DNA from: a virus
Lineage: Duplodnaviria; Heunggongvirae; Uroviricota; Caudoviricetes
IMG/VR virus record: IMGVR_UViG_2639762987_000002
Strand: one strand, 5' to 3'
Length of the DNA stretch: 64,000 bases
Position numbers and translations under genes: made by a program
In this document: piece by piece, positions 1 through 64,000 of the stretch
Layout of the letters: each line of letters starts with the position of its first letter
Numbering within the stretch: the first letter of the stretch is position 1
The notes under the pieces: generated by a model
What the model was told of the DNA's origin: nothing
Database searches by the model: none
What the model saw: the letters and a program-made list of their open reading frames with translations, nothing else

Positions 1-1
1 G

Positions 2-1579
2 GATCAATACGGCGATAACTGTGAAGTCTGCGGCGCGACATACAGCCCGACGGAACTGATCGAGCCGAAATCGGTAGTTTCTGGCGCTACGCCGGTAATG
101 CGTGATTCCGAACACTTCTTCTTTGATCTGCCTTCTTTCAGCGAAATGTTGCAGGCATGGACCCGCAGCGGTGCGTTGCAGGAGCAGGTGGCAAACAAAA
201 TGCAGGAGTGGTTTGAATCTGGCCTGCAACAGTGGGATATCTCCCGTGACGCACCTTACTTCGGTTTTGAAATTCCGAACGCACCGGGCAAATACTTCTA
301 CGTCTGGCTGGACGCGCCGATTGGCTACATGGGTTCCTTCAAGAATCTGTGCGACAAACGCGGCGACACTACCAGCTTCGACGAATACTGGAAGAAAGAC
401 TCCACCGCCGAGCTGTACCACTTCATCGGCAAAGATATCGTTTACTTCCACAGCCTGTTCTGGCCTGCCATGCTAGAAGGCAGCAACTTCCGCAAGCCGA
501 CCAACCTGTTTGTTCATGGCTATGTGACGGTGAACGGTGCGAAGATGTCCAAGTCTCGCGGCACCTTTATTAAAGCCAGCACCTGGCTGAATCATTTTGA
601 CGCTGACAGCCTGCGTTACTACTACACTGCGAAACTCTCTTCGCGCATTGATGATATCGATCTCAACCTGGAGGATTTCGTTCAGCGCGTGAATGCCGAT
701 ATCGTGAACAAAGTGGTGAATCTGGCGTCCCGTAACGCGGGCTTTATCAATAAGCGTTTTGACGGTGTGCTGGCAGGCGAACTGGCTGACCCGCAACTGT
801 ACAAAACCTTTACTGATGCCGCTGAAGTGATTGGCGAAGCATGGGAAAGCCGCGAATTTGGTAAAGCTATCCGTGAAATCATGGCACTGGCTGACCTGGC
901 TAACCGCTATGTCGATGAACAGGCTCCGTGGGTGGTGGCGAAGCAGGAAGGTCGCGATGCCGATCTGCAGGCGATTTGCTCTATGGGCATTAACCTGTTC
1001 CGCGTGCTGATGACGTACCTGAAACCGGTACTGCCAAAACTGACTGAACGTGCAGAGGCATTCCTCAATACGGAACTGACCTGGGATGGTATCCAGCAAC
1101 CGCTGTTGGGCCATAAAGTGAATCCGTTCAAAGCTCTGTATAACCGTATCGATATGAAGCAGGTTGAAGCACTGGTGGAAGCGTCTAAAGAAGAAGTCAA
1201 AGCCGCTGCCGCACCGGTAACTGGCCCGCTGGCAGACGATCCGATTCAGGAAACCATCACCTTTGACGACTTCGCCAAAGTTGACCTGCGCGTGGTACTG
1301 ATTGAAAACGCGGAGTTTGTCGAAGGTTCTGACAAACTGCTGCGCCTGACACTGGATCTCGGCGGAGAAAAACGTAATGTCTTCTCAGGCATTCGTTCCG
1401 CTTATCCAGATCCACAGGCACTGATTGGTCGTCACACCATTATGGTGGCTAACCTGGCACCGCGTAAAATGCGCTTCGGTATCTCCGAAGGCATGGTGAT
1501 GGCTGCTGGCCCTGGCGGAAAAGATATCTTCCTGTTAAGCCCGGATGCTGGTGCTAAACCAGGCCACCAAGTTAAGTAA
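2..1579 (+). CDS. metG: methionyl-tRNA synthetase, C-terminal ~526 codons (5'-truncated by window edge)
   Basis: Frame is open from the window start and in frame with the listed ORF 98..1579; translation [18 protein letters not shown]...KMSKSRGTF...GAKPGHQVK matches the class I MetRS zinc-knuckle, KMSKS motif and C-terminal tRNA-binding domain. Confidence 0.95.
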
Positions 1580-1601
1580 CTAAACAACCATTTTTCACAA
1601 T

Positions 1602-1626
1602 GCCCGGCAACACGCTGGGCATTTTC
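1602..1626 (+). terminator. Rho-independent terminator of metG
   Basis: Hairpin gcccggcaacacgctgggc followed by atttt, 23 nt after the metG stop. Confidence 0.6.
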
Positions 1627-1740
1627 ATATAGACACAATCCCTCCTGATTTACACAAGCCCTAAAACAATTTGTTTTCTACCTTTTGTTGATTGAGATAA
1701 TAAGCCACATAAGAAAACAACTTGTTTTGGAGTAGTTGAA

Positions 1741-2040
1741 ATGTTGAACATTACCCAAGCCTACCAGGTGGCATTGATCAGTTCATCTCATACATCAGAG
1801 GAAGATGCTCGCCGATTCATGATCGCAAGCAATGAGCTGGATTGGGTTTCACAAATTGATGGCGGTTGTATTGTTCACGCCGGGTTACAGAATGATGTCT
1901 GGAAAGACGACTTGCGTCGATATGGTATATCCGAAGGCGCGATTGCTAACATTCAGAAAGTACTTGATGTAGGCTTTGACTCTGTACATTTTGATTGTGG
2001 TGCGCCGGTCGTTGAAGGGCTTGAGTGCTGGAACTGGTAA
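1741..2040 (+). CDS. hypothetical early protein (99 aa)
   Basis: ORF with GGAG-type RBS; motif-1 palindrome 13 nt upstream. Confidence 0.55.
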   Translation: MLNITQAYQVALISSSHTSEEDARRFMIASNELDWVSQIDGGCIVHAGLQNDVWKDDLRRYGISEGAIANIQKVLDVGFDSVHFDCGAPVVEGLECWNW

Positions 2041-2085
2041 CAGATATTAAAGCATTGGTAGTTTGTTTTTAGGATTATCAAAGAA

Positions 2086-2820
2086 ATGAAAAAGTTGAAA
2101 AGTTTAGAAATCCCTGGGACTGGTTATAAATTCTTTATGGACAACGCGGAGTGTGCGCCTAACGCGTTGGAAAAAATACAAAGTCTTATCAACAGCCTTA
2201 CTGAAGAAGCGAAAGAACTGAAGAGCGAGGCGACAAAGGACAATACAGCTAAAATCCAATGCTTAAATCTCGTTTCTTATTGTTTATATCAAGTGTCCAA
2301 GACACTGATTAAAGGCAATATCTATTACGACGATGAAGACACCTCGACACCTGAAGAAAAAGATAGCGATGAAGAACTCTATGAAGATATCTCTACCAGT
2401 GCGGGTCATGCTGCCTTCGATGCTATGGGTGAATCGTCAGGCATCAGATCGTTTGTTGAACAGAACAATTCGACAATAATGATTGAGTACTGTGAACAAA
2501 CAAGCTCCAAGGCCATACATGTTCTTCACGATGTTGCTGCAGGGGTTCGCTGTGAGGCTGAAGCGGTCAGAAAAGATGTATTTGGTGCAGACAGTAATAC
2601 CGTGAAAGCGTTCATCAACAGTGCTCTGCTAAATTCTTACTCAAACCTTATCGTCAATGCGGCACTATGCGCGAATTCAGGTGAAGAACACATTGTCATA
2701 ACTGAAACCAAACATGAGCATCAACAGTCACCAACCATAGAAGAGGTAACTGCATTGGCTATCAAACAGGCGAGTGAAATTAGTGATGAAATTCTCTCTC
2801 TGCTAAACAAAACTATGTAA
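2086..2820 (+). CDS. hypothetical acidic early protein (244 aa)
   Basis: ORF; Asp/Glu-rich stretch (YYDDEDTSTPEEKDSDEELYED). Confidence 0.55.
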   Translation: MKKLKSLEIPGTGYKFFMDNAECAPNALEKIQSLINSLTEEAKELKSEATKDNTAKIQCLNLVSYCLYQVSKTLIKGNIYYDDEDTSTPEEKDSDEELYEDISTSAGHAAFDAMGESSGIRSFVEQNNSTIMIEYCEQTSSKAIHVLHDVAAGVRCEAEAVRKDVFGADSNTVKAFINSALLNSYSNLIVNAALCANSGEEHIVITETKHEHQQSPTIEEVTALAIKQASEISDEILSLLNKTM

Positions 2821-2930
2821 AACATTGATAATGGCGGTCACAATTTGATTCTTTTCTATAAGAATCCGTTGATCGCCACTACTCCCCTTCCATAGCTGCA
2901 ATCATATCTTTAAATATCAATAGGTTATGG

Positions 2931-3700
2931 TTGTTTATACAAATAAGAAAACAACTAAATAACAGATCAACGAAACGTCAACGCTTTCACCCGATTTGGT
3001 CTAAAAAATTGACGTTTTCACACATCACTTCTTATACCCGTAACTCTACGCAGCAGACAGCGCCACAGCGTCCAATTTTCACCACAGACGACCCAACACA
3101 CTACCAACAAAAACACACGCTCAAAATCGCTCCCGTTGCGTTACACAACCATATAAACAACTTATTTTCAGGCATAACAAAACAACTAAATAACACACAT
3201 GCCATTCCCAAAAACAACCAACCTCTTTATGGCAGGCTACCGAAAAGACCCACCTCTTCTCCCCAGGCTACCGGACAACCAACCTAACTTTCACAGGCAA
3301 TCCGAAAACATTCATACGCGCGATACCCACGACACGCCATTCCCCAAACAGCGAAGAAACACCAGAATCACTGAAACCCCAACGAAGCCTGTAACCGCAA
3401 GGATTCTCTCAATCCCAAAAGACACGAAACATAACAATCACGGGAAATGCCATTACCCAATACACGAATAACTACAAAAGCCTTTCACACACTCCAGACA
3501 AACAACTCAAACACAATAACGAAAGGAATCGCCCACCTGCCATTACTCCATACACGGAGAAGAACAATCACCAAAACGACGAGAACACCCCATAGAAGAA
3601 CCACCGCAAAACGAACGAAACCACATACACCGACAGAGAAAACAACACACCCAATTCACCAACAGAAATAGTCGCCGTATAGAACATTCTGGAAGGAGTG
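2931..3700. repeat. Non-coding CA-rich, G- and T-depleted region with four GCCATTMCC-type direct repeats
   Basis: Top strand roughly 40% A, 40% C, 10% G, 10% T by hand count of one 60-nt line; only low-complexity ORFs; repeats near 3200, 3337, 3448, 3539. Confidence 0.6.
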
Positions 3701-3870
3701 AGCATTAACGCCTATAGAGAGGTTGAGACAGATAAAACACAACATGTATAGCGAAGAAGCCAGGTATGTATAAGTGGGGAGGGAAGGAGGGGTGTCGCCT
3801 CCTTTTTCGTATTTATTCAACTCCTGATTTTATCCCCCCGTAACACCCCTACGGTCAGCCTTCGGTCCAT

Positions 3871-4012
3871 ACAGGGAAAAGGCTGCATCCCGCTACAGAA
3901 ACGGCTGGGTTGCCTTCGGGGAACGGCTGGAGGTTTTCAGGGAAACGGTCGAGTTACCTGTGTGGATTTCGGGAAAAGGCTCGATGCCGGTTCAGGAACG
4001 GTGGCGTACCGG
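3871..4012. repeat. Six tandem iteron-like direct repeats, ~22 bp period, core GGGAAA(A/C)GG(C/T)
   Basis: acagggaaaaggctg / acagaaacggctgg / ttcggggaacggctgg / ttcagggaaacggtcg / tttcgggaaaaggctcg / ttcaggaacggtggcg read directly. Confidence 0.6.
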
Positions 4013-4363
4013 TATAGCGAGAGGAAGAGTTGCGGCTACCCACCTGTAATGTGCGGGAAGAAGAGAGGCGCTCACGTAGGCGGACTTGCTTACCGCTGGA
4101 TTCCCTCTGAATGCCCAGCTACAGCGTAATTGTGCCAGACAGCCAACGGGTCACAATCGATTTCAGTAGGTTTTCGGGGAGAGGATTATTCTGCCCACCA
4201 GCCACTTTCGGCCACTAAATCAGAATAATGTAAAAAGTGTACTCGGTGCTGAACCTGAAAACTCACTGCCAAAACCACATTCACCGGAATAAAATCCTTT
4301 TTCGCCTGTGTGTTATTGCGATAATAACACCATCAAGAAAACATGTTGTTTAAGGATTGCTTT

Positions 4364-4693
4364 ATGTTTGCAAATATCGACATCAACCAAATCAAGAAAA
4401 TGACTCAAAAAGAGTTTGACCAGTTTTATGAGCTGGAAGGTTGGTCTTCCACTCTGATTAATTCAAGATGGGTGCTGGAACTGATGACTCGTGATGACGC
4501 ACCTGCTTTGATGATCAGCGACCTGGGTGAAGATGCTGACTTTATGGATATGAGCGAATTTTGTGTGGACACATACAACCGCAGCCAGAAGTACTACTTC
4601 ACATGCGATAGCGAAAATGACGTGATTTCTAAGGTCTATCTTCACCTCGTCCAGCATTGGGACGTTCAGGAGTTTCTTGAAGTATTCGAGTAA
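4364..4693 (+). CDS. hypothetical early protein (109 aa)
   Basis: ORF; start moved to ATG 4364 after RBS aaggat; the listed 4343 start lies inside the motif-1 palindrome. Confidence 0.55.
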   Translation: MFANIDINQIKKMTQKEFDQFYELEGWSSTLINSRWVLELMTRDDAPALMISDLGEDADFMDMSEFCVDTYNRSQKYYFTCDSENDVISKVYLHLVQHWDVQEFLEVFE

Positions 4694-4846
4694 CCCCAAC
4701 CAAAGCCAGCATTGCTGGCTTAATTTCTCTATAGCCGCAGGGAAGAACCTGCATATAGCTCATGCACCTGATCAATATGCTTTGTAGCCGTTTTCTTACT
4801 GGTATTATTTACGCCATTGAGAAAACAAGTTGTTTACGGAGTTGTG

Positions 4847-5158
4847 ATGAAAAAATCATTGGTTCTTGGTCTGGACAAAGACCAGAAGAGAAAAGAGAAG
4901 CCTGCGCTGGTTGCTCAATTAACTTTGCTGGACATCGTTGCCAATGGAACCTCTATTCGTCTGTTCCGTGAAACAGCGGTGTCTTTCGATAAAAACACCT
5001 TTACTCGTTATGTAATGAATGTTCGTCGCCAGCGTGGAAAAGGCTGGATGGCATATCAAAGAATGTGGCCGGAACATCAGCTCGAACTGGCTTTGATGGA
5101 AGTTAACCGCGTGGCCCAGCAAGAAATTCAGAGAGCATCAGTGATGGCAATAGCCTGA
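4847..5158 (+). CDS. hypothetical early protein (103 aa)
   Basis: ORF; ATG 4847 follows motif-1 and RBS acggag. Confidence 0.55.
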   Translation: MKKSLVLGLDKDQKRKEKPALVAQLTLLDIVANGTSIRLFRETAVSFDKNTFTRYVMNVRRQRGKGWMAYQRMWPEHQLELALMEVNRVAQQEIQRASVMAIA

Positions 5159-5194
5159 TAATGTGCAAGTGGTAATTAGTCGACAGTACGACAG

Positions 5195-5221
5195 CCCCGC
5201 CATCCTTACGGGGTTTTTTTG
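5195..5221 (+). terminator. Rho-independent terminator
   Basis: Hairpin ccccgccatccttacgggg followed by a run of T. Confidence 0.7.
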
Positions 5222-5284
5222 TATTGTAAGTACATACTTATGATCATAGAATATCAAAATAACCAATACACTATGGAGGGTGAA

Positions 5285-5680
5285 ATGACCGTTAAACGCG
5301 AAAAACTGACAGTTGATGTTTACTATGCCTCTGAAACTGCCGAAGGTAAGAATGTGGCAAAAATCACCGTTGTTACGTACAACACCGAAACTGGTGCCGA
5401 AGTCCAGGCCAGTACGATCGTGCGTAAAGGTGATGCCTCCGGCGGCGAGTACGCGACTCAATACCAGTCTATTCTCGATGCAACTGACCCGCTGCTGCTG
5501 AAAATCGAGAACTACTTCCGCCAGGTTGATGAAGAGGTGTTTGAAACCATGATGAGTATGGTTAATTCCGTATTCGCCTCCAGCCTGAACACCAGCACCA
5601 CCTGGATTGGCCAGTATGGTCTGCGCATTACCTCCGGCATTCCTGCTGACACCTTAATCCCTGAAAGCGTATTCGCTTAA
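5285..5680 (+). CDS. hypothetical protein (131 aa)
   Basis: ORF; ATG 5285 preceded by RBS ggaggg; motif-2 palindrome taagtacatactta at 5228-5241. Confidence 0.6.
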   Translation: MTVKREKLTVDVYYASETAEGKNVAKITVVTYNTETGAEVQASTIVRKGDASGGEYATQYQSILDATDPLLLKIENYFRQVDEEVFETMMSMVNSVFASSLNTSTTWIGQYGLRITSGIPADTLIPESVFA

Positions 5681-5691
5681 TCCTCTTTAAA

Positions 5692-5717
5692 TGGCGCGTA
5701 AACCGCGCCATTTTCTT
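5692..5717 (+). terminator. Rho-independent terminator
   Basis: Hairpin tggcgcgtaaaccgcgcca followed by ttttctt. Confidence 0.7.
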
Positions 5718-5797
5718 ATACCCGATAACAATTTGTTTTCTGCCTTATCTGATTTGTGAAAATGATTTCACTGAAGCAAGTTAATAAGGAAACCATC

Positions 5798-6172
5798 ATG
5801 GGACTTGATATCTATATCGAGACACAGCCTAAAAACGATCTGAATAACGAGGCATCCAGAAAGCAGGTTGCTTACTTCCGTAAGTTCAATGCGCTCGTTG
5901 GGTGGATGGAGCGCAACGTAGGTGAAGTCGAAAATTGTGAGCTTTTAGAATTAACGATGAATGACATTTGTTTTCTGAAGGCTCATTTGATGCACATAAA
6001 CGAAAGTAATTGCGAAGAGTACTTGCCTACCCGGGAAGGTTTTTTCTTCGGCAGTCAGGAGTACGATGAAGGTTACTGGCATGATGTGGGGGAGTTGAAA
6101 GAGCTTGTGGAAGATCTGATTAAGAACCACGACTTTCACAATAACAGACTGACCTTCTGCGCCTGGTGGTAA
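5798..6172 (+). CDS. hypothetical protein (124 aa; alternative start GTG 5756)
   Basis: ORF; ATG 5798 has RBS aagga at 7-nt spacing; motif-1 at 5725-5740. Confidence 0.5.
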   Translation: MGLDIYIETQPKNDLNNEASRKQVAYFRKFNALVGWMERNVGEVENCELLELTMNDICFLKAHLMHINESNCEEYLPTREGFFFGSQEYDEGYWHDVGELKELVEDLIKNHDFHNNRLTFCAWW

Positions 6173-6174
6173 AT

Positions 6175-6318
6175 ATGGGCGATTTCAAGAAAACCCTGAA
6201 GGAAAGAGCCGAGATGGTCAGAAAGCAAAACGCCTCTTCTGTCATCAGATACGCAAGGCAGTTTAGTCGCAACAACAAATCAGTTGAGGAAAAGATCCTT
6301 AGCGTAATCGGTCGATAA
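6175..6318 (+). CDS. small hypothetical protein (47 aa)
   Basis: Short ORF hand-translated MGDFKKTLKERAEMVRKQNAS...; starts 2 nt after previous stop with ggtgg upstream; below the ORF-track cutoff. Confidence 0.3.
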   Translation: MGDFKKTLKERAEMVRKQNASSVIRYARQFSRNNKSVEEKILSVIGR

Positions 6319-6522
6319 TTATTAAGGCCATCAGCATTGGTGGCCTTAAATGACCATCCTGTTTCCCGTAGGCTAAAAACACCAACCTCTTACCTCCAGG
6401 CAACCGACAAACCCACCTGTTCCCGTCCGGCTACCGCAACTTTCCACTTTGACGCCTTATTCGTACAACGATAATTAACACCAACAAGAAAACAATTTGT
6501 TATTTACGATAAGGAATTAATC

Positions 6523-7005
6523 ATGAATTTTATCGCTACTGTAAACGCACCCGCACATGGCAATATCGCTGTAACGTTCTCTGACATTGAAAAACGAGTA
6601 CTTGGTGCATGGCGCGACAATGAGACGGTAGAACTGTCAGCACAAGAAAAATGCATTATTGCACGCGACATCATTGGCAATCGTCGTTACTCGCGGGTAT
6701 TTGAGAAAGCGTATGTGGTAAATTCTGGATTCGGAACGTTCGTCTTTCCGGTGCGCTCCGGGCGATTCTGCCAGTCCAAGCTGATTGAGTTCGCTACGCA
6801 GATTTCTGTCTGGATTAAAACTCAATCGTCGTTCAAATTTTCCGACGATGAAGCAGTATCGCAGGGGATGCGGATCGCCAACAATGCAATTAAATGCAAA
6901 AACATTACGTATACCGCTGGCGTTGATACATGGAAACTGTTTTGCGCTAACTTTATGCTGAATGTATACGCAAGCAACCGCATCCACATCCTTGATGGCG
7001 TGTAA
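6523..7005 (+). CDS. hypothetical protein (160 aa)
   Basis: ORF with RBS aaggaa; motif-1 at 6485-6502. Confidence 0.6.
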   Translation: MNFIATVNAPAHGNIAVTFSDIEKRVLGAWRDNETVELSAQEKCIIARDIIGNRRYSRVFEKAYVVNSGFGTFVFPVRSGRFCQSKLIEFATQISVWIKTQSSFKFSDDEAVSQGMRIANNAIKCKNITYTAGVDTWKLFCANFMLNVYASNRIHILDGV

Positions 7006-7012
7006 CTGAGAA

Positions 7013-7036
7013 GAGGGCCAGAAACGGCCCTTTCTC
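7013..7036 (+). terminator. Rho-independent terminator
   Basis: Hairpin agggccagaaacggccct followed by ttctct. Confidence 0.55.
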
Positions 7037-7050
7037 TATAGCCACCAGCT

Positions 7051-7141
7051 GCCGCAGGGAAATTTTCAGAAACGGCAAGGAACGCATTCATGAGCCGATG
7101 GGAAACGGCCAGGATTTTTTCGGGAAACGGCTGCATTCGCC
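7051..7141. repeat. Second array of GGGAAACGGC-type direct repeats (3-4 copies)
   Basis: gcagggaaatttt / cagaaacggcaagg / gatgggaaacggccagg / ttcgggaaacggctgc; same family as 3871-4012. Confidence 0.55.
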
Positions 7142-7259
7142 TTTATGTAGAAAAAACATCGGGAAGCTGGTGGAATCCAACCAGCGGTTGTCGGACAGGT
7201 GAGCGGGGAAAATCATGATGACTTTCGTCGCCTGAGACATCCAGATTTCTTTCGTAGCG

Positions 7260-7315
7260 TAATCACATATGTGATTAAGTGGTGTGATTATGTGAAAAAT
7301 CACGCGCACATAATA
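7260..7315. promoter_or_regulatory. Operator-like nested palindromes, including a perfect 18-bp palindrome
   Basis: taatcacatatgtgatta (7260-7277) is its own reverse complement; followed by gtgattatgtg...cacataat inverted repeats. Confidence 0.5.
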
Positions 7316-7620
7316 CGCGAGCGGATACGGAACAAAACAAAATGCCGATCCGCGCCGACAAATAAACGCGGATCATAAAGCAAGACTAAAAGCCAATGAT
7401 TAACCATACTCTATAGCGCAATATAACGCGTTTTAAGCGCGTTAATGTGTTAAGTAATGGGTATGTACTGGCAAGGATATAAAAGCGCGTCTATGGCGTT
7501 ATTTTGGCGCTTATTTTTATGTTGTTGGAGTGAGTTAAAGACAATAAAAACGCGCCATCATTGGCGCGTTATGGTAGGTGTATTGGAAACGAAAAAAGCG
7601 CCCATAGTGGGCGCTCGATT

Positions 7621-7851
7621 TTATTTGTGTAAACTGATTTTAAATCCCATTTCTACAAACGCTTTTAACATTAAAAATATATCAGCGTCGTTCACGTCTG
7701 CTTTTTTTCGCTCCTGGTCGCTCAATAAGTCAATTTTGCGCGTCGTTTCATCTATAAGCTCGACTGCGCGCCCAGCGTAACCAGCGATCCCAGCGATGCG
7801 ATTAACATAATATTCATTATGGACGTTAACGCCAGCGATAAGAACAAACAT
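7621..7851 (-). CDS. hypothetical protein (76 aa)
   Basis: ORF in AT-rich minus-strand block; two tandem hairpin plus T-run terminators downstream on the minus strand (7548-7576, 7594-7622). Confidence 0.45.
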   Translation of the reverse strand: MFVLIAGVNVHNEYYVNRIAGIAGYAGRAVELIDETTRKIDLLSDQERKKADVNDADIFLMLKAFVEMGFKISLHK

Positions 7852-7872
7852 GATTAAGCTCCTTAAAAAAAA

Positions 7873-8121
7873 TTAAATAGAATTTTGAAGTTTTCCGATT
7901 AATGCGCTTAAACGTAAGTATTCACGTTTGCGCTTGCAATCTCGCTTGCTGTTAAGCAAATCAGAAAACGTAAAATTTAATTGGTCGCGTTGCGCGATCA
8001 AATCATCGATTAATTCCAGTTTATAAGCGCGATACTTTGCGCGATACTTTGCGCGGATCTTGTCATAGCTGACCATTTTTAAAGCTCCTTTAAAGCGCCC
8101 ATAGTGGGCGCTTGATTCCAT
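7873..8121 (-). CDS. hypothetical protein (82 aa; alternative internal start)
   Basis: ORF; contains a tandem 12-nt duplication encoding AKYRAKYRA. Confidence 0.4.
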   Translation of the reverse strand: MESSAHYGRFKGALKMVSYDKIRAKYRAKYRAYKLELIDDLIAQRDQLNFTFSDLLNSKRDCKRKREYLRLSALIGKLQNSI

Positions 8122-8124
8122 TAA

Positions 8125-8775
8125 TTACGCTTTAAAAGCATCAGCTAAATAATTGTAGAAATCATTCTTGATAAAGCGATATTGCTGTGTACCAGCTTTT
8201 GCGCTTCCCATTCCTTTGACTTTCTCAACAAGTCCAAGACGTTCGCAAAGATTGATCAACTGGTTGGCTTGAGTATAGCCAGCGTCCAATTTAATTTCGC
8301 ACGCTTTTTTAGCTTCATTCATTAAATCGAAAACAGCGCCATTGGTGAACGTGTCGATCTCGTCGTTAATCATATCGATTAAAGCGAATACACGAGATCC
8401 TGACATATCAGCGACGGAATAAACGCATTTACCAGCTTTAATGGATTTAACCAGATAAACCAGTTTTTCCAGTGAATAACTATTAGTCATAGCATCACGG
8501 AAAAATACTTCTGGCGCTTGTTTGCTTGCTTTAATCGCATAGTAGAAAACAGAGCATAATTTTTCGTCTTCTACTGCGTTTACGACGTTGTTGATGAAGT
8601 AAGCAAGTTTAGTGGTCGCAGCTTGCATATTTGCTTTGTCTGCTTTAGTGTGCGTACCATTTTTATAATGTTCGTTGTATGTTTGAGTTGCCAGATCTGC
8701 TTTTTCGCGCAGTTCATCGGATACAATGGAAGCAGCTTCAACGATGGATTTTTTAGAAATGATAATGTTAGCCAT
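8125..8775 (-). CDS. hypothetical protein (216 aa)
   Basis: ORF; no motif recognised. Confidence 0.55.
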   Translation of the reverse strand: MANIIISKKSIVEAASIVSDELREKADLATQTYNEHYKNGTHTKADKANMQAATTKLAYFINNVVNAVEDEKLCSVFYYAIKASKQAPEVFFRDAMTNSYSLEKLVYLVKSIKAGKCVYSVADMSGSRVFALIDMINDEIDTFTNGAVFDLMNEAKKACEIKLDAGYTQANQLINLCERLGLVEKVKGMGSAKAGTQQYRFIKNDFYNYLADAFKA

Positions 8776-9058
8776 GATGATTTTTCCTTATGTAAATTTA
8801 AAATTTATTGTCGTTAGCGTCTTCGCTTTCGACGAGTTCAATTATCGATACGCGAAAAAAGATTGCAAGTGTTTTTTTAAAATTTTTTGCAGGGATGAAA
8901 GTCCTAGAAATAAAAGCGAGATCGTCGAAGGTGTTCCCTAAATAAATAATCGATTCCGGCTTTCGACCTTATATATATTTAGGTTATTTGATTTATAGAT
9001 ATAAAGAAGTGATGTGAAAAATAATAACCGGACTTAGCCGGTTATTAACCTTATAGAT

Positions 9059-9367
9059 TTATTGAACAGACTCTACAGCCTTACGATTGGTGTCAAATAG
9101 CGCATCAACGAACTGTGCCGATGACTCGCTAGATTCGCAATCCAACATTGCCCGTTCTTCATTTGCCACTTTCTTACACAGTTCCACATTCTCGCCTATC
9201 GCTTTTCCTGCTTTTACGGCTGCCGAAAATTGATACATGCAAACTGATACATTCTGAGACGTTGAGCACACGTCATTCATCAGCGACTGAATGACAGGCT
9301 TATAGTCCATTGCATTTGCCGCAACTGAGCAAAGTAAAAATAATGGTGGTAACAATATCGATTTCAT
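9059..9367 (-). CDS. secreted Cys-rich protein with signal peptide (102 aa)
   Basis: N-terminus MKSILLPPLFLLCSVAANA is a classical Sec signal; six Cys in the mature part; terminator hairpin downstream on the minus strand (9029-9052). Confidence 0.6.
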   Translation of the reverse strand: MKSILLPPLFLLCSVAANAMDYKPVIQSLMNDVCSTSQNVSVCMYQFSAAVKAGKAIGENVELCKKVANEERAMLDCESSESSAQFVDALFDTNRKAVESVQ

Positions 9368-9370
9368 AAC

Positions 9371-9895
9371 TCAAAAAGGCAAAATTCGTTCAACCCAATC
9401 GAACAAAACAACTATTTTTCTACCGTTCTCGACACGTAGTGTAACCTGACAAGCATCTGCGCCTGCTGACACCCCCTCAATTTCACGGCCATCCGCCATG
9501 TACACCCTTATAGATTTGTTTGCTTTGTAGGCTTGGTTGCAAATTGCAAAAAAATCGCGGCGTGATGGCCGATTATCGACATAATCAGGGTGAACTGTTA
9601 GTCGACCTTTGAAATCGTGAGCGATACTGTCAACCACACCTGATTCAATTGTACTAATGCGTTCAAGTGGGAGCCTTATACGATTTTCTTTGTCAAAAGG
9701 GGCTGGGCAAAGGTCAACTTTGTTACGAGATGGCATGAGGCCATAAACGTACATGCAAAACGCCTGGCCATCTTCGAGAGTGACCCTTACAGGAATTTGT
9801 TCTCTGCGCCAGAACATCAGTAGTTTTTCAACGTTAGTGTAATCTCGCGGCCAGAGTTCAGCTTGGATACCGTAGGTAATATCTTTGGTTGTCAT
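9371..9895 (-). CDS. hypothetical protein (174 aa; the listed ORF extends to 9973)
   Basis: ORF; start at internal Met (MTTKDITYG) avoids a 74-nt overlap with the upstream gene. Confidence 0.5.
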   Translation of the reverse strand: MTTKDITYGIQAELWPRDYTNVEKLLMFWRREQIPVRVTLEDGQAFCMYVYGLMPSRNKVDLCPAPFDKENRIRLPLERISTIESGVVDSIAHDFKGRLTVHPDYVDNRPSRRDFFAICNQAYKANKSIRVYMADGREIEGVSAGADACQVTLRVENGRKIVVLFDWVERILPF

Positions 9896-9899
9896 GTCA

Positions 9900-10364
9900 T
9901 CACAGAGTTGTTGGCAGAATGTCGATGTCACCAGAATTGCTGGTGAACACCCTGAACGCTTTTGTGTCTCCATTCTTCAGAGTCGTTTCTCGCTCTTGAC
10001 GAGCGTGGTTTAGAGCACATAAACCTGCACCTTCAAGAGATGCACCCACAATTAATTCTCCGGCATTTAAATGGAAAGTCGCTTTTTCGCCTGTAGCCAG
10101 TTTTGCGACAGTTTCGCCGTTGATGAAAATGGAAGCATCACATCCAGCTCCTACAAAACCTGTGTCTCTCATTACCACCAACGTAGCTGGCGCTGCGCTT
10201 TGATACTTGAACACTTTGGCCTGCGGTGCTGGTTTGGCGTCATGGATTGATATTGGGCGTGATTGGCACGCGGTAAGCATCAACACTGGTAACGTTAGTA
10301 GAGGGAGAAGCGAGTATTTCATGATAGTTTTAGAACAGAAAGTGAACAGTATGGGAGACTTCAT
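9900..10364 (-). CDS. lipoprotein (154 aa)
   Basis: Lipobox LTAC after hydrophobic stretch LLPLLTLPVLM; strong RBS agggag before ATG at 10364. Confidence 0.6.
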   Translation of the reverse strand: MKSPILFTFCSKTIMKYSLLPLLTLPVLMLTACQSRPISIHDAKPAPQAKVFKYQSAAPATLVVMRDTGFVGAGCDASIFINGETVAKLATGEKATFHLNAGELIVGASLEGAGLCALNHARQERETTLKNGDTKAFRVFTSNSGDIDILPTTL

Positions 10365-10390
10365 CTTTGTCTCCCTAATTGATAGCGTGA

Positions 10391-10669
10391 TTATTTTAAT
10401 CTGCTTAATAGCGTTTCGAGATCTTCCTTTGTCATATTAGAGTTCTCATAGATACGCATGATTTTCTCACGAGTCTTAGCGGAAGCCCCGACAGAAGATA
10501 TAACCTTGTCAAAGTCGGCCATTGTCAATTGTTCCAGAATGGTATTTATGACTTCAGCCTTAGACATTTTGATATTTTTTTCTTTTAGTTTCACTTGAAA
10601 CTTTCCAAGTTTGTCATTGGCCTTATCAGACAATGCTACCTGACAATAAGTTGTTTTCTTTTCGCTCAT
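10391..10669 (-). CDS. hypothetical protein (92 aa)
   Basis: ORF directly downstream of the helicase gene. Confidence 0.5.
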   Translation of the reverse strand: MSEKKTTYCQVALSDKANDKLGKFQVKLKEKNIKMSKAEVINTILEQLTMADFDKVISSVGASAKTREKIMRIYENSNMTKEDLETLLSRLK

Positions 10670-10671
10670 AA

Positions 10672-12231
10672 CTAATCTCGTTTCAGAACTCCAAAATCGA
10701 ATGCTCCATCAATAGGCAATACACCTTCTGCAAAGCCAGGTGTGGTGTCGATGATGTGTTTTCGCTCATAAGAGTGAGACAACAGGTATTTGTTGCTAAT
10801 GTCAATGAAATCAGTGATAAAACACACGTTTGCCTGATTTTTTTTGGCTCGTAAGCCACGACCGACACGCTGCCTCATTTCAACTTCTGCTTTCCCACCA
10901 CCAGCAAGAATGACCGCACCAACGCTTGGCACATCAACACCGACATCCAGAATAGTCGAGCCTATTAAAACATCTATTTCTCCAGACGCTAAACTGTTCA
11001 GCTTTGCTTGCCTTGTCGCCTGGTTAGATTCCCCATAGATGAAGTCAACTCTAAGGCCGGACTCTTTCATCATTTCCATCAGGATTTGCCCGTGGCGTTT
11101 AAGACGAACCAGAGTCATACAATTGAGAGAATGTTGCTTATAGAGCAATGCTTCGCGAACAATGGCCTCGTTACGTCCCAAATTATACACGATCCCCAAC
11201 TGATAAGCCTTTTGGTAGGCGGTGCTCATACCAACTCTAAAATTGAGGTGTTTGTTGGCAAGTTCGGCCTTGATTCTGGCCTCGTCTGGCTTGTAGGCAA
11301 CTTTATGATAAAGAAAGTACGGCTTTGCCAGAATGCCTCGATCAATCAGGTACTTTTCTGTGACTTTAATTTCAATTCGCCCGGCCACCGCCATCAGGCG
11401 CATGTTGGCTTCCGTCGAATCCTTCATGAACGGCGTGGCTGTAAGCGCCAGACGATAGTCTGCGTTCACACATAATCTGGCGATGTCATAGAAATTTGAG
11501 CCTGAAGACTCATGCGCCTCTTCCAGAATAAGAAGAGAGACACTTGAAAGGAAGCGTTTCACCAACTCCCGACGTTTGAGGTGGTAGCTTTTCTTATCTG
11601 GTGTTGCATCGCGTGGTGGTTCTTCGAGGAAACTTGCAAGAGTTTGAACTGTAGCGACGTTGATATGTCGTGATACCTGGAACTCACCCGAGCCAATGAC
11701 TCCAACCTTTTGGTCTTTTAACCACGGTTCGCCATTTTCGGCGCGGTAGTCGATGGATCTCTGGAAGTTTTCGGCCATTTGAAACATCAGAACAGAGCGG
11801 GTTGTTAAAAATAATGTCATTCGACCGATACGTGCAGCTGCTTTGCAGGCAACGTTAGATTTCCCGCCACCAGTAGCGATCTGCGCAATCATCATTCCCT
11901 CTCGAACCAGTGTTTCCACAGTCTGATCCTGATACGCATAATCAGGATTGTATGGGAATGGGTTAACCGCAGGATTTGGTTTACCAAGCGCCGGGGCTTT
12001 GTCTTTGCGGATATGAACACATTTGATGCCCGCCTTGTTCAAGTTCGCCGCTACAGGCTTGGCAAAGCCAGCAGGGAACGAGTTTTTACTCCAGTTGAAC
12101 ATCGTGCTTGTGCCCTTCCAGTCGCCAGTCTCGACTTCGTAGCTCAACATCTGTTGCACCATTTGCTTTACCTTGTCATCTGCGCCAGAAATAAGCGCAT
12201 TAACTGCGTTAGATACAATCCGAACAGTCAT
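10672..12231 (-). CDS. superfamily 2 DNA helicase (519 aa)
   Basis: Walker A TGGGKSN, motif II LILEEAHE (DEAH-like), C-terminal helicase region QRVGRGLR. Confidence 0.8.
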   Translation of the reverse strand: MTVRIVSNAVNALISGADDKVKQMVQQMLSYEVETGDWKGTSTMFNWSKNSFPAGFAKPVAANLNKAGIKCVHIRKDKAPALGKPNPAVNPFPYNPDYAYQDQTVETLVREGMMIAQIATGGGKSNVACKAAARIGRMTLFLTTRSVLMFQMAENFQRSIDYRAENGEPWLKDQKVGVIGSGEFQVSRHINVATVQTLASFLEEPPRDATPDKKSYHLKRRELVKRFLSSVSLLILEEAHESSGSNFYDIARLCVNADYRLALTATPFMKDSTEANMRLMAVAGRIEIKVTEKYLIDRGILAKPYFLYHKVAYKPDEARIKAELANKHLNFRVGMSTAYQKAYQLGIVYNLGRNEAIVREALLYKQHSLNCMTLVRLKRHGQILMEMMKESGLRVDFIYGESNQATRQAKLNSLASGEIDVLIGSTILDVGVDVPSVGAVILAGGGKAEVEMRQRVGRGLRAKKNQANVCFITDFIDISNKYLLSHSYERKHIIDTTPGFAEGVLPIDGAFDFGVLKRD

Positions 12232-12313
12232 AAACCTCTTTCCTTAGTGCCTTTTGTATGTTATTTGGCTATTATAATAAGTAAGTGATTACTTAGTGGA
12301 TTGTAGCAATAAA

Positions 12314-12994
12314 ATGGATGTAAAAATCACGATTTTGCAGGTTGATGTTGCCAACCTTCGCCCGAATACCTGGAACACCAATTCGGTTGGTGCGCAGAAT
12401 TTTGAAAAACTGAAAGGTTCTATCGAAAAATTGGGCTTTTTTAAGCCAATTTTGGCTCGTGAACTTGAAGATGGATTTTTTGAAATCCTCGGCGGCGAAC
12501 ATCGCTGGCGTGCTGCTATTGAGCAAGGAATTTCAACGGTTCCGGTGCTTTCTGTGGGCAAAATTAGCGATGTCGTAGCTAAACAGATGTCACTGGTGGA
12601 CAACGAGCGATACGGTGAAGACGACCAAATCGCATTGCAACGCTTCATTGAAGAAATTCAGTCAGAACTTGACTATCAACTGTCTGAAATCGCCCCGTAT
12701 GACGACGAAATCTCGATGGTTTTAGCAAAAGAGGCGGCAATCGACCTTGAAGCACTGGAGGCGTTGTCTCGTGGTAGTGATGAGCCTGTCGATACCGACA
12801 AACGAGAGAAAACCGAACGTGTGGGTGCGGAACATCAGACCATGCGCTTCAAAGTAACTTTCGATGCGTCAGATCGTGTTGCAGAAACCATAAAAAACAT
12901 CATCAAAGAGCAGGCTATTAACACCGGTAATGAAATGGAGAACGCTGGTGAGGCTCTGGTGTGGCTGGTCGACTACTACAAGGAGCGTATGTAA
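12314..12994 (+). CDS. ParB-like nuclease-domain protein (226 aa)
   Basis: ILGGEHRWRAA matches the ParB/Srx-fold GxxR box; motif-2 palindrome at 12279-12296. Confidence 0.65.
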   Translation: MDVKITILQVDVANLRPNTWNTNSVGAQNFEKLKGSIEKLGFFKPILARELEDGFFEILGGEHRWRAAIEQGISTVPVLSVGKISDVVAKQMSLVDNERYGEDDQIALQRFIEEIQSELDYQLSEIAPYDDEISMVLAKEAAIDLEALEALSRGSDEPVDTDKREKTERVGAEHQTMRFKVTFDASDRVAETIKNIIKEQAINTGNEMENAGEALVWLVDYYKERM

Positions 12995-13662
12995 TGACCA
13001 AAAAGTTTGAAATCGTATATCGCGACCCGGCAGATCTTATTCCCTATGAGATGAATGCCAAAAAGCATGATGAACAGCAGATCCGAGATCTGGCCGCAGC
13101 CATTAAAAAGCGCGGATTTGACCAGCCAATTACGGTCGATAAGAACGACGTAATTATTACTGGCCACGGCCGCCGTGAGGCTGCAATTTTTGCTGGACTT
13201 GAGCGCGTACCGGTTATTGTTCGCGATGATCTCAGTGATGACGAGGTTCGTGCGAAGCGCCTTGAAGATAACCGACTTGCCAGCATTGATTACGATGCAA
13301 TTAAGCTACAGAAAGAGCTTGAGTCGCTCGTTCTGGACGATATCGAGGTTTTCGGCTTTGAAGAGCGTGAGTTGAATGTTCTCGTTGGCAGTATGACAGA
13401 AGAAATGGACACCGACTCGCTAGTTATCGATCTTGGCGAAGAAACTAAACGACAGAAGGATGAACACACCGAGATCAGTCGTGAAGTTGCAGCGGAAGAA
13501 GTACGTGTTGTCGACGTATTGGGCTTTAAAACGCTCCCTGCTGGCTCTGCCATTGTTGTTGGTGATTTGCTTGCCCACATGGAAGAAATGACGGGAGAAA
13601 GCGGGGTAGACGCATTTGTGGCATATGCGGAGAAGATCTCTTCCGGGGAGATGGCTGCATGA
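12994..13662 (+). CDS. ParB-like nuclease-domain protein, second copy (222 aa)
   Basis: ITGHGRREAAIFAG motif; start overlaps the previous stop (TAATG). Confidence 0.65.
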   Translation: MTKKFEIVYRDPADLIPYEMNAKKHDEQQIRDLAAAIKKRGFDQPITVDKNDVIITGHGRREAAIFAGLERVPVIVRDDLSDDEVRAKRLEDNRLASIDYDAIKLQKELESLVLDDIEVFGFEERELNVLVGSMTEEMDTDSLVIDLGEETKRQKDEHTEISREVAAEEVRVVDVLGFKTLPAGSAIVVGDLLAHMEEMTGESGVDAFVAYAEKISSGEMAA

Positions 13663-14324
13663 GCAAATACATCATCAACGTATCGTTTCAGACACGCGTA
13701 AATAAAACCACGCGCACGTTGGAAATCGCTGAGTCGTTCGGGCTTGGCCTGGACGAAAAAGAGTGGACGCTTTACGACAATCTGGAGCTGGAAGTGAAGC
13801 AGGGCGATGTGGTGTACATCACCGGCCAATCCGGTTCCGGCAAATCCGTTGTGCTGCGCGAGTTGCAACGACAGATGAAGGATGAAGGGCTGTCTGTAGC
13901 CTCCATCGATGATTTTACCTTCGATAATGAGGTTAACGTCATCGATCAGTTGGGCAAAACGACCAGTGATGCGCTTGGGTTGTTATCTATGGCTGGTCTG
14001 AACGATGCATATCTGTTTGTTCGCAAGCCTTCTGAAATGTCAGACGGCCAGAAATATCGTCTCAAGATTGCCAAACTGATTGAGTCAGGCGCTAAAGTGT
14101 GGGCTGCTGACGAGTTCGGCGCTGTTCTCGACCGTGTAACCGCTCAGGTTGTGGCGTCTAACCTCCAGCGTGCCGCGCGAAAGGTTGGTGCGACGGTAAT
14201 GGTGGCGACGACTCACGAAGACCTGAAGAACGCGCTGCGCCCGGATATGCAGATCACCAAGCACTACAAAGAACGCGTGAAGGTGGAATATCACAATGGT
14301 AGTCATGATGAGGTCCATTCATGA
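13659..14324 (+). CDS. ABC-type P-loop ATPase (221 aa)
   Basis: Walker A GQSGSGKS, signature-like SDGQKYRL, Walker B VWAADEF, H-loop ATTHED. Confidence 0.7.
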   Translation: MSKYIINVSFQTRVNKTTRTLEIAESFGLGLDEKEWTLYDNLELEVKQGDVVYITGQSGSGKSVVLRELQRQMKDEGLSVASIDDFTFDNEVNVIDQLGKTTSDALGLLSMAGLNDAYLFVRKPSEMSDGQKYRLKIAKLIESGAKVWAADEFGAVLDRVTAQVVASNLQRAARKVGATVMVATTHEDLKNALRPDMQITKHYKERVKVEYHNGSHDEVHS

Positions 14325-15211
14325 CGGACATCATCATTAAACGCTACCGCCCTGAAGAGTTTCCGCGTCATCTGGACTTTCTGGAGCGAATGACTGTTAC
14401 AAAGGGAACTGTAGAGGACTGGCACGCTCTTAAGTCGCTTCACTACAAAACAGACGGCAAACCTTTCGCGCCAACTTACTATCGCTGCGAACTTGATGAC
14501 CGTCTGGTGGGCGTCGTGGTTATGGCTTACCCGAAACTACTGTTGGCACCTCGCCACCGCATGTTTCCTAAGTTGAAACCAACCACTAATACCACCGTGG
14601 CTAACCAGTACTGGGGTCGGTACGTGAATAACAACTTTGCGGTGATCAGTCGCTCAGTTGTGGATACTCAGTATCGTGGCGTAGGCGTCTCTTATCGAAT
14701 GATTAACCTGGTTAGCAGGATGCATGACCGGCCAATCATTGAGATCCAGTCCTCGATGAGCAAATACAATCCCTTCGCCATGAAAGCAGGGTTTAAGTTC
14801 ATCCGCCCTGAGCGACCGAAGAGCTATGAAAGTGCACTGCGTGTATTCCAGCGCCATTTCCGTTCCGACCCGGGTGATAACGAGGCGATCGTCAAAGAGT
14901 TGTTCGCAATGAGCGAGTCTCGTCGTCGCCGTGCACTGCGTGATCTGGTGGCGGACTACCACAAGAACAGTTCCCTGGCAAAAGCTGGGCGGAATCGTGG
15001 CACGACGATTCAGGACATTGCCGACAGTCTGGTGGACGAGGCCAGCATTGTGAAGCTGCTCAAGGACATTCACAACCTGAGCTTTACGTCTCCGTTGTAT
15101 GGTGTGTACCGAAACCCTGACTTTGGCCGTCGACTGCCTGACACGCTGCCACTGCTGGCATTCGACAAACAACCTTTGGATAAACCGTTAGAAATTGCTT
15201 TACCGGCATAA
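14321..15211 (+). CDS. hypothetical protein with GNAT-like acetyltransferase motif (296 aa)
   Basis: RSVVDTQYRGVGVSYRMINLV resembles GNAT motif A; 4-nt overlap with the upstream ATPase gene. Confidence 0.45.
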   Translation: MTDIIIKRYRPEEFPRHLDFLERMTVTKGTVEDWHALKSLHYKTDGKPFAPTYYRCELDDRLVGVVVMAYPKLLLAPRHRMFPKLKPTTNTTVANQYWGRYVNNNFAVISRSVVDTQYRGVGVSYRMINLVSRMHDRPIIEIQSSMSKYNPFAMKAGFKFIRPERPKSYESALRVFQRHFRSDPGDNEAIVKELFAMSESRRRRALRDLVADYHKNSSLAKAGRNRGTTIQDIADSLVDEASIVKLLKDIHNLSFTSPLYGVYRNPDFGRRLPDTLPLLAFDKQPLDKPLEIALPA

Positions 15212-15220
15212 GGATTTGCC

Positions 15221-15487
15221 ATGACGTTAACCGACAAACAAAAGGACATCATCAAAACGCTCAATCTCGGTTATGAGCGAGGTCATCTACTTGATCTGGA
15301 CGAATTGCTTGAAGTTTTGCCGTACAAGACAACCAAGCAAAGTATCCAGTTCTCAATTCGCGCTCTGATAAAAAAGGGGCTGGTGGAGAAAGGGCATACG
15401 CGCCAACGCAGTGACAATCGCTATCACCGCCGGACTCTTGGGTTAACCACTTTAGGTCGAGCCAAAGCGAAGTTACTGGTGATGTAA
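15221..15487 (+). CDS. small basic putative DNA-binding protein (88 aa)
   Basis: ORF with RBS aagga; basic C-terminus. Confidence 0.5.
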   Translation: MTLTDKQKDIIKTLNLGYERGHLLDLDELLEVLPYKTTKQSIQFSIRALIKKGLVEKGHTRQRSDNRYHRRTLGLTTLGRAKAKLLVM

Positions 15488-15511
15488 TCGGTCTGGGAGC
15501 TTATTTAAAGA

Positions 15512-15567
15512 CCTGCTTCTGTATATATAAATAATAAGTAACTTATTAAATATATACGGAAGCAGGC
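15512..15567. repeat. 56-bp near-perfect palindrome, copy A
   Basis: cctgcttctgtatatataaataataagtaacttattaaatatatacggaagcagg; a second copy differing at one position lies at 47759-47813. Confidence 0.85.
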
Positions 15568-15682
15568 TTAGTAAGACATGCCAGACCTAATTAAACACCC
15601 CAGAAAACAAGTTGGTTAGCAGATGCAGTAAACAAGTTGTTTTAGAGCGCATGGACGCGCTCTGTGTGTTTTAGAGGGATCT

Positions 15683-16315
15683 ATGACGGTCGAAAAAGAC
15701 GAGGTAAAAACTCGCCTGACACCAGCGGAGTGGGCCGAAGCTGAAGCCAAATGGACGTCAGGCGAATATACACTCTCAAAGCTGGAGGAAGAGTACGGCA
15801 TTCGTCGTGAAACACTCTCCAGACATTTCAAAAAGCGAGGATTAGAGAAAGGCGCGGACTCTGTTGGGAAGATGGTTCGTGAGTCTCTTAAATCTGACGC
15901 AGAGCTTCGCGCTAAAGCCCGTGCGGAAAAGATAGAAGAACGTCGTACACGTTATGACGGCTGGGCGTATGCGTTGGGGCAGATGGTGATGGTCGAAGTC
16001 ACTACGGCCAAACGTGAGGGTAAGCCTTTAGGGGCGATTGAGGATTCTCTCAAGAGCTTACAGAGAGCCAGTAATACCCTTGCAAAATGCTTTGAAGTTT
16101 CGTCCAAAGCATTGGGCATGGATCATGCGGAAAATGACGAGGAAGAAATTCCGAACCTGGTATTTGGTGAGCTTACGCCTTCCCAGGTGGCGAAATTACG
16201 TCAGGAAGACGACGAGCCTGAAATCATCGATGACGAATTGCTTGAGACGTTGGAAGAAGAAGCTCTAAGCGAATTTGATGCGACAGATGATGGAAGTGAA
16301 GGGGAGGACGAATAA
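15683..16315 (+). CDS. terminase small subunit (210 aa)
   Basis: N-terminal HTH-like EYGIRRETLSRHFKKRG, acidic C-terminus, immediately upstream of the large terminase. Confidence 0.6.
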   Translation: MTVEKDEVKTRLTPAEWAEAEAKWTSGEYTLSKLEEEYGIRRETLSRHFKKRGLEKGADSVGKMVRESLKSDAELRAKARAEKIEERRTRYDGWAYALGQMVMVEVTTAKREGKPLGAIEDSLKSLQRASNTLAKCFEVSSKALGMDHAENDEEEIPNLVFGELTPSQVAKLRQEDDEPEIIDDELLETLEEEALSEFDATDDGSEGEDE

Positions 16316-17571
16316 TGGCAATCCCGTCCTCGCTCAGTCTTGTGCAACTGCATTCTGGACAGATGAAAGTCTTCCAGTCTCCGCATCGATTTAAAGTTGT
16401 TTGTGCTGGTCGACGCTGGGGAAAATCCCGGTTGTCGATCTCCACTATTATTCGTGCGGCGGCAAAGGAAAAAAAGCAAAGGGTCTGGTATGTCGCTCCT
16501 ACTTACCAGATGGCTCGCCAGATTTTGTGGGACGATCTACAGGAAGTTCTGCCTCGTAAGTGGGTTAGGAAAAAGAACGACACCACGATGACAATCGTGT
16601 TGAAGAACGGTTCGGAGATCGCCCTCAAAGGTGCTGATAAGCCTGACACTCTGCGCGGCGTAGCGTTGCATTTTGTAGTGCTTGATGAATTTCAGGATAT
16701 GAAGGCTGACACCTGGTACAAGGTGTTACGACCTACTCTTTCATCGACACGCGGCGGTGCACTGATCATTGGTACGCCAAAAGGCTTCTCGGAATTTCAC
16801 AAACTGTGGACTATAGGCCAGAACGTAGAGCTGCAAAGAAAGGGACAGTGGAAGAGCTGGCAGTTTGTAACTGCCGATTCTCCGTTTGTGCCTACGGCGG
16901 AAATTGAAGCTGCTAAGAACGATATGGACCCGAAATCGTTCGCTCAGGAGTACCTGGCGAGCTTTGAGAACATGTCCGGGCGCGTTTACTACCCGTTCGA
17001 TCGTAACGTGCATGTAAAACCGCTTCAGTTCAACCCTCGGTTGCCTATATGGGTAGGGCAGGACTTCAACATTGACCCGATGTCTTCAGTAATTTTGCAA
17101 CCTCAGCCAAATGGTGAGCTATGGGCAATTGATGAATTGGTGCTCTTTTCCTCTAACACGGCAGAGGTTTGTGATGAGCTTGAGAGACGCTTCTGGCGCT
17201 GGAAATCACAGATAACGGTATTTCCAGATCCGGCAGGTGCTTATCGCCAACATGCTCGCGGGGAGTCTGACGTCGACATATTCAAAGAGAAGGGATTCTT
17301 ACGTGTCGATTATTCGAAAAAGCACCCGCCAATTGCGGATCGTGTTAATGCTGTTAACCGAATGCTGATGACCGCATCTGGAGATATCCGGTTGTATATC
17401 GATCCGAAGTGCAAGCATTTGATTGATTCACTGGAAAAAGTCATCTACAAGCCTGGAACACGAGATATGGATAAGACAGGTGGCATTGAGCATAGTGCAG
17501 ACGCATTGGGCTATCCAGTACATCGTAGGTATCCAGTCAAAAACCGTGTTATTCTTGGTGGTTCTCGATAG
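16315..17571 (+). CDS. terminase large subunit (418 aa)
   Basis: Walker A-like VVCAGRRWGKS and Walker B VVLDEF; position before portal. Confidence 0.75.
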   Translation: MAIPSSLSLVQLHSGQMKVFQSPHRFKVVCAGRRWGKSRLSISTIIRAAAKEKKQRVWYVAPTYQMARQILWDDLQEVLPRKWVRKKNDTTMTIVLKNGSEIALKGADKPDTLRGVALHFVVLDEFQDMKADTWYKVLRPTLSSTRGGALIIGTPKGFSEFHKLWTIGQNVELQRKGQWKSWQFVTADSPFVPTAEIEAAKNDMDPKSFAQEYLASFENMSGRVYYPFDRNVHVKPLQFNPRLPIWVGQDFNIDPMSSVILQPQPNGELWAIDELVLFSSNTAEVCDELERRFWRWKSQITVFPDPAGAYRQHARGESDVDIFKEKGFLRVDYSKKHPPIADRVNAVNRMLMTASGDIRLYIDPKCKHLIDSLEKVIYKPGTRDMDKTGGIEHSADALGYPVHRRYPVKNRVILGGSR

Positions 17572-17597
17572 GTAAGTAATTATCTAAGGTTATTCAA

Positions 17598-19172
17598 ATG
17601 GAATTGAACGACAAACAAATTAAGGATCTGGTGGCGCGACGCCACCCGGAATACGAAAAGAAAAAAGAACATTGGGACTTCCTCGCCAGCACTTACGCTG
17701 GCGGGCGTGGTTGGTTTACAGACAATATCTTTCGTTACTTTAAAGAGGGAGATCAGGAGTTTAAGGAGCGAGTTGAGCGTGCTTATCGCTTCAACCACAC
17801 TCGTGAGGTGGTAAACCTCATCAACAAATATCTCTTTAAAGAAGACATTCATAGAAATATCGAAGAGGCACCAGAGCAGATCCGCAATTTCTGGAAACGT
17901 GCGACTCGCCAGAATGCCTCTATTGACTCATTTATGGCCGCTATTGATTTGCAGTCGTCTATTTACGGTCGCATATGGGTTGTTGTCGATAGCACGATGA
18001 GTGGTGATGTTGAGTCAGTAGCTGACGAGAAAAAGAAAGATGCTCGCGCCTACGCCTACTGGATTTCACCTCAGCAAATGCTGGATGTGGCATGGGACGA
18101 CGACGGGAATATGTTGTGGGCGTTAATTGTGGAAGTCGCTCGTGATGACGCAGATCCTTTTACTTCTACAGGTCAGGAATACCAACGTTATCGTCTGTGG
18201 ACACAAAACGAGTGGTATCTGTTCCGTGAGGAAGTGAAGAAGGGCGCTGGTGGAGCAGGTCGCCGTCAGGCTAAAGTTATTTTAGAGGATAGCGGTGAGC
18301 ATAATCTCGGCGTAGTTCCTGTGTTTCCTGTTGATTGTATTGGAGAAAGTGAATCACCGTATTTCAGCCCATCGTTGATCGATGATATCGCTTATCTTGA
18401 TCGTGCGGTTGCAAACTATCTGTCAAACCTTGATGCCATTATTCAGGATCAGACATTTAGCCAGTTGGCTATACCGGTACAGTCGCTTTTACCTGGTGAT
18501 GAAAACCACACTAAAGTGCTTGAAATGGGCACAAAGCGAGTCTTCACCTACGATTCTGAAGGTGGAAACCAGCCGTTTTATCTGTCACCAGACCCGAAAC
18601 AAGCTCAGATGATCATCACTACGATTAAGACGGTGATTAACGAAATCTACCATTCAGTTGGTGTAGCTGGTGAGCGAACGAAGCAGGACAACGCACAGGG
18701 AATCGATAATTCATCTGGTGCCGCAAAAATGTATGACTTCCAGCGTGTAAATAGCTTGCTTGTCACAAAAGCAGAGCGTCTGGAAAGGGCTGAACGCCAA
18801 ATCATGCTACTGGTTGCGAAATGGATGGGGGCAGATCTGGACGAAGACCACTCTTTAATTGCGTATCCAGAAAGTTTCGATATTCGTGGCCTTACTGATG
18901 AATTTTCTGTTGCCGAGAAACTGTCATTACTTCAGGCACCGGACTCTGTACGTCGTCACCAGATGGAAATGCTTATTGAGAAGATTTTCCCGAACATTAC
19001 TGAGGCGATGAAAAAGGAATTTGATAAAGATCTCTTGAATTTTCCTCCAAAAAATGATCTAAATACCCTTGAAAATAAGTCAGTACTTACTTATGATCGT
19101 GGTGCAGCCCAAGAAAGCGGGCAAGATCAACCCCGAGGGAATGGGGACTCATCTACTCAAGAGAACGAGTGA
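17598..19172 (+). CDS. portal protein (524 aa)
   Basis: Size and position between terminase and scaffold; motif-2 upstream. Confidence 0.65.
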   Translation: MELNDKQIKDLVARRHPEYEKKKEHWDFLASTYAGGRGWFTDNIFRYFKEGDQEFKERVERAYRFNHTREVVNLINKYLFKEDIHRNIEEAPEQIRNFWKRATRQNASIDSFMAAIDLQSSIYGRIWVVVDSTMSGDVESVADEKKKDARAYAYWISPQQMLDVAWDDDGNMLWALIVEVARDDADPFTSTGQEYQRYRLWTQNEWYLFREEVKKGAGGAGRRQAKVILEDSGEHNLGVVPVFPVDCIGESESPYFSPSLIDDIAYLDRAVANYLSNLDAIIQDQTFSQLAIPVQSLLPGDENHTKVLEMGTKRVFTYDSEGGNQPFYLSPDPKQAQMIITTIKTVINEIYHSVGVAGERTKQDNAQGIDNSSGAAKMYDFQRVNSLLVTKAERLERAERQIMLLVAKWMGADLDEDHSLIAYPESFDIRGLTDEFSVAEKLSLLQAPDSVRRHQMEMLIEKIFPNITEAMKKEFDKDLLNFPPKNDLNTLENKSVLTYDRGAAQESGQDQPRGNGDSSTQENE

Positions 19173-19193
19173 TAAGTAACAAAAGGAATTTTT

Positions 19194-20081
19194 ATGAATC
19201 TGTGGCAAATGCTTTTGGCCCGTCGTGGTCTGATGGATGTCGCTGAAGCGCATGAGCGTGGAGGCGCTGGCGGTGTAGCTGCTGATAATGAGCAGAGTAC
19301 ACAAGATCCTGACAAACAGGGTGAACAAAAAGAGCAGCCGAAGGGCGATGACGAATACGCTGGCATGACTCAGGAAGAGTTACTGGCCGAACTTCGTAAA
19401 ACCAAGAAAGCTGGTGCTGAACTGCTGAAGGAGAACATGAAGCGCAAAGAGAAAGAGCGCACATTGGCCGATCAGCTTGCTCAGTACGGTGATATCGATC
19501 CGGCTCGTGCTCGCCAGCTTTTAGAAGCTGAACAGGCCGCAGAAAACGCACGTCGTGAGGCGGAGCAAGCTGAACTGGAGCGTCGTGGTGAGTTCGATGC
19601 TGTTAAAAAACAGATGATCGAAGCACACCAGGCAGAGCTGGCACAGCGTGACGAACGTTATGCAGCACTGGAAAGTGAAAACGCATCACTGAAATCTCAA
19701 TTAGTCGAGATGACCGTGGGCGCTTCCTTCAGTAACTCTCTCTTCCTACGTGACAAAGTTCTGATGACCCCGGCAAAAGCCCGCGTGATCTACGGTTCTC
19801 ATTTTGAAGTGGGTGAAGACGGTAGCGTAGTGGGTTATGACAAACCGGCAGGTCATAAAGAACGAGCTGTTCTGGTTGACGGTGAAGGTAAGCCGTTGCC
19901 GTTTGAATCCGCGATTGAACGCATTGTGCGGGCAGATCCGGAAGCTGACGCATTGATGCGTAGCGAAGCCAAGCAGGGTGTAGGCTCACATTCCAAATCG
20001 ACCTACACAATATCCCAACCGAAGAACAAGTCGACTATGGATAAGTTGGCCTCCGGTCTGGGGAAAATTGGACTTAAGTAA
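19194..20081 (+). CDS. scaffolding protein (295 aa)
   Basis: Highly charged, predicted coiled-coil, directly upstream of the capsid gene. Confidence 0.6.
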   Translation: MNLWQMLLARRGLMDVAEAHERGGAGGVAADNEQSTQDPDKQGEQKEQPKGDDEYAGMTQEELLAELRKTKKAGAELLKENMKRKEKERTLADQLAQYGDIDPARARQLLEAEQAAENARREAEQAELERRGEFDAVKKQMIEAHQAELAQRDERYAALESENASLKSQLVEMTVGASFSNSLFLRDKVLMTPAKARVIYGSHFEVGEDGSVVGYDKPAGHKERAVLVDGEGKPLPFESAIERIVRADPEADALMRSEAKQGVGSHSKSTYTISQPKNKSTMDKLASGLGKIGLK

Positions 20082-20106
20082 CATCTAAATCAAAGGGAAT
20101 TGATAG

Positions 20107-20982
20107 ATGCCATTACTGCGTGAAGAAGCTGAAAAGCTGTCTAACAACGAACTTGAACAGGGTGTGATCGAAACTATCATCGATCGCGATGACCTGTTTG
20201 CCATCCTGCCTTTTATGAAAATTAATTCAAAGGCATATCTGTACAACCGTGAAAAAACGCTGAGTGAAGCTACCTTCATCGACGTTAACGACACCATCCC
20301 TGAAGGTGCAGCAACCTTCGAAGAATGCGTTGCGAAACTGCGTATTCTGGCTGGTGACGTAGACGTTGATAAATTCCTGGCGACCACTATGGCCGACACC
20401 AACAACCAGTTGGCTATTCAGGTTCGTCAGAAAGTTAAAGGTCTGGCTCGTGCGTTCCGTCGCAACCTGATTTTGGGTGACTCCAGCTCCAACAACAAGG
20501 CGTTTGACGGCATTCCACGCCTGATGCACGCAGATCAGAAGATCGATATCGCCGGTGCATCTATGACTTTCTCTATGTTCGACGAACTGGTCGATGCGGT
20601 GAAAGATCTTGGTGCTGACTGCATCATGATGCGTTCAGAGCACCTGCGTGCTTACCGTGCGCTGCTGCGTACAGTAAACGTAGGTCCGTCTGAAATCATG
20701 ATGGAGAACTTCGGTCGTCCGATGCTGTGTCATAACGGCGTTCCGTTCATCATCAACGACTTCATCCCGACCGATTCTGGCAAAGCAAGCATCTACTGCC
20801 TGCATCTGTCAGAAGAGAACGGCGTTACTGGTCTGTATGGCGGCGACAACGCAGGTATCGTTGTTGAAAACATTGGTACTGTACAGAACAAAGACGCAGT
20901 ACGTACCCGTGTGAAGTGGTACTGCTCTCTGGCGAATAAGCACGATAAGGCTATCGCTGCACTGACCAATGTAAAAATTTAA
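20107..20982 (+). CDS. major capsid protein (291 aa)
   Basis: Position after scaffold, typical size, strong terminator downstream. Confidence 0.65.
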   Translation: MPLLREEAEKLSNNELEQGVIETIIDRDDLFAILPFMKINSKAYLYNREKTLSEATFIDVNDTIPEGAATFEECVAKLRILAGDVDVDKFLATTMADTNNQLAIQVRQKVKGLARAFRRNLILGDSSSNNKAFDGIPRLMHADQKIDIAGASMTFSMFDELVDAVKDLGADCIMMRSEHLRAYRALLRTVNVGPSEIMMENFGRPMLCHNGVPFIINDFIPTDSGKASIYCLHLSEENGVTGLYGGDNAGIVVENIGTVQNKDAVRTRVKWYCSLANKHDKAIAALTNVKI

Positions 20983-21016
20983 TCAGTGTAGTAGATAAGT
21001 AGTTATCTATGTTAAA

Positions 21017-21043
21017 GGGTGGGCTATACGCCCACCCTTTTTG
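21017..21043 (+). terminator. Rho-independent terminator
   Basis: Hairpin gggtgggctatacgcccaccc followed by ttttt. Confidence 0.8.
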
Positions 21044-21055
21044 TAGGAGCGAGAA

Positions 21056-21976
21056 ATGCCAGAACAAAAGATGAAGATTACGGAAGAGGCATTTTCGGAT
21101 TTTACGGGGCATATGTGCCGTGCCGGATTTACCAATTCTATCTCCGATGAACCTTTAACCGAGCGGCAACAAAGTCAGCTATCTGCTTGTTTGCAGGCGG
21201 TTCCCCTCTCCCAATCCGTAAACATAACCCCGGCTTCACCGTCAGTTTTGGTTGGGAAAACTGTTCAACTTAGTGCAGGTATTAGTATGGGTAAGAGTGC
21301 CAGTTCATTCACCTGGAAGTCAGCCAATGACCAAATTGCAACCGTTAACGGCACTGGATTAGTAACTGGCGTAGCCCCAGGCAAAGTAAAAATTACTGCA
21401 ACTGATCAGGAAACCCAGCTTTCCGCTTCAGTGGAAGTCACCGTAAATCCGGTAGCCGTTCAATCCGTAACGGTAACGCCAGACTCAACCTCTGTTGAGA
21501 AAGGAAAATCAGTCAGTCTGAAAGCGAATGTTCAGCCGTCAAATGCGACGAATAAGGCTGTTACCTGGTCTTCCAAAAATGAAGATAAGGCAACGGTAGA
21601 CCAGAGCGGGAACGTAACTGGTGTAGAAGTTGGCACTGCGACGATTGAGATCGTTTCCCAAGATGGTAGCAAAAAGGCAACTGCAACGGTGGAAGTAACT
21701 GCGCCTGTTGTGGCTGTTACCGGCGTCGAAATCGGCCCAAATAGCACAACCGTTGAGGCAAACAAAACTGTTCAGCTGACAGCAAATGTCGAGCCGGCAG
21801 GAGCCACAAATAAAACCGTTACTTGGGAATCTAAAAATACCGAGTTTGCAACGGTTGACAGCGAAACCGGTGTTGTAACTGGTGTTGCGGCTGGTACTGC
21901 CACAATCGAGGTTACTACCCAAGATGGTAGCCACAAAGCGACAGCGACCGTACAAGTCACTGCTGCACAGGAATAA
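21056..21976 (+). CDS. Ig-like (Big_2-type) repeat protein, likely head decoration (306 aa)
   Basis: Three repeats of the pattern KAVTWSSKN...ATV...GTATIEIVSQDGSKKATATVEVTA. Confidence 0.6.
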   Translation: MPEQKMKITEEAFSDFTGHMCRAGFTNSISDEPLTERQQSQLSACLQAVPLSQSVNITPASPSVLVGKTVQLSAGISMGKSASSFTWKSANDQIATVNGTGLVTGVAPGKVKITATDQETQLSASVEVTVNPVAVQSVTVTPDSTSVEKGKSVSLKANVQPSNATNKAVTWSSKNEDKATVDQSGNVTGVEVGTATIEIVSQDGSKKATATVEVTAPVVAVTGVEIGPNSTTVEANKTVQLTANVEPAGATNKTVTWESKNTEFATVDSETGVVTGVAAGTATIEVTTQDGSHKATATVQVTAAQE

Positions 21977-22020
21977 TCAATATTGGGCGGCGAAAGCCGC
22001 CCATGTAGAGAGAATGCGTT

Positions 22021-22455
22021 ATGAAACCAGCAAAAATTGTTTTATTAGAACCGCAATTTTCCGGTTATTCGGGAATGTTGTGCGGCGTTCAGTTCGAGAA
22101 CGGGGTGTCCGTAGCGGAGTTGCCTTTTATCGATCAGCAAAGGATTTGTGCCTCAATGCGAGCATCAACAGTCGAGGGCAAAAATGTTTCTCCGTCTGCC
22201 GCATACAGTGATCGTGGCGAGTTGACCGCAGACCTGATTACCGAGCCAGCAGCACCTGACATTGTGCCAATGAAACGTGGGACACCAGATGAACCGGCCA
22301 AACAGATCCAGACTTTCACACGAGAAGAGTTGGAGTCAATTGCAGACAATGAAGGCATTGCCGGTCTACGTGTGATTGGTAATCAGGTTGGTGTCAAAGC
22401 GAAAGGAATTGTCGAGATGATTGAAGGCATCCTGAAAGCACAAGGCGGTGAGTAA
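22021..22455 (+). CDS. hypothetical head-tail module protein (144 aa)
   Basis: ORF in structural operon. Confidence 0.5.
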   Translation: MKPAKIVLLEPQFSGYSGMLCGVQFENGVSVAELPFIDQQRICASMRASTVEGKNVSPSAAYSDRGELTADLITEPAAPDIVPMKRGTPDEPAKQIQTFTREELESIADNEGIAGLRVIGNQVGVKAKGIVEMIEGILKAQGGE

Positions 22456-23288
22456 TGGCGCAGATCGACTCGTATCGCAGCGGTGAAGCTGTTTCCCTTT
22501 CATTTGCCTTCAACGTGCTGGATATCGAATCTGCTACCTACACAGTAAAGGACAGCACCGGGGCTATTCTCGTTGATGGCGAGCCGCTAGAAATTACCAG
22601 CGGTCAAATGTCGATTCCGGTTGTCGTGTCGGCTGAATATAACCAGCTCTCTGAGAAAGAGCGAGATCTGCGGTACGTCATTGTGAAGGCTGTTGCATCG
22701 GGTCTGACGCATGAAGAGCGGCAAATGTATGTTCTGCTGAATAGTTTTGAACTGTCGATACCAGAACAGTCGTTTGCAACTGTCGCTGATGCTCAAATGC
22801 AGGCGATCGATATGCTGAATGGGGACACTTTGCTGTCGGATGGTGAAGGCTTAATGCGCAAGCGTCTCATTGAGGCTACCAGACGAATTAAAACTTTACC
22901 GTTCTCAATCCGCAAAATTCTACGTATCGACTTTGACCGATACGATCGCCCTCAAAATATGCTGAATGTGTATGACATTCCGTGGGGAGCAGATGGAGCG
23001 TACCGGCATGATTTAGTCGATTGGGAAAAGATGACGCAGGAGAAGTTTGAAGAGTTCCCTGACCACTTCAAAGAAGCGTTGATGCTTGCCGTTGTCAACG
23101 AAGCGTGTGAGATCGCAAATGGCAATGATGTAGCCGCAGCACGAGAGGATGGCATTTTGTCAGAGTCCATCGGTGAAACAACCAACATGTACCGTACCGG
23201 TAAAGCTGCAAACGTGCATGTGGCTCGTAGTACCTGGCGCTTGCTGGTCAGTTACATCAACAACCGTATGATTGTTCGCCGTGCGTAA
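22455..23288 (+). CDS. hypothetical head-tail module protein (277 aa)
   Basis: ORF; start overlaps previous stop. Confidence 0.5.
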   Translation: MAQIDSYRSGEAVSLSFAFNVLDIESATYTVKDSTGAILVDGEPLEITSGQMSIPVVVSAEYNQLSEKERDLRYVIVKAVASGLTHEERQMYVLLNSFELSIPEQSFATVADAQMQAIDMLNGDTLLSDGEGLMRKRLIEATRRIKTLPFSIRKILRIDFDRYDRPQNMLNVYDIPWGADGAYRHDLVDWEKMTQEKFEEFPDHFKEALMLAVVNEACEIANGNDVAAAREDGILSESIGETTNMYRTGKAANVHVARSTWRLLVSYINNRMIVRRA

Positions 23289-23367
23289 CGCCAGTCGCAT
23301 TATTTACTTTTGGTCTAAAGGGTTTTTGGCCAGTAATGAGAGCGACCGACAACAACAGGGAGAGAGC

Positions 23368-23712
23368 ATGAATATTTCATGGCAAACAGAAATTGCGATC
23401 TACCGCTTTGGCGCAAAGAACGTTTACGGTGAGGCGCAATTACAATTCGTCAGGAAGACGAATGTCGGCGTGGTTAAGTTCGAACAGAGTAATGAGAAAT
23501 CGTCAGTTCGTGCTGATAGCTCTGGTAGTCGTGGTAAGGCGAGTCTGGAGCTGTTTGATGCTGTGTTAGTTGTCCCTTTAGAAGCGGCTGTACAACTTGA
23601 TGATGTACTGATCCTTGAAGGTCAAAAATTAAAGGTGTCCAGTGTTCATCGCCGCTGGGGGCTACGAGGAAGACCTGGGCATCTTGAAGTAGGGGCGAAT
23701 ATATGGGTCTGA
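23368..23712 (+). CDS. hypothetical head-tail joining protein (114 aa)
   Basis: ORF; ATG 23368 after RBS gggagagag (the listed ORF starts at 23272). Confidence 0.5.
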   Translation: MNISWQTEIAIYRFGAKNVYGEAQLQFVRKTNVGVVKFEQSNEKSSVRADSSGSRGKASLELFDAVLVVPLEAAVQLDDVLILEGQKLKVSSVHRRWGLRGRPGHLEVGANIWV

Positions 23713-24176
23713 AATACGATGCGCATCAGTTCAAACGTGCGGGGAATAGACTCAATAACAGCCAGAAAGCATTTAAGCGATATCTTATTCGGGACATGGA
23801 AAAGCTGGCGCGTTTGGTTGAGCGTCTCAGCCGTGCAATGGCCCCGCTGGAAACCGGATCTCTGGAGACAGCCATCTTTGCCAGGGTGATTAAAGAAGGT
23901 TATTCAGGGCTGCGCATTGAGCTTTCTGTGTCTGGAGCAAAACCACGTCAGGGGCATCCGGGCGTAGAAGTCGGTGACTATGCTAAGTACATGGAGCTGG
24001 GTAAATACCGACTCGGTTATCTTTCTCGAATGAAGAACGTGACAAACCCACCAATTGCCGGTGTTAAACCCCGTGTTGGGCCACACTTTCTGGAAAGAGC
24101 GGTGGAAATTAGCGAGAAGCAGTTCTCAGAAGCGATTCTTGAGGCTGCCAGAAAAGCCGGATTTACGAGAGGTTAA
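23703..24176 (+). CDS. hypothetical head-tail module protein (157 aa)
   Basis: ORF. Confidence 0.5.
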   Translation: MGLKYDAHQFKRAGNRLNNSQKAFKRYLIRDMEKLARLVERLSRAMAPLETGSLETAIFARVIKEGYSGLRIELSVSGAKPRQGHPGVEVGDYAKYMELGKYRLGYLSRMKNVTNPPIAGVKPRVGPHFLERAVEISEKQFSEAILEAARKAGFTRG

Positions 24177-24177
24177 T

Positions 24178-24561
24178 GTGTTTATTGAAGCGTTTGCAAG
24201 TTTGATGCAGAAGGCAAAGATTGGCACGGTCGGGACTGACATTTTCTGTCACTACTTGCCTGCCAATGTGAAATCTGGCGTCCTGCTTATTAACCCAAAT
24301 ACCGGTATCAGCATCGATCATGAGCTACAGGGCTTTTATCACGAATCATTCACAATCATTGTGCGTGGTTCGTCAATTACTACGACGGTTGAGAAAGCCA
24401 ATAAAATCATTGAGATGTTTCCAGTAGAGGAAACGGAATCTGGTGGTGTTTATTTTCGACTTGTACGACCGATGGCGATGCCAATCATTTATCCCAAAAA
24501 TGATGGAGCATTAATAGAAGCAGGCATTCCTGTTGAATTTGCTGGCTATTTATTGAATTAG
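24178..24561 (+). CDS. hypothetical tail completion-like protein (127 aa)
   Basis: GTG 24178 after RBS agagg; the listed 24055 start would overlap the upstream gene by 120 nt. Confidence 0.45.
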   Translation: MFIEAFASLMQKAKIGTVGTDIFCHYLPANVKSGVLLINPNTGISIDHELQGFYHESFTIIVRGSSITTTVEKANKIIEMFPVEETESGGVYFRLVRPMAMPIIYPKNDGALIEAGIPVEFAGYLLN

Positions 24562-24635
24562 GTTAATCGGTAAGTATATACTTACTGTTAGCGCAATGAA
24601 TGCGTAGAATTAACGGAAAAAGGAGTTTTCCATCA

Positions 24636-25382
24636 ATGTCTAATACCCATGTAAAAAACATCAAACTTGGTGCCTGTAAGGTGTCGTTTGGTGGTGTGGA
24701 TTTGGGTTACACCAAAGGTGGTGTTCAGGTTGAAGTAGCCACTGAAACGCTGAAAGTCACCGTCGATCAGTTGGGGCAGACCGTAATTTCCGAATTAGTT
24801 CAGGGGCGCAACATTACCATCACCGCGCCTCTGGCTGAGTCTGTACTCCAAAACATGGTTGACCTGATGCCTGGTTCTACTCTGAGCGAAGATGACAGCT
24901 CTGTCACGATCACATCTGCACAGGGCGTTAACCTGATTGATGTGGCGAAGGAGCTGGTTCTGACTCCGCAGGACACCACCGACTATGTGTTGACCATCCC
25001 GAAAGCGGCAACCGCGGGCAACTTCACTATGACCTACCAGTCTGATGATGTTCGTGTGTTCTCTGTTCAGTTCAGCGCATACCCGGATGATGAAGGCGTT
25101 CTGGGCAAAATGAGCGGTCCTAAACCGGTAAAAACCGTGTCGATCAAACCGGAATCTCCAACTGTAAAAGCAGGGGAGACTGTGCAACTGACAGCCGAAA
25201 TCACTCCAGCTGATGCCGCAGACAAAACCGGTGTTTGGGAATCCGAAGACCAGGAAAAGGCCACGGTAGATCAAACTGGTCTGGTACGTGGTGTGGCGCA
25301 GGGTTCTACAAATATCTCCTTCACCAGCAATAGCGGTGGTAAGAAGGCTACTAAGTCAGTAACGATTAACTCCGCAGGTTAA
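24636..25382 (+). CDS. major tail protein with C-terminal Ig-like domain (248 aa)
   Basis: C-terminal Big_2-like segment as in lambda gpV; position before the chaperone pair and tape measure; perfect 16-bp palindrome gtaagtatatacttac upstream. Confidence 0.65.
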   Translation: MSNTHVKNIKLGACKVSFGGVDLGYTKGGVQVEVATETLKVTVDQLGQTVISELVQGRNITITAPLAESVLQNMVDLMPGSTLSEDDSSVTITSAQGVNLIDVAKELVLTPQDTTDYVLTIPKAATAGNFTMTYQSDDVRVFSVQFSAYPDDEGVLGKMSGPKPVKTVSIKPESPTVKAGETVQLTAEITPADAADKTGVWESEDQEKATVDQTGLVRGVAQGSTNISFTSNSGGKKATKSVTINSAG

Positions 25383-25395
25383 TCAGTAATTAAGC

Positions 25396-25421
25396 AGAGG
25401 CTCAGGATGAGCCTCTCTTTT
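25396..25421 (+). terminator. Rho-independent terminator or attenuator
   Basis: Hairpin agaggctcaggatgagcctct followed by ctttt. Confidence 0.6.
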
Positions 25422-25437
25422 AAAAGGATTTTAACCA

Positions 25438-25755
25438 ATGACCAAATTACTCGATCTCGATTCCATTCTGCCTCCGAAGAAAAGCATCAAATTTGGCGGT
25501 CAGGAATATCCCATCGTTGAAATGACGGTAGGTCTGTTCGTTTCCATCAAGCAGATGGAAGGCAAAGATCTCATGAACATGTCTCCTGTTGAGCAAGTGA
25601 CAGCTTATGCAGATCTGGTTCGTAAGGTTATCCCTTCAGTACCTGACGAAGTTCTTGAAAAACTGACTGTTCCGCAACTCCAGCAGATCTTCACCTTCGC
25701 TATGGAAGTGATTGATGAAGAAAACGAAAAAGCGGCTGGCGAAGGGGCAAAGTAA
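25438..25755 (+). CDS. tail assembly chaperone (G-like, 105 aa)
   Basis: Acidic small protein immediately upstream of the tape measure gene. Confidence 0.6.
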   Translation: MTKLLDLDSILPPKKSIKFGGQEYPIVEMTVGLFVSIKQMEGKDLMNMSPVEQVTAYADLVRKVIPSVPDEVLEKLTVPQLQQIFTFAMEVIDEENEKAAGEGAK

Positions 25756-26105
25756 TTTCCCGCGATGAATCCGGGACAAGGACCGTCTCAATAGATCTCG
25801 GATTCTATTTCAGTCGTGTAGTTGCTCACTACGCCGTGTCGCCATTAGAGCTACTGAACGTTCCTCTCACGATGTTCTGGATGCTCAGTCGCAATATAGA
25901 CCGTCTGCGTGCGGAAGAGGATGTCCGCAACTTACAAGTCGCTCGTGCGTCCCAGGCGGATGGCGAGGCTGTGAAGGCGTTCATGGAGGGTTTGCAACTC
26001 AGGATTGGAAGACCAGTCGTAACAGATAAAGTCTACGATCCAAGCCAGGATAAGGCAGACCCTGACGCCAAAGAGCAACTGATGCAAATATTTGGCAGAG
26101 GATGA
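25719..26105 (+). CDS. tail assembly chaperone extension (GT-like), putatively reached by -1 frameshift
   Basis: The -1 frame is open from 25719 and overlaps the last ~35 nt of the upstream gene; the listed ORF 25836 starts with GTG and has no RBS. Confidence 0.45.
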   Translation, partial: RKRKSGWRRGKVISRDESGTRTVSIDLGFYFSRVVAHYAVSPLELLNVPLTMFWMLSRNIDRLRAEEDVRNLQVARASQADGEAVKAFMEGLQLRIGRPVVTDKVYDPSQDKADPDAKEQLMQIFGRG

Positions 26106-29100
26106 CAAGGGAATGTCACAAAACGTAGAGTTTATCCTGTCGCTGGAAGACAAACAGTTTACAGCGTCAATCGATCGTGCGGGGAAACTGCTTACTCGAT
26201 TTGGTGAGCAGGTAACAAAGCCTGCTCAAAAAATCCAAACCTTTGAACGCTCTTTGGGTTCGGTCGCCCGTATCATTGGCGTTCTGGAAAGCAAGCTCGA
26301 TTCTACGGCAGATAAACTACAGGATGTAGCTGCCGGTTTTGAGCTTGCTTCAGATGCTACGCGTAAAATGCGTGGCAACATCACCAGCCTCAATTCTGGT
26401 CTTAAAGCCCTGATTGAGCGCGTCGATACGACAACTTCTTCAGTAGATAAACTCACCGCGTCATTACGTAAAGTGCAATCAGAGCTAAATGATTTCTCTG
26501 ATTGGGCGACCTATGCAAGCAAAAGCGCAAGCCGCTTTGGTACGGAGGTCAAAGAAGCCTCTGCGTCCGTGAGTGGCATGAATACGCGCCTTAATACCAC
26601 GACGAAGCGACTCAGTAATTGGGGTGTCACAACGAGTCAGGCTGCCGAGGGACTGAAAAAGGTTCGTGAGCAGATGGACGAAGTTATCGGACGTCAGCAA
26701 CTGATTAGCAAGCCGGTACGCGTTCGTACATCTGGAAGTGGTGATGGTGGTAGCGGGCGGCGTAGCGGCGCTTCTGGCCATAGCGGTAAAAGTAACGAAG
26801 GAGGTATGTTCTCTGGCCTGCGTGGCAACATTTTCCTGCTTGGCGAGATCGGAGATGCAGCCAGAACGGTTACTGACATCATGTTTGGGTGGCAGAAGCC
26901 TATTGTTGAAGCTGCGGCCGAAATGGAACGTATGCGGGTGATGCTTCGAGGGTTGAATAAGGAGAAGTCCAACCCGGGCCAGGCTGCCGCTGATGATATG
27001 AAGTACATCGTAGACATGGCTCAAAATGCGCCGTTCGCGATGCAGGCGTTAACAGACTCCTTCGTGAAGTTTCGTTCTGCTGGCTTAGATCCAACCGATG
27101 GTTCTCTGAAGGCGCTGGTGGACTCCGTTGCTCGTTTTGGTGGTGATAGTGAGCTGTTGAAACGTGCGGCTGTGGCCGTTCAGCAGATGTCCGGTAAGGG
27201 CGTCGTGTCAATGGAAGAGCTACGTCAGCAATTAGGTGAAGCCGTTCCTAACGCGATGCAGGCAATGGCAGACGCCGCAGGCATCACTATGGGGGAACTG
27301 ACTAAAGCCGTTGCCAGCGGTACGGTTGAGGCAAAGCAGGCGTTGTCTCTGATGTTTGTTGGTCTGCGTGCGGAGAACGAGAACGCAGCGAAAGACATGA
27401 TGCAAACCTACACAGGTGCGCTGGCGCAACTTCAGACGTCATTCACGTTATTTGCTGATCGGGTTGGTCAGGCCGGATATCTGGATTCTCTATCGAAGGG
27501 GATGAAAGAACTGGCTTCAATCATGAATAGCGCCGAAGGGATTTCGTTTGCCAATTCTTTAGGTTCGGGGTTAACAACGGCAATCGATGGGTTGCGTCAG
27601 CTTGCTCAATGGTTAGCAAAGAACCAAGAGTTGGTAATTAATCTCGGTAAGGTCGTGGCCGCGATGGTTGCGTTCAAACTGATGCGAGCAGGGATCATGG
27701 GGGTAGTTGGCGCTGGGAGCCAGATGGTTAGCACCTTTGCCACGATGGCGACCGCCATACAGACTCCATTTAACCTCGGCGCTACAGCAGTAACTCGATT
27801 CAATCGTGCGGCACGTATGGGGCTGGCTCCGATCCCCTCTCTTATTTTCGCCATCCGTGGGGCGATTACGGGGCTTAAAGGCGCTTTTGCTGGATTAACG
27901 GCGTTCATTGCAGCAAACCCTATAGGGGCAGCATTTACAGTTGCCACTGTAGCTGTTGCTGGCCTAATCACGTACATGACCATGCTCCGCAGCGAAACTT
28001 CAAAGGTCGTTGACGAGATTAGGAAAATACCAGAAGCGATGACAGCGGCCAAACGTGCACAAATGGCCGACCGCGCAGAAAAGCTCGAAAAGCAGATTCT
28101 TGCTGATCAACGAGCATTAAAAACTGGTGAGGGTGTTAATTACGTATCTAACTCTGCCGGTGTTATTACTCACAAAGAGTCGAAGGCTGACATCGAAGCA
28201 CGCCTGAAAAAAAATCAGGAAGAGTATCAAAAGATAACCGGCACGATAGCTCTTGGTGACGGCGCTGTAGCAAAGCGTTTGGCTAAAGAGGCTGCCGAAT
28301 CTCAGATTGAGAAAATTCGAGCGGAAAACCAGATTTTCGCGGCAACATTCGTGAAAGCCCGGCAGGAGGCTCTGGATAAGATCCAGAAAATCAATGATGA
28401 CGGTTCACTTTCAGATGACGAAAAGAACAAGCTATTGGCACCGTTACGTGAAACGGTAAACAAAAGCTATCTGGAGCCTGCGCAAAAACTGGTTGATTCA
28501 CTTTCTTCTCGTAAGAATGCGACCGAGAAGCAAATCGCGACTCTTAATGATCAGCTTGAAAAAGCCAAAAAGGATGGCAATACCGAGCAAATCCAGAAAC
28601 TGCAAGGCAGTATTCGTGGTTATCAGGAGCATTTGGAAGCCGTTGCTCAGGAGCTGACTCAGGCAGAGTTCGAGAGAGATAACGCGGCCAAAACTGGTAA
28701 GGGCGTAATGTCAAACCAGGGGACTGTTCTTGGGTTAGGTACAACTGATAAAGCTGCTCAGAAGGCGCTGGCGCAATATATGCGAAACCAGATGGATTCT
28801 GCGACTTATCAACGTACTTTGCCTGACGGCACTCCGATGATGGACTTCGAAGGTAAGCCGATTATTGGGCCTAAACAACTCAAGACGCAGCTTAATTTGC
28901 AGAAAGCATCCAGCGCCAGCTCTCTAGAGAAAATGAGCGATGAAGAGCGTGCCGCAGCCATTGCTGCACTGACTAAAGCTCGTGAACAGGATGCAGCAGC
29001 TGCCGAGAAAGCAGCCCAACGATCAGCTAACGCCTCGCAGCGTGCGGCCAAGAAGGAACAGGCAGCGCAACAGAAACTGGCAGCCGGATACCAGAAGGCT

Positions 29101-30684
29101 CTGGACAAAGCCGATCAGCTTATGGGGCAAATGGGTGAAAGCTCTAAGGCTACGGTATCGTTTGATCAGTCTCTTCGCGATACAACGAAATCGCTGACAG
29201 ATTTGGCTAATGCGGTACCTAACGAGTTCATCACTCAAGAGATGATCGACAAGGCGAAAAAACGTCTTGAAGACCTCAAAAATGCGACACCTGAATATCG
29301 CGAGATGTTTAATCGCCGCAATGTTGAGCAGATGATCTCCACTTGGGCACCGGAGGCGGATTCCATTATTAGTGCTGGCTATACGCCGTCTCGCGAAGAG
29401 AAAGTTGCTGATTTCGAAGACACCTACAACCGCAATCTCAAAGCGTTGATAGAACTTCGTGATAAGGCGTCTGATCCTAAAGTTGTGGCGTTTTATACAA
29501 AGAAAATCAATCAACTGATTGCTGCTGGCAATACCGCGCTTATTAAAGAGACGGGGACTGCGACGCAGAAGTTGGCACTGGAATACGAAAACCTGGCAGA
29601 GCAGATCGAAAGCACTTGGACTGATTTGTTTAGTGGCTTAACTGATGTCCTGACTGATTTCGTTATTAACGGGAAGATGAGCTTCTCCAGCCTATCTCAG
29701 TCCATTTTGAAAGATATCACCAATATGGTCGTGAAGTCGCAGATCACGCTGCCTCTAATGAACATGTTGGGGATGGGAACCACCGCTGCTGGTAGTTCAC
29801 AGAGTGGTAATTTGCTGACCGGGGTTGCTTCCGCCGTTGCCAATCAAGGGGTACGAATGGGCAACACTGTTAACGGCGACAAGTCTGTAGGAGAAGCCAC
29901 GAAGGAGACGTCCAGTTCGGTAACTGGATTGGGGCAAACAACACAGCAGACCACCAGCGCAATTGGCACAGCAACAAATGCGATTGGTAGCTGGGTATCG
30001 GGGCTATTTGATAGCACCGAAGCCAAAGATGCTGAGACAAAAGCAGTGAAGGACTCCATCTTCTCGATGCAGAACCTCAGCTCTGTTACCGGCGCGCTGT
30101 CTGCCGCGTTTGCAATGCTTGGAGCTAATGCTTCCGGCTCTGGTAATAAGTGGTTGAGTTTTGGAGCAACGGTTGCATCTGGTCTTGTTTCAGCTTGGGC
30201 TGGCGGTGGATTCGATGGATTGATGTCCGGTTCTTCTGGCTCAACTTCCGGGTTCAACAATCTGACCAGTTCTGCTGCCGATGGCACGAATGGTATTCCT
30301 GCAATTCCGAAGTTTGCAAATGGTGGCATATTCGGAAAAGACGGCGTGATCCCGCTCCGGGCATACCAGAAAGGCGGTATCGCCAACTCACCTCAATTGG
30401 CGTTGTTTGGGGAAGGCGATATGAATGAGGCGTATGTTCCATTGCCTGATGGCCGAACAATCCCTGTAACGCTCAGTACCGATGGTATGAGTGGAGGCGG
30501 AAATGTTCTTTCTCCTGTATCAATTGAGATCAACGTCCATAGTGACGGTAGCACGACAGAATCCGGCGATACAGAAAGCATATGGAACAATGCCGCTCAA
30601 CGGATGAAAGCAATCGCGCTTGAGACTATCGCTCAAGAGAAACGCCCTGGCGGATCACTCAACCCAAACACTCAACGTAACTAA
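26092..30684 (+). CDS. tail tape measure protein (1530 aa)
   Basis: Very long, coiled-coil and Gly/Ala/Ser-rich hydrophobic segments, position after the chaperone pair. Confidence 0.85.
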   Translation: MAEDDKGMSQNVEFILSLEDKQFTASIDRAGKLLTRFGEQVTKPAQKIQTFERSLGSVARIIGVLESKLDSTADKLQDVAAGFELASDATRKMRGNITSLNSGLKALIERVDTTTSSVDKLTASLRKVQSELNDFSDWATYASKSASRFGTEVKEASASVSGMNTRLNTTTKRLSNWGVTTSQAAEGLKKVREQMDEVIGRQQLISKPVRVRTSGSGDGGSGRRSGASGHSGKSNEGGMFSGLRGNIFLLGEIGDAARTVTDIMFGWQKPIVEAAAEMERMRVMLRGLNKEKSNPGQAAADDMKYIVDMAQNAPFAMQALTDSFVKFRSAGLDPTDGSLKALVDSVARFGGDSELLKRAAVAVQQMSGKGVVSMEELRQQLGEAVPNAMQAMADAAGITMGELTKAVASGTVEAKQALSLMFVGLRAENENAAKDMMQTYTGALAQLQTSFTLFADRVGQAGYLDSLSKGMKELASIMNSAEGISFANSLGSGLTTAIDGLRQLAQWLAKNQELVINLGKVVAAMVAFKLMRAGIMGVVGAGSQMVSTFATMATAIQTPFNLGATAVTRFNRAARMGLAPIPSLIFAIRGAITGLKGAFAGLTAFIAANPIGAAFTVATVAVAGLITYMTMLRSETSKVVDEIRKIPEAMTAAKRAQMADRAEKLEKQILADQRALKTGEGVNYVSNSAGVITHKESKADIEARLKKNQEEYQKITGTIALGDGAVAKRLAKEAAESQIEKIRAENQIFAATFVKARQEALDKIQKINDDGSLSDDEKNKLLAPLRETVNKSYLEPAQKLVDSLSSRKNATEKQIATLNDQLEKAKKDGNTEQIQKLQGSIRGYQEHLEAVAQELTQAEFERDNAAKTGKGVMSNQGTVLGLGTTDKAAQKALAQYMRNQMDSATYQRTLPDGTPMMDFEGKPIIGPKQLKTQLNLQKASSASSLEKMSDEERAAAIAALTKAREQDAAAAEKAAQRSANASQRAAKKEQAAQQKLAAGYQKALDKADQLMGQMGESSKATVSFDQSLRDTTKSLTDLANAVPNEFITQEMIDKAKKRLEDLKNATPEYREMFNRRNVEQMISTWAPEADSIISAGYTPSREEKVADFEDTYNRNLKALIELRDKASDPKVVAFYTKKINQLIAAGNTALIKETGTATQKLALEYENLAEQIESTWTDLFSGLTDVLTDFVINGKMSFSSLSQSILKDITNMVVKSQITLPLMNMLGMGTTAAGSSQSGNLLTGVASAVANQGVRMGNTVNGDKSVGEATKETSSSVTGLGQTTQQTTSAIGTATNAIGSWVSGLFDSTEAKDAETKAVKDSIFSMQNLSSVTGALSAAFAMLGANASGSGNKWLSFGATVASGLVSAWAGGGFDGLMSGSSGSTSGFNNLTSSAADGTNGIPAIPKFANGGIFGKDGVIPLRAYQKGGIANSPQLALFGEGDMNEAYVPLPDGRTIPVTLSTDGMSGGGNVLSPVSIEINVHSDGSTTESGDTESIWNNAAQRMKAIALETIAQEKRPGGSLNPNTQRN

Positions 30685-30726
30685 CTATCGACTGCCCCGA
30701 CCGGGGCAGTCTCACAAGGATGTGAG

Positions 30727-31062
30727 ATGGAAAGACAAACGTTTAATTGGTATCCAGATTACGAATCTGAAAAGAGCGTAAAACCGAATGTAACGGTACT
30801 TAATTTTGGTGATGACTACGAGCAGCGACAGGCTCAAGGTCTTAATCGTATTAAAGAAGAATGGTCGTTAACCTTTACCAGATCATACAACGAAATTAAT
30901 GCAATCGATGATTTCCTGACTGAGCGATCAGGTGTTGAATCGTTCTATTGGGTTAATCCAAGAGGCAAGCAGATTGTAGTTGTATGTGACAGTCATACGG
31001 TCAAGCGATATCAGGGGTACTGTGTCTTAACTGCTACATTCAGACAAGTATTTGAGGCTTAA
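30727..31062 (+). CDS. minor tail protein, lambda M-like (111 aa)
   Basis: Size and position in the H-M-L-K-I-J order. Confidence 0.6.
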   Translation: MERQTFNWYPDYESEKSVKPNVTVLNFGDDYEQRQAQGLNRIKEEWSLTFTRSYNEINAIDDFLTERSGVESFYWVNPRGKQIVVVCDSHTVKRYQGYCVLTATFRQVFEA

Positions 31063-31144
31063 GCATCTGGATAAGTAAGTACTAATTTACTATCATTGTG
31101 GCGCTGACAGGATGTTAGCGCCTACTTATTTCAAGGATGAAACA

Positions 31145-31843
31145 ATGGGAATTAAAGCTGATATTCAGAGCTTATCTCCCTCTGCACTCATTGAGTTGTT
31201 CGTACTGGATATGTCGAACACAACTTCAGGGGGGAAGCTATTCTTCCACGCCGGAACAAACGAACTGATGCAACCGGTCGTCTGGCAAGGAGTAACATAC
31301 GAGCCGTGGCCAATCAAAGCATCAGGCTTTGACAAAACTGGCCAGGGAACGTTGCCACGTCCAAAAATTCAGGTATCGAACTTTGCCGGAACCGTCTCTG
31401 CGGAAGTTCAGGCGAACGACGATCTTGTTGGCTGCCGCATTATTCGCAAGATGACGCTGGCTCGCTTCCTCGATGCCGTTAATTTTAAAGACGGTAATCC
31501 AACAGCAGATCCAAACCAACATTTCCCGGATGAAATGTGGTTTATCGAACAGAAAACGCTCGAAACTCATCAGGTTGTCGAGTTTGAGTTGTCCAGTGTG
31601 TTCGATTTGATGGGGGTGCAACTGCCGTATCGTCAGATCATTAAAAACACCTGCCCGTGGAAATACCGAGGGCCAGAATGCGGCTATACCGGTCCATATT
31701 TCGACAAAAATAACCAGCAGACGTCTATGTCTGGTGCTGATTACTGCACAAAACGTTATGACGCCTGTAATGCGCGTCGGAATTATTTTGCCAACGGAGT
31801 GATCCATTTTGGCGGGTTTATTGGAGCTACGCGATATGGGTAA
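31145..31843 (+). CDS. minor tail protein, lambda L-like (232 aa)
   Basis: ARFLDAVNF and Cys cluster CPWKYRGPECGYTG as recalled for lambda gpL; ATG 31145 after RBS aagga. Confidence 0.75.
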   Translation: MGIKADIQSLSPSALIELFVLDMSNTTSGGKLFFHAGTNELMQPVVWQGVTYEPWPIKASGFDKTGQGTLPRPKIQVSNFAGTVSAEVQANDDLVGCRIIRKMTLARFLDAVNFKDGNPTADPNQHFPDEMWFIEQKTLETHQVVEFELSSVFDLMGVQLPYRQIIKNTCPWKYRGPECGYTGPYFDKNNQQTSMSGADYCTKRYDACNARRNYFANGVIHFGGFIGATRYG

Positions 31844-32633
31844 TAAAGCAATCCCTGAGCTTGGCTCTGATGTTATGCAGCAAATCTATCTCTGCGCCAT
31901 AAATCGCTACCCTAATGAAGCGTGTGGCTTTCTGGTGAGAACTAATGGCGACAAATATCGCTTTATGGAAGCGCGGAATGTTTCGGAGAACCCGCAGAAC
32001 ACTTTTGTAATGCACGTTGACGACATTATGGCGGCAGAGGATGCGGGTGATGTTATCGCAATCTGGCATTCACATACTGATGAATCAGCAGAAGCATCTG
32101 ATGCCGATCGTGCAGGCTGTGAAGCGACGGAAGTTCCGTGGATGATTCTGGCTATTCGCAAGAATGTTGAGGGAGATGCCCCTTTCCATTTTAGCGAGAT
32201 GAATGTGATCACACCTGATGGTTTCGAAATGCCATACCTGGGTAGACCGTATGTATTTGGCGTATTCGATTGCTGGATGTTGTGTCGGGACTATTTGAAG
32301 CGTGAGTTTAACGTCGAACTAAACCCGAACGCACACCTGCATATTCCATCGTGGTACACCGGCGATAACGACATTCTCGATCAGAACTACCGTAACGAGG
32401 GATTGGTGCGTCTTGCGCCCGGAACAGAGCCTCAACGTGGGGACGTATTCTTTATCCAATACGGGAAAATGCCTGACCACTGCGCGGTTTATATCGGCGA
32501 TGGAATGATTCTTCATCACCAGATCGACCGCCTAAGTTGTCGTGCTTATTACGGCGGAATGTATCAGAAACATACGACGCATCACTTGCGTCACAGAGAC
32601 TTGCTCAAGGGAGATGAGACGTGTCTGAGTTAG
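31836..32633 (+). CDS. tail protein, lambda K-like with JAMM/MPN motif (265 aa)
   Basis: IWHSHTDESAEASDAD fits the JAMM HxHx7Sx2D motif; start overlaps the L stop. Confidence 0.75.
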   Translation: MGNKAIPELGSDVMQQIYLCAINRYPNEACGFLVRTNGDKYRFMEARNVSENPQNTFVMHVDDIMAAEDAGDVIAIWHSHTDESAEASDADRAGCEATEVPWMILAIRKNVEGDAPFHFSEMNVITPDGFEMPYLGRPYVFGVFDCWMLCRDYLKREFNVELNPNAHLHIPSWYTGDNDILDQNYRNEGLVRLAPGTEPQRGDVFFIQYGKMPDHCAVYIGDGMILHHQIDRLSCRAYYGGMYQKHTTHHLRHRDLLKGDETCLS

Positions 32634-33211
32634 TTCATGTGCAGCTTGGCGGCCCTATGGCCAAACATTTTGGCCGCCACTGGCATCTAAAGGTGCGTAA
32701 TACAAAACAGGCTCTGGATTTAATTGAGGCCAACAAGCCTGGGTTTAAAGCATGGATGAAGCGCAATATCAAAACCTATGACAGATACCACATCCAGATC
32801 ACCAATAAACAGGGCCACAAGTGGTCTGTGGACGAGAGTGAATATCAGATGATGGGGCAGTCTGACAATATTGCAAAAATCCGCATTACACCTGTTCCGC
32901 GAGGAAGCGGTGGATCTGCTTTTGGATGGTTTCAGACGGTTGTTGGAGCAGTATTAATGGTTGCCTCGATATGGGTGCCCGCTCTTGCGCCTCTCGGTTT
33001 GTCACTGATGATGGGCGGTATAGCGCAAATCATATCTCCGCAAGCCACTAACGAAAGTGTGAGGCAGGCGGATAACTCGAACTCTTATTACTTTGATGGA
33101 CCTCAAAACACAACAAACCAGGGGAACCCTGTACAGCTTATCTATGGCGAGGAAATTTTAGTTGGCTCACAGGTCGTGAGTTCTTCTATCACCATCGACC
33201 AGCTTATGTAA
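32621..33211 (+). CDS. tail assembly protein, lambda I-like (196 aa)
   Basis: Position; hydrophobic segment VVGAVLMVASIWVPALAPLGLSLMMGG. Confidence 0.65.
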   Translation: MSELVHVQLGGPMAKHFGRHWHLKVRNTKQALDLIEANKPGFKAWMKRNIKTYDRYHIQITNKQGHKWSVDESEYQMMGQSDNIAKIRITPVPRGSGGSAFGWFQTVVGAVLMVASIWVPALAPLGLSLMMGGIAQIISPQATNESVRQADNSNSYYFDGPQNTTNQGNPVQLIYGEEILVGSQVVSSSITIDQLM

Positions 33212-33222
33212 TCAAGGATTTT

Positions 33223-36200
33223 TTGGACATGGAACAGTTCAAGAAGAAAAAATTACCGCTTCTTATTGCCGGTGCTGGTGGCAAGAAAAGTAAAAGCTCC
33301 AGCCGTACCCCGGTTGAAGCTGATGATACTGTCAATTCTCGTGCTATGGCAGCCATCCTCGACCTTCTTGGCGAGGGGGTTATCGGTGGCCTGGTAAATG
33401 GCGCAAAGTCGATCTTCATCGACGATTTACCGATCTTGAATGAAGATGGCTCTTCCAACTTCAGCGGTATTACATGGGATTTTCGTGACGGCTCACAAGA
33501 CCAGACGCCAATGGCTGGTTTTGATTTTGTTGAAACGCCTAAGTCCGTAAATATTCAGCTTAAAAAAACACACGACGTTACGGTTTCAATCGATAACGAT
33601 GAAGCTGATCGCGTTCGTGTCATCATGAAATTCCCCTCTTTACGTAGCGTTGATAAAAGCTCTGGCGATACAAATGGCACTACGGTGAAGTACAAATTCC
33701 AGATCGCCAACGCAGACGCAACATTTTCTGATGTAGTGGCAGAAGGTGAGAAAAGCGTTGATATCACGCTAACGGCAAAGAAAACAGGCGTGTATTACCG
33801 TAGCTATGAGCTGAAACTACCTAAGCCTGGTCGTGCATACAAGGTTAGGGTGATTCGTCTTACGGATGATAACAGTAGCCAGTACCTCTACAACGATACC
33901 TGGGTTGATTCCATCGGTGAGATTGTAGATACCCCCATGAACTACCCTAACTCTGCACTTGTTGGCTTAAAGGTCAATTCAGAGCAGTTTGGTAGCACAA
34001 TGCCTTCCCGTTCGTATTTGGTGCGCGGTATCAAAATTCGAGTGCCGTCAAACTACAACGAATACACCAATACTTATGTCGGCGTATGGGACGGTACTTT
34101 TAAGCTGTTGTCTTCTTCAAACCCTGCGTGGATTCTCTACGATTTGCTTACCAATACTCGGTATGGTCTTGGGCAATTTGTGTCGGAGTCCATGATTGAC
34201 CTCGGCCAGCTCTACCAGATTGGTCGATATTGTGACGAAGAGGTCGATGATGGCTTTGGGGGTAAAGAGAAACGCTTTGCAATCAATACGCAGATCACCA
34301 GTCGACAGGACGCATACCGATTAATTCAGGATATTGCCGGTGCATTCCGCGGCATGGTGTTTTGGGCTGGTGGCATGGTTAACATCATGCAGGATAGCCC
34401 ATCAGATCCGGTAATGATGTTTACCAACTCCAACGTCAAAGATGGACTGTTTACCTATAAAGGTTCTGCGCGTAAAGATCGCCCATCCGTTGCGCTCGTG
34501 ACCTACAACAACAAGGAGGACGGTTATAAGCAAAACATCGAGTACGTTGAAGATCAGGACGCAATGCGCCGTTATGGTGAGCGTAAAACAGAAGTCGTAG
34601 CATTTGGATGTACAAGCCGAGGCCAGGCCCACCGAGTTGGTTTGTGGCTTTTGTATACCGCCAGAATGGAGTCGGATGTAATTACATTTACTGCCGGCTT
34701 AGACGCCTCATTTCTGATGCCCGGTGAAACCGTTCTGATTCAGAACAAATATCGTGCAGGTAAACGTAACTCCGGTCGAATTGTGGAGTTTACCAAAAAC
34801 AGCATCACTCTCGATGCGCCTGTGTCGTTAGCTAAAAGCGGCAGCTTTATTCGGATATTGAATCAGGAAGGCAAAATCGTTGAACGCGATGTTCTTGAAA
34901 CTGGCGAAAACATAACAAAGGTTACGTTTTCAAAAGCCCTGTCGTCAGCGGAAACGCCTGTTTTGAACGGTGTCTGGACAATTACAGAACCAGATCTTGA
35001 ACCTATGCGCGTTCGCATCGTTAACATCGCGCAGGGGGAAACGCCGGGTAGCTTTGACATCACCGCTGTTGAGAACAATCCGTCTAAATATGAGGCAATC
35101 GACAATGGTGCAACGCTTATCCCGCAGAATACGACGGTATTGGACCCGACTTACTCCAAGCCGTCTAATTTGCAAATCACTGAAGGGACTTACCTCTCAA
35201 GCCCGGGCAACCTGTCAGTAAAACTGACTGCAACATGGGAAGGGAAATCTCCAGAGTATTGGATCAGTTGGCGACGTTCTGATGAAAACAATGTATCGAA
35301 CTGGCAATCGGCGCGTGTAACCGAAGAACAATACGAAATCGTTAATGTCGCGGAGAATGGACGCTACGACTTCCAACTGTATGCGGTTTCATTCAACGGT
35401 AAAAAAACAGAAATTATCAGTACCGTTTATCAGGTGCTGGGAACAATGACACCGCCGGATGCACCAACGTCATTAACGGCCGTTGGAGACTATCGTAATG
35501 TGATACTGAATTGGGTTAATCCAGATTCGGTAGACCTTGATCACATTAATGTTTACGCATCCCAGACCAACAATCTGGATACGGCGAAACTGATCGCAGA
35601 GTCTGCAAGCACCACCTTTACACATGCTGGTCTTGGGGATAGCGAAACGTGGTATTACTGGGTTCGAGCATCGAACAAGCGAGGTATGTTAAGCCCTCCG
35701 AACTCAAACTTGGGTACAGAGGCGACAACTCGCGATGTACTGTCGTTCCTGGCTGGCAAAATTACATCTTCCGAGCTTGGTCAGGCTCTGCTTGAGGACA
35801 TCAACAGCAAAGCCTCTCAAGAAGCAGTTGACGAGTTAAATGAGCATATCAACCAGAGCGTCGAATCTTTGGAGGGGTCGGTAAACGACGTTAAGGAAGA
35901 TATAGCTGAATTAGATAAGCAGTTCAGCGATAACCTCGCGGGTTTTGAAATAAAATTCAACGAGCGTAGCGATGCTTTGGAGAACGCACAAACCGAGCTT
36001 AAAGGTGAGGTTTCGGCAACGATCGACAAGGTCAATGAAGCGTTTGAAAAAATTGATGCTACTGATGCTGCAATTGTTGAAATCGAAAACACCGTATCTG
36101 AACACGATAAAGCTCTCGCTAATACAGTCGAGGCAATAAAGGCTGCAAGAGACGAAGCGGCGGCTCTTATTGCTAAGGAAAGCGAGGCTCGTGTTGAAGG

Positions 36201-37953
36201 TGATGCCGCAAACGCTAAACAACTGGAAGTGTTGCAGTCGACGGTAGAGGAAAGTTCCGCAGCCGTTGAAGAAATGAAAAAGACGGTTGCAGAGGTCGAT
36301 CGTGCCAGTGCAGAACTGACTACGAACATTGAGGCGTTAGCTAAAACAAATATTGACCTGGCTCTTCGTCAAGATGAAGACCAGCACAAGCAGATGGTCA
36401 ATAACGCGAAGATCGCAACAACACAGAAAACCTTTGCTGATGATATGTCTGCAATGGCCACGAAGGTTGAGGAAATTCGCGTAGAAATTGGCGAAGACAT
36501 TAAGGCCAGTATTCTGGAAGAGTCCACCGCTCGTGCCGATGGCGATGAAGCGTTGGCAAAGCGTGTCACTCAGCTGCAATCTAAGTTTGAAGGAGATATC
36601 AGCGCGGCGATTAGTACAGAACAGGAGGCTCGTACATCTGCCGATGAAGCTTTGACGAAACAAATAACTCAGCTTGAGTCGAAAGTAAGCAACGATATTG
36701 TCGCAGCCATTAAGGAAGAGCAAGAAGCCCGAGCAACGGAAGATTCGGCTCTGGCAAGCCAGATCACCCAACTTCAGGCAAAAGTTGATGATGATATTTC
36801 TGCTGCAATACGCAGTGAGCAGGAGGCGCGTGCGAGCGGAGACTCTGCGTTAGCTAAACAAATAAACCAGCTTCAAGCAAAGGTTGACGGTGATATATCC
36901 GCTGCCATCACTCAGGAGCAGGAGGCCAGAGCAAGTGCTGACCAGGCGCTCTCACGAGAAATTAACAGCCTGCGAGCACAAACCGGAACTGATATTGCCG
37001 CAGCGGTTGCTGTAGAGACAAAGGCAAGGACTGATGCCGATAGTGCATTGTCCACTCAGATTTCGTCTCTTACAGCAAAAGCTAATGATCTCGAGGCATC
37101 TCTTGCCAGAGAAACAACGGCTCGTGCTGATGGTGATACCGCTTTAACAAAAGAGGTTTCAAGTTTAAAAGCACAGACAGCGAAAGATATTAGTGCGGCC
37201 GTTGCAGTTGAAACGCAGGCTCGAACTGATGCTGACTCGGCGTTGTCGTCTCAGATCACCAAGCTGACCTCTCAATACAAAGAGGATATTAAAGCGGCTG
37301 TAGCAACCGAAACGAAAACGCGTACAGAGCAAGATGCTGCATTGGCGACTCAAATCACAAACTTAGAGTCTCAAACGGCAGCCAACATTTCCGCGGCGGT
37401 AACAACTGAAACGACAGCGAGAACGCAGGCAGATAATGCTCTGAGTGGGCGAATCGATACTCTGAAAGCAGAGGTGGATGGAAATACCGCGACAATTCAA
37501 CAGCAGGCAACAGCTATTGCTAATACCAACAAAAAAGTGTCAACCGCGTGGACGTTGAAAATGGAAACTTCAACGAGCGGAGGGCAGAAGTATGTTGCTG
37601 GTATTGCGCTTGGTATCGACACCACTGGCCTTTCTCAGTTTTTGGTGCAGGCTGACAGGTTTGGTTTGGTCAACTCTGTTAACGGGAAGATCACCACGCC
37701 ATTTGTTATCGAAAACAGTATCGCCTATATGAATGGTGCGTATATCAAGGATGGCACAATCACCAATGCAAAAGTAGGCGATCTGCAATCTACCAATTTT
37801 GTTAGCGGTAGATCTGGATGGCGGTTCGGCAAAAATGGAACGCTTGAGATCAACGGTAATAGCGGGGGTAATGGGCGACTGGTCATAAATGGTCAGCGGA
37901 TTGACGTTTATGACGATAACAACGTCTTACGAGTAAGAATTGGCCTTCTGTGA
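33223..37953 (+). CDS. central tail fibre / host specificity protein, lambda J-like (1576 aa)
   Basis: Blocks AFGCTSRGQAHRVGLWL, NPAWILYDLLTNTRYG and KYVAGIALGIDTTGLSQFLV match lambda J from memory; contains ~10 tandem 33-aa coiled-coil repeats. Confidence 0.85.
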   Translation: MDMEQFKKKKLPLLIAGAGGKKSKSSSRTPVEADDTVNSRAMAAILDLLGEGVIGGLVNGAKSIFIDDLPILNEDGSSNFSGITWDFRDGSQDQTPMAGFDFVETPKSVNIQLKKTHDVTVSIDNDEADRVRVIMKFPSLRSVDKSSGDTNGTTVKYKFQIANADATFSDVVAEGEKSVDITLTAKKTGVYYRSYELKLPKPGRAYKVRVIRLTDDNSSQYLYNDTWVDSIGEIVDTPMNYPNSALVGLKVNSEQFGSTMPSRSYLVRGIKIRVPSNYNEYTNTYVGVWDGTFKLLSSSNPAWILYDLLTNTRYGLGQFVSESMIDLGQLYQIGRYCDEEVDDGFGGKEKRFAINTQITSRQDAYRLIQDIAGAFRGMVFWAGGMVNIMQDSPSDPVMMFTNSNVKDGLFTYKGSARKDRPSVALVTYNNKEDGYKQNIEYVEDQDAMRRYGERKTEVVAFGCTSRGQAHRVGLWLLYTARMESDVITFTAGLDASFLMPGETVLIQNKYRAGKRNSGRIVEFTKNSITLDAPVSLAKSGSFIRILNQEGKIVERDVLETGENITKVTFSKALSSAETPVLNGVWTITEPDLEPMRVRIVNIAQGETPGSFDITAVENNPSKYEAIDNGATLIPQNTTVLDPTYSKPSNLQITEGTYLSSPGNLSVKLTATWEGKSPEYWISWRRSDENNVSNWQSARVTEEQYEIVNVAENGRYDFQLYAVSFNGKKTEIISTVYQVLGTMTPPDAPTSLTAVGDYRNVILNWVNPDSVDLDHINVYASQTNNLDTAKLIAESASTTFTHAGLGDSETWYYWVRASNKRGMLSPPNSNLGTEATTRDVLSFLAGKITSSELGQALLEDINSKASQEAVDELNEHINQSVESLEGSVNDVKEDIAELDKQFSDNLAGFEIKFNERSDALENAQTELKGEVSATIDKVNEAFEKIDATDAAIVEIENTVSEHDKALANTVEAIKAARDEAAALIAKESEARVEGDAANAKQLEVLQSTVEESSAAVEEMKKTVAEVDRASAELTTNIEALAKTNIDLALRQDEDQHKQMVNNAKIATTQKTFADDMSAMATKVEEIRVEIGEDIKASILEESTARADGDEALAKRVTQLQSKFEGDISAAISTEQEARTSADEALTKQITQLESKVSNDIVAAIKEEQEARATEDSALASQITQLQAKVDDDISAAIRSEQEARASGDSALAKQINQLQAKVDGDISAAITQEQEARASADQALSREINSLRAQTGTDIAAAVAVETKARTDADSALSTQISSLTAKANDLEASLARETTARADGDTALTKEVSSLKAQTAKDISAAVAVETQARTDADSALSSQITKLTSQYKEDIKAAVATETKTRTEQDAALATQITNLESQTAANISAAVTTETTARTQADNALSGRIDTLKAEVDGNTATIQQQATAIANTNKKVSTAWTLKMETSTSGGQKYVAGIALGIDTTGLSQFLVQADRFGLVNSVNGKITTPFVIENSIAYMNGAYIKDGTITNAKVGDLQSTNFVSGRSGWRFGKNGTLEINGNSGGNGRLVINGQRIDVYDDNNVLRVRIGLL

Positions 37954-38046
37954 TGGTAGAAAAAAATATTTATATCGGTAAAAATAAGTAGGTACTTACT
38001 TAATGGTGGGCAAGGATAGCCCACCAAATCAAGGAGCATATTCAAC

Positions 38047-41000
38047 ATGTGGTACAGGGAAGGTACTATCACATTTACACAGGGCAGCAATACTCTGGTT
38101 GGGGCAGGTACAGCCTGGAACGTAACAGCTAATGGTGTGTTGCCGGGGATGATCGTCATTGGCCCCGACAATAAGCTGTATGAGATCAAGCGCGTAACCA
38201 GTGATACGAACATTGTTCTCTCAGAACCTTATACCGGCGAAACTCAGTCTGAAGTTCCGTGCCGAATCATTACGACCTATGAAGGCGACTTAACACAGTT
38301 TAGCGCGCGCTTTACAGCACTAATGTCGCGTATGTCGGCTGATTCCAAGTCCATGCGCAGTTGGTTGACTGCTCTGGATGAGGTGACAATCGAGCGTGAA
38401 GACGGTACAGAAGTGACCGTTAAGCCGCTAATGCAGATCGTCAACGAGCACAACGAAAACGTTGAGTGGTATAAAAATAACACTGACGCGATTGATGCTG
38501 CTGGCGACAAAGCTCGTGAGGCGGCGGCCAGTGCTGCCGCAGCAGCAAAAAGCGCCAATGCCGCTGGAGAAAAAGCCTCTCAAGCGTCTCAAAGTGCATC
38601 CGCTGCGGCATCCTCACAAAGTGCCGCAAGTGCGAGTGCAACTGCTGCGAAAAAATCTGAAACGAATGCTGCAGCGTCACAAAAATCTGCAGCCACTTCT
38701 GCATCCACCGCGACCACGAAGGCGTCAGAAGCTGCCACCTCAGCCCGGGATGCGGCGGCCTCAAAAGAGGCAGCAAAATCATCAGAAACGAGCGCAGCCT
38801 CGAGCGCCAGTAATGCCGCTTCCTCGGCAACGGCGGCTGGAAATTCCGCGAAGGCGGCAAAAACGTCCGAGACGAACGCCAGGTCTTCTGAAACGGCAGC
38901 GGGACAGAGCGCCTCGGCTGCGGCAGGCTCAAAAACAGCGGCTGCGTCGTCTGCCAGTGCCGCGTCAACAAGTGCCGGGCAGGCCTCAGCCAGTGCCACC
39001 GCCGCCGGAAAATCGGCAGAAAGTGCCGCATCGTCTGCTTCAACGGCCACAACGAAGGCTGGCGAAGCCACTGAACAGGCCAGCGCAGCAGCGAGGTCTG
39101 CTTCCGCAGCGAAGACATCCGAAACGAACGCGAAAGCGTCGGAAACCCGTGCAGAATCCTCAAAAACGGCAGCCGCATCGTCCGCCAGTTCGGCAGCGTC
39201 ATCGGCATCATCTGCGTCTGCTTCAAAAGATGAGGCGACCAGACAGGCGTCAGCAGCGAAGGGCAGCGCCACGACGGCATCCACGAAAGCAACAGAGGCG
39301 GCAGGCAGTGCGACGGCTGCATCTCAGAGCAAAACTGCTGCCGAATCTGCTGCGACTCGTGCAGAAGCTGCCGCTGATCGTGCTGAAGAGATTGCCGGTG
39401 CAGTTGCGATGGAAGACGCAAGCCTTACAACTAAAGGTGTTGTGAAACTTAGCAGTGCTGTCGATAGCACCAGTGAATCGCTGGCTGCAACGCCAAAGGC
39501 AGTTAAAACTGTTAAAGATAGTTCAGTTCAAAAAACTGGCGACACAATGGGAGGGCAGTTAAAAATCGGCACGATAAATGCTCTTCGAATATTCAACCAA
39601 GCCTTTGGCCTTATTTTTAGGCGTTCCGAAGATTATATTCATCTTATCCCGACTAATGAAGGGGAGGGAGAAAATGGAGACATCGGTTCATTAAGACCAT
39701 TCTCTATAAACTTAAGATCAGGGTTGGTGTCCATCGGTAATGGACTAAAAGTTGGTGGTAGTGTTACTGGTAATTTGACCGGAAACGCAGATACTGCGAC
39801 CAAGATCAAGACAGCACGTAAGATTGGGGGCGTGGCATTTGATGGATCGGCAGATATCAACTTGCCTGGAGTCAACGCTACCGGTAATCAAAACACTACA
39901 GGTAATGCTGCGACCGCCACGAAACTTCAGGCAGCCAGAACGATTAACGGTGTGTCATTTGATGGTAGTGCAAATATCACATTGACCCCTTCAAATATTG
40001 GGGCGTTGGCATTAACTGGAGGGACTCTTTCAGGTGGTTTAACTGCTGCTGGTGAGATTATTTCAAAGTCAGCAAATGGTCTGCGTATTGCCTATGGCAA
40101 CTATGGATTCTTTATCCGAAATGATGGCTCAAATACATATTTTATGTTGACAGATTCGGGTAACAGTCTTGGTACGTACAATAGCTTAAGGCCGTTTATA
40201 ATTAGTAACTCTACTGGCAATGTTACAATTGCAACTAAATTAAACGCGAGTAGTGGTATCACTGGATCTTTATCGGGTAATGCAAGCACAGCAACCAAAT
40301 TGCAGACAGCAAGAACCATCGGTGGTGTTAGCTTCGATGGCACTGCGAATATTAATTTGCCTGGTGTTAATGCTGCCGGTAATCAGAACACTACCGGTAA
40401 CGCGGCCACAGCGACCAAGTTGCAAACAGCTAGAACTATTAACGGGGTGTCGTTTAACGGCTCTGCGAATATTTCAATACCAACAATTACGTCCAGAGGG
40501 CGCGTTACTGCGCTCACCGGTACAACACAAGGTGCTGCGACTGGATTGCAGATGTACGAGGCATATAACAATGGCTACCCTTCGTCTTACGGGAATGTGC
40601 TTCATCTTAAGGGCGCAACGGCCGTTGGTGAAGGTGAGTTGTTCATAGGTTGGAGCGGTACAAGTGGTGCTCATGCACCTGTACATGTACGTTCGCGACG
40701 AGATACGGATACATCCAGTTGGTCTGAATGGGCGCAAGTTTATACGTCCAAAGACTCAATTCCAGGTGTCAATGCCACCGGTAATCAGAACACTACTGGC
40801 AACGCAGCCTCTGCAACGAAGTTGCAGACAGCCAGAACAATTGGAGGTGTGTCGTTTAATGGCACCGCCAATATTAACTTGCCGGGTGTTAATATAGCGG
40901 GTAATCAGAATACGACTGGTAACGCAGCTTCAGCCACGAAGTTACAAACGGCTCGTACTATCGGTGGTGTTAGTTTTAACGGCACAGCCAATATTAACTT

Positions 41001-41571
41001 ACCTGGTGTGAATACGACCGGTAATCAGAACACTACTGGTAATGCTGCAACCGCCACAAAATTGCAGACAGCAAGGAAAATTGCTGGTGTGGCGTTTGAT
41101 GGCTCTGCCGATATAACTTTGACTGCGGCTAACCTTAATGCTTATACGAAAACAGAGGTAACAAACCTTCTCAGTTCCTATGTGAAGAGTAGTTCTCTTC
41201 CAAGCATGACTGTGCGAACTTCCTCTGTTTCTGGTGGGGATATGGGCATGAGTTTGTCCACATTCATTAGCCACCTTAAATCAAATGGGGCATTTAGCAA
41301 AAGTTATTGGATTGGCTTTGGCGATGCTATGGGATTCAATGCTGGCAGTATCAACAATATAACGGGATTTGGTGCTGTAGAATTAGCAGAATCTATAATC
41401 GAAGTTTTTAATCTACCTAACGGTGATTATACAATTCGTTTAACAACGTCACATAAAGCTGACTACGGTGGAGTGACAAACGCAATCCTCGTTTATCACT
41501 ACCGTAGTAATAGAAGTCCGTCAGGTCAATGGCTGAAATTTGCCGGTACTGTTGGGGCAACAAGCAACTGA
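38047..41571 (+). CDS. side tail fibre protein (1174 aa)
   Basis: Ala/Ser-rich low-complexity segment with KTSETNA repeats, then ~7 copies of GNQNTTGNAATATKLQTARTIGGVSFDG phage tail-fibre repeats. Confidence 0.8.
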   Translation: MWYREGTITFTQGSNTLVGAGTAWNVTANGVLPGMIVIGPDNKLYEIKRVTSDTNIVLSEPYTGETQSEVPCRIITTYEGDLTQFSARFTALMSRMSADSKSMRSWLTALDEVTIEREDGTEVTVKPLMQIVNEHNENVEWYKNNTDAIDAAGDKAREAAASAAAAAKSANAAGEKASQASQSASAAASSQSAASASATAAKKSETNAAASQKSAATSASTATTKASEAATSARDAAASKEAAKSSETSAASSASNAASSATAAGNSAKAAKTSETNARSSETAAGQSASAAAGSKTAAASSASAASTSAGQASASATAAGKSAESAASSASTATTKAGEATEQASAAARSASAAKTSETNAKASETRAESSKTAAASSASSAASSASSASASKDEATRQASAAKGSATTASTKATEAAGSATAASQSKTAAESAATRAEAAADRAEEIAGAVAMEDASLTTKGVVKLSSAVDSTSESLAATPKAVKTVKDSSVQKTGDTMGGQLKIGTINALRIFNQAFGLIFRRSEDYIHLIPTNEGEGENGDIGSLRPFSINLRSGLVSIGNGLKVGGSVTGNLTGNADTATKIKTARKIGGVAFDGSADINLPGVNATGNQNTTGNAATATKLQAARTINGVSFDGSANITLTPSNIGALALTGGTLSGGLTAAGEIISKSANGLRIAYGNYGFFIRNDGSNTYFMLTDSGNSLGTYNSLRPFIISNSTGNVTIATKLNASSGITGSLSGNASTATKLQTARTIGGVSFDGTANINLPGVNAAGNQNTTGNAATATKLQTARTINGVSFNGSANISIPTITSRGRVTALTGTTQGAATGLQMYEAYNNGYPSSYGNVLHLKGATAVGEGELFIGWSGTSGAHAPVHVRSRRDTDTSSWSEWAQVYTSKDSIPGVNATGNQNTTGNAASATKLQTARTIGGVSFNGTANINLPGVNIAGNQNTTGNAASATKLQTARTIGGVSFNGTANINLPGVNTTGNQNTTGNAATATKLQTARKIAGVAFDGSADITLTAANLNAYTKTEVTNLLSSYVKSSSLPSMTVRTSSVSGGDMGMSLSTFISHLKSNGAFSKSYWIGFGDAMGFNAGSINNITGFGAVELAESIIEVFNLPNGDYTIRLTTSHKADYGGVTNAILVYHYRSNRSPSGQWLKFAGTVGATSN

Positions 41572-41661
41572 TTTAGACATTATTTCTAATAAGGATAATT
41601 TATAAGATGGTTGTGAGGTCGATAAATATGGCCTCACAACCGCAGTTATAAGGATATATTT

Positions 41662-41916
41662 ATGAGCTATGGTGCACAGGTTTGGTCGCCATCAAGACAG
41701 GAGATGGTCGATGCGTTGGCCCCTGTTTATTACCTCGATTATTTTACTCCCTCTGGTTCAGGAAGTAGAACATATGAGGTTGAGGCGGGATTGGGAATCG
41801 ACTATTACATAATGGACGTAACCAATGGAAAATACACAAGTCTTACGGTTTCTGGAAATACCATTTCGTGGTCTGGAGCTAGTGGCAATTTAAACATATT
41901 GGTTTTTCAAAAATAA
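41662..41916 (+). CDS. hypothetical protein (84 aa)
   Basis: ORF downstream of tail fibre. Confidence 0.45.
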   Translation: MSYGAQVWSPSRQEMVDALAPVYYLDYFTPSGSGSRTYEVEAGLGIDYYIMDVTNGKYTSLTVSGNTISWSGASGNLNILVFQK

Positions 41917-42524
41917 TGTACGGAAGCAAGATATATCGATCTGACGGGAAGGTCTGGATGTCTCCTTCTTTGTCTCCTATCGTTTTTCAGAGAAAGCAGG
42001 TTGTTTCTTTGTCTGGCGGGACAGAGTTTAACACCCAAATATCTCCAGATCGTTCACCGATGATTTTTGTTGCCTATTCGAAAGCTGTTTCATTAATAGC
42101 CAACAGAATAGTGCGTAATAACCAGGTGATTTACAGTTTCGGAGGTCAGGGTAGCGACTCTAGTGCCACGATATACGTATTTTCGAAAGGTATAGCCAAA
42201 AAAGAAACTTGGGGCATGAGTTTTTTCAATGCGCGAGGAGAGGAGATCTATAATACGGCAAATATCCCACTTTCATTTACCTTTCTTAATAATACGGAGT
42301 GGAACAGTTCTGGAGGGCATGTTTTTGATTACCCGCCAGCGATAATCCCAACATATGCAAATGTGTTCGCGGTTCCAGTACCGGGCGGGGCCATGACAAT
42401 GGTTTATGGATATGCGGCATATGGAAATACTGTTAGTTCCATATTCGTAAACCAACTTAATGGCGGCCATAGTTTTAGCGTAAATGGCAGAGTACCGGTA
42501 ATAAATAGAAATCTGTATAACTGA
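41916..42524 (+). CDS. hypothetical protein, possible tail-fibre accessory (202 aa)
   Basis: ORF; no similarity to lambda Tfa recognised. Confidence 0.45.
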   Translation: MYGSKIYRSDGKVWMSPSLSPIVFQRKQVVSLSGGTEFNTQISPDRSPMIFVAYSKAVSLIANRIVRNNQVIYSFGGQGSDSSATIYVFSKGIAKKETWGMSFFNARGEEIYNTANIPLSFTFLNNTEWNSSGGHVFDYPPAIIPTYANVFAVPVPGGAMTMVYGYAAYGNTVSSIFVNQLNGGHSFSVNGRVPVINRNLYN

Positions 42525-42534
42525 TGAGTAAACG

Positions 42535-42765
42535 ATGAAAAGATTATTTCTAACAATAGCTGTTGTTCTCTCTCTTACTGGCTGTCAGAAATTGCCGACA
42601 CCCATATGTTATGGTGAGGCTATCATTGGTGGACAGGAGACAGTCATACCTATATATGCTGTTAAAAAGGTTAACGGCTATACCTTATACAAAGCGGGTA
42701 GCATCTATAACTGGCGATGGGTTGGAGTAGGTGCTTTCTCATCAGTGCGTTGCAATGCTGAATGA
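42535..42765 (+). CDS. small lipoprotein (76 aa)
   Basis: Signal MKRLFLTIAVVLSLTGC with lipobox LTGC. Confidence 0.6.
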   Translation: MKRLFLTIAVVLSLTGCQKLPTPICYGEAIIGGQETVIPIYAVKKVNGYTLYKAGSIYNWRWVGVGAFSSVRCNAE

Positions 42766-42846
42766 TAAGTAAGTACACACCTACAACAAAAGGGTGAAAT
42801 GTGATATAAATCCGCCATCCCGATTTGACTTTTCATGGAGGAAAAC

Positions 42847-43170
42847 ATGTCGAACGAGATGGCGGGCGTTACAACAGAGCAAGTTGAGCGTATTGCCGCG
42901 ATCGTTGCTAGGGAGGTTGTTGGCAAATTAGGTAAAGAGCTACGTGAAGAAATTGGCCAGGAGGTCAATAATCAGCTGAAAACCTACTTTGGTGATATGA
43001 CCCCGGCGCAACATAGTATTCAACACTCCAATCTGGACAAACTCCTTAACCGGTTAGATTCCATCTCCAGTGGGTTCTTTGGCGGCATTGTTTCTAAAAT
43101 AACGTCGTTCATTATTACTGCACTGCTTTTGGGGTTAGCCGCGTATGGCGTAAAAAATGGACTGCAATAA
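42847..43170 (+). CDS. membrane protein, possible holin (107 aa)
   Basis: Single C-terminal TM helix ITSFIITALLLGLAAYGV; ATG 42847 after RBS ggagg; first gene of putative lysis cassette. Confidence 0.4.
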   Translation: MSNEMAGVTTEQVERIAAIVAREVVGKLGKELREEIGQEVNNQLKTYFGDMTPAQHSIQHSNLDKLLNRLDSISSGFFGGIVSKITSFIITALLLGLAAYGVKNGLQ

Positions 43171-43183
43171 CAGGAGATCAAGG

Positions 43184-43876
43184 ATGAAGACTCCGAGAGG
43201 CATTCGTAATAATAACCCCGGTAATCTTGATAAAGGATCACCGTGGCAAGGTCTGGTTGCGAATCCAGGCGAACCGCGCTTTTGCACGTTTAAAGACCCT
43301 GTTTGGGGAATTCGTGCGCTGGCGGTGACTCTAATTACCTACCACGACAAACGTCGCGCAAAAGACGGCTCAAGTATCGATACCATTCGTGAAGTTATTG
43401 AACGTTGGGCACCGCCGAATGAAAACAATACTGACGCCTACATTAATGAGGTGTCTAAAGCCGTTGGTGTAACCGCAGACATGATCATCGATCTGCATGA
43501 TTACGACATCCTTCGACCTTTGGTTGAGGCAATCATTCGCCACGAGAATGGCCGAGGCCCGCTAAAAACGCTGAACACCTGGTATGCGGCAGAAGTAATT
43601 GAGGAAGGTCTGCGTCGAGCTGGCGTTGTTAAGCCGGTGAAAACCGTGAAGGCTGTTCCTGTAACTAAAGAAACCGCAGGCGCAACTGTTACAGCAGGTA
43701 TTGGTCTGGCGCAGCTGGCCGATGTTATGCCGCAGGTTTCCGCTGCTATGGATAAAGCACAAGGTCATATCTCTAGCGGGGATACAGTACGCATCATCTT
43801 CGGTATTGCCACTATTGTTGTGGCAGGATTCATTGCCTGGTCGCAGGTAAGAAAACACCAGAAAGGGATGGTCTAA
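43184..43876 (+). CDS. putative endolysin / cell-wall hydrolase with C-terminal membrane anchor (230 aa)
   Basis: Position between holin-like and spanin-like genes; conserved-looking RNNNPGNL motif; C-terminal hydrophobic helix; family not assigned. Confidence 0.4.
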   Translation: MKTPRGIRNNNPGNLDKGSPWQGLVANPGEPRFCTFKDPVWGIRALAVTLITYHDKRRAKDGSSIDTIREVIERWAPPNENNTDAYINEVSKAVGVTADMIIDLHDYDILRPLVEAIIRHENGRGPLKTLNTWYAAEVIEEGLRRAGVVKPVKTVKAVPVTKETAGATVTAGIGLAQLADVMPQVSAAMDKAQGHISSGDTVRIIFGIATIVVAGFIAWSQVRKHQKGMV

Positions 43877-43877
43877 T

Positions 43878-44129
43878 ATGCTAGGCAGCCTGATGACAAA
43901 GCTAAAAGTTGCTTTGATTACGCTGGCTGCCGTTCTTTTCGTTCTTGTCGGCGCTTACACGATGGGCGGGAATGCGGCGCGACGAGCAATGGAAGAGAAG
44001 GCAAAACAGGAAGACAGAAAACGACTTCAAAGCACAGTGGATGTCAAAAATGAAACGGTTAATGAAGTGCGGCAAAAAGATGCCTCTGGTGTTCATCGCG
44101 AGCTGTTTGATAAATGGGTGCGTGATTAA
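43878..44129 (+). CDS. i-spanin, Rz-like (83 aa)
   Basis: N-terminal TM helix then charged coiled-coil periplasmic domain. Confidence 0.55.
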   Translation: MLGSLMTKLKVALITLAAVLFVLVGAYTMGGNAARRAMEEKAKQEDRKRLQSTVDVKNETVNEVRQKDASGVHRELFDKWVRD

Positions 44130-44286
44130 GACGCAGGCTCCAGGCGTGCTATTCTGCGATGCTGCAAATCCTATTTATGTGAGTAGAGAGGATTTTATGA
44201 CTGAGGAAACGGAGCGACAGTTGCTTATCCACAATACGATAGGTGAAAGGCTGTGTGAGTGGGGGGCACCTGAACTGAGTCGATGA
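44041..44286 (+). CDS. putative o-spanin, Rz1-like lipoprotein, overlapping Rz in another frame
   Basis: Within the listed ORF 43945..44286: KRLMKCGKKMPLVFIASC gives a lipobox (IASC); start codon uncertain (44041, 44050 or 44062). Confidence 0.4.
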   Translation: MSKMKRLMKCGKKMPLVFIASCLINGCVIKTQAPGVLFCDAANPIYVSREDFMTEETERQLLIHNTIGERLCEWGAPELSR

Positions 44287-44502
44287 TTGATGAGTGGTCT
44301 CAGTTTACCTTTTATCCTAAAGATGGCATCTTCACTCATATACACGCCTGTTCACTCAAGCTCATGTTGAATCATTTAGTAATTTGATGTAGATTTATTA
44401 GGCATCCACGTAAGTGGGCACATACAGGCTACGCATCCTCGTAGCCTTCAACCCCGAGAGGGGTGCCGCAATGACACTTGTGTTAACGGCTAAGGTGGAC
44501 AC

Positions 44503-44886
44503 ATGCTGAACGAGAAACGTTCTATACAAACTATTCGCGATTGCACGAGTATTATCGAGACTCATGTGCTGAATCAGCACAAGCTTGAAGTACGTAAGCT
44601 CAATAATGACGCTATTGAACCGGAAGACTCACGCTTCATCGTTACCTTCAAAGACGATGTTGAGCGCGCTGGTGCAAGCGTGAAGCCATTAGCTGAAGCA
44701 ATTTACCTGAATGGTCGTGTTCGTTTTGTAGTCAAGCCAGCTAAACAGTACCCTGAGCTGTCTCGTTTTATCGAGGCTTTTTCGGAGGTTATTGAACATT
44801 CTATTCGCCGCTTCTTACGCAATCATGGTAGCATTGTCAGCACGGTTAAGGCTGATGATTCTGCTACAAAATGGCTCCTACACTAG
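44503..44886 (+). CDS. hypothetical protein (127 aa)
   Basis: ORF with RBS aaggtgg. Confidence 0.55.
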   Translation: MLNEKRSIQTIRDCTSIIETHVLNQHKLEVRKLNNDAIEPEDSRFIVTFKDDVERAGASVKPLAEAIYLNGRVRFVVKPAKQYPELSRFIEAFSEVIEHSIRRFLRNHGSIVSTVKADDSATKWLLH

Positions 44887-45623
44887 ATAGCGCATATTCA
44901 AAAGATCTAAGCGAGTTTCCTCATAAAGGGGAGACTCGTGTTGTTCGTTTTGGCTTTCTTATCAATGAAGCCTCCCTCTATAAAATCTCAGAAATTGAAA
45001 TCATTGAACCAGAAGATGACATTTGCCTGTATGTCTCTATGGAACTTGTAGGTGCGCGCGACCAAGGCGACCTGAGCGAATTCATCTTAGATCGAGCGGA
45101 TGAAGATGCCCCTGAAGAAGAGATTATCAAAGAGGTGCTCCAGTCCGGGCTTCTGGACGAAAACAAAAATACGATCGCTGGTAGGATAGCTCTGCGTGAA
45201 TATAGTTTTGTTGAAGACGGTAATGAGATCGAATGTTACCAGGTAGCCGGTGTCGAAACTGTCAGAGAGCGTCGTCAGCGAGGATTGTGTCACCGTACCT
45301 ATCTCTTTCTTCTTCATTGGTATGAGCATTTAGTCTGCGACGATACACAAACCATTCCTGGTGCTAAGATCTGGGCAGGGCCTCTCATGCGAACCGGCGA
45401 TGTGCGTATATACAATGCCAAAACAGAAACGTTCGAGGATGTGTTAGGTGAGTACGGGATGGGGAAAGAAACCGGATTTTTGCCGTGGAACAGAGGATTG
45501 TTGCTTGATGCAGAGTTAAGCTCTTGGCTCCCAAACAAAGTGCAAGTTAACGTTCAGAAATTTATCGTACTTATCATCTCCCGCAAAACAAGAACTCCAG
45601 TAGGTTTATACCTAAAAGATTAA
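44871..45623 (+). CDS. hypothetical protein (250 aa)
   Basis: ORF overlapping the upstream gene by 16 nt. Confidence 0.55.
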   Translation: MAPTLDSAYSKDLSEFPHKGETRVVRFGFLINEASLYKISEIEIIEPEDDICLYVSMELVGARDQGDLSEFILDRADEDAPEEEIIKEVLQSGLLDENKNTIAGRIALREYSFVEDGNEIECYQVAGVETVRERRQRGLCHRTYLFLLHWYEHLVCDDTQTIPGAKIWAGPLMRTGDVRIYNAKTETFEDVLGEYGMGKETGFLPWNRGLLLDAELSSWLPNKVQVNVQKFIVLIISRKTRTPVGLYLKD

Positions 45624-45628
45624 AAATC

Positions 45629-45652
45629 AGGCGACTTTGGTCGCCTTTTTTG
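45629..45652 (+). terminator. Rho-independent terminator
   Basis: Hairpin ggcgactttggtcgcc followed by tttttt. Confidence 0.8.
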
Positions 45653-45799
45653 TTAACAGCCATTGATTCTCGCCTAAAAATTCTAAGGCAGCACCTACCA
45701 TTTAACCTTTACACCACAGCCGTAGGCATTTAGGCTATATCACATATAAGAAAACAAGTTGTTTCAGACGATAATTATATACGCAAAGGGAACTCTCCA

Positions 45800-46468
45800 A
45801 TGACCAAGATCTTTGTGGTTGGCGGCACAAAGGGCGGGCCTGGCAAATCCACCGTTGCCCAGCAAATTGCCGTTTGCCTGAAAGTCAAAAAGAAGAAGAA
45901 GGTTTATATCACTGATATAGATATTCAGCGCACGACAACAAGCTGGTGTGAAGACCGTCGACAGAACGAAGACCTTGAGCTGATTCCTTTTGCATACGTT
46001 CAGGATGACATCATTAAGCACCTAAAATCGCTTCAGGGTAGAGCTGAGTTTGTAGTGGTAGATGCTGGTGGCTTCGACTCCGAAATTCAGCGACAAGCGA
46101 TGCTGATGGCTGACGTTATCATTATCCCGCTGCGTCCTAAGCGTCGTGATTTGAAATCTTTACGTGACATCGATCCTATTATCGACAATGTTCGCAATGT
46201 AAACGATAAAGTGAAGGTCCGCGCGGTCATGAACCAGTGCCCGGCTTTGCCATCACAAGTGTCTCGCATTCTGGCGGCTAAAGAGATTGTTGAGACGTTT
46301 GGCATCGAGTCTGCGCCAGTCAATCTATATAACCGCAACGTCTATGATGATGCGGAAGAGTCTGGTCGTTCTATCTTTGAAATGACCGGTAGCGAGCGCG
46401 ACAAAAAGGCGGAAGCCGAGTTTGAAGAATTTGTAGATTATCTGTTGAGTCTGGAGGAAGAAGAATAA
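45800..46468 (+). CDS. parA: ParA/ParF-type partition ATPase (222 aa)
   Basis: Deviant Walker A GGTKGGPGKST; followed by a small RHH protein; motif-1 upstream. Confidence 0.8.
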   Translation: MTKIFVVGGTKGGPGKSTVAQQIAVCLKVKKKKKVYITDIDIQRTTTSWCEDRRQNEDLELIPFAYVQDDIIKHLKSLQGRAEFVVVDAGGFDSEIQRQAMLMADVIIIPLRPKRRDLKSLRDIDPIIDNVRNVNDKVKVRAVMNQCPALPSQVSRILAAKEIVETFGIESAPVNLYNRNVYDDAEESGRSIFEMTGSERDKKAEAEFEEFVDYLLSLEEEE

Positions 46469-46827
46469 TGTCCATGAAAATGGGTGACCTAGCAAAGCGC
46501 AAAGAGCCTGATGCACCGGCTAAGAACACAACTCCTTTGCGCCAACCAGTCAGACCACAGGGACGCCCGACTCGTGGCAAAGAGAAAATTAAAAGCCGCA
46601 CAATGTCACTGGAGGACGAATACTTCGAACTGCTGGAGATGATGAAGTTCATCCCTCGCTTCGAGAAGTTCACTCGTTCTGACGTGATTCGAGCAGCCAT
46701 TTTCCATCTGGCAGAGAAGTCACCGCAGGAAATCGAGGACATCGTGAAATTGAATGAGGCGATCACCGCTGCCGATGTCACGATGCGTACCGATGAAATT
46801 AAACGAGAGTTGATGAAGAAAGGTTAA
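46468..46827 (+). CDS. ParG-like ribbon-helix-helix centromere-binding protein (119 aa)
   Basis: C-terminal RHH-like segment, basic disordered N-terminus, start overlaps parA stop. Confidence 0.65.
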   Translation: MSMKMGDLAKRKEPDAPAKNTTPLRQPVRPQGRPTRGKEKIKSRTMSLEDEYFELLEMMKFIPRFEKFTRSDVIRAAIFHLAEKSPQEIEDIVKLNEAITAADVTMRTDEIKRELMKKG

Positions 46828-46828
46828 A

Positions 46829-46868
46829 AGTTATGCATTGGCGCAATGTACGCGCCAATGCATAACTA
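46829..46868. terminator. Perfect 15-bp-arm inverted repeat, probable bidirectional terminator
   Basis: gttatgcattggcgc aatgtac gcgccaatgcataac between convergent genes. Confidence 0.55.
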
Positions 46869-46879
46869 CAGTGTCAGCT

Positions 46880-47647
46880 TTATGCCGCGCTAACACTATG
46901 TTCAGTCCTAACCACCCCAACCTTCACAAAAGGGCTACCGTAGCTTGGTGGCTTCTTGATTAATTTGCCTACATACAGTTTTCTAATATGCTCATCGGCT
47001 ATTCTGCCAACAAATTCATAACGTTTTGTGTCGGGGCCAAGAGCTATATCCCTTGTAAAGTACTGCTGAGAACCGGCTTTGACCCAGCATTCAATCTGAT
47101 AAACTTCCATTATCAGCCCACCATATGTAGCGTAGGCATATTTGAGATTCTCGTCTCTTGGAACCTTTGCCCATACGCCACGCGTAGCTTCATATAATGC
47201 CAGAGCGGACATTCCTGACTTGTAGGTGCTGTTTAGCAGGAAGGCAAGACCGGCGTGCTCAGGAGCAATTTCAGTTTCCTCTTGCAGCACTAAGTGATGG
47301 TAGGCGTCCAGTGATATTCTGCCCATCATGGAACCACTTCCTCGTACCTTATTCGTAAGCTCTCCGACCCCCATAAGGTCGATGCATGTCGCCTCAACAA
47401 GTTTGGCTGTGGTTTCATCCATACCATGACGAAGTATATCTATGCCTAATTTTTTATTAGCCAAAAGTTCTTTGATCCGCATGGATTTGGGAGAGTCATC
47501 GGGATACTTGATGTGATCGAGACAACGAGTCGATTTGCCTTTTCCTATGTAAAACGGTCTTTTCATCTTGTCTTCTGTATCATAGAGACAGTAAACATAG
47601 TATTTAGCCTTATCCAATGATCTCGCGTATACCGATAAATCGTCCAT
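46880..47647 (-). CDS. GIY-YIG domain protein, free-standing endonuclease-like (255 aa)
   Basis: N-terminal YVYCLYD...(11 aa)...FYIGKGK fits the GIY-(x9-11)-YIG motif; lone minus-strand gene between large palindromes. Confidence 0.6.
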   Translation of the reverse strand: MDDLSVYARSLDKAKYYVYCLYDTEDKMKRPFYIGKGKSTRCLDHIKYPDDSPKSMRIKELLANKKLGIDILRHGMDETTAKLVEATCIDLMGVGELTNKVRGSGSMMGRISLDAYHHLVLQEETEIAPEHAGLAFLLNSTYKSGMSALALYEATRGVWAKVPRDENLKYAYATYGGLIMEVYQIECWVKAGSQQYFTRDIALGPDTKRYEFVGRIADEHIRKLYVGKLIKKPPSYGSPFVKVGVVRTEHSVSAA

Positions 47648-47758
47648 TATTGCATCTCTTTGCTACTGACTAATGCGTTCTATTTTACACATAAGTTTTT
47701 AATCAATTTAACAGGCTCAAAGTGTAGAGCTTCTGGGCGTCTAAGACGACAAGTTATG

Positions 47759-47813
47759 CCTGTTTCTGTATATATAAATAATAAGTAACTTATTAAATAT
47801 ATACGGAAGCAGG
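47759..47813. repeat. 55-bp near-perfect palindrome, copy B
   Basis: cctgtttctgtatatataaataataagtaacttattaaatatatacggaagcagg; one difference from copy A. Confidence 0.85.
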
Positions 47814-47920
47814 TCTTTTAAAAGACACCACCAGAACAACTCCCTTCCGTTTCCACTTCCAAAAACTGCCACCAGTCGCTATCATCCGCTCATTGTGATA
47901 AGTAAGTAACTACCTACCAG

Positions 47921-48670
47921 GTGAGCCACATGAGCCAAATCTTTTTCGATACCATCGACAACGACCAGTACGACTTCATGACAGAGTGGAATACCGCTGT
48001 TATGGACAAGTGGGTCGCTGAAAACATTGGTTTGTCGCGCTGTAAAGACGAGGCTGAACTCTTCGAGACGAAGTGGTTTGATTACCGCGACATGCATCCT
48101 CTCATGGCCACCTGTCTTTTTACGGAGGCATACAAACGTCAGTACTCAAATATCATGCTGACGCACGGTCGCGAACACTTTGAAACAGCTCCGTTCACCA
48201 CCGGGTTAAAACGCCTGCCTTATCAGGAGTTGTCGACTGCCAATAAAACGTCGCTATGGAAAGCACGCCAGTTTGCGGATCGCTATTGCTGCTCATACGA
48301 CTACTTTATCTCCACCGTTCTTTCCGCAGCTGCACGACGGCTGTGGGACAAGCTGCCGCGCCCACAGCATTTGTGGCAGCCAGAACTGATTGAGATATTT
48401 GAAGAGAAATTAGCCAGACGCGCAACAACCCGTCTGGATGACTCTCTGGTTAGCTTTAAGCATATGGGAGACATGCAGTTCAACCCGATTCAGGAAAGCT
48501 ATTTTGAGTGGATTCTGGAGCGTTTGCGCACCATCCCTCGCAGCAAGCGCATACGCGCAATTTTCTCCGCTATCTGGCTAATGGAAATCGTTCCAGAGCG
48601 CCTTATTTCCGCCCACTTTCCAGAAGAACTGGAAGAAGCACGGCGGTTTATTGATCCCCTATCTAATTAA
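47921..48670 (+). CDS. hypothetical protein, first gene of replication module (249 aa)
   Basis: ORF; motif-2 upstream. Confidence 0.55.
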   Translation: MSHMSQIFFDTIDNDQYDFMTEWNTAVMDKWVAENIGLSRCKDEAELFETKWFDYRDMHPLMATCLFTEAYKRQYSNIMLTHGREHFETAPFTTGLKRLPYQELSTANKTSLWKARQFADRYCCSYDYFISTVLSAAARRLWDKLPRPQHLWQPELIEIFEEKLARRATTRLDDSLVSFKHMGDMQFNPIQESYFEWILERLRTIPRSKRIRAIFSAIWLMEIVPERLISAHFPEELEEARRFIDPLSN

Positions 48671-48713
48671 CTAATACTAGAAAACAATTTGTTTAAAAAA
48701 CAAAGGAAAGCAC

Positions 48714-50054
48714 ATGACCGAACTTTGCCATACAGGACGCGGGCTGTCCGAAGAGTTTGATGAAGATTTCCAGAACAGACTGACGGCATATTTTTGTCGT
48801 GATCACGAGTTTCTTACTCGTGCGGGAGATCTGGTTGTGCCTAGCCAGTTTGCCAATGCGGCCAATGCCATATTGGTTAATATGGTTTCGGGCTATTACC
48901 GTATGTACAAGAGCGCGCCCTCTTCATCTGCAATTCTGGATATGCTTAAGCGTGCGAAACGCGATAAGACTATCCGTGAGGAACTATTCGCCGATGTTGT
49001 TGCTGCGTTTAAGCGCATTCTTGCAGAAAAATTGTCCGATACCTCGTACATGGTTGACCAGGTATCAACCTTCGCAAAAAGTGTAGCGTTTGATGATGCT
49101 CTGATTAAGGCTGCTGAACTGAAAGAGAAAGGCGACTTTCAGGGGGCGATGGCAATCATGGCCAAGGTTCAGCAGATTGGATCGAACGAAGCGACCGGAA
49201 TCTATGACTACTACACCTCCGCAAGTGAGCGATTGAAAGCGCGTGAATATGAGGCTTCAGAGGAGTATGTACCAAACAGTATTACAACTGGACTCCCTCT
49301 TCTCGATAGGTTGCTGTACCAAAAAGGCTGGGCAAAGCGCGAAATGGTGCTCTTCATGGGGTTCGCTAAATCCGGTAAATCGACCGCAATGGGTGAGTTT
49401 TCCATAAACGCAACGCTTGCTGGCTACAATGTTCTGTATCTCTCGCTGGAGGTTCACACCACCATTTTATCCGACCGTTTTGATGCAAGATTGTCGGAGA
49501 CAGAAATGTCCAAGCTGGTGGAACGGCGCGATGAGGTTCATCGTAAGTTGGCAGAGTTGGGAGCCACGAAGGGGATTGGTAGTTTGTGGGTGGTTGAGCG
49601 TCCGTCAGGAAGTATGTCACCGGCAGATCTGGACCGTATGCTTAACAGCATGAAAGCCAACGGCATGGTACCTGACATGGTTGTTGTCGACTACGCAGAT
49701 TTGATGCGTGCCAGTTATGACCTTCGTGATGATCGCGCCAACATTCGTAGTATCTACACCGATTTACGTGCTCTTTATGACAAGCATAACGTTGCTGGGA
49801 TCACGGCATCGCAGACAAACCGTGAAGGTGGCGCGTCAGAAGTTGCCACAATGATGCACGCTGCCGACAACATCGAAAAAGTACGTATTGCTGACCTGGT
49901 AATAACGATCAACAAAACCGAAGAAGAAGAAGCGAAAGGAGAGGCTCGTCTCTACTTTGCCGGTTCACGTAACCAGCAGGGAGGGATCAGCATTCGCGTT
50001 AAACAAAACCTCGAACAAATGCGCTTCATTGAGCGAATCTTAGACGTTACCTAA
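48714..50054 (+). CDS. DnaB-like replicative helicase (446 aa)
   Basis: C-terminal RecA-like core: Walker A GFAKSGKST, Walker B MVVVDYADLM; motif-1 18 nt upstream. Confidence 0.75.
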   Translation: MTELCHTGRGLSEEFDEDFQNRLTAYFCRDHEFLTRAGDLVVPSQFANAANAILVNMVSGYYRMYKSAPSSSAILDMLKRAKRDKTIREELFADVVAAFKRILAEKLSDTSYMVDQVSTFAKSVAFDDALIKAAELKEKGDFQGAMAIMAKVQQIGSNEATGIYDYYTSASERLKAREYEASEEYVPNSITTGLPLLDRLLYQKGWAKREMVLFMGFAKSGKSTAMGEFSINATLAGYNVLYLSLEVHTTILSDRFDARLSETEMSKLVERRDEVHRKLAELGATKGIGSLWVVERPSGSMSPADLDRMLNSMKANGMVPDMVVVDYADLMRASYDLRDDRANIRSIYTDLRALYDKHNVAGITASQTNREGGASEVATMMHAADNIEKVRIADLVITINKTEEEEAKGEARLYFAGSRNQQGGISIRVKQNLEQMRFIERILDVT

Positions 50055-50060
50055 AAAATA

Positions 50061-50083
50061 AGCGTGGAGAACACCTCCACGCT
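50061..50083 (+). terminator. stem-loop, weak terminator or attenuator
   Basis: 8-bp stem gcgtggag/ctccacgc; no clean T-run. Confidence 0.35.
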
Positions 50084-50135
50084 TGATTCATTGGTGAAAC
50101 AACTTTTCTTTTGCCAAACCACAAAAGAAAAACAC

Positions 50136-51317
50136 ATGAGCCTTTATGTTATATCAACATTTAGGTTGGTCACAATATTGCCTGTTAAAAGTGGAATTAT
50201 CGTGAGCGAGCTGAAAGAGCTAATTACCGAATTAGATTTTGAACAATGGTTGGATACTGAAGGTATCGTTTATCGACGTGGAGGCGTGAGTACTCGCGGT
50301 CGTGAAGTGAATATCAAGGAGTGTCCGGTATGCGGCAGCTCCAACTGGAAGGTATATTTCAATCTGACCAGTGGCGTCGGTAAATGCTTCGCTGGTGATC
50401 ATCCCGAAGAGATTCAGTTCAATAAGCTGGTCTTCCTCAAGCACTACAGCGGCAAATCACGACGACAGTTCGAGGAATATGTGCAGAACGCCCTTCTTTC
50501 CCAGGGGTGGGCACCAAAGAAAGAAGAGCTAGTGCTTGCAAGCACAGTCGAGTTAGAGGAGCCAGTTGCACTCCCTCGTCATTACGAGCTTCCTATAGAT
50601 GGCCGTCTTCCAGACTATCTGGTTGAACGAAACATATCGCCTGAAATGGCAAAGTATTTTGACCTACGATACTGCGTCGAAGGCAAGCACGCCTATGTAG
50701 ATCCGTATACAGATCAGGTTAAAGGACAGATATTCGATATGCGAATACTGATACCGGTTTACGATCTGGATGGGGTAATGAAGACATTTCAGGGACGAGA
50801 CATTACCGGTACAGCAGAACGCCGCTACCTCTTTCCTATGCAACTTCCAGCTTCAGGTAAGTTTCTCTACAACGGCCATAATGCAGTCGGCAAACAGACT
50901 GTAGTTGTCTGTGAGGGGGCGTTCGATGTTATGGGGGTTAAACGAGCTATTTTTGACGAAGAAACATTACGTGATTACGTGGAACCAATAGGAACGTTCG
51001 GGATGCATCTATCTGGTAACACCACTCAGGATGCAGAAGATCAGTTAGGCGCGTTCCTGACGCTCAAGGCGCGTGGATTACGTAATGTGATCATGATGTG
51101 GGATAGTGAAAAGCAAGCTATACGCAACACGATGGCCGCAGCCAGGCGACTGACCAGTATCGGTCTTAATGTCAAAGTTGCGTGTTTGGGTGAGGAAGGA
51201 CTCGACCCGGGCGGTGCAACGCCAGAACAAATTATCAAAGCCTATTATCGGGCAAAACCGTATACCAAACAGTTGGAGTTGCAAAGCAAGGTTTTGGGCA
51301 TTAAGGCTCTATCATAA
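50136..51317 (+). CDS. DNA primase, zinc-binding plus TOPRIM (393 aa)
   Basis: CPVCGSSNWKVYFNLTSGVGKCFAGDH zinc-ribbon and TOPRIM VVVCEGAFDVMG; start moved to ATG 50136 because the listed 50064 start lies in the upstream hairpin. Confidence 0.75.
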   Translation: MSLYVISTFRLVTILPVKSGIIVSELKELITELDFEQWLDTEGIVYRRGGVSTRGREVNIKECPVCGSSNWKVYFNLTSGVGKCFAGDHPEEIQFNKLVFLKHYSGKSRRQFEEYVQNALLSQGWAPKKEELVLASTVELEEPVALPRHYELPIDGRLPDYLVERNISPEMAKYFDLRYCVEGKHAYVDPYTDQVKGQIFDMRILIPVYDLDGVMKTFQGRDITGTAERRYLFPMQLPASGKFLYNGHNAVGKQTVVVCEGAFDVMGVKRAIFDEETLRDYVEPIGTFGMHLSGNTTQDAEDQLGAFLTLKARGLRNVIMMWDSEKQAIRNTMAAARRLTSIGLNVKVACLGEEGLDPGGATPEQIIKAYYRAKPYTKQLELQSKVLGIKALS

Positions 51318-51392
51318 CAATCACCTTTAAAATAAGTAGATGATTACTTATCTTTCTGTGAGAATACTTTCATCTGTTAGCTAGGAGTTGGT

Positions 51393-52169
51393 ATGAAAGA
51401 CGAAATTCAGAAATTAGCCTGCGACATCATTGATAAAACTGGTTTAGAAATCAGCGAGAGCAATCGACTAGACATCATTGAAAAAGCGGTAAAAACAGCA
51501 ATGGATCATATCGCCACTCGTTTGGTCGAGATCCCGCTACCGGGGCTACCTTATCTGAAGGTTAAGTTACACGTATGGGGTGAACCTTCTTGTGCACGAC
51601 GTTCTGCATTAGTTGTTTTTATTAGCAAAGAAAACCCGCTCAGTCTTAAAGTGCAGGTTGGAGCATGGCTTGATGGCAGAGTGATCTACACAAATACCGT
51701 TTTTTGTCTTTCAAACGATGAAACTATTGAAGCGGCCATTCAAGAAGCAGTTCTAGCAATGCGCAGCAGCGGTTTGATGAAGAATAACTACGAAGAGTAC
51801 TTGCGTTCGATAAGTGGTGAAAAGACATTATCTCTGAAAGCAGATTTCGTTACCCCGAAAAATCTGTTGGAAGTCTTGCTTAATAAAGGGGCTAATGATG
51901 CCGTAAATGTAATCAGAGAGAGTGAGTATGCGTCTCTTTGCGACATGTGCAAAAGCCAGTTGGATCTGGTGCATATCGTTATTGATGCTGGGAAGGCATG
52001 TGATGGCGTAATGGCGGAATTTGCTTGGAAGGTGGTCAGGATTGCTAACGAATTACCGATGATAGAGCAAGAGGCTAAATCATACGCCACCAATCATGTC
52101 ACAGAGCTTCTTGCCCCCTATCGCTTAGAAAGCAATCAGCGCAAGATGATTAGCTGGGGAAGTTGGTAA
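51393..52169 (+). CDS. hypothetical protein (258 aa)
   Basis: ORF; motif-2 palindrome upstream. Confidence 0.55.
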   Translation: MKDEIQKLACDIIDKTGLEISESNRLDIIEKAVKTAMDHIATRLVEIPLPGLPYLKVKLHVWGEPSCARRSALVVFISKENPLSLKVQVGAWLDGRVIYTNTVFCLSNDETIEAAIQEAVLAMRSSGLMKNNYEEYLRSISGEKTLSLKADFVTPKNLLEVLLNKGANDAVNVIRESEYASLCDMCKSQLDLVHIVIDAGKACDGVMAEFAWKVVRIANELPMIEQEAKSYATNHVTELLAPYRLESNQRKMISWGSW

Positions 52170-52224
52170 TCTCTCCGCGCGTCGTTTTTTACGCAAATAA
52201 CGATAGGTAAGTACAAGATTATTT

Positions 52225-52707
52225 ATGGCGGTAGTTGTGAAAGCTGACTTGTCAAAAATCCCCTCTATTTCAGGAAATAATGGTTATTCACTTCGTTGTG
52301 AGGAAGTAAAGATAAACGGTGAGTCGGCATATTGCAGCTACTCCGTTTGCCAGCACACCATTCTTGCCTTCAAAGAAAACCGTCTTCCTCGAACTTCATT
52401 CCAGTCGTGCGCAACCGCTATCAAAGCAGGCAAATGCAAGGCGTTAAAAATGATGGTTGAAGAGATTCGTAAAGGAGAATCTCTGTATTTCGAAGATATG
52501 ACCGTGCTCATTAAGGAGGTTGAAGAACGGAATAAACAAGCCAGAACTTTAAAACGAAAACGTGACAGTGTAACGATTAATGGCATGGTTAAGAAGAGCA
52601 CCACATCACAAACAGCGATCACTGACGTGTATGCGGCGTTGCTTGAAGAAACAACAAAAGAAACACATGAGCAAATCGATCAACATATGGAGGTAAAACA
52701 ACAATGA
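52225..52707 (+). CDS. hypothetical Cys-rich protein (160 aa)
   Basis: ORF. Confidence 0.5.
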   Translation: MAVVVKADLSKIPSISGNNGYSLRCEEVKINGESAYCSYSVCQHTILAFKENRLPRTSFQSCATAIKAGKCKALKMMVEEIRKGESLYFEDMTVLIKEVEERNKQARTLKRKRDSVTINGMVKKSTTSQTAITDVYAALLEETTKETHEQIDQHMEVKQQ

Positions 52708-54026
52708 AAAAGTTGATCGCACTTAAGCATAAGCTGGACGAAATGAAAGCTATGGGAACCAATGCAAAAAAAGAGGCATTGGCCAACATGGATGACTTCG
52801 AGCAAAGCATGGTTTCATTGATGCTCAACCCTTTCATCCGTTTTGGGGTAAAGAAATACAAAGTGGCAGAGCCGCTTAGTGAGTCCATCCCAAGTGACGA
52901 AAAAGCCATTGATGTACTGAATAAGCTGGCCTCTCGCGAGCTAACGGGGAACGCAGCAATAGCAGCTGTTGAGTCTATCGTGGCGTCAATGTGCGCCGAT
53001 GGGCAGGACGTGTTCCGTCGTTTCCTCTTAAAAGACCCGAAAGCAGGTGTTGGGATTAGCCTATGCAACAAGGTTTTTGAAAATCCCATTCCGAAATTCG
53101 AGGTGCAGCTGGCGTCACCGTATAAAGAAAAAGGCGACAAATACCCCTTCAAGCCAAATCCTAAAGCAAAATGGCCGATGATTGGCAGTCTTAAGCTCGA
53201 TGGTTTGCGAGTAATTTGCGAGGTTATTGTTGACGAGGAAGAGGTTAACTTCCTTTCTCGTACTGGTAATCCAATCACGTCTCTCGATCACCTAAAGCCA
53301 GCAATGCTCGAATTAGGCAAACTTTCAGGCCACAAACACATCTTCTTCGATGGTGAAGGAACTGCCGGTTCATTTAACCAGTCCGTATCTGCATTGCGCA
53401 AAAAGAACGTGCAGGCAATTGGCGCTATTTATCATGTTTTCGACTTCTTCCTACCGGAATGGCGAGCACAGGCTAAATCCAAAGAGTATGCAAAGACAGG
53501 TATGAAGCTGAAAGAGCGCCTGGCTATGCTGGTGGCGTTGTTCAAAAACGATCGCAGTGAAGGCTACACACAAGACATTCACCTGCATCCGTTCTATATC
53601 ATCCATAGCCACGAAGACTTCATCGAACGCTTCATGAAACGCCTGGACGATAACGAAGAAGGGGAGATGGGCAAAGATCCGAACTCTGTTTACGAGTTTA
53701 AACGTACCCGCAGCTGGTGGAAGTTAAAAGACGAAGATTCAGAAGATGGTGAAATTATCGACTTTGAGCCGGGCGACCCGGACTCTGGTTTTGCCAACAC
53801 ACTTGGAAAAATTGTTATTCGTCTTGAAAACGGCGTCATCGTTCGTGCGAGCGGCATTAAGCATAAATATCTGGATGAGTTCTGGAACAACAAAGAGAAG
53901 TACCGTGGTCGTATTGTCGAGGTTCATTGTCACGAGAAAACACCGGACGGCAGCTTACGCCACCCACGACTGAAATGGCCGCGTTGCTTACGCGATACAG
54001 AAGATCGAATCGGAGATAAAGAATGA
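52704..54026 (+). CDS. ATP-dependent DNA ligase (440 aa)
   Basis: Adenylation motif I KLDG in IGSLKLDGLRVI. Confidence 0.75.
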   Translation: MKKLIALKHKLDEMKAMGTNAKKEALANMDDFEQSMVSLMLNPFIRFGVKKYKVAEPLSESIPSDEKAIDVLNKLASRELTGNAAIAAVESIVASMCADGQDVFRRFLLKDPKAGVGISLCNKVFENPIPKFEVQLASPYKEKGDKYPFKPNPKAKWPMIGSLKLDGLRVICEVIVDEEEVNFLSRTGNPITSLDHLKPAMLELGKLSGHKHIFFDGEGTAGSFNQSVSALRKKNVQAIGAIYHVFDFFLPEWRAQAKSKEYAKTGMKLKERLAMLVALFKNDRSEGYTQDIHLHPFYIIHSHEDFIERFMKRLDDNEEGEMGKDPNSVYEFKRTRSWWKLKDEDSEDGEIIDFEPGDPDSGFANTLGKIVIRLENGVIVRASGIKHKYLDEFWNNKEKYRGRIVEVHCHEKTPDGSLRHPRLKWPRCLRDTEDRIGDKE

Positions 54027-54202
54027 TGCTCGGCTGGATGATTGCATTTTTAGCAGTTGGTTTTTTCATAGGTATTGTGGTGATGTCCAGTTGCATCAAT
54101 GACTACATTAAAAGCGGTGTTATAGAAAGACGCGGTCGTATTTATCGCATTGTAGAAATAACCAACACCCTGAAGGAGATTAAGGATGATCGTATTAAGT
54201 AA
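54023..54202 (+). CDS. small membrane protein (59 aa)
   Basis: Hand-translated MMLGWMIAFLAVGFFIGIVVMSSCINDYIKSGVIERRGRIYRIVEITN...; paralogous to 54398..54550. Confidence 0.4.
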   Translation: MMLGWMIAFLAVGFFIGIVVMSSCINDYIKSGVIERRGRIYRIVEITNTLKEIKDDRIK

Positions 54203-54401
54203 ACGGGAGAAGGAAACGCTTCATGAAATCAGTAAGTGGCCGGAGTTCCCTGAGTACTGGAAGCCTAAAACGCGAGCTAAGTTAGAGCGTTTAGGGTTGG
54301 TTGCAAACGTTTCTGAAACGTGGTGTTCGGCCAACTACCAGTTAACTGATAAAGGGAAAGTATTGCTACAGCAATTAGTAGAATCAGGAGTGTTAAAATG
54401 A
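54186..54401 (+). CDS. hypothetical protein (71 aa)
   Basis: ORF with RBS ggagat. Confidence 0.45.
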   Translation: MIVLSKREKETLHEISKWPEFPEYWKPKTRAKLERLGLVANVSETWCSANYQLTDKGKVLLQQLVESGVLK

Positions 54402-54550
54402 TTCCATACATCTCATTAGCTTTTATGGGTGGCTTCCTTATCGGCTTCGGCATCTGTCGTGATTTAATTAAGCAGGAACTTAAAACCAAAACACTGTGCA
54501 TCGGAAAGCGTGTGTATCGGGTAGTTCATGAAACAAAGGTGAAAAAATGA
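54398..54550 (+). CDS. small membrane protein, paralogue of 54023..54202 (50 aa)
   Basis: Hand-translated MIPYISLAFMGGFLIGFGICRDLIKQELKTKTLCIGKRVYRVVHETKVKK. Confidence 0.4.
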   Translation: MIPYISLAFMGGFLIGFGICRDLIKQELKTKTLCIGKRVYRVVHETKVKK

Positions 54551-54837
54551 GCAATTTAACTTCTTGGGAATGGTGGTTGGCCACCTATTTCTTAGCGGCC
54601 GGAGTCGCATTCGCCTTTTACGTAGGTCAGTTAGTCGTAAAACTGTTGCTGATTAAATTTGCTAGTCATAAACGTATCGATGATGGTCTGTGGCGTCTTG
54701 GCACCCTAGTGGAAACTCGCTACGGGCAACTTAAGGAGAACGAAACCATTACTATCCAAGCGAAACGATTCACTGCCACCATTACAAGAACACCTAGTCG
54801 TAGAGTGGCCTTGATCAAAAAAGTCACAACCGAATAA
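54547..54837 (+). CDS. membrane protein (96 aa)
   Basis: N-terminal TM helix WWLATYFLAAGVAFAFYVGQLVV. Confidence 0.5.
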   Translation: MSNLTSWEWWLATYFLAAGVAFAFYVGQLVVKLLLIKFASHKRIDDGLWRLGTLVETRYGQLKENETITIQAKRFTATITRTPSRRVALIKKVTTE

Positions 54838-55615
54838 AAACATATTGATAAGTATTTACTTACTTATCTTTTGTGTATAAGATGACTTTGTTTTCGTTGA
54901 GACGCGACTGTTTGAACTTAAATACAAGTGCAAACGAAGAAGTCTATCTGGCAGTAGCCTAATAAGCCAAACACCAGCGAGGTCAGTTTCCAGCCTCGTT
55001 ACCGAAATGGGACACACTGAGCGAGTGTGATTGCAGAACGCAGGAGGGAACATTCATGTTCCCTCCGATGAAGTAACAGAATGGGCGGTTGGTATATTTT
55101 CAACTCCATATGACTCCCGGATTCTTAGCCACTGACCGCCCATCCTGTTACGTCATTTTGTTCAATTATGTCGTTTATACTGGGTTAAAAAGCGGCGACG
55201 TAGCCCGGCTGGTATGGTTAGCCAGCACACAACGTTGAGGCCATTACATTTTTATCAATTCTAAGGTTCTATTCACAGAGATACCGGCGAGCGTTGATAT
55301 GTAACATGTTGGGCAAACATTCAATCGGAGTAGTGGCCTCAACGTTGTGAAGACGGGATTGTTGTGTAGGTTTAACCACTGTTGCCATTGGTGCCTGTTT
55401 TCACAACAAATGATTCCATACATCACATTGTATAAATTACAAAGTAGGTGCTGTCCTCAGAAACATCATCTACTTAAAGATTTTGCCTTCTACTATTGAG
55501 CGAAGTCGAAAGCGTCTGGCACTAACGAAAAGTGCAAGTAGCGGTGCGTTTCCTGGCAGAAACTAAACCGTCGCGATTGGCACTGTTGAGTAATAAATAC
55601 TGGCAGTGCTGAATT

Positions 55616-55690
55616 GATGGTGTAGCTCAGCGGTAGAGCAGTTGGCTGTTAACCAACTGGTCGGTGGTTCGAATCCACCCACCATCGCCA
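55616..55690 (+). tRNA. tRNA-Asn (anticodon GTT)
   Basis: Hand-folded cloverleaf: acceptor gatggtg/caccatc, anticodon loop ctGTTaa, T-loop ttcgaat, encoded CCA. Confidence 0.85.
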
Positions 55691-55695
55691 ATTTA

Positions 55696-55782
55696 GGGGA
55701 GTTAGTCCGTAGAGGTAGCGGTGTAGACTGTAAATCTACTGTCATGGCGACTCGGGTGGTTCGACTCCATCACTCCCCACCA
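55696..55782 (+). tRNA. tRNA-Tyr (anticodon GTA), long variable arm
   Basis: Acceptor ggggagt/actcccc, anticodon stem-loop gtaga-ctGTAaa-tctac, 87 nt, encoded CCA. Confidence 0.8.
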
Positions 55783-55786
55783 AATT

Positions 55787-55862
55787 GCCGGTTTAGCTCA
55801 GTTGGTAGAGCGCCTGCCTTGTAAGCAGGATGTCAGCGGTTCGAGTCCGTTAACCGGCACCA
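55787..55862 (+). tRNA. tRNA-Thr (anticodon TGT)
   Basis: Acceptor gccggtt/aaccggc, D-arm gctcagttggtagagc, anticodon loop ctTGTaa, encoded CCA. Confidence 0.85.
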
Positions 55863-56079
55863 ACACAACAGGAAAGAGCATTGAAAACCGCCGAGACTGC
55901 CCTGTTTTAAGCGTAAGTCCGTGCAAACGTCATACAGTGCTCTTTTCGTTGTGGTTGATGCGCAGACTGATGCGCGGAAAGAAATGCCCCAGCGACACAC
56001 GAGGCGAGTTCACACACTGCAATGCAGTCAGTAGCCGGGGTCGCTAAGCCGGAGATCAGTACCGGTAACCACAACAATT

Positions 56080-56166
56080 GGAGAGTAGGGAGCATGGTGC
56101 TCAAGCGGTCTTGAAAACCGTCCCATTGTGCAAACGATGATGGTTCGATTCCATTACTCTCCGCCA
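56080..56166 (+). tRNA. tRNA-Ser (anticodon TGA), long variable arm
   Basis: Acceptor ggagagt/actctcc, anticodon loop ctTGAaa, 87 nt, encoded CCA. Confidence 0.8.
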
Positions 56167-56278
56167 GACACAGCGTTGAGCGGTTTGGCCTTTTAATCAA
56201 CTCGATTAAGACTCCGCTAACATAAACCAGACCGCTCAACGCTGTGATAGATAATTACGGCAGACGTTCTTAACCATA

Positions 56279-56346
56279 GCTTGCTAACATCCTAGCAACA
56301 CTTTTTTCAGCGCAAAATTCAAAGGGGCTTCGGCCCCTTTTTTGTT
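56279..56346 (+). terminator. Two tandem Rho-independent terminators after the tRNA cluster
   Basis: ttgctaacatcctagcaa plus cactttttt, then ggggcttcggcccc plus ttttttt. Confidence 0.8.
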
Positions 56347-56358
56347 GAACAGTGCAAT

Positions 56359-57621
56359 TTACTTTGCATAGTCGCCCAATTTTAATATTTCGCGCTTATA
56401 TTCATTAACCATGCTACTGGATTCAGTATAAATTCGATTTAAAAGATTATCGTTATCTTTATTTTCATTTATCTTAATTAGTGCTAATTTATATTCATAG
56501 TCATCAAATGCCACAATTAAATGGTGGCCTGGGATTATATCTTCGTCACTCTTAAAGTATATATCTTCAAGTATGTAATCTAGTTGATTAGATTTTCTTT
56601 TCTCGATGTAATCTTCAGCCATAGCTATTACATCATTCCTGTCATTTAACCTGTTTTTTTCGGAAGGCACATCTTCGTAATGTTGCACGATTGAACAACC
56701 AATAAGGCGTGGGATGTAAACGTCAAAATGAGTAACTCTATCATTCGCGGTTTTAAGTAGTTCCTCAAAGTAGTTTCTTACATGTAAAGGCAACTTCTCA
56801 AAGTAATCATTAATTATAGGAGAACAAGGAGTTTTATAATTCATAAGAACCGACGGTACGAGCTTTGGGTGTCGAAACATCCAGTCCCTTTTAACGTCCG
56901 ATGGAACATAATAACTTTTAATGATATTATCAAAATAATTTATCATTCGAGATTTGAATATTTTGTTGAATCTAAGGTTTATGAATGTATCCAGATAAGG
57001 CATATTTGAATAAGCATCATCAAAAAATATTTCTTCATTGAAGAAATCATATTTATTTAATAAATAAAACAGTTTTTCCGAATTAATATGTTCACAATAA
57101 TCGATTTTTAATCCAAAGATAGCAATGATCAACTTCATCTGAGGTGGGATTTTAAAAATTAATTGTGACACATACGCTCTTTTTTCCTTGAGACATTCCC
57201 CATCAATATAAAATGAACCATCCACATACTCAAATATATTAATAATATGCTTCACATACTGTATTACCTCATGCTGTCTTACCAATGGATAATATAGTCT
57301 ATGTAACTCATCGCTGTTTAAATTAATTTTGTGTTTATCGATAATTTGTTTTGCAAGAAGACATAACTCATCATGTTGATTTAATAAGGAATCAAACCAT
57401 TGTTTAAATGCACTCTTTCGCATTTCGAACAATGATTCAGTTGTTAATTGAAGGGCTGAAAAAGCCGCTTTTGCACTTTTTCTCGCTTCGTAGGCATTCC
57501 ATGCTGTTGCTATAAAAGCAAATGCTGTAGCCAATGTTCCAACAGTTTGACCATTTAAAACAACCCAATCCCAAAAAATGACGGTGAGCAGTAGTATAAT
57601 AATGAAAATTAAAAAAGGCAT
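56359..57621 (-). CDS. AT-rich membrane-anchored protein of unknown function (420 aa)
   Basis: Visibly AT-rich versus neighbours; N-terminal hydrophobic helices (FLIFIIILLLTVIFWDWVV, TLATAFAFIATAW); no catalytic motif recognised. Confidence 0.7.
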   Translation of the reverse strand: MPFLIFIIILLLTVIFWDWVVLNGQTVGTLATAFAFIATAWNAYEARKSAKAAFSALQLTTESLFEMRKSAFKQWFDSLLNQHDELCLLAKQIIDKHKINLNSDELHRLYYPLVRQHEVIQYVKHIINIFEYVDGSFYIDGECLKEKRAYVSQLIFKIPPQMKLIIAIFGLKIDYCEHINSEKLFYLLNKYDFFNEEIFFDDAYSNMPYLDTFINLRFNKIFKSRMINYFDNIIKSYYVPSDVKRDWMFRHPKLVPSVLMNYKTPCSPIINDYFEKLPLHVRNYFEELLKTANDRVTHFDVYIPRLIGCSIVQHYEDVPSEKNRLNDRNDVIAMAEDYIEKRKSNQLDYILEDIYFKSDEDIIPGHHLIVAFDDYEYKLALIKINENKDNDNLLNRIYTESSSMVNEYKREILKLGDYAK

Positions 57622-57729
57622 GTATGTATTTCACTCTACTAACTATAAAATATTAGGCTAATGTTAACCAAACAATGCCTTAATTAATAGATTGATCGAG
57701 GCTTTAATAGCTTTATAATGCAGACCGCA

Positions 57730-57755
57730 AAGATAGGTATGCACATACCTATCTT
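57730..57755. promoter_or_regulatory. 26-bp operator-like palindrome with 11-bp perfect arms
   Basis: aagataggtat gcac atacctatctt, followed by gtaagtaaagttac. Confidence 0.5.
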
Positions 57756-57795
57756 CTTTGTAAGTAAAGTTACATATCAATTCTACGAGGTCACA

Positions 57796-58041
57796 ATGAC
57801 GATCACTATCTACGGACGAGATAACTGCTCATACTGCAAACGTGCGGTCGAGCTGGCGAAGCAACTAAAGGGACATGGCTACGGTGATTATGAGTACATC
57901 GACATCACCACTGCCGGTATCGACAAGGAAAAACTAAGTGAAATTGTTGGTAAACCGGTAGAGACTATCCCCCAAGTGCTGATCGATGGCCAACCGATTG
58001 GCGGATACACAGAACTGGCTGCATACGTCAGCACCCTCTGA
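57796..58041 (+). CDS. grxA: glutaredoxin 1-like protein (81 aa)
   Basis: CSYC active site and GKPVETIPQVLIDGQPIGGYTELAAYV, closely resembling E. coli GrxA from memory. Confidence 0.8.
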   Translation: MTITIYGRDNCSYCKRAVELAKQLKGHGYGDYEYIDITTAGIDKEKLSEIVGKPVETIPQVLIDGQPIGGYTELAAYVSTL

Positions 58042-58046
58042 TTTTA

Positions 58047-58070
58047 ACGGCTCACAGGAGCCGTTTTTAT
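58047..58070 (+). terminator. Rho-independent terminator
   Basis: Hairpin acggctcacaggagccgt followed by ttttt. Confidence 0.75.
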
Positions 58071-58251
58071 TCCCACCAAACTCACTCCCGTTTCCCTTAA
58101 AATTCAAAAAACAACGTCAAAATGATTCCATACCTACTATGTATGGAATCATTGCTGAAAATGAGTTACTTTTACTCTTGATCCTATAAGAATCTATGCC
58201 TAATATACTGTTTACTTATACAGTGCATCGGCGTAACTCGGTGATTGTCAT

Positions 58252-59355
58252 ATGAAAAATAGCTTTGACAGAGCACGCGCTGCGGAGAACACCTCAAAAG
58301 AGGCGATAGAGTATCTCGAAAGAGCATCTCAAATGCAGGCCGTTATGATCTCGCAGGTTAGCAATGACATGAGATTCTCGGACGCATTCATGTTATTCAC
58401 TCGCTTATCTCTGCTGATAACCAGACGTCGGCCAGAGATCGCTGTTCATTGTATTTTGATACATGTTTTGCCGCACATTGCCGATGTAAAAGTAAGTGAC
58501 ATTAATAGGTTCATGGTGAACCAACTGGTCAACCCACTAATACTGGATGGCAAAATTGTTATGGGCCGCCGCGTTTTCTCTCTGATGAAGCAGTTCCTTA
58601 GCTGGTGCGCCTTCCAGGGGATGATAGACGTGTCACCGTTAAACGATATGTCACTAAACAAAGTTGCCGGTGGCGCAAAGCCCACACCTCGCGAGCGGAA
58701 GCTGACCGACGCAGAGGTATGGGTGTTCTGGAATATATGGGACTACTTCAATGTGTGCGCTGGTACAAAATGGGCGGCCAGGCTGTGTCTTGTATCCGCA
58801 AGACGACCTGACGAAGTACTGCGGGCTAAAAAAAGTGAGTTCAATCTTAAGCGTGGGGTTTGGAATCAAGGCAAGAGGAACAAATCTGCCCGTGAGCATT
58901 CGCTGCCTTTAAGCACATTAATGCGCACATGTATTGAAGAGTTGTTCGAATACGGTAAAGGCAGCCAGTGGCTCGTGCCTTCGAATAAAAAAATCGGGAA
59001 AGACCTTCCTATGTCTAAAGTGGCAATAGCCCAGGCATTACGTCGTATCCTGGAACGACCAGAACTGATGGAGCTTGAGCCATTTACACCCCGAGACTTG
59101 CGCCGTACTGCGCGTAGTTACTTCCCAGCATTAGGCATAAGCCAGGAGGTATCACGTAAAATCATGAACCACAGTCTTGAGGGGATAGATCGAGTCTACG
59201 ACCGGCACGATTATATGGACGAGATGCGAGACGCCTTAGAAAGTTTCTCGACGTACATCGCATCAATCGTAGAGCAACCGGATTTAGACGAAATTGACCA
59301 CAAATTTAAGGGAGATCGTCTATCAACAGAGCTTATTCGTGTAAATTTTTCATAG
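58252..59355 (+). CDS. int: tyrosine recombinase / integrase (367 aa)
   Basis: C-terminal catalytic region with conserved R (PRDLRRTARS), HxxR-like and Y (VYDRHDY) residues. Confidence 0.8.
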   Translation: MKNSFDRARAAENTSKEAIEYLERASQMQAVMISQVSNDMRFSDAFMLFTRLSLLITRRRPEIAVHCILIHVLPHIADVKVSDINRFMVNQLVNPLILDGKIVMGRRVFSLMKQFLSWCAFQGMIDVSPLNDMSLNKVAGGAKPTPRERKLTDAEVWVFWNIWDYFNVCAGTKWAARLCLVSARRPDEVLRAKKSEFNLKRGVWNQGKRNKSAREHSLPLSTLMRTCIEELFEYGKGSQWLVPSNKKIGKDLPMSKVAIAQALRRILERPELMELEPFTPRDLRRTARSYFPALGISQEVSRKIMNHSLEGIDRVYDRHDYMDEMRDALESFSTYIASIVEQPDLDEIDHKFKGDRLSTELIRVNFS

Positions 59356-59736
59356 AGACTTTATGGCCTCAACAACCTTTTGTGATGCGCCTTTCTCTTT
59401 ACCGAATCGCTCGTTATATGCAGCAAGAACCTGTTTTTCGTCCTCGTTAAGAGGAGCAGTGCCTTCTTTGTATAAAAATGCTGCGAGTTCGGGTTGGCGT
59501 TCTTCCAGCACCATCATCATAAGACGACTTGGCTCAATACCCAGTGCCAGCGCCAGCGGACGAACCTTATCGATAGGCAAAGGAATTTTGCCGCTTTTAA
59601 TTAAAGAAAGGTTGTTGGCGTTTTTATACCCAATTGTTTTGGCTATCTGGGCCTGGCTCATAGGTGAGGATTCAATCAACCCTGCGATAAAAGCAGCGTA
59701 GCGACTTTCTATAAATTCAATCTTGTTATCAGACAT
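59350..59736 (-). CDS. XRE-family HTH transcriptional regulator, repressor-like (128 aa)
   Basis: HTH SQAQIAKTIGYKNANNLSLIKSGK; divergent from the downstream + strand genes. Confidence 0.7.
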   Translation of the reverse strand: MSDNKIEFIESRYAAFIAGLIESSPMSQAQIAKTIGYKNANNLSLIKSGKIPLPIDKVRPLALALGIEPSRLMMMVLEERQPELAAFLYKEGTAPLNEDEKQVLAAYNERFGKEKGASQKVVEAIKSL

Positions 59737-59987
59737 GGTTACAACCTTTGCGCGTTCAATTCTCTCTGGTAAGTGCTTACCGATATTACATCAAAGGTTA
59801 GGGTTGTAAAGCTATTATCATTTTTTTCGATAGGCACTTAAAAGACCGGTTAAAGGCCATTGCACGGAGAAAAATTAGCCCAAAATAGGTAAGAAAATTA
59901 ACTTGCATATGATATGAATGTATTCAGTATTGATACAAATTTTAGTAGTATTCCTTACCATAGTATAAGTTAGAATGGATTGATTGA

Positions 59988-60200
59988 ATGAACACCACTA
60001 TTTCCAGCCTAATCGCTCTTGAGATCGGACACGTACAGAAATTAGCTGATGAGTGTGTAGCTGACATCCTCACCGATCTACCGAATGAGCAGATTCAGGT
60101 TGGTGTGAATGACACAACTGGCTTTATATTCGAACTTAACAACAAACGCTTCACGCTTCTCAATACCGGCTCCGAGTCTTTAGCCGTCAGAATCTGTTAA
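59988..60200 (+). CDS. hypothetical protein (70 aa)
   Basis: ORF. Confidence 0.4.
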   Translation: MNTTISSLIALEIGHVQKLADECVADILTDLPNEQIQVGVNDTTGFIFELNNKRFTLLNTGSESLAVRIC

Positions 60201-60298
60201 CCCCTCTTCTCCCTGCGCGAATGGCTTAGTTCCCTGTTCGCGCAGTGCTACATTAAACACACTAGTAAATAATTTGTTTTCATAACAAAGGATTAGCC

Positions 60299-62407
60299 AT
60301 GTCTAAAAAACGTTCCATCAAAGAGGTTCAGGACTTCCGTGACAGTGTAAAACGAGTAGTCGCTCTCCTTTCAGGTAAAAACATCCCTGTTGCAGAACGA
60401 GGAGACGACGCTTATGTACGCTATAACGATGATGGAGAGCCAATTCTCGTAAACATCCCATCAATCCCGGATAACGCAACACCGGCATTGATGAATGCTG
60501 TGCGCGGATTTCTCGATCATGAGGTTGCTCACATTTTGTTTACCGATATTCGTGTGTCCAACAAAATGAGAGAAAAAGAACGCGTTCCTTCTTGGTCGCT
60601 ATGGAATGCCTTAGAAGACGTGTTCATCGAGCGAAAAATGGGGCAGGTCTTTAACGGAACAAGACGTAATCTGATGGCAACTCAGCGCCTTATAATCGAA
60701 AAAGTCTTTAAACCAAAGGCTTCAGAGGCTATTGCTTATTGTGGCAAAGATCAGCGCGCGCTTTTTCTAAACTTCTTTCTCTGTCCGGTTGTAAGAGCCT
60801 GGGATGGCCAAGCACCGTTCGTAGATTTCATGGATGAATACTGGCCTGTCATTGAGAAACCAATTTCATTATTAAAAGAACATGGTATCGATGTGGCCGT
60901 GCGTAACATGTCTTGCACCGAGGATTGTGTAAAGGTGGCTGCGACCATAGCTAAGATCCTCAAAGACACTGAAAGTGAAAGCAAAGGTAAGGAGTCAGCT
61001 CCGGGAAAAACTTCCGATCCTTCAGACGCTGACCAGACGGATGCCTCTGGAGAAAACAGTGAAGACAACGAAGATCATGAGACACCCTCAGCGTTAGATA
61101 ATCACAAATCTATCAAATCAGAATCACATAGTAGGTACAAACATGATAATAACGACAGTGATGATTCAGATAATTCTGAATCATCAGAAACAATATTCGA
61201 TGATACAGAAAATGATAAAGAGGTATCAGATTCTGATGCTTCTGATAACGCGGCGTCAGAATCATTAACCGCTGACCACGAAAAAAGAAAAACGACAGAA
61301 GACGGCTCTTCAGATATCCCAACTCCGTCAAAAATGAGTCTGGAAGAGGCTTTAGAGGAGTTGGATAGCATGGAAGATGAAGTCGGAGGCATGACAGAAG
61401 ATGCGCTATCCGAAACGATTAAAAGCGAGTTAACAGAAAGCTCGAAAAGCGAATACAGGCCATACAATCGCTCATACGACTTCATCGGCTCGATTGATCA
61501 GGCAGAAGCCCATATCAAACGGCTTATTAAAACATTCTCCGATATTGATTTGGGAGGATATCCAATCAGCCGCTATCGCATCGTTCCTGAAGGCAACCAG
61601 CTCTTCGACAAATATATTGAAAAGCACCTTTCGTCAGGTGTTTCGTCGACGCTGGCAAAAGACCTGGAACGTGCAATAGCAAGCAGAAACAGAGTTCAGT
61701 TTATACCTGGCCAGCGTCGGGGGCGCATTCATGGTTCAAGTATCTACAGATTAACAATGAATGATGATCGCGTGTTTCGTAAAAAAGAAGAATCTAAAGC
61801 CGTTAACGCCTGTGTTCAACAAGTGATTGATTTATCGGGTTCAATGAGTGGCGAAACGATAAAACTAGCTCTTGCAAGTGCATATACCATCGCCGATGCA
61901 CTTGATCGAATAAATGTTCCCAACATTATCACCGGCTTCACTACATTTGGCAGTCATATGGCAGCAGGAGAACTTAAGGCTATCAAATATGAGTTCTCTC
62001 GCTTTGAATCTTTAATGCTACCTATCATCAAAAATTGGAATGAAAAAGCAAATTCTCGCGAAGTTCGCTCACGTATGGGGTGCGTAGGCTACACATTCCC
62101 ACTTCTTAATAACGTGGATGGTGAAAGCATAGCCAGCCTTGCATCGTTATTTTCCGGTCGCATGGAGGACAGGAAGATCATGCTTGTTCTGAGTGATGGC
62201 GCGCCGTGGGCTGTTGGGAGAGGTTTTGACGCTCATTTGCGTTCAGTTGCGAAGCAAATTGAAACGCAGACTGATATTGATTTGATGGCAATTGGCATCA
62301 TGACTGACGCACCGGAGAGATTTTACTCAAATCATGCCCTGGTAACGAGCGTTGATAGTCTTGGTTCATCTGTAGTTACTGAACTATCTCGTATCATTTT
62401 AAAGTGA
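60299..62407 (+). CDS. vWA-domain protein, CobT-like (702 aa)
   Basis: C-terminal MIDAS motif VIDLSGSMSG; central Asp/Ser/Glu-rich low-complexity linker; motif-1 upstream. Confidence 0.7.
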   Translation: MSKKRSIKEVQDFRDSVKRVVALLSGKNIPVAERGDDAYVRYNDDGEPILVNIPSIPDNATPALMNAVRGFLDHEVAHILFTDIRVSNKMREKERVPSWSLWNALEDVFIERKMGQVFNGTRRNLMATQRLIIEKVFKPKASEAIAYCGKDQRALFLNFFLCPVVRAWDGQAPFVDFMDEYWPVIEKPISLLKEHGIDVAVRNMSCTEDCVKVAATIAKILKDTESESKGKESAPGKTSDPSDADQTDASGENSEDNEDHETPSALDNHKSIKSESHSRYKHDNNDSDDSDNSESSETIFDDTENDKEVSDSDASDNAASESLTADHEKRKTTEDGSSDIPTPSKMSLEEALEELDSMEDEVGGMTEDALSETIKSELTESSKSEYRPYNRSYDFIGSIDQAEAHIKRLIKTFSDIDLGGYPISRYRIVPEGNQLFDKYIEKHLSSGVSSTLAKDLERAIASRNRVQFIPGQRRGRIHGSSIYRLTMNDDRVFRKKEESKAVNACVQQVIDLSGSMSGETIKLALASAYTIADALDRINVPNIITGFTTFGSHMAAGELKAIKYEFSRFESLMLPIIKNWNEKANSREVRSRMGCVGYTFPLLNNVDGESIASLASLFSGRMEDRKIMLVLSDGAPWAVGRGFDAHLRSVAKQIETQTDIDLMAIGIMTDAPERFYSNHALVTSVDSLGSSVVTELSRIILK

Positions 62408-62502
62408 ACAAAACAGCCTTAACGATAAGTAACCACTTACGATAGATAATGATATATTTATATAAGAAGTTGAACGCTCATTAGAAAACAAAGGAAAAAC
62501 GC

Positions 62503-63738
62503 ATGACTACTACTGCACTGCAAAATGAAAAAAATCCTTCTGATTACCTTGTTTGCAAGTGGTGCGGAAAATCATTTCACTATTTTAAGTCCCATGTAGC
62601 CAATGGTAATTGCGAGGGCATTCCTGAGTCAGTAAAAGATGCCGATCCTGACACCGTACTGAAAATGTACACAACACAGTTTCCAGATGAGCCAACGCTA
62701 TCGAAAAAGGCACTTGATGCAATTCAAGCTAAACGTGCCGAGCAAAAAAGCGAAATGGCCAAATCATCTGGCGTGACCAGTAGCCCAGGCTACACAGGCA
62801 CAGTTGAGTACAAGACAGATCTGGTCGCAGCTCACGAACTGCTAAATGTAACGGTGAAAGAACTCGGAACAAAACGTGGGACGCCGCTCATGGTTAGCGT
62901 CAACGTCAATACGCCGTTTCCAGAGTTCGTTCCAGAAGTGAAGAAGGGATACGTATATGGCGACTTCGAACTGATCAAAGACATTTTCATGATGCTTGAA
63001 CTTGGCATACCTGGCTATTTGTGGGGTCATGCAGGAACAGGCAAATCTTCATTGCCTACACAACTATGTGCTTTGCTCAATCGTCCGTTAATCCGTGCCC
63101 AACATACAGCATCAATGGAAGAGGCTCATGTTACGGGACAAATTCTGGCGCGTGATGGCTCTACGTATTTCGAGCCTGGCTTGCTTGCGCTCGCAATGAA
63201 GCATGGCTGGGTTTACCTCGCGGATGAATACGACTTTGCGTTTCCACAGATTCTTGGCGTGTATCAGCCAGTGCTGGAAGGTGAAGCGTTGGTCATCAAA
63301 GAGGCGACTCCAGAATGGCGTCGCATTACTCCGCATGAACGGTTTGCTTTCATTGGCACTGGCAACACGAACGGATCTGGTGATGAAACCGGCTTGTACC
63401 AGGGTACAAACATCCAGAACGCCGCGAACTTTTCGCGTTTTGGCATCGTTTCGAATGTGAAATACATGAGCAAAGAGGCAGAGATCAACATGTTGATAAA
63501 TGCCGGTATCGTGGATGAATACGCAGAAAAGATGGTTAAGTTTGCCGGTATCGTTCGCGATGGATACGAAGAACACCTTATCAGTCAGCCAATTGGCCCT
63601 CGTGAACTTTTGTTGTCGGCCAAGATTGGAATGATGCGAGGCGACTTTGTGACAGGTATTGAGCGTTCTTTCATTAACAAACTCCCTTCAGCTTCTGCAC
63701 AAGCGGCTCGTGAAGTTGTTCAAAAAATATTTGGTTAA
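62503..63738 (+). CDS. AAA+ ATPase, CobS/MoxR-like (411 aa)
   Basis: Walker A GHAGTGKSS, Walker B VYLADEYD; paired with the upstream vWA protein. Confidence 0.7.
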   Translation: MTTTALQNEKNPSDYLVCKWCGKSFHYFKSHVANGNCEGIPESVKDADPDTVLKMYTTQFPDEPTLSKKALDAIQAKRAEQKSEMAKSSGVTSSPGYTGTVEYKTDLVAAHELLNVTVKELGTKRGTPLMVSVNVNTPFPEFVPEVKKGYVYGDFELIKDIFMMLELGIPGYLWGHAGTGKSSLPTQLCALLNRPLIRAQHTASMEEAHVTGQILARDGSTYFEPGLLALAMKHGWVYLADEYDFAFPQILGVYQPVLEGEALVIKEATPEWRRITPHERFAFIGTGNTNGSGDETGLYQGTNIQNAANFSRFGIVSNVKYMSKEAEINMLINAGIVDEYAEKMVKFAGIVRDGYEEHLISQPIGPRELLLSAKIGMMRGDFVTGIERSFINKLPSASAQAAREVVQKIFG

Positions 63739-63740
63739 TC

Positions 63741-63944
63741 GTGCGTAAAGGATGTTTCGGCTCTCTTATCGCTGCTTCTGAAACTGGTAAGGCTTGTCTG
63801 GTGTGTCCAGACAAGCCCGATTGTCACCAATCAGCAAAAGAAGTTGCGATTTCGATGCATGGGAAGTTCGTAGGCTTCCCCAATGACAAAATCAAAAAAA
63901 CCAGAAAGGTAAAAACACATGAAGGCACTGATGGTTCGAACTGA
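63741..63944 (+). CDS. small Cys-containing hypothetical protein (67 aa)
   Basis: ORF 2 nt after the AAA gene stop. Confidence 0.35.
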   Translation: MRKGCFGSLIAASETGKACLVCPDKPDCHQSAKEVAISMHGKFVGFPNDKIKKTRKVKTHEGTDGSN

Positions 63945-64000
63945 CTTCTCACTTGGGGAGTCGGCTCTAAAAGCAGAAAACGCGGTGAAGATTGCCAGAG

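What the first reader, a model, noticed from the sequence alone, without database searches (positions are those of the whole stretch)
42535..42765. Small lipoprotein immediately downstream of the tail-fibre genes
A 76-aa lipoprotein (lipobox LTGC) follows the side tail fibre, the same arrangement as receptor-blocking superinfection-exclusion lipoproteins such as T5 Llp or Cor of phi80/N15.
Basis: inference. Interest (0 to 1): 0.4.

Follow-up and report, generated by a model that had tools for sequence, protein, structure and literature searches.

The report
Cor receptor-blocking lipoprotein of a phage-plasmid
The small lipoprotein gene is a real, already-annotated member of the Cor family, phage proteins that shut the cell-surface receptor their own phage uses so that no further phage can enter; it is an ordinary example in an SSU5-like phage-plasmid of E. 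coli.

The parts
42535..42765 (+). cor: 76-aa precursor of a Cor-family phage exclusion lipoprotein (mature part 60 aa from Cys17)
42535..42585 (+). Signal peptide with lipobox L-T-G-C (codons 14-17 = 42574..42585). Cys17 is the lipidated +1 residue and Gln18 at +2 predicts sorting to the outer membrane.
   Evidence: Read directly from the sequence. Weak Pfam LPAM_1 match, E=0.0065. Cys17 is invariant in the alignment. It is the only lipoprotein-type (SPII-like) N-terminus among 422 ORFs.
42607..42753 (+). Span from the Cys25 codon (42607..42609) to the Cys73 codon (42751..42753). The two Cys form a conserved pair, the likely intramolecular disulfide tying the two ends of the mature domain (mature numbering Cys9-Cys57).
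   Evidence: C25 is invariant and C73 is conserved in at least 90% of 20 homologues. T5 Llp has the equivalent Cys11-Cys58 disulfide, and the pair is shared between Llp and the Cor family (PMC9586334). The bond itself is inferred.
41662..41916 (+). First gene of the cassette: 84-aa protein of the N15 gp22 family (PHROG 557, labelled 'outer membrane protein')
   Evidence: PHROG 557, E=1.3e-24. 28% identical to N15 gp22. No hydrophobic segment: maximum Kyte-Doolittle score over 19 residues is 0.54.
41916..42524 (+). Second gene of the cassette: 202-aa protein of the N15 gp23 family (PHROG 425). It is a probable tail-tip receptor-binding protein or accessory protein. Its start overlaps the upstream stop by 1 nt (TAATG), as in N15.
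   Evidence: PHROG 425, E=5.5e-49. 75% identical to SSU5 over the full 202 aa, including the 14 N-terminal residues that RefSeq leaves out. 23% identical to N15 gp23, over the N-terminal 144 aa only. No transmembrane segment or signal peptide. Overlap sequence.
41608..41642 (+). 14-bp stem-loop between the tail-fibre gene and the cassette, with no U-tract. It may act as a transcript boundary or stabiliser.
   Evidence: Fold energy -25.6 kcal/mol, z=-4.8, with 0 of 200 shuffles folding as well. It is conserved in Cyrano with a paired T>C / A>G change in the stem.
38047..41571 (+). Side (lateral) tail-fibre gene, 1174 aa (context)
   Evidence: Pfam Gp34_trimer E=4e-26 and many tail-fibre PHROGs.
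33223..37953 (+). J-like central tail-tip protein (context). Its C-terminal ~200 aa resemble the tip of N15 gp21.
   Evidence: NCBIfam lambda_TipJ E=2e-159. 31% identical to the C-terminus of N15 gp21. 99% identical to Cyrano J over the last 499 aa.
42835..44286 (+). Lysis cassette directly downstream: holin 42835..43170, endolysin 43157..43876, i-spanin 43878..44129, and an o-spanin lipoprotein inside ORF 43945..44286 (lipobox LINGC). This shows that cor is not the spanin.
   Evidence: PHROG 5093, 873 (endolysin), 1026 and 1275 (Rz-like spanins). Annotations of the orthologous genes in SSU5 and Cyrano.

Best explanation
The gene encodes a Cor-family phage exclusion lipoprotein. After export, lipidation at Cys17 and Lol-dependent sorting (Gln at +2), the 60-residue mature domain would sit on the periplasmic face of the outer membrane, probably clamped by a Cys25-Cys73 disulfide. 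There it would bind the periplasmic side of the outer-membrane protein that this phage uses as its terminal receptor. As shown for T5 Llp on FhuA, binding would lock the receptor in a conformation that phage receptor-binding proteins can no longer recognise. A cell carrying or replicating the phage-plasmid would then resist reinfection by the same and other phages using that receptor, and released virions would not be wasted on cell debris. The gene is the last member of a three-gene receptor-specificity cassette (gp22-like, gp23-like, cor) placed between the side tail-fibre gene and the holin. The most likely target is the ferrichrome transporter FhuA (my estimate about 0.55). Shown here: family membership, lipoprotein signals, the Llp-like predicted fold, cassette structure and cassette distribution. 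Inferred: localisation, the disulfide, receptor binding, receptor identity, and whether expression occurs in the plasmid (lysogenic) state or only during lytic growth. The confidence given (0.8) is for the Cor-type receptor-blocking role as such, whatever the receptor.
For: Family and sequence:
- NCBIfam equivalog NF047972 'phage exclusion lipoprotein Cor' scores 79.5 bits against a cut-off of 31, covering residues 1-74. PHROG 1119 'Cor superinfection exclusion protein' gives E=7.8e-30.
- tblastn shows 59% identity to SSU5 Cor-like, 58% to Stx2 phage 86 Cor, 47% to HK-type lambdoid Cor, and 42% to phi80 and N15 Cor. It shows 31-36% to Cor of FhuA-dependent Dhillonvirus and Hanrivervirus phages (JLBYU60, Teewinot, JLBYU41) (receptors from PMC10373560).
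- Invariant residues C17, C25, G27, G32, G33, I40, Y41, T50, Y52, A54, G55 and W60, and near-invariant C73.

Fold:
- The AF2 model has mean pLDDT 84, and above 92 over residues 21-70.
- The top BFVD hits are a Dhillonvirus exclusion protein (E=4.6e-6) and lipoproteins of T5-like phages.

Cassette:
- The two upstream genes belong to PHROG 557 and 425, as do N15 gp22 and gp23. They show the same 1-nt overlap as in N15.
- The gp22-gp23-cor order downstream of tail genes is described for T1, HK022, N15, ES18 and phi80, all FhuA phages (PMC13164509). The concept of a receptor-binding protein paired with its own exclusion protein is in PMC8594841 and bioRxiv 10.64898/2026.04.02.716166.
- The cassette is an exact indel relative to Cyrano.
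- Cor and the tail-locus gp23-like gene co-occur about 1:1 in plasmids: 74 versus 73 records in Escherichia/Shigella, and about 57 versus 53 in other genera.

Mechanism of the structural analogue: PMC9586334.
Against: - No experiment exists for this protein or for any SSU5-like Cor.
- The receptor is not identified. SSU5 is only known to need the LPS core, through its tail fibre (PMC12312913 citing Kim 2014).
- The gp23-like partner is very divergent from N15 gp23: 23% identity, N-terminal 144 aa only.
- Its closest Drexlerviridae relatives are warwickviruses (31%). Those phages are reported not to be FhuA-dependent and carry the pair without cor.
- Cor-like lipoproteins also occur in BtuB-dependent phages (PMC13164509). 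A lipoprotein of the T5-like phage DT571/2 is the second-best BFVD match.
- Foldseek against the PDB gave no significant hit; Llp ranked 44th with E=0.48.
- No promoter-like site lies directly upstream of cor, and the promoter scan found no more sites than chance. Expression in the plasmid state is therefore not supported by sequence.
Confidence: 0.8

Rival explanations
1. It is a Cor/Llp-type exclusion lipoprotein, but its target is not FhuA. The target would be another TonB-dependent transporter (for example BtuB) or another outer-membrane protein, matched to the divergent gp23-like protein encoded next to it. (This is a variant within the best explanation, differing only in the receptor.)
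For: The gp23-like partner aligns with N15 gp23 only over its N-terminal 144 aa at 23% identity. Its nearest Drexlerviridae relatives are warwickviruses, reported as not FhuA-dependent. Cor-like proteins occur in BtuB-targeting phages, and a lipoprotein of the T5-like phage DT571/2 is BFVD hit 2 at 25% identity. Between this element and SSU5, the cassette is about ten times more diverged at non-synonymous sites than the flanking lysis genes (pN 0.17-0.30 against 0.03). That pattern is expected of a specificity locus.
Against: The protein passes the Cor equivalog model by a wide margin. Identity falls from FhuA-phage Cor (42% phi80/N15; 31-36% FhuA-dependent Dhillon- and Hanriverviruses) to 25% for the DT571/2 lipoprotein. 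In the BASEL set, the complete three-gene cassette has so far been found only in FhuA phages (PMC13164509).
Confidence: 0.27
2. It is a lipoprotein with a role other than exclusion. Examples would be an assembly or stabilising factor for the neighbouring tail-tip proteins, or a host-fitness gene such as the lambda Bor serum-resistance lipoprotein.
For: Only 10 nt separate it from the gp23-like gene, and no promoter of its own was found, so it is probably co-expressed with tail-tip genes. No phenotype has been measured for this subfamily.
Against: It shows clear homology to experimentally characterised Cor proteins. It has an Llp-like fold. It has no detectable similarity to other lipoprotein families. 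About 115 related plasmids carry a gp22/gp23-like pair without any cor, so cor is dispensable for whatever that pair does.
Confidence: 0.07
3. It is the outer-membrane spanin (Rz1-like lipoprotein) of the lysis cassette that starts 69 nt downstream.
For: It is a small outer-membrane lipoprotein located just upstream of the holin gene.
Against: The lysis cassette has its own i-spanin (43878..44129, PHROG 1026, E=6e-25). It also has its own o-spanin lipoprotein (within 43945..44286, PHROG 1275, E=2e-25, lipobox LINGC). The cor product hits no spanin family. Cyrano has the same lysis cassette at 95% identity but lacks cor.
Confidence: 0.01

Closest known systems
Cor of phages phi80, N15, HK022, mEp167 and T1 (phage exclusion lipoprotein; NCBIfam NF047972, PHROG 1119)
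   Same: Same family by curated profile. It is 42% identical to phi80/N15 Cor over the full length. It has the same size (76-78 aa), the same lipobox and the same conserved Cys pair. It holds the same position as last gene after a gp22-like and a gp23-like gene, including the 1-nt overlap between those two.
   Different: The carrier is a ~108-kb SSU5-like circular phage-plasmid, not a lambdoid or T1-like phage. The cassette is separated from the J gene by a 3.5-kb side tail-fibre gene rather than following J directly. cor is only 10 nt from the upstream gene, against 111 nt in N15, so it may lack its own promoter. The partner gp23-like protein is only 23% identical to that of N15. The exclusion phenotype and FhuA targeting are untested.
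SSU5_025 'Cor-like protein' of Salmonella phage SSU5 and the 'lipoprotein' genes of Enterobacter, Salmonella and Citrobacter SSU5-like plasmids
   Same: It is the orthologue at the same position (gp22-like, gp23-like, cor, holin) in the same type of element. The region is collinear from the cassette through the lysis genes.
   Different: It is only 57-59% identical in protein, while the flanking holin and endolysin are 94-95% identical. The E. coli and Salmonella/Enterobacter alleles are therefore distinct specificity variants or were exchanged separately.
Llp (lytic conversion lipoprotein) of phage T5, PDB 8A60 and 7QJF
   Different: About 15% identity, and no significant sequence match (Llp was not found by phmmer against the PDB). 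The neighbouring receptor-binding gene in T5 (pb5) is unrelated to the gp22/gp23-like genes here.
Rtp45 of phage Rtp (exclusion lipoprotein acting on LptD)
   Same: Same logic: a small exclusion protein encoded in the receptor-specificity locus next to the receptor-binding protein (PMC12685063).
   Different: No sequence or structural similarity was detected here, and the target is different.

Membership tests
Cor phage exclusion lipoproteins (NCBIfam NF047972 / PHROG 1119) | Full-length match to the family profile above the curated cut-off | tested here: met
   79.5 bits against a cut-off of 31, residues 1-74 on profile positions 1-77 of 78. PHROG 1119 E=7.8e-30.
Cor phage exclusion lipoproteins (NCBIfam NF047972 / PHROG 1119) | Signal peptidase II signal peptide with a lipobox Cys and no inner-membrane retention residue at +2 | tested here: met
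   MKR, hydrophobic core, LTG/C17, Gln18. Cys17 is invariant. It is the only such N-terminus among 422 ORFs.
Cor phage exclusion lipoproteins (NCBIfam NF047972 / PHROG 1119) | Conserved Cys pair near both ends of the ~60-aa mature domain (intramolecular disulfide shared with Llp) | tested here: met
   C25 is invariant and C73 is at least 90% conserved. The Llp Cys11-Cys58 bond and its conservation in Cor are reported in PMC9586334. Formation of the bond itself was not tested.
Cor phage exclusion lipoproteins (NCBIfam NF047972 / PHROG 1119) | Encoded as the last gene of the gp22-like / gp23-like / cor cassette next to tail-tip genes | tested here: met
   PHROG 557 and 425 for the two upstream genes, the same families as N15 gp22 and gp23. 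The cassette is described in PMC13164509.
Cor phage exclusion lipoproteins (NCBIfam NF047972 / PHROG 1119) | Excludes FhuA-dependent phages and inactivates FhuA transport | not testable with these tools
   This needs plating, adsorption and ferrichrome or albomycin assays. Only indirect evidence from homology is available.
T5 Llp-like exclusion lipoproteins (structure 8A60/7QJF) | Llp fold | tested here: met
T5 Llp-like exclusion lipoproteins (structure 8A60/7QJF) | Detectable sequence homology to Llp | tested here: not met
   phmmer against all PDB sequences did not return Llp at E<=10. Identity in the structural alignment is 15%.
o-spanins (Rz1-like) | Match to a spanin family and pairing with an i-spanin gene | tested here: not met
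   There is no spanin hit for cor. A separate i-/o-spanin pair lies at 43878..44286.
SSU5-like phage-plasmids (the carrier element) | Collinear SSU5-type tail, lysis, partition and replication genes on a ~100-115-kb plasmid | tested here: met
   The cassette region is 100% identical to the 108,185-bp E. coli plasmid NZ_CP070135.1. Gene order is as in SSU5 and Cyrano. All 70 copies in RefSeq E. coli genomes are on plasmids.

The most novel reading that the evidence does not exclude
The E. coli SSU5-type Cor may be a specificity variant that, together with its divergent gp23-like partner, targets an outer-membrane protein other than FhuA. Alternatively, it may be expressed from the resident plasmid, so that about 1% of sequenced E. 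coli carry a silent receptor block. Such a block would change their sensitivity to therapeutic phages, albomycin, colicin M and microcin J25, and their ferrichrome uptake. Either case would also reveal a so far unrecognised protein receptor for SSU5-like phage-plasmids, which are currently known only as LPS-core binders.
Probability: 0.25. Interest if true: 0.35.

Novelty: already known. Interest (0 to 1): 0.15.

Why it matters
Receptor-blocking lipoproteins decide which phages can still infect a cell that already carries a phage. This one rides on SSU5-like phage-plasmids. These elements are common in clinical and animal Enterobacteriaceae: this cassette allele is in 68 of 5,426 complete E. 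coli genomes, and Cor homologues are in 145 PLSDB plasmids. Some of these elements carry resistance genes. If the gene is expressed from the plasmid, it would give carriers resistance to a class of phages and to FhuA-dependent antibiotics and colicins, and it would point to the protein receptor of these phages. As a discovery it adds little, because the family, the cassette and this very protein's annotation already exist.

Tried and rejected
- Word-indexed homology search with the window protein found only 3 truncated near-identical proteins. I re-ran it with N15 Cor to obtain an alignment usable for structure prediction.
- phmmer against PDB sequences returned only designed 'Pizza' beta-propeller proteins matching residues 33-58, with no stretch significant on its own. 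I treated these as repeat-inflated chance similarity.
- The promoter and terminator scan around the cassette found no more sites than shuffled sequence and none directly upstream of cor. The region between cor and the holin gene has no stable structure (z=0.26). The timing of expression therefore could not be inferred.
- I tested whether the J-tip differs between elements with and without the cassette. It does not: window and Cyrano are 99% identical over the last 499 aa. J-tip covariation therefore gives no clue to the receptor.
- I tried to infer the receptor from the gp23-like protein. Its closest characterised relatives have an unknown, non-FhuA receptor, so the result is inconclusive.
- dN/dS against SSU5 could not be computed for the cassette because synonymous sites are saturated (pS about 0.8). 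Only pN and pS are reported.
- The papers by Wietzorrek 2006 and Kim 2014 are not held in the library.
- Spanin, chance-ORF and Bor-like readings were rejected (see rival explanations).

Full report
**1. The observation**

The + strand ORF 42535..42765 encodes 76 residues. Its N-terminus has Met-Lys-Arg, an 11-residue hydrophobic core and the lipobox Leu-Thr-Gly-Cys17, followed by Gln at +2. By the established +2 rule this predicts Lol-dependent transfer to the outer membrane.

Among 422 ORFs of at least 40 aa in all six frames, this is the only one with such an N-terminus. Cys17 is invariant among homologues. Against the SSU5 orthologue, non-synonymous differences (pN 0.30) are far fewer than synonymous ones (pS 0.81). 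The gene is therefore real.

The one inaccuracy concerns its neighbours. The side tail-fibre gene ends at 41571. Two genes follow it, 41662..41916 (84 aa) and 41916..42524 (202 aa). cor starts 10 nt after the second.

**2. What element this is**

The cassette region is 100% identical to the 108-kb E. coli plasmid NZ_CP070135.1; the adjacent lysis region is 99.8% identical. The gene order matches Salmonella phage SSU5 and E. coli phage-plasmid Cyrano: J-like tail tip, side tail fibre, lysis genes, ParA, helicase. The window is thus part of an SSU5-like phage-plasmid.

**3. What the protein is**

Sequence profiles:
- It matches the NCBIfam equivalog model NF047972 'phage exclusion lipoprotein Cor' at 79.5 bits (cut-off 31) over its whole length.
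- It matches PHROG 1119 'Cor superinfection exclusion protein' at E=7.8e-30.
- Pfam has no family for it beyond a weak lipid-attachment-site match.

Identity in the phage collection:
- 59% to SSU5_025 ('Cor-like') and 58% to Cor of Stx2 phage 86.
- 47% to Cor of HK-type lambdoid phages.
- 42% to the experimentally studied Cor of phi80 and N15.
- 31-36% to Cor of Dhillonvirus and Hanrivervirus phages, several of which are experimentally FhuA-dependent (JLBYU60, Teewinot, JLBYU41).

An alignment of 20 members shows invariant C17, C25, G27, G32, G33, I40, Y41, T50, Y52, A54, G55 and W60, and nearly invariant C73. RefSeq already annotates the identical protein (WP_032203357.1) as 'cor, phage exclusion lipoprotein Cor'.

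**4. Fold**

An AlphaFold2 model built on 28 sequences is confident over the mature domain, with block pLDDT of 92-94 for residues 21-70. It is all-beta with five strands.

- Foldseek against the PDB found nothing significant. Llp appeared only at rank 44 (E=0.48, TM 0.57 normalised to Llp).
- In the viral structure library, the best matches are a Dhillonvirus exclusion protein (E=4.6e-6) and lipoproteins of T5-like phages.

In mature numbering the conserved cysteines are Cys9 and Cys57. Llp has a Cys11-Cys58 disulfide that constrains its termini, and that paper notes the pair is shared with the Cor family (PMC9586334). Two recent papers reached the same conclusion, that Cor and Llp share a fold, for other Cor proteins.

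**5. The cassette**

The 84-aa and 202-aa proteins belong to PHROG 557 and 425. These are the families of N15 gp22 and gp23. As in N15, the second gene starts on the last base of the first gene's stop codon (TAATG).

[quoted passage not shown] Neither protein has a signal peptide or a hydrophobic segment.

The gp22-gp23-cor order next to tail genes has been described for T1, HK022, N15, ES18 and phi80, all FhuA-dependent. In the BASEL phages the full three-gene set was found only in FhuA users (PMC13164509). Work on small siphoviruses holds that the locus after gpJ encodes a separate receptor-binding protein plus its own exclusion protein (PMC8594841; bioRxiv 10.64898/2026.04.02.716166).

Here the cassette is displaced from J by the 3.5-kb side tail-fibre gene and abuts the holin gene.

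**6. The cassette as a unit**

Against Cyrano, homology is as follows:
- 98% through J and the start of the tail fibre.
- 91% through the tail-fibre end and the intergenic hairpin, up to window 41669.
- 95% again from window 42764.

The 1,094 bp from the start codon of the 84-aa gene to the stop codon of cor are replaced by about 41 bp in Cyrano. Cyrano still shows a remnant of the first codons (GTG AGT TAC TAG against ATG AGC TAT GG). This favours loss in the Cyrano lineage.

Against SSU5 the region is collinear from the cassette through the lysis genes. The cassette proteins are much more diverged (57%, 75% and 69% identity; pN 0.17-0.30; pS saturated near 0.8) than the holin and endolysin (94-95% identity; pN 0.03; pS 0.55-0.64). 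This is the pattern of a specificity locus or of separate exchange.

In PLSDB:
- The SSU5-type lysis cassette occurs in 389 plasmids.
- Cor occurs in 145.
- A gp23-like gene occurs in 241.

The tail-locus type of the gp23-like gene (at least 60% identity) occurs in 126 records, which matches the number of SSU5-type Cor carriers. In Escherichia/Shigella the counts are 74 and 73. The cassette therefore travels as a unit.

In RefSeq complete E. coli genomes the cassette is in 68 of 5,426, always on plasmids.

**7. How it most likely works**

This follows from homology with Cor and from the Llp-FhuA structure. The lipoprotein is anchored in the inner leaflet of the outer membrane. It binds the periplasmic face of the phage's terminal receptor and holds it in a state that receptor-binding proteins cannot use. 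This blocks adsorption of further phages and, for a TonB-dependent transporter, also blocks its transport function.

The sequence-level steps are shown here: family, signals, fold and cassette. Localisation, binding and phenotype are inferred.

**8. Which receptor**

FhuA is favoured for three reasons:
- The protein passes the equivalog-level Cor model.
- Identity is highest to Cor of FhuA phages.
- The complete three-gene cassette is present.

The inference is nonetheless not safe, for these reasons:
- The gp23-like protein aligns with N15 gp23 only over its N-terminal 144 residues, at 23%.
- Its nearest Drexlerviridae relatives (31%, full length) are warwickviruses such as tonijn and JLBYU10. 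These are reported not to be FhuA-dependent, and their pair has no cor beside it.
- Cor-like proteins exist in BtuB-dependent phages.
- In Stx2 phage 86, the 58%-identical Cor follows a tail-fibre adhesin rather than the pair.
- SSU5 itself is only known to bind the LPS core through its tail fibre.

I put FhuA at about 0.55 and another outer-membrane protein at about 0.27.

**9. Expression**

Only 10 nt separate cor from the upstream gene, against 111 nt in N15. No promoter-like site lies in front of it, and the scan as a whole is at chance level. A strong hairpin (41608..41642, z=-4.8) stands between the tail-fibre gene and the cassette. It is conserved in Cyrano with a compensatory change. 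Whether cor is made in the plasmid state (lysogenic conversion, as in N15 and phi80) or only during lytic growth (as for T1 and T5) cannot be decided from sequence.

**10. Rivals**

A spanin role is excluded by the separate spanin pair (PHROG 1026 and 1275) and by Cyrano, which has the same lysis genes but no cor. A non-exclusion lipoprotein role is unlikely given the homology and fold. About 115 related plasmids carry a gp22/gp23-like pair without any Cor, so cor is not needed for that pair's function.

**11. Verdict**

The finding is an ordinary, already annotated Cor gene. The open points are the receptor and the timing of expression in SSU5-like phage-plasmids.

Noticed in passing
L008:5934-6832 (Cyrano OV696614.1 81933-82831); L005:3714-4615 (PhiR41_1); empty slot in L007 between 10017 and 10159 (NZ_CP070135.1 34016-34158): SSU5-like phage-plasmids that lack the cor cassette at the tail locus (Cyrano, PhiR41_1) carry a distant gp22/gp23-like pair about 52 kb away. 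It lies between a PHROG 5508 gene and a DUF4942 gene, has no cor beside it, and is 34% and 26% identical to the window pair (PHROG 557 E=6e-29, PHROG 425 E=2e-70). The window's own plasmid has that slot empty. In PLSDB, 126 plasmids have the tail-locus type, about 115 have only the remote type, and at most 11 show two places. The two locations look nearly mutually exclusive, and the reason is unknown.
   Followed up: partly
window 41916..42524 versus the RefSeq start at window 41958: RefSeq and the SSU5 record start the gp23-like gene 14 codons later (188 aa). The 14 extra N-terminal residues are conserved in SSU5 (MYGSKIYRSDGKVW against MYGSKIVRSDGKVW) and align with N15 gp23. The longer ORF also reproduces the 1-nt TAATG overlap seen in N15. 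The annotated start is therefore probably too short.
   Followed up: partly
window 41608..41642: A 14-bp stem-loop without a U-tract lies between the side tail-fibre gene and the cassette (-25.6 kcal/mol, z=-4.8). It is conserved in Cyrano with a compensatory T>C / A>G change. Its function is unknown.
   Followed up: partly
window 43157..43876: The endolysin (PHROG 873) has a hydrophobic C-terminal segment (about residues 205-230, IIFGIATIVVAGFIAWSQV), and RefSeq calls it 'membrane protein'. It is possibly a C-terminally anchored endolysin.
   Followed up: no
window 43945..44286: The o-spanin lipoprotein (lipobox LINGC, PHROG 1275) overlaps the end of the i-spanin gene and is not annotated in NZ_CP070135.1. 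Cyrano annotates only a 39-aa Rz1 that would start after the lipobox.
   Followed up: no
window 38047..41571: The side tail-fibre protein has a long Ala/Ser/Thr-rich low-complexity stretch (about residues 140-450). It also has at least seven copies of a ~40-aa module (...NQNTTGNAA[TS]ATKLQTARTI[GN]GVSF[DN]G[ST]ANI...). Homology to the Cyrano fibre breaks down inside this repeat region.
   Followed up: no
window 42631..42708 (Cor residues 33-58); P0029: The central beta-hairpin region of Cor gives repeat-inflated sequence matches to designed 'Pizza' beta-propeller proteins in the PDB. It also matches a 1,087-aa metagenomic protein with 19 matching repeats (E=2.5e-26). Pfam finds only DUF4543 in that protein. 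This is probably convergent hairpin sequence, but it is unexplained.
   Followed up: partly
L010:4986-5213 (Stx2-converting phage 86, NC_008464.1 19828-20055): A Cor 58% identical to the window protein sits in a short-tailed Stx2 phage directly after a tail fibre and a 'tail fiber adhesin', inside a region noted as O86-specific. That phage's own gp22/gp23-like pair lies 3.3 kb further on, next to lom. Cor can therefore move independently of the pair.
   Followed up: no
L007:17409-17885 (NZ_CP070135.1 41408-41884, outside the window): The plasmid that matches the window carries the trimethoprim-resistance gene dfrA51 among its phage replication and nucleotide-metabolism genes.
   Followed up: no

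Follow-up and report, generated by a model that had tools for sequence, protein, structure and literature searches.

Among described systems, those closest to the locus reported here are the GNAT/DUF1778 toxin-antitoxin (TA) modules TacAT, AtaRT, KacAT and ItaRT. In these modules an RHH DNA-binding antitoxin is paired with a compact toxin (about 160-180 aa) that binds tRNA through a basic surface and has its catalytic tyrosine in alpha4. In the yjhX-yjhQ pair of E. coli a small toxin gene is followed by a GNAT antitoxin gene, behind a long regulatory leader. Enzymatic antitoxins have been proposed for this pair, TopAI(YjhX)/YjhQ, as well as for type VII systems. The com-mom genes of phage Mu encode Com, a 62-aa zinc-finger translational activator, and Mom, which binds DNA and tRNA. 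Hat1 and Naa40 (NatD) are eukaryotic enzymes that acetylate the N-termini or lysines of basic protein tails, and they are not known from two-gene mobile cassettes. Finally, the polyvalent proteins of phages and conjugative elements combine GNAT domains with ParB-like nuclease domains in one giant polypeptide.

The two genes analysed here, A and B, lie in a 64,000-nt stretch of DNA (the window) from an SSU5-like phage-plasmid of E. coli. They resemble the GNAT/DUF1778 modules insofar that a small gene precedes an overlapping gene for a predicted GNAT protein (the overlap is 16 nt in most alleles). However, B is longer (250 aa), strongly acidic, carries W168 at the place of the catalytic tyrosine and is detected by no Pfam GNAT model, and A is modelled as an alpha/beta, half-GNAT-like protein and not as an RHH or DUF1778 protein. 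The charge and size of B and the absence of an RHH partner contradict a tRNA-acetylating GNAT toxin, and since B is acidic in every allele, unlike the tRNA-binding toxins, their known mechanism probably does not apply. The pair shares with TopAI(YjhX)/YjhQ the small first gene, the GNAT-like second gene and the long regulatory leader, but in that system the toxin comes first, there is no sequence similarity to A and B by Pfam, and the natural loss of B with A kept argues against the same polarity here. Homology to Com-Mom was rejected: A has 127 aa and no Cys motif or zinc finger, B is acidic where Mom binds nucleic acid, and the A-B pair is also found outside phages. At 6-13% sequence identity, an ancestry that B would share with Hat1 or Naa40 beyond the superfamily is unsupported. 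The polyvalent proteins P0098, P0111, P0116 and P0118 contain two to three copies of a B-type core, GRG[IL]..Y..L...GY.L.SD..QT..G.K.WA. Only this core of about 60-100 residues is shared with B, and an A-like domain is lacking, so the GNAT core is not obligatorily partnered with A. We found no description of the A-B pair in the literature on SSU5 and phage-plasmids, GNAT toxins or Mom; both genes are annotated merely as "hypothetical".

Layout of the cassette and its leader RNA

The features referred to below are as follows.

44367-44395, plus strand: cassette promoter (putative), -35 TTGAAT (44367-44372), 17-nt spacer, -10 TAGATT (44390-44395)
44406-44417, plus strand: inverted repeat downstream of the -10, CCAC GTAA GTGG; 5'-terminal mRNA hairpin or operator
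44426-44447, plus strand: stem-loop I, AGGCTACG / CGTAGCCT, a perfect 8-bp inverted repeat
44441-44449, plus strand: proposed anti-Shine-Dalgarno segment, GTAGCCTTC, pairing with 44494-44502 in the RNAalifold consensus
44452-44463, plus strand: stem-loop II, CCCC GAGA GGGG
44465-44490, plus strand: stem III, GCCG (44465-44468) pairing with CGGC (44487-44490), directly 5' of the ribosome-binding site
44492-44499, plus strand: Shine-Dalgarno sequence of gene A, AAGGTGGA, inside the invariant block CGGCTAAGGTGGA
44503-44886, plus strand: gene A, 127 aa, phrog_2594, mostly basic, half-GNAT-like; proposed neutraliser
44871-44886, plus strand: A/B overlap, 16 nt, ATGGCTCCTACACTAG; A ends in KWLLH and its stop codon, B starts MAPTL
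44871-45623, plus strand: gene B, 250 aa, phrog_3307, acidic divergent protein of predicted GNAT fold; proposed acyltransferase effector
45629-45654, plus strand: intrinsic terminator, AGGCGAC TTTG GTCGCCT, then TTTTTTGTT
45655-45692, no strand: right edge of the exchangeable block; homology to the replicons of other alleles resumes at 45693

A sequence-only reading of the window had described two overlapping open reading frames of 127 and 250 aa between the lysis and partition modules, behind a hairpin-rich leader of about 210 bp and in front of a strong terminator. This layout was borne out. Both reading frames are present, and the flanking genes are of the expected kinds: the proteins encoded upstream share 94-95% identity with the holin and endolysin annotated in SSU5, and the downstream neighbour is a ParA-type ATPase (Pfam MipZ, AAA_31, CbiA). 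The leader, 216 nt in length, separates the Rz1 frame, which ends at 44286, from the ATG start codon of A and contains the hairpins at 44406-44417, 44426-44447 and 44452-44463. A terminator scan recovered the intrinsic terminator 3' of B, with a 7-bp stem (45629-45646, 5 G-C pairs) followed by a T-run; terminators of differing sequence stand 3' of B in 9 of the 13 alleles checked. The A/B overlap, implying translational coupling of B to A, shrinks to 0 nt in the R41 type, and in homologs on Rep3 plasmids the two genes are separated by a gap of 16-17 nt.

Fifteen distinct leaders, from phage-plasmids, Erwinia, Dickeya and Pantoea, were compared. All 15 have the hexamers of the sigma-70-like element at identical positions with a spacer of exactly 17 nt, and this conservation suggests promoter activity, although the element scores 8/12, under the 9/12 threshold of a simple promoter scan. 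Promoter and structured 5'UTR are kept across alleles and were seen solely with the A-B cassette. The repeat after the -10 occurs in nearly every allele with differing sequence (e.g. GTTGACG-N3-4-CGTCAAC and TGACTACA-N9-TGTAGTCA) and is degenerate in a few (R41, Pantoea). In type II TA modules the antitoxin binds a palindromic operator at an autoregulated promoter. Recombinants in which coding alleles of the R7 type stand behind the repeat of the window type argue against an allele-specific operator here, and a hairpin at the 5' end of the RNA may be the better description of the repeat.

Further downstream, the 3' arm of stem-loop I, CTCGTAGCC, is invariant in 15/15 leaders, and its 5' arm is variable and sometimes degenerate. 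All 6 pairs between the anti-Shine-Dalgarno segment and its target are 100% paired in the 15 sequences, with changes that keep pairing as wobble; since none of these changes is a double-sided covariation, we infer this pairing. In stem-loop II, compensatory changes on both sides affect 4 of 5 pairs, and the covariation score was reached by 0/500 shuffles, with slid controls falling to 34-56% paired. Both arms of stem III are invariant throughout the 15 leaders and enclose a variable hairpin, the enclosed segment being about 65 nt longer in the Erwinia and Dickeya copies. The Shine-Dalgarno block is invariant in all leaders. Moreover, of 39 viral matches to the pattern CTCGTAGC-N25-55-CGGCTAAGGTGGA, the 38 that could be read all have an A homolog downstream, as do 27 of 27 non-chance metagenome matches. 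The fold of the whole leader alone is modestly better than that of shuffles (z = -1.74), and we credit the structure because it is kept across alleles and shows compensatory changes, not on account of fold energy alone. Rfam 15 gave no match at E <= 1 for the leader within 44290-44502; its match to PhrS at 45471-45655 (17 bits against a gathering score of 37) is a chance one. We regard a conserved leader able to mask the ribosome-binding site as a new result; through such masking the 5'UTR may play a regulatory role.

Linkage, spread and allele exchange

In each of the 43 loci of the initial collection A directly precedes B, and the same order holds wherever a leader-matched viral or metagenome locus extends far enough. 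The pair sits between Rz1 and parA in SSU5-like phage-plasmids and adjoins the integrase in the lambdoid phage PhiR12; it stands alone between rep and gppA in Erwinia pyrifoliae, and alone between a pilT-like gene and an amidohydrolase gene in Dickeya. Distant homologs are found on Rep3 plasmids of 4-6 kb. In the collections searched, the locus was present in 78 of the 5,426 complete E. coli genomes and on 129 plasmids of PLSDB. A scan of genome species representatives gave only 2 loci; the family is rare outside phage-plasmids. Repeating the homolog search with a broader, more divergent alignment added almost nothing, and that alignment was too divergent for pattern scans. Such patchy, mobile spread of a bicistronic cassette over plasmids, prophages and chromosomal islets is a hallmark of type II TA modules.

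These observations lend good support to the earlier suggestion of an autonomous two-gene cargo unit: promoter, leader and terminator belong to the cassette itself and are conserved, A and B are constantly linked, the pair occurs in four unrelated replicon contexts, and its alleles are replaced block-wise between conserved flanks. Base composition across the cassette shows no anomaly. Two other functions that the sequence-only reading had listed, a lysis regulator and an anti-defence pair, are hard to reconcile with the solitary copies in Erwinia and Dickeya and with the small Rep3 plasmids. The non-phage contexts likewise contradict a lysis regulator or virion protein.

The cassette is the most divergent segment of an otherwise conserved SSU5-like backbone. 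The slot between the flanks is filled by at least four alleles whose identity to one another is about 30%; in PhiR41_1 and pR7-S2K78-1, for example, A and B are 30-41% identical to those of the window, while the flanks are 92-98% identical. The block exchanged between these otherwise near-identical phage-plasmids extends from about 44265/44511 to 45692, and its right breakpoint is identical in the two independent alleles. Decay of the pair was seen in one direction: in L082, which represents a cluster of 18 members, B is disrupted by a 1-nt deletion with A intact, and in PhiR12 B is frameshifted with A intact, although a sequencing error may account for this frameshift, which falls within a T7 homopolymer. 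The converse, a disrupted A with B intact, was not seen among these loci. In L106, B is intact by tblastn.

Predicted folds of proteins A and B

The sequence-only reading recognised no motif in either protein. This held for profile libraries, insofar that Pfam, NCBIfam and PADLOC returned nothing useful, but not for structure, which places B in the GNAT fold and likens A to half of one. PHROGs lists A as phrog_2594 and B as phrog_3307, both of "unknown function". PADLOC-DB 2.0.0 contains no defence-system model for either protein, its sole match being a meaningless 22-residue alignment to PDC-S39 (E = 0.013), and TA models match neither. Pfam, NCBIfam and structure searches likewise gave no likeness to holins, antiholins, spanins, endolysins or virion proteins.

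Protein B is predicted to be a very divergent GNAT. Its model contains the mixed alpha/beta core of that fold (beta-sheet, alpha1-alpha2, beta4-alpha3-beta5-alpha4), together with extra N-terminal strands and a C-terminal extension of about 70 residues. The best matches of the model are Hat1, Naa40 and AAC(2'), and the GNAT toxins AtaT and TacT are also among the matches; a search of BFVD structures gave only weak NAT_SF matches. A transitive link points the same way: the B profile (95-183) matches P0098 at 171-258, where Pfam Acetyltransf_1 covers 162-257 and coincides with the first B-type core copy. Pfam and NCBIfam gave no match at E <= 1 for B or for its homolog on Rep3 plasmids. Profile searches against PDB sequences gave noise, or weak matches at E ~1 to AAC(2')-Ia, with the motif A segment of B aligned to RRQGIG. 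The motif A loop region in the window's B reads R135-Q-R-G138-L-C140 (GNAT motif Q/R-x-x-G-x-G/A). Conservation of G138 reaches at least 90% within the close clade, and distant members have R, K, H or N in its place. By-eye alignment puts the invariant W168 at the usual position of the catalytic tyrosine in the motif B region. The half of the model that would bind AcCoA is of low confidence (pLDDT 38-69), and binding of acyl-CoA and acyl transfer by B are putative. All 12 alleles have an acidic B (pI 4.6-5.6; in the window pI 4.8, net charge -16). The GNAT fold assignment is, like the leader, a new result.

Protein A is small, mostly basic and alpha/beta, with a model that resembles the first half of a GNAT fold and ends in a disordered C-terminal stretch of 18 residues; disordered tails are common in antitoxins. 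Unlike typical type II antitoxins, A has no recognisable RHH or HTH DNA-binding domain. Its profile gave noise only against PDB sequences, and a profile-profile comparison of A and B (hhalign) gave no sequence similarity that would indicate paralogy.

Candidate functions of the pair

Of the candidate functions, TA or defence fits the distribution best. We tentatively propose, at somewhat less than an even chance, that A and B form an addiction or abortive-infection module of the TA type with B as effector and A as neutraliser. According to this proposal the cassette mRNA would be driven by its own sigma-70 promoter, and its conserved 5'UTR would fold such that an upstream CCUC-containing segment masks the Shine-Dalgarno sequence and keeps expression low. 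Gene A would be translated first and B coupled to it through the 16-nt overlap, so that B should never exceed A. B would transfer an acyl group from acyl-CoA to a cationic target in the cell. This target would be a basic protein or else a small molecule, but not aminoacyl-tRNA. A, in shape the acceptor-binding half of a GNAT without the CoA-binding half, would bind B and hold it inactive; toxicity of B, neutralisation by A and interaction of the two are all presumed here. Placed next to parAB in a phage-plasmid, the pair could penalise loss or displacement of the replicon, and competition between related elements would then lead to allele diversity.

Several observations support this proposal. 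First, promoter, leader, small gene overlapping a larger one and terminator make up a typical type II TA layout. Secondly, the distribution is that of a selfish cassette, with strict linkage of A and B and block-wise allele replacement. Thirdly, AtaT and TacT are among the matches of B, the tail of A is disordered, and decay affects B only. Against it stand the lack of any TA, Pfam or PADLOC match, the missing DNA-binding domain in A, W168 at the tyrosine position, a motif A glycine that is not family-wide, and the low-confidence AcCoA half of B. The acidity of B in every allele, the B-like cores that lack A in polyvalent proteins and the doubtful frameshift of PhiR12 also count against it. 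Clinical E. coli, Shigella, Salmonella and Klebsiella commonly harbour SSU5-like phage-plasmids, and resistance genes are found on some phage-plasmids related to these. If the pair is an addiction or exclusion module, it would help to explain the persistence of these elements and the competition between relatives, and it would bring to the TA and defence repertoire a GNAT effector whose target is not tRNA, along with a partner of a new kind. The fold assignment and the masking leader are directly testable whatever the function of the cassette.

It is rather unlikely, though a serious contender, that A and B form a non-toxic accessory enzyme complex in which catalysis falls to the GNAT subunit B, while A confers specificity or serves as adaptor or regulator. 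Such a complex would acylate a target from the host, from a phage or among small molecules; it might inactivate a competitor's protein, modify a nucleoid or ribosomal protein, or detoxify a cationic compound, for example, and would benefit its carrier without any logic of addiction or suicide. The best fold matches of B (Hat1, Naa40, AAC(2')) act on basic substrates, in keeping with an enzyme that is acidic throughout. B-like cores, two to three in each polyvalent protein of about 1450 aa with ParB-like nuclease domains, belong to a context tied to conflict between genomes and not to self-poisoning, and hypervariable alleles within conserved flanks would also suit defence or counter-defence specificity. 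However, solitary insertions between housekeeping genes and carriage by minimal plasmids of 4-6 kb would be more usual for a selfish addiction cassette, tight translational coupling and a leader that masks the ribosome-binding site suggest that expression needs restraint, and PADLOC offers no match.

A more speculative and slightly less probable reading is that the pair may be the founding member of a new two-component conflict system. In it, the partner of an acidic, highly derived GNAT would be a half-GNAT, paralog-like protein that controls the enzyme by supplying or blocking its acceptor site; alleles would decide competition; a cassette-specific 5'UTR that masks the ribosome-binding site would gate expression; and the invariant N-terminal helix of A may bind this leader RNA. 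Competition would here be between related phage-plasmids or with infecting phages. The hypervariable alleles are swapped between a conserved leader and a conserved right flank, no DNA-binding antitoxin is recognisable in the pair, and the RNA structure of the 5'UTR is previously undescribed.

We think it improbable that the polarity is reversed, with the small basic A as toxin and the GNAT-fold B as an antidote that binds or acylates it. A is basic and B acidic in most alleles, yjhX-yjhQ provides a precedent in E. coli, and gene order is no obstacle because an enzyme antidote could act sub-stoichiometrically. If A were an active toxin, however, loss of B with A intact should be lethal, and yet it is found in the 18-member L082 lineage and possibly in PhiR12; furthermore, neither protein matches the YjhX or YjhQ families of Pfam.

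Returning to the proposed TA-like module, its standing as cargo is scarcely threatened by the very remote prospect that A and B serve SSU5-like elements in an integral phage or plasmid housekeeping role (in regulating or assisting lysis, as virion proteins, or in support of partition or incompatibility). Every SSU5-like element examined does have the pair between Rz/Rz1 and parA, co-oriented with both neighbours, and each such locus has some allele (every locus having been retrieved via the cassette itself), but the proteins bear no likeness to lysis, structural or partition families, the pair has its own promoter and terminator, it occurs without phage or partition genes nearby on Erwinia and Dickeya chromosomes and on small Rep3 plasmids, and identity between its alleles is about 30%, against more than 90% for the lysis and par genes on either side.

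An exchangeable block between lysis and partition genes

The region is 100% identical to non-mobilizable plasmids (∼105-120 kb) of E. coli and Shigella sonnei and shares synteny with two phages, SSU5 of Salmonella and PhiR41_1 of Escherichia; the window is therefore part of an SSU5-like phage-plasmid. The sequence-only reading had described two overlapping ORFs (127 and 250 aa) followed by a terminator, forming a self-contained unit between the lysis and partition modules. Both ORFs, here genes A and B, are present exactly, and an intrinsic terminator follows the second:

44367-44372, + strand, promoter -35 (TTGAAT)
44390-44395, + strand, promoter -10 (TAGATT), 17-nt spacer from the -35
44503-44886, + strand, gene A (127 aa)
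44871-45623, + strand, gene B (250 aa)
44871-44886, + strand, A/B overlap (16 nt)
45629-45654, + strand, intrinsic terminator

The placement also holds, with homologs of the SSU5-annotated holin, endolysin, Rz and Rz1 genes on the 5′ side and a ParA-type ATPase gene and a small ParB-like gene on the 3′ side. A weak Rfam match to PhrS at 45471-45655, which overlaps the terminator and the 3′ end of B, was judged to be due to chance (17 bits, E = 0.2; gathering score 37).

Compared with PhiR41_1, the window has a nucleotide identity of 92.6% as far as 44264 and of 98.3% beginning at 45693; in the stretch between, the alignable part is one 76-nt piece of the leader, and the A and B proteins are 41% and 33% identical. 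The window and plasmid pR7-S2K78-1 (R7 allele) are 98.0% identical up to 44510, that is through the leader and 8 nt of A, and 98.4% identical from 45693, with A and B at 33% and 30%. SSU5 carries a fourth allele, flanked by lysis and par proteins 82-95% identical to those of the window (Rz 82%). Divergent alleles between near-identical flanks make the proposed unit literally an exchangeable block. The divergence of A and B is sometimes discordant, as when R7 is set against SSU5 (62% identity in A, 35% in B). Homology resumes at the same base, 45693, for two independent alleles (PhiR41_1 and pR7-S2K78-1); this position, which lies 107 nt short of parA and ∼40 nt past the terminator, suggests a preferred recombination boundary.

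In the SSU5 locus (JQ965645), SSU5_032 has its start annotated at locus position 5049, apparently 48 nt too far downstream. The SSU5 B homolog (locus positions 5001-5750; compare protein P0084) starts at 5001, with the MAPSL N-terminus common to the whole family, and from this start it overlaps SSU5_031 by 16 nt, matching the window.

Linkage of A and B, and their common leader

A lies directly 5′ of B in every collected locus, and the contexts are mutually unrelated. The pair sits between Rz1 and parA in SSU5-like phage-plasmids, adjoins the integrase in lambdoid phage PhiR12, and stands alone in the chromosomes of Erwinia pyrifoliae (between rep and gppA) and Dickeya fangzhongdai (with a pilT-like gene on one side and an amidohydrolase gene on the other). 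Distant homologs of the pair are carried on Rep3 plasmids of 4-6 kb, where the 108-aa gene 5′ of the B homolog is an A homolog (hhalign probability 97%). Matches to the cassette were present in 78 of 5,426 complete E. coli genomes, all on plasmids.

The -35 and -10 elements recur at identical spacing in all 15 distinct leaders. Nearly every allele has an inverted repeat after the -10, its sequence differing each time; since R7-type recombinants bear the window-type repeat, a 5′ mRNA hairpin is favored over an allele-specific operator. The 5′UTR blocks CTCGTAGCC, GCCG and CGGCTAAGGTGGA are invariant even between alleles with proteins only 30-40% identical. The RNAalifold consensus predicts a three-way structure, with 44441-44449 pairing with the Shine-Dalgarno region (44494-44502); all six pairs are retained in 100% of cases, each substitution leaving the bases paired as a wobble. 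In stem-loop II (44452-44463) four of five pairs show compensatory changes, and the GCCG/CGGC stem is invariant. None of 500 shuffles scored as high as the observed covariation, and in slid controls pairing fell to 34-56%. As modelled, the conserved leader can mask the ribosome-binding site. No Rfam family matches it. An A homolog follows the leader pattern in all 38 readable IMG/VR matches (of 39) and in all 27 non-chance metagenome matches; the leader is specific to the A-B cassette. In 9 of the 13 alleles checked, B is followed by a terminator, whose sequence differs among alleles.

Candidate functions of A and B

The earlier failure to recognise a motif was borne out in that Pfam, NCBIfam and PADLOC recognise neither protein; PHROGs places A and B in two families of 'unknown function' (phrog_2594 and phrog_3307). 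The B family has few members (only 46 proteins at E ≤ 0.001 when 1.84 billion cluster representatives were searched with its profile), and close relatives of either protein are confined to Enterobacterales. A sequence bridge supports the GNAT fold assigned to B from its predicted structure. First, the B profile matches polyvalent proteins of ∼1450 aa two to three times apiece, the first match in one of them (P0098) coinciding with Pfam Acetyltransf_1. Secondly, B and these proteins have the signature GRG[IL]..Y..L...GY.L.SD..QT..G.K.WA in common. P3, Q124, Y144, D157, Q160, W168 and W206 are invariant across the B family. The N-terminus M-A-P..(Y).K.L (window 44871-44900), disordered in the structure model, is kept family-wide, including in homologs whose gene does not overlap A, so the overlapping frame does not explain its conservation.

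Autonomy, strict linkage with translational coupling, occurrence both on minimal plasmids and as isolated insertions in chromosomes, and hyperdivergent alleles swapped within conserved flanks are together the signature of a putative selfish toxin-antitoxin (TA)-like or defence cassette. We tentatively favor the TA-like reading, in which B would be the potentially harmful partner and A its neutraliser. Activity, toxicity, an A-B interaction and UTR function are all matters that we infer. The direction of natural decay favors this polarity: B is frameshifted with A intact in one locus (L082, from a cluster of 18 members), and possibly in PhiR12 at a T7 homopolymer, and among the loci examined none had A disrupted with B intact. 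The gene order and the translational coupling agree with this polarity.

A non-toxic accessory enzyme complex, which would likewise accommodate a GNAT fold, is a less probable alternative. The reversed TA polarity is improbable given that B, and not A, is the gene seen to be lost. A housekeeping phage or plasmid function is very improbable; a dedicated lysis, virion-structure or partition role is ruled out by the cassette's autonomy, linkage, minimal-plasmid and solitary occurrence, and allele swapping.

Among known kinds, a GNAT-based TA module comes closest, and A-B would be a clearly divergent variant of it. Membership of B in the tRNA-acetylating GNAT/DUF1778 family was rejected on its acidity (pI 4.6-5.6 and net charge -5 to -16 across all of the 12 alleles examined), its size, the absence of an RHH partner, and a Trp where, aligned by eye, the usual catalytic Tyr would stand. 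The motif A glycine of B is not kept throughout the family, and A is mostly basic in the alleles examined. Should B have enzymatic activity, its more plausible target would be a cationic protein or small molecule. We found no publication describing the pair; the GNAT fold assignment of B, the cassette-exchange pattern and the conserved leader with its predicted ability to mask the ribosome-binding site are new. As a candidate of putative function, the cassette is well defined, widespread in clinical settings and experimentally tractable.

Related proteins and neighboring cargo

Four polyvalent-type proteins from outside the window (P0098, P0111, P0116 and P0118; ∼1430-1490 aa) have two to three copies of the B-type GNAT core each. 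As a group they also bear ParB-like nuclease domains, DUF6934 and the phage-related DUF3693, so the core is reused in other proteins of inter-genome conflict. In another protein from outside the window (P0081, 310 aa), a replication initiator of Rep3 type (Pfam Rep3_N and Rep3_C) is joined in frame with an internal piece of a B homolog; the fusion reflects either rearrangement of a small plasmid or a chimeric assembly.

Between the tail-fibre and lysis genes, 42535-42765 encodes a 76-aa Cor-like phage exclusion lipoprotein, annotated from homologs in SSU5 and pR7-S2K78-1. Just 3′ of the parA/parB-like genes, 46880-47647 (- strand) encodes a 255-aa protein with a LEM-3-like GIY-YIG nuclease domain (Pfam PF22945). 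A DUF2971 gene occupies this position in related phage-plasmids (from 5544 in locus L043; 5798-6517 in L082); the position is a second variable cargo slot beside the partition module.

What the first reader, a model, noticed from the sequence alone, without database searches (positions are those of the whole stretch)
46880..47647. Free-standing GIY-YIG gene on the opposite strand, flanked by large palindromes
The protein has a GIY-YIG-like N-terminus (YVYCLYD...FYIGKGK) and is the only minus-strand gene in a long + strand region, lying between a perfect 15-bp-arm hairpin (46829-46868) and the 55-bp palindrome copy B. This layout is typical of intron-less homing endonuclease insertions; it could alternatively be a nuclease effector.
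Basis: partly seen in the sequence, partly recalled or inferred. Interest (0 to 1): 0.45.

Follow-up and report, generated by a model that had tools for sequence, protein, structure and literature searches.

The report
Phage-plasmid cargo: modified-DNA defence nuclease
The minus-strand GIY-YIG gene is real, but it is most likely not a homing endonuclease: it is a divergent, untested member of the PD-T4-3/CMoRE family of anti-phage nucleases that cut chemically modified phage DNA, carried as swappable cargo in a variable slot of an E. coli SSU5-like phage-plasmid.

Summary
A 255-aa ORF lies on the minus strand at 46880-47647, it is the only real minus-strand gene in about 42 kb, a perfect hairpin follows its stop codon, and a 55-bp palindrome lies upstream.

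The gene sits in a 0.93-kb cassette between the parA/119-aa-gene pair and the replication genes. In relatives the same slot holds DUF2971/PDC-S31-like, KAP-NTPase/PDC-S49-like or unknown genes, or is nearly empty. The palindrome belongs to the backbone and is a second copy of a palindrome that is split by the ends of the SSU5 and Cyrano virion records. DefenseFinder calls of PD-T4-3 on SSU5-group phage-plasmids are already published. Verdict: a new, untested member of a known kind, of low to moderate interest.

The parts
46880..47647 (-). CDS of 255 aa: a PD-T4-3/CMoRE-family nuclease (the stop codon is 46880-46882).
   Evidence: ORF list. PADLOC PD-T4-3: E 1.3e-23, residues 11-231 against model positions 11-238 of 256. 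phmmer to PDB 9u7u and 9u75: E 2e-15. hhalign: 99.3%. An identical protein cluster has 372 member sequences and is named 'LEM-3-like GIY-YIG domain-containing protein'.
47366..47608 (-). [quoted passage not shown] Motif Y17-V-Y19 ... F32-Y33-I-G-K-G-K, with R41, E85 and N99.
47324..47365 (-). Flexible inter-domain linker (about residues 95-108).
   Evidence: pLDDT is below 50 for residues 95-108. The corresponding linker is disordered in the CMoRE crystals (PMC12923530).
46913..47323 (-). C-terminal PUA-like reader domain (about residues 109-245), homologous to the 5hmC-sensing domain of CMoRE.
46829..46867 (.). Perfect 16-nt-arm hairpin between the convergent 119-aa gene and the nuclease gene. 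It is the probable 3'-end or terminator hairpin, chiefly for the minus-strand transcript.
   Evidence: On the minus strand it is followed by UUUUAACCUUUCUU; on the plus strand there is no U tract. It misses the simple terminator scan. Every cassette type has its own, different hairpin at this same position.
47648..47758 (-). Cassette-specific upstream region of the nuclease gene. It is presumed to hold the gene's own promoter and 5' UTR. It is AT-rich, with GC about 0.37.
   Evidence: It lies inside the variable segment. GC profile. No consensus sigma-70 site passes the scan, so the promoter is inferred and not shown.
46826..47758 (.). The whole variable cassette: hairpin, gene and upstream region.
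   Evidence: Homology with phages Cyrano and SSU5 stops at 46825 and resumes at 47749-47759. The cassette is 95% or more identical in 135 PLSDB plasmids.
47759..47813 (.). 55-bp palindrome B. It is a conserved backbone element that forms the right border of the slot and is not part of the cassette.
   Evidence: It is present in Cyrano, in SSU5, in all other cassette types and in the 'empty' alleles. The outer arms CCTGYTTCYGTAT / ATACRGAARCAGG are conserved and the AT-rich centre varies.
45800..46827 (+). Left backbone flank: parA (222 aa) plus a 119-aa gene (probable partition partner). The slot begins at the stop codon of the 119-aa gene.
   Evidence: Pfam MipZ, AAA_31 and ParA hits. phrog_5111. 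Identical 119-aa proteins flank different cassettes.
47921..50054 (+). Right backbone flank: a 249-aa gene (phrog_2500) and a DnaB-like helicase. The primase follows at 50064-51317.

Best explanation
[quoted passage not shown] It is carried as accessory cargo by an SSU5/pSLy3-like phage-plasmid of E. coli.

Mechanism inferred by homology. The C-terminal PUA-like domain binds flipped-out hypermodified bases in incoming phage DNA. In the characterised enzymes these are 5hmC and glucosyl-5hmC, and in one homologue also the N6-carbamoylmethyl-adenine of phage Mu. The N-terminal GIY-YIG domain (Y17, Y19, Y33, R41, E85, N99) then cuts the DNA, probably acting as an oligomer. The unmodified DNA of the host and of the phage-plasmid is spared, so the element protects its host, and itself, against T-even-like phages without killing the cell.

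The gene forms a self-contained unit with its own upstream region and its own 3' hairpin. It is transcribed against the backbone, in a slot between the partition genes and the replication genes that exchanges cargo by recombination in the conserved flanks.

What is shown: the homology, the fold, conservation of the catalytic residues, the cassette borders, and the alternative occupants of the slot.
What is inferred: the nuclease activity, dependence on modification, the exact modification recognised, the promoter and terminator functions, and the defence phenotype.
For: Homology.
- PADLOC PD-T4-3 full-length hit, E 1.3e-23.
- phmmer to 9u7u and 9u75, E 2e-15, covering residues 12-230.
- BLASTP 32% identity over 237 columns.
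- hhalign probability 99.3%, E 7e-21, 209 columns.

Structure.
- The AlphaFold2 model has pLDDT 83 and shows two domains with a disordered linker.
- The top four Foldseek hits are the PD-T4-3 crystal structures, E 3e-12 to 1e-10.

Residues. The YxY...YIG motif, R41, E85 and N99 are invariant across 43 homologues and both CMoRE sequences.

Family function. The family has been shown experimentally to be a nuclease specific for 5hmC/5ghmC DNA that protects against T2, T4 and T6 by direct defence (PMC12923530). A homologue with 48% identity to PD-T4-3 also acts on modified DNA (PMC12366544). A native E. coli copy is active in its own host (bioRxiv 10.1101/2024.12.20.629700).

Single-gene habit. 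Homologues of 59-77% identity sit alone in unrelated chromosomal contexts.

Slot turnover, among 80 IMG/VR loci that carry the 119-aa gene.
- This gene: 28 loci, always on the minus strand.
- An unknown 352-aa gene: 18 loci (4 of these also carry DUF2971).
- DUF2971/PDC-S31-like: about 19 loci in all, some combined with other cargo.
- KAP-NTPase/PDC-S49-like gene set: 7 loci.
- SSU5_035/036: 7 loci.
- No recognised gene: 7 loci, of which 3 are nearly empty alleles with only 30 nt.
- Identical flanking proteins carry different cassettes.

Prior report. DefenseFinder calls of PD-T4-3 on SSU5-group phage-plasmids of E. coli and Shigella.
Against: - Identity to any tested enzyme is only about 32%, so activity and specificity are extrapolated.
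- The acidic 'safety-catch' loop (VDDDE/ADDDD in CMoRE) is 5-6 residues shorter here (YPDDSPKS). It is not conserved as acidic in this clade. Self/non-self control may therefore differ.
- No consensus promoter or terminator passes the simple scans.
- The other occupants of the slot are only candidate defence genes (PADLOC 'PDC') or are unknown. 'Defence hotspot' is therefore an inference.
- Nothing here shows that the gene is expressed in the plasmid-prophage state.
Confidence: 0.8

Rival explanations
1. Free-standing GIY-YIG homing endonuclease. The enzyme would cut a specific site in related phage-plasmids that lack it, and the gene would be copied in by recombinational repair.
For: - Opposite orientation to the backbone and a compact insert between conserved genes.
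- Presence/absence polymorphism among close relatives.
- Three nearly empty alleles exist.
- Distant homologues (28-33% identity) in jumbo phages are annotated by their depositors as 'putative homing nuclease'.
Against: - No NUMOD, IENR1, HTH or zinc-finger DNA-binding module. The C-terminal domain is a PUA-like base reader homologous to the CMoRE sensing domain.
- The closest homologues are solitary chromosomal genes in unrelated loci.
- The gene-less alleles carry other cargo. The 'empty' ones retain about 25 nt of the 3' end of the DUF2971 cassette, so they are deletion derivatives and not a naive target site.
- Characterised family members have a loose site requirement (CN11/N9G with two modified cytosines) and degrade the whole T4 genome.
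Confidence: 0.05
2. A CMoRE-like enzyme with a different target or a different control. Because the acidic lid is missing and the reader domain has diverged, this clade may recognise another DNA modification (for example modified adenines, deazaguanines or other hypermodified pyrimidines). It may instead restrain its nuclease by some other means.
For: - About 32% identity to tested enzymes.
- The lid is shortened and not conserved as acidic. The clade also has specific insertions and deletions: YKSGM is present and the HVIH beta-hairpin is absent.
- A homologue with 48% identity to PD-T4-3 already shows plasticity, acting on both glucosyl-hmC DNA and Mu mom-modified adenine.
- The family is large and diverse: 1781 clusters at 50% identity with E <= 1e-3.
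Against: Many reader-domain positions are shared with CMoRE (H131, N139, R156, W159, W188, R209, F212, G214, Y225, G227). T-even phages are the obvious modified-DNA threat in E. coli. The paper reports that most, but not all, family members have the lid.
Confidence: 0.12
3. A plasmid-maintenance or housekeeping nuclease. Examples would be an addiction toxin placed next to the partition genes, or a UvrC/LEM-3-like repair or resolution nuclease of the phage-plasmid.
For: The gene is located directly beside parA and the 119-aa gene and upstream of the replication genes. The Pfam label is 'LEM-3-like GIY-YIG'. Another variable slot nearby holds a KacT toxin-antitoxin pair in phage Cyrano.
Against: - No antitoxin-like partner lies inside the cassette.
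- The gene is dispensable: roughly half of related E. coli elements have other cargo in the slot.
- The full-length homology is to a defence enzyme, not only to the catalytic domain.
- Chromosomal homologues are not linked to plasmid functions.
Confidence: 0.03

Closest known systems
CMoRE / PD-T4-3 of E. coli O157:H7 and APEC O1 (PDB 9U75, 9U8D, 9U7U, 9U7Z; Liu et al., Nat Commun 2026, PMC12923530). The system was first found in ECOR68.
   Same: - Single gene of about 255 aa.
- N-terminal GIY-YIG domain with the extra tyrosine ('GIYxY-YIG'), and the catalytic Arg, Glu and Asn.
- Disordered linker.
- Homologous C-terminal reader domain.
- Full-length alignment.
   Different: - Only about 32% identity.
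- The acidic autoinhibitory alpha2-alpha3 loop is 5-6 residues shorter, has two instead of four acidic residues, and is not conserved in this clade.
- Several insertions and deletions.
- Here the gene is carried on a phage-plasmid.
- Activity, specificity and oligomeric state are untested.
PD-T4-3Capno (Capnocytophaga homologue; Cell Host Microbe 2025, PMC12366544)
   Same: The same family. It shows that distant members (48% identity to PD-T4-3) remain anti-phage nucleases that depend on DNA modification.
   Different: It comes from another phylum. It also cuts mom-modified Mu DNA.
Other type IV modification-dependent restriction enzymes built from a PUA-like/EVE/YTH/SRA reader plus a nuclease (for example VcaM4I, McrBC with its N-terminal reader, PvuRts1I/AbaSI)
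   Different: The nuclease domains differ (HNH, PD-(D/E)xK or Vsr-like, against GIY-YIG here). There is no detectable sequence homology.
Free-standing GIY-YIG homing endonucleases (I-TevI, T4 Seg proteins) and T4 EndoII
   Different: There is no sequence-specific DNA-binding domain, and there is no cognate empty target site in relatives. The closest homologues are chromosomal.
Defence-cargo hotspots of temperate mobile elements (P2/P4 hotspots, NAR 2026 PMC13586616; defence systems on phage-plasmids, PMC11652158)
   Same: Conserved flanks with rapidly exchanged, mutually exclusive accessory cassettes. Several of them are known or candidate defence genes.
   Different: Here the slot lies between the partition module and the replication module of an SSU5-like phage-plasmid, and it is bordered by a palindrome that duplicates the one at the virion genome ends. 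I found no prior description of this particular slot, but my literature search was limited.

Membership tests
PD-T4-3 / CMoRE (type IV GIY-YIG modification-dependent restriction endonuclease) | Full-length match to the family profile | tested here: met
   PADLOC PDLC04031: E 1.3e-23, 81.9 bits, residues 11-231 of 255 against model positions 11-238 of 256. hhalign of the clade profile against O157:H7 CMoRE: 99.3%.
PD-T4-3 / CMoRE (type IV GIY-YIG modification-dependent restriction endonuclease) | Two-domain architecture: N-terminal GIY-YIG domain, flexible linker, C-terminal modification-sensing domain | tested here: met
PD-T4-3 / CMoRE (type IV GIY-YIG modification-dependent restriction endonuclease) | 'GIYxY-YIG' motif with the third tyrosine (Y17, Y19, Y31 in CMoRE) | tested here: met
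   Y17-V-Y19 and F32-Y33-I-G align with CMoRE and are invariant in 43 homologues.
PD-T4-3 / CMoRE (type IV GIY-YIG modification-dependent restriction endonuclease) | Catalytic Arg and Glu of the GIY-YIG active site (plus the conserved Asn) | tested here: met
   R41, E85 and N99 are invariant in the joint alignment.
PD-T4-3 / CMoRE (type IV GIY-YIG modification-dependent restriction endonuclease) | Negatively charged autoinhibitory alpha2-alpha3 loop with four consecutive acidic residues (present in 'most' members according to the paper) | tested here: not met
   The loop reads YPDDSPKS against GEVAAVDDDELL/GEVAAADDDDLL. It is 5-6 residues shorter and has two acidic residues. Other clade members have SDSPK, ESQEK, TETDK or KENKK at this position.
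PD-T4-3 / CMoRE (type IV GIY-YIG modification-dependent restriction endonuclease) | Single-component system (no obligatory partner gene) | tested here: met
   It is the only gene in the 0.93-kb cassette. Homologues are solitary in four unrelated chromosomal contexts.
PD-T4-3 / CMoRE (type IV GIY-YIG modification-dependent restriction endonuclease) | Cleavage dependent on 5hmC/5ghmC, and protection against T-even phages | not testable with these tools
   This needs plaque assays and in vitro nuclease assays. It is known only for relatives of about 32% identity.
PD-T4-3 / CMoRE (type IV GIY-YIG modification-dependent restriction endonuclease) | Tetrameric (dimer-of-dimers) assembly required for function | not tested
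   No multimer prediction was run.
Free-standing GIY-YIG homing endonuclease (I-TevI / Seg type) | GIY-YIG catalytic domain | tested here: met
Free-standing GIY-YIG homing endonuclease (I-TevI / Seg type) | C-terminal sequence-specific DNA-binding module (NUMOD, IENR1, HTH or zinc finger) | tested here: not met
   No such Pfam hit at E <= 0.1. The C-terminal domain is PUA-like and homologous to the CMoRE reader.
Free-standing GIY-YIG homing endonuclease (I-TevI / Seg type) | Relatives without the gene carry an intact cognate target site at the same junction | tested here: not met
   Among 80 related loci the slot holds other cargo. The three near-empty alleles keep a remnant of the DUF2971 cassette.
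T5orf172 domain (PF10544) | Profile match | tested here: not met
   No hit at E <= 0.1 in Pfam-A.
Pfam LEM-3-like GIY-YIG (PF22945) | Score above the gathering threshold | tested here: met
   30.1 bits against 27. The match covers residues 32-104 against model positions 28-108 of 151. This is a label for the catalytic domain only and says nothing about function.

The most novel reading that the evidence does not exclude
This abundant plasmid-borne clade would be a 'lid-less' CMoRE variant whose reader domain recognises a different DNA hypermodification, or which controls self-cleavage by a different mechanism. In addition, the junction between the partition and replication genes of SSU5-like phage-plasmids would be a dedicated exchange site for immunity cargo. 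Its fixed right border, a second copy of the palindrome found at the virion genome ends, would have a functional role (insulator, terminator, or binding site for a recombination or packaging protein) in cassette turnover.
Probability: 0.2. Interest if true: 0.45.

Novelty: new member of a known kind. Interest (0 to 1): 0.25.

Why it matters
About 2% of complete E. coli genomes (107 of 5,426) carry this gene, and in all of them it is on a plasmid. Roughly half of the E. coli SSU5/pSLy3-like plasmids in PLSDB carry the cassette.

If the protein works like CMoRE, these phage-plasmids give their hosts resistance to T-even-type phages. That matters for phage therapy and phage typing of clinical E. 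coli and Shigella lineages, in which such elements are common.

The clade is also a natural variant that lacks the acidic safety-catch. It could show how these enzymes avoid cutting self DNA, and it could widen the set of tools for mapping modified bases.

The finding is not a new kind of system. The family has been characterised structurally and biochemically, and defence-finder tools already label it on these elements.

Tried and rejected
1. Homing-endonuclease reading: rejected (see the rival explanations).
2. T5orf172 domain: no Pfam hit.
3. Palindrome B as part of the cassette or as a target site of the nuclease: rejected. It is conserved in all relatives whatever the cargo, and it has a twin at 15.5 kb.
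4. Target-site duplication. The 9-mer AAGTTATGC occurs exactly twice in the window, once at each cassette end. However, most cassette copies, including PhiR41_1 and L014, read AAATCATGC on the left. It is therefore not a conserved duplication, and I treat it as coincidence or a by-product of hairpin-arm correction.
5. Consensus promoter and terminator scan of 46400-48000: nothing was found, so the promoter and terminator roles remain inferences.
6. Rfam scan of 46400-48000: only a chance hit on the AT-rich palindrome (mir-1277, 21 bits against a gathering score of 81).
7. NCBIfam: no family for the protein.
8. Base composition: the cassette does not stand out from the backbone, apart from its AT-rich upstream region.
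9. I looked for canonical CMoRE (at least 80% identity) on SSU5-like plasmids. It is on only 12 plasmids; the two shown (a 257-kb and a 44-kb plasmid) did not look SSU5-like by size, and I did not examine their context further.
10. I tried to learn whether the experimentally tested NILS69 PD-T4-3 is this same protein. The paper's text gives no sequence or location.
11. The PADLOC scan of neighbouring backbone genes gave nothing meaningful.

Full report
**1. What is in the sequence**

The ORF at 46880-47647 on the minus strand is real. It is 255 aa long, starts with ATG, and begins MDDLSVYARSLDKAKYYVYCLYDTEDKMKRPFYIGKGK.

A perfect inverted repeat starts 12 nt after its stop codon. The arms are 46829-46844 and 46852-46867, 16 nt each, with a 7-nt loop. 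It folds at -28.9 kcal/mol on the minus-strand RNA (z = -6.6) and is followed there by UUUUAACCUUUCUU. On the plus strand no U tract follows it.

Upstream of the gene lies the 55-bp palindrome at 47759-47813. It has a near-identical twin at 15512-15566.

Between about 12.3 kb and 54 kb of the window, this is the only minus-strand ORF of at least 120 aa that is not nested in a longer plus-strand ORF. The annotation of a 98%-identical phage shows the same layout.

**2. Where the window comes from**

The region is 96-97% identical to Escherichia phages CMS-2020a, PhiR41_1 and Cyrano, and 82% identical to Salmonella phage SSU5. The window is therefore an SSU5/pSLy3-like phage-plasmid of E. coli.

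The gene lies between parA plus a 119-aa gene on the left and a 249-aa gene, a DnaB-like helicase and a primase on the right.

**3. What the protein is**

- Pfam gives only a marginal catalytic-domain hit: LEM-3-like GIY-YIG, 30.1 bits against a cut-off of 27. There is no T5orf172 hit.
- The PADLOC model of the single-gene defence system PD-T4-3 matches over the full length: E 1.3e-23, residues 11-231 against model positions 11-238 of 256.
- PD-T4-3 has recently been characterised as CMoRE, a type IV restriction endonuclease that degrades DNA containing 5hmC or glucosyl-5hmC. It protects E. coli against T2, T4 and T6 by direct defence. [quoted passage not shown]
- The window protein matches the CMoRE crystal chains 9u7u and 9u75 by sequence. 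phmmer gives E 2e-15 over residues 12-230, BLASTP gives 32% identity over 237 columns, and hhalign of a 43-sequence profile gives 99.3% probability and E 7e-21.
- An AlphaFold2 model (pLDDT 83.4, pTM 0.77) shows two domains joined by a low-confidence linker at residues 95-108.
- The top four Foldseek hits are the PD-T4-3 structures, at E 3e-12 to 1e-10. The global TM-score is low because the relative orientation of the two domains differs.
- In a joint alignment, Y17, Y19, F32, Y33, G35, G37, R41, H45, E85 and N99 are invariant. So are many reader-domain positions: H131, N139, R156, W159, W188, R209, F212, G214, Y225 and G227.
- The clear difference is the acidic lid. CMoRE has GEVAAVDDDELL or GEVAAADDDDLL, while this protein has YPDDSPKS. 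The loop is 5-6 residues shorter, and the position is not consistently acidic in this clade.

**4. Distribution of the gene**

- The exact protein heads a cluster of 372 member sequences.
- The gene is at least 99% identical in nearly all of the 107 complete E. coli genomes (of 5,426) that carry it, and it is always on plasmids.
- The cassette is in 135 PLSDB plasmids, nearly all from Escherichia and mostly about 100-115 kb.
- Homologues of 59-77% identity sit alone in chromosomes. In Salmonella the gene lies between a DUF5384 gene and guaA. In Providencia it lies near mutS and rpoS. In another genome it lies next to RelA/SpoT-domain genes and IS elements.
- The wider family has 1,781 clusters at 50% identity with E <= 1e-3. 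Most are about 240-265 aa long.
- Distant full-length homologues occur in Serratia jumbo phages.

**5. The slot**

Homology with Cyrano and SSU5 stops at window position 46825, just before the stop codon of the 119-aa gene. It resumes at 47749-47759, the outer edge of palindrome B. The variable cassette is therefore 46826-47758. It holds the hairpin, the gene and an AT-rich upstream region.

I surveyed 80 IMG/VR loci that encode the 119-aa protein at 91-100% identity. Counts are loci, and some loci carry two kinds of cargo. The slot holds:

| Cargo in the slot | Loci |
|---|---|
| This gene, always on the minus strand | 28 |
| An unknown 352-aa gene on the minus strand | 18 (4 of them also with DUF2971) |
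| DUF2971 (PDC-S31-like) genes | about 19 in all, some combined with other cargo |
| KAP-NTPase (PDC-S49-like) gene set | 7 |
| SSU5_035/036 | 7 |
| No recognised gene | 7 |

Three of the unrecognised loci have only 30 nt in the slot, and those 30 nt match the 3' end of the DUF2971 cassette. They are therefore deletion derivatives and not a naive target site.

Loci with identical 119-aa proteins carry different cassettes, so the cargo turns over quickly by exchange within conserved flanks.

Each cassette type begins with its own, different GC-rich hairpin directly after the stop codon of the 119-aa gene. A hairpin at the 3' end of the partition operon thus seems to be a requirement of this position, while its sequence travels with the cassette. 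In this cassette the hairpin sits between convergent genes and has the better U tract on the nuclease strand.

**6. Interpretation**

The best explanation is a defence nuclease of the PD-T4-3/CMoRE family that depends on DNA modification and is carried as exchangeable cargo by the phage-plasmid (confidence about 0.8).

Family membership is close to certain. The anti-phage role and the dependence on modification are inferred from tested relatives of about 32% identity. That the target is 5hmC or glucosyl-5hmC is plausible but uncertain, because one homologue already shows plasticity towards Mu's modified adenine (PMC12366544) and because the lid is missing here.

The homing-endonuclease reading fails on three tests: the C-terminal domain, the absence of a cognate empty site, and the chromosomal homologues. 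An addiction-toxin or repair role has little support.

**7. Novelty**

The family is known structurally and biochemically. A survey of clinical isolates already lists DefenseFinder 'PD-T4-3' calls on SSU5-group phage-plasmids of E. coli and Shigella (bioRxiv 10.1101/2025.09.12.675607).

What I add:
- This is a distinct, abundant, lid-less clade that has not been tested.
- It is a self-contained, antisense cassette.
- It occupies a defined exchange slot with at least five alternative contents.
- The 'flanking palindrome' is a backbone element.

I rate it a new member of a known kind, with interest about 0.25.

**8. Side observation**

The linear GenBank records of phages Cyrano and SSU5 begin and end inside palindrome copy A. 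The break falls at ...CTTATTAA | ATATATACGG... in Cyrano and one base earlier in SSU5. The site is about 117 bp upstream of the probable small and large terminase genes.

Copy A is therefore probably the packaging (cos) cleavage region. Copy B, at the border of the slot, is a second copy of unknown role.

Noticed in passing
window 15512-15566 (palindrome copy A) and 47759-47813 (copy B): The linear virion-genome records of phages Cyrano and SSU5 start and end inside palindrome copy A (...CTTATTAA | ATATATACGGAAGCAGG). The site is about 117 bp upstream of the probable small-terminase gene, which is followed by the large-terminase gene. Copy A therefore looks like the cos/packaging cleavage site. 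Copy B is a near-identical second copy 32 kb away, at the border between the 119-aa gene and the replication genes. It is conserved in all relatives (outer arms conserved, AT-rich centre variable). Its role is unknown: insulator or terminator, protein-binding site, or pseudo-cos.
   Followed up: partly
window 46845-46851 (hairpin loop); loci L001, L014-L093: Among copies of the cassette, the 7-nt loop of the perfect hairpin occurs in both orientations: GTACATT in 16 copies and its reverse complement AATGTAC in 9 copies, including this window. This suggests the loop flips between the 16-nt arms, by template switching or by recombination between the arms. In the window's variant the arms are perfect, whereas the commoner variant has two mismatches in the left arm.
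   Followed up: partly
L007 1289-2347 (-) (plasmid pECAZ162_2) and 17 other loci: A 352-aa protein with no Pfam or PADLOC match occupies the same slot, also on the minus strand, in 18 of the 80 related loci. It is a candidate for an unrecognised accessory or defence gene.
   Followed up: partly
window 44503-45623; L002 1299-2133 (Cyrano): There is a second variable slot just upstream of parA. The window and PhiR41_1 have two plus-strand genes of unknown function there (127 and 250 aa, with no Pfam or PADLOC hit). Cyrano has a minus-strand KacT-type acetyltransferase toxin with its antitoxin at the same place.
   Followed up: partly
phage records H114-H127 (for example Serratia phage Moabite NC_048792, 6439-7125): Full-length homologues (28-30% identity, covering both domains) of this nuclease are encoded by Serratia and Pectobacterium jumbo phages of about 255-280 kb. 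Depositors annotate them as GIY-YIG or homing nucleases. They may instead be weapons against competing phages that depend on DNA modification.
   Followed up: no
window 46828-46836 and 47751-47759: The 9-mer AAGTTATGC occurs exactly twice in the 64-kb window, once at each end of the cassette. Most other cassette copies lack the left copy (they read AAATCATGC), so it is probably not a target-site duplication.
   Followed up: yes
L048, L050, L058 (IMG/VR loci): These are nearly empty alleles of the slot. Only 30 nt separate the stop codon of the 119-aa gene from palindrome B, and those 30 nt match the 3' end of the DUF2971 cassette. This suggests that DUF2971 was the earlier occupant and was later deleted.
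   Followed up: yes
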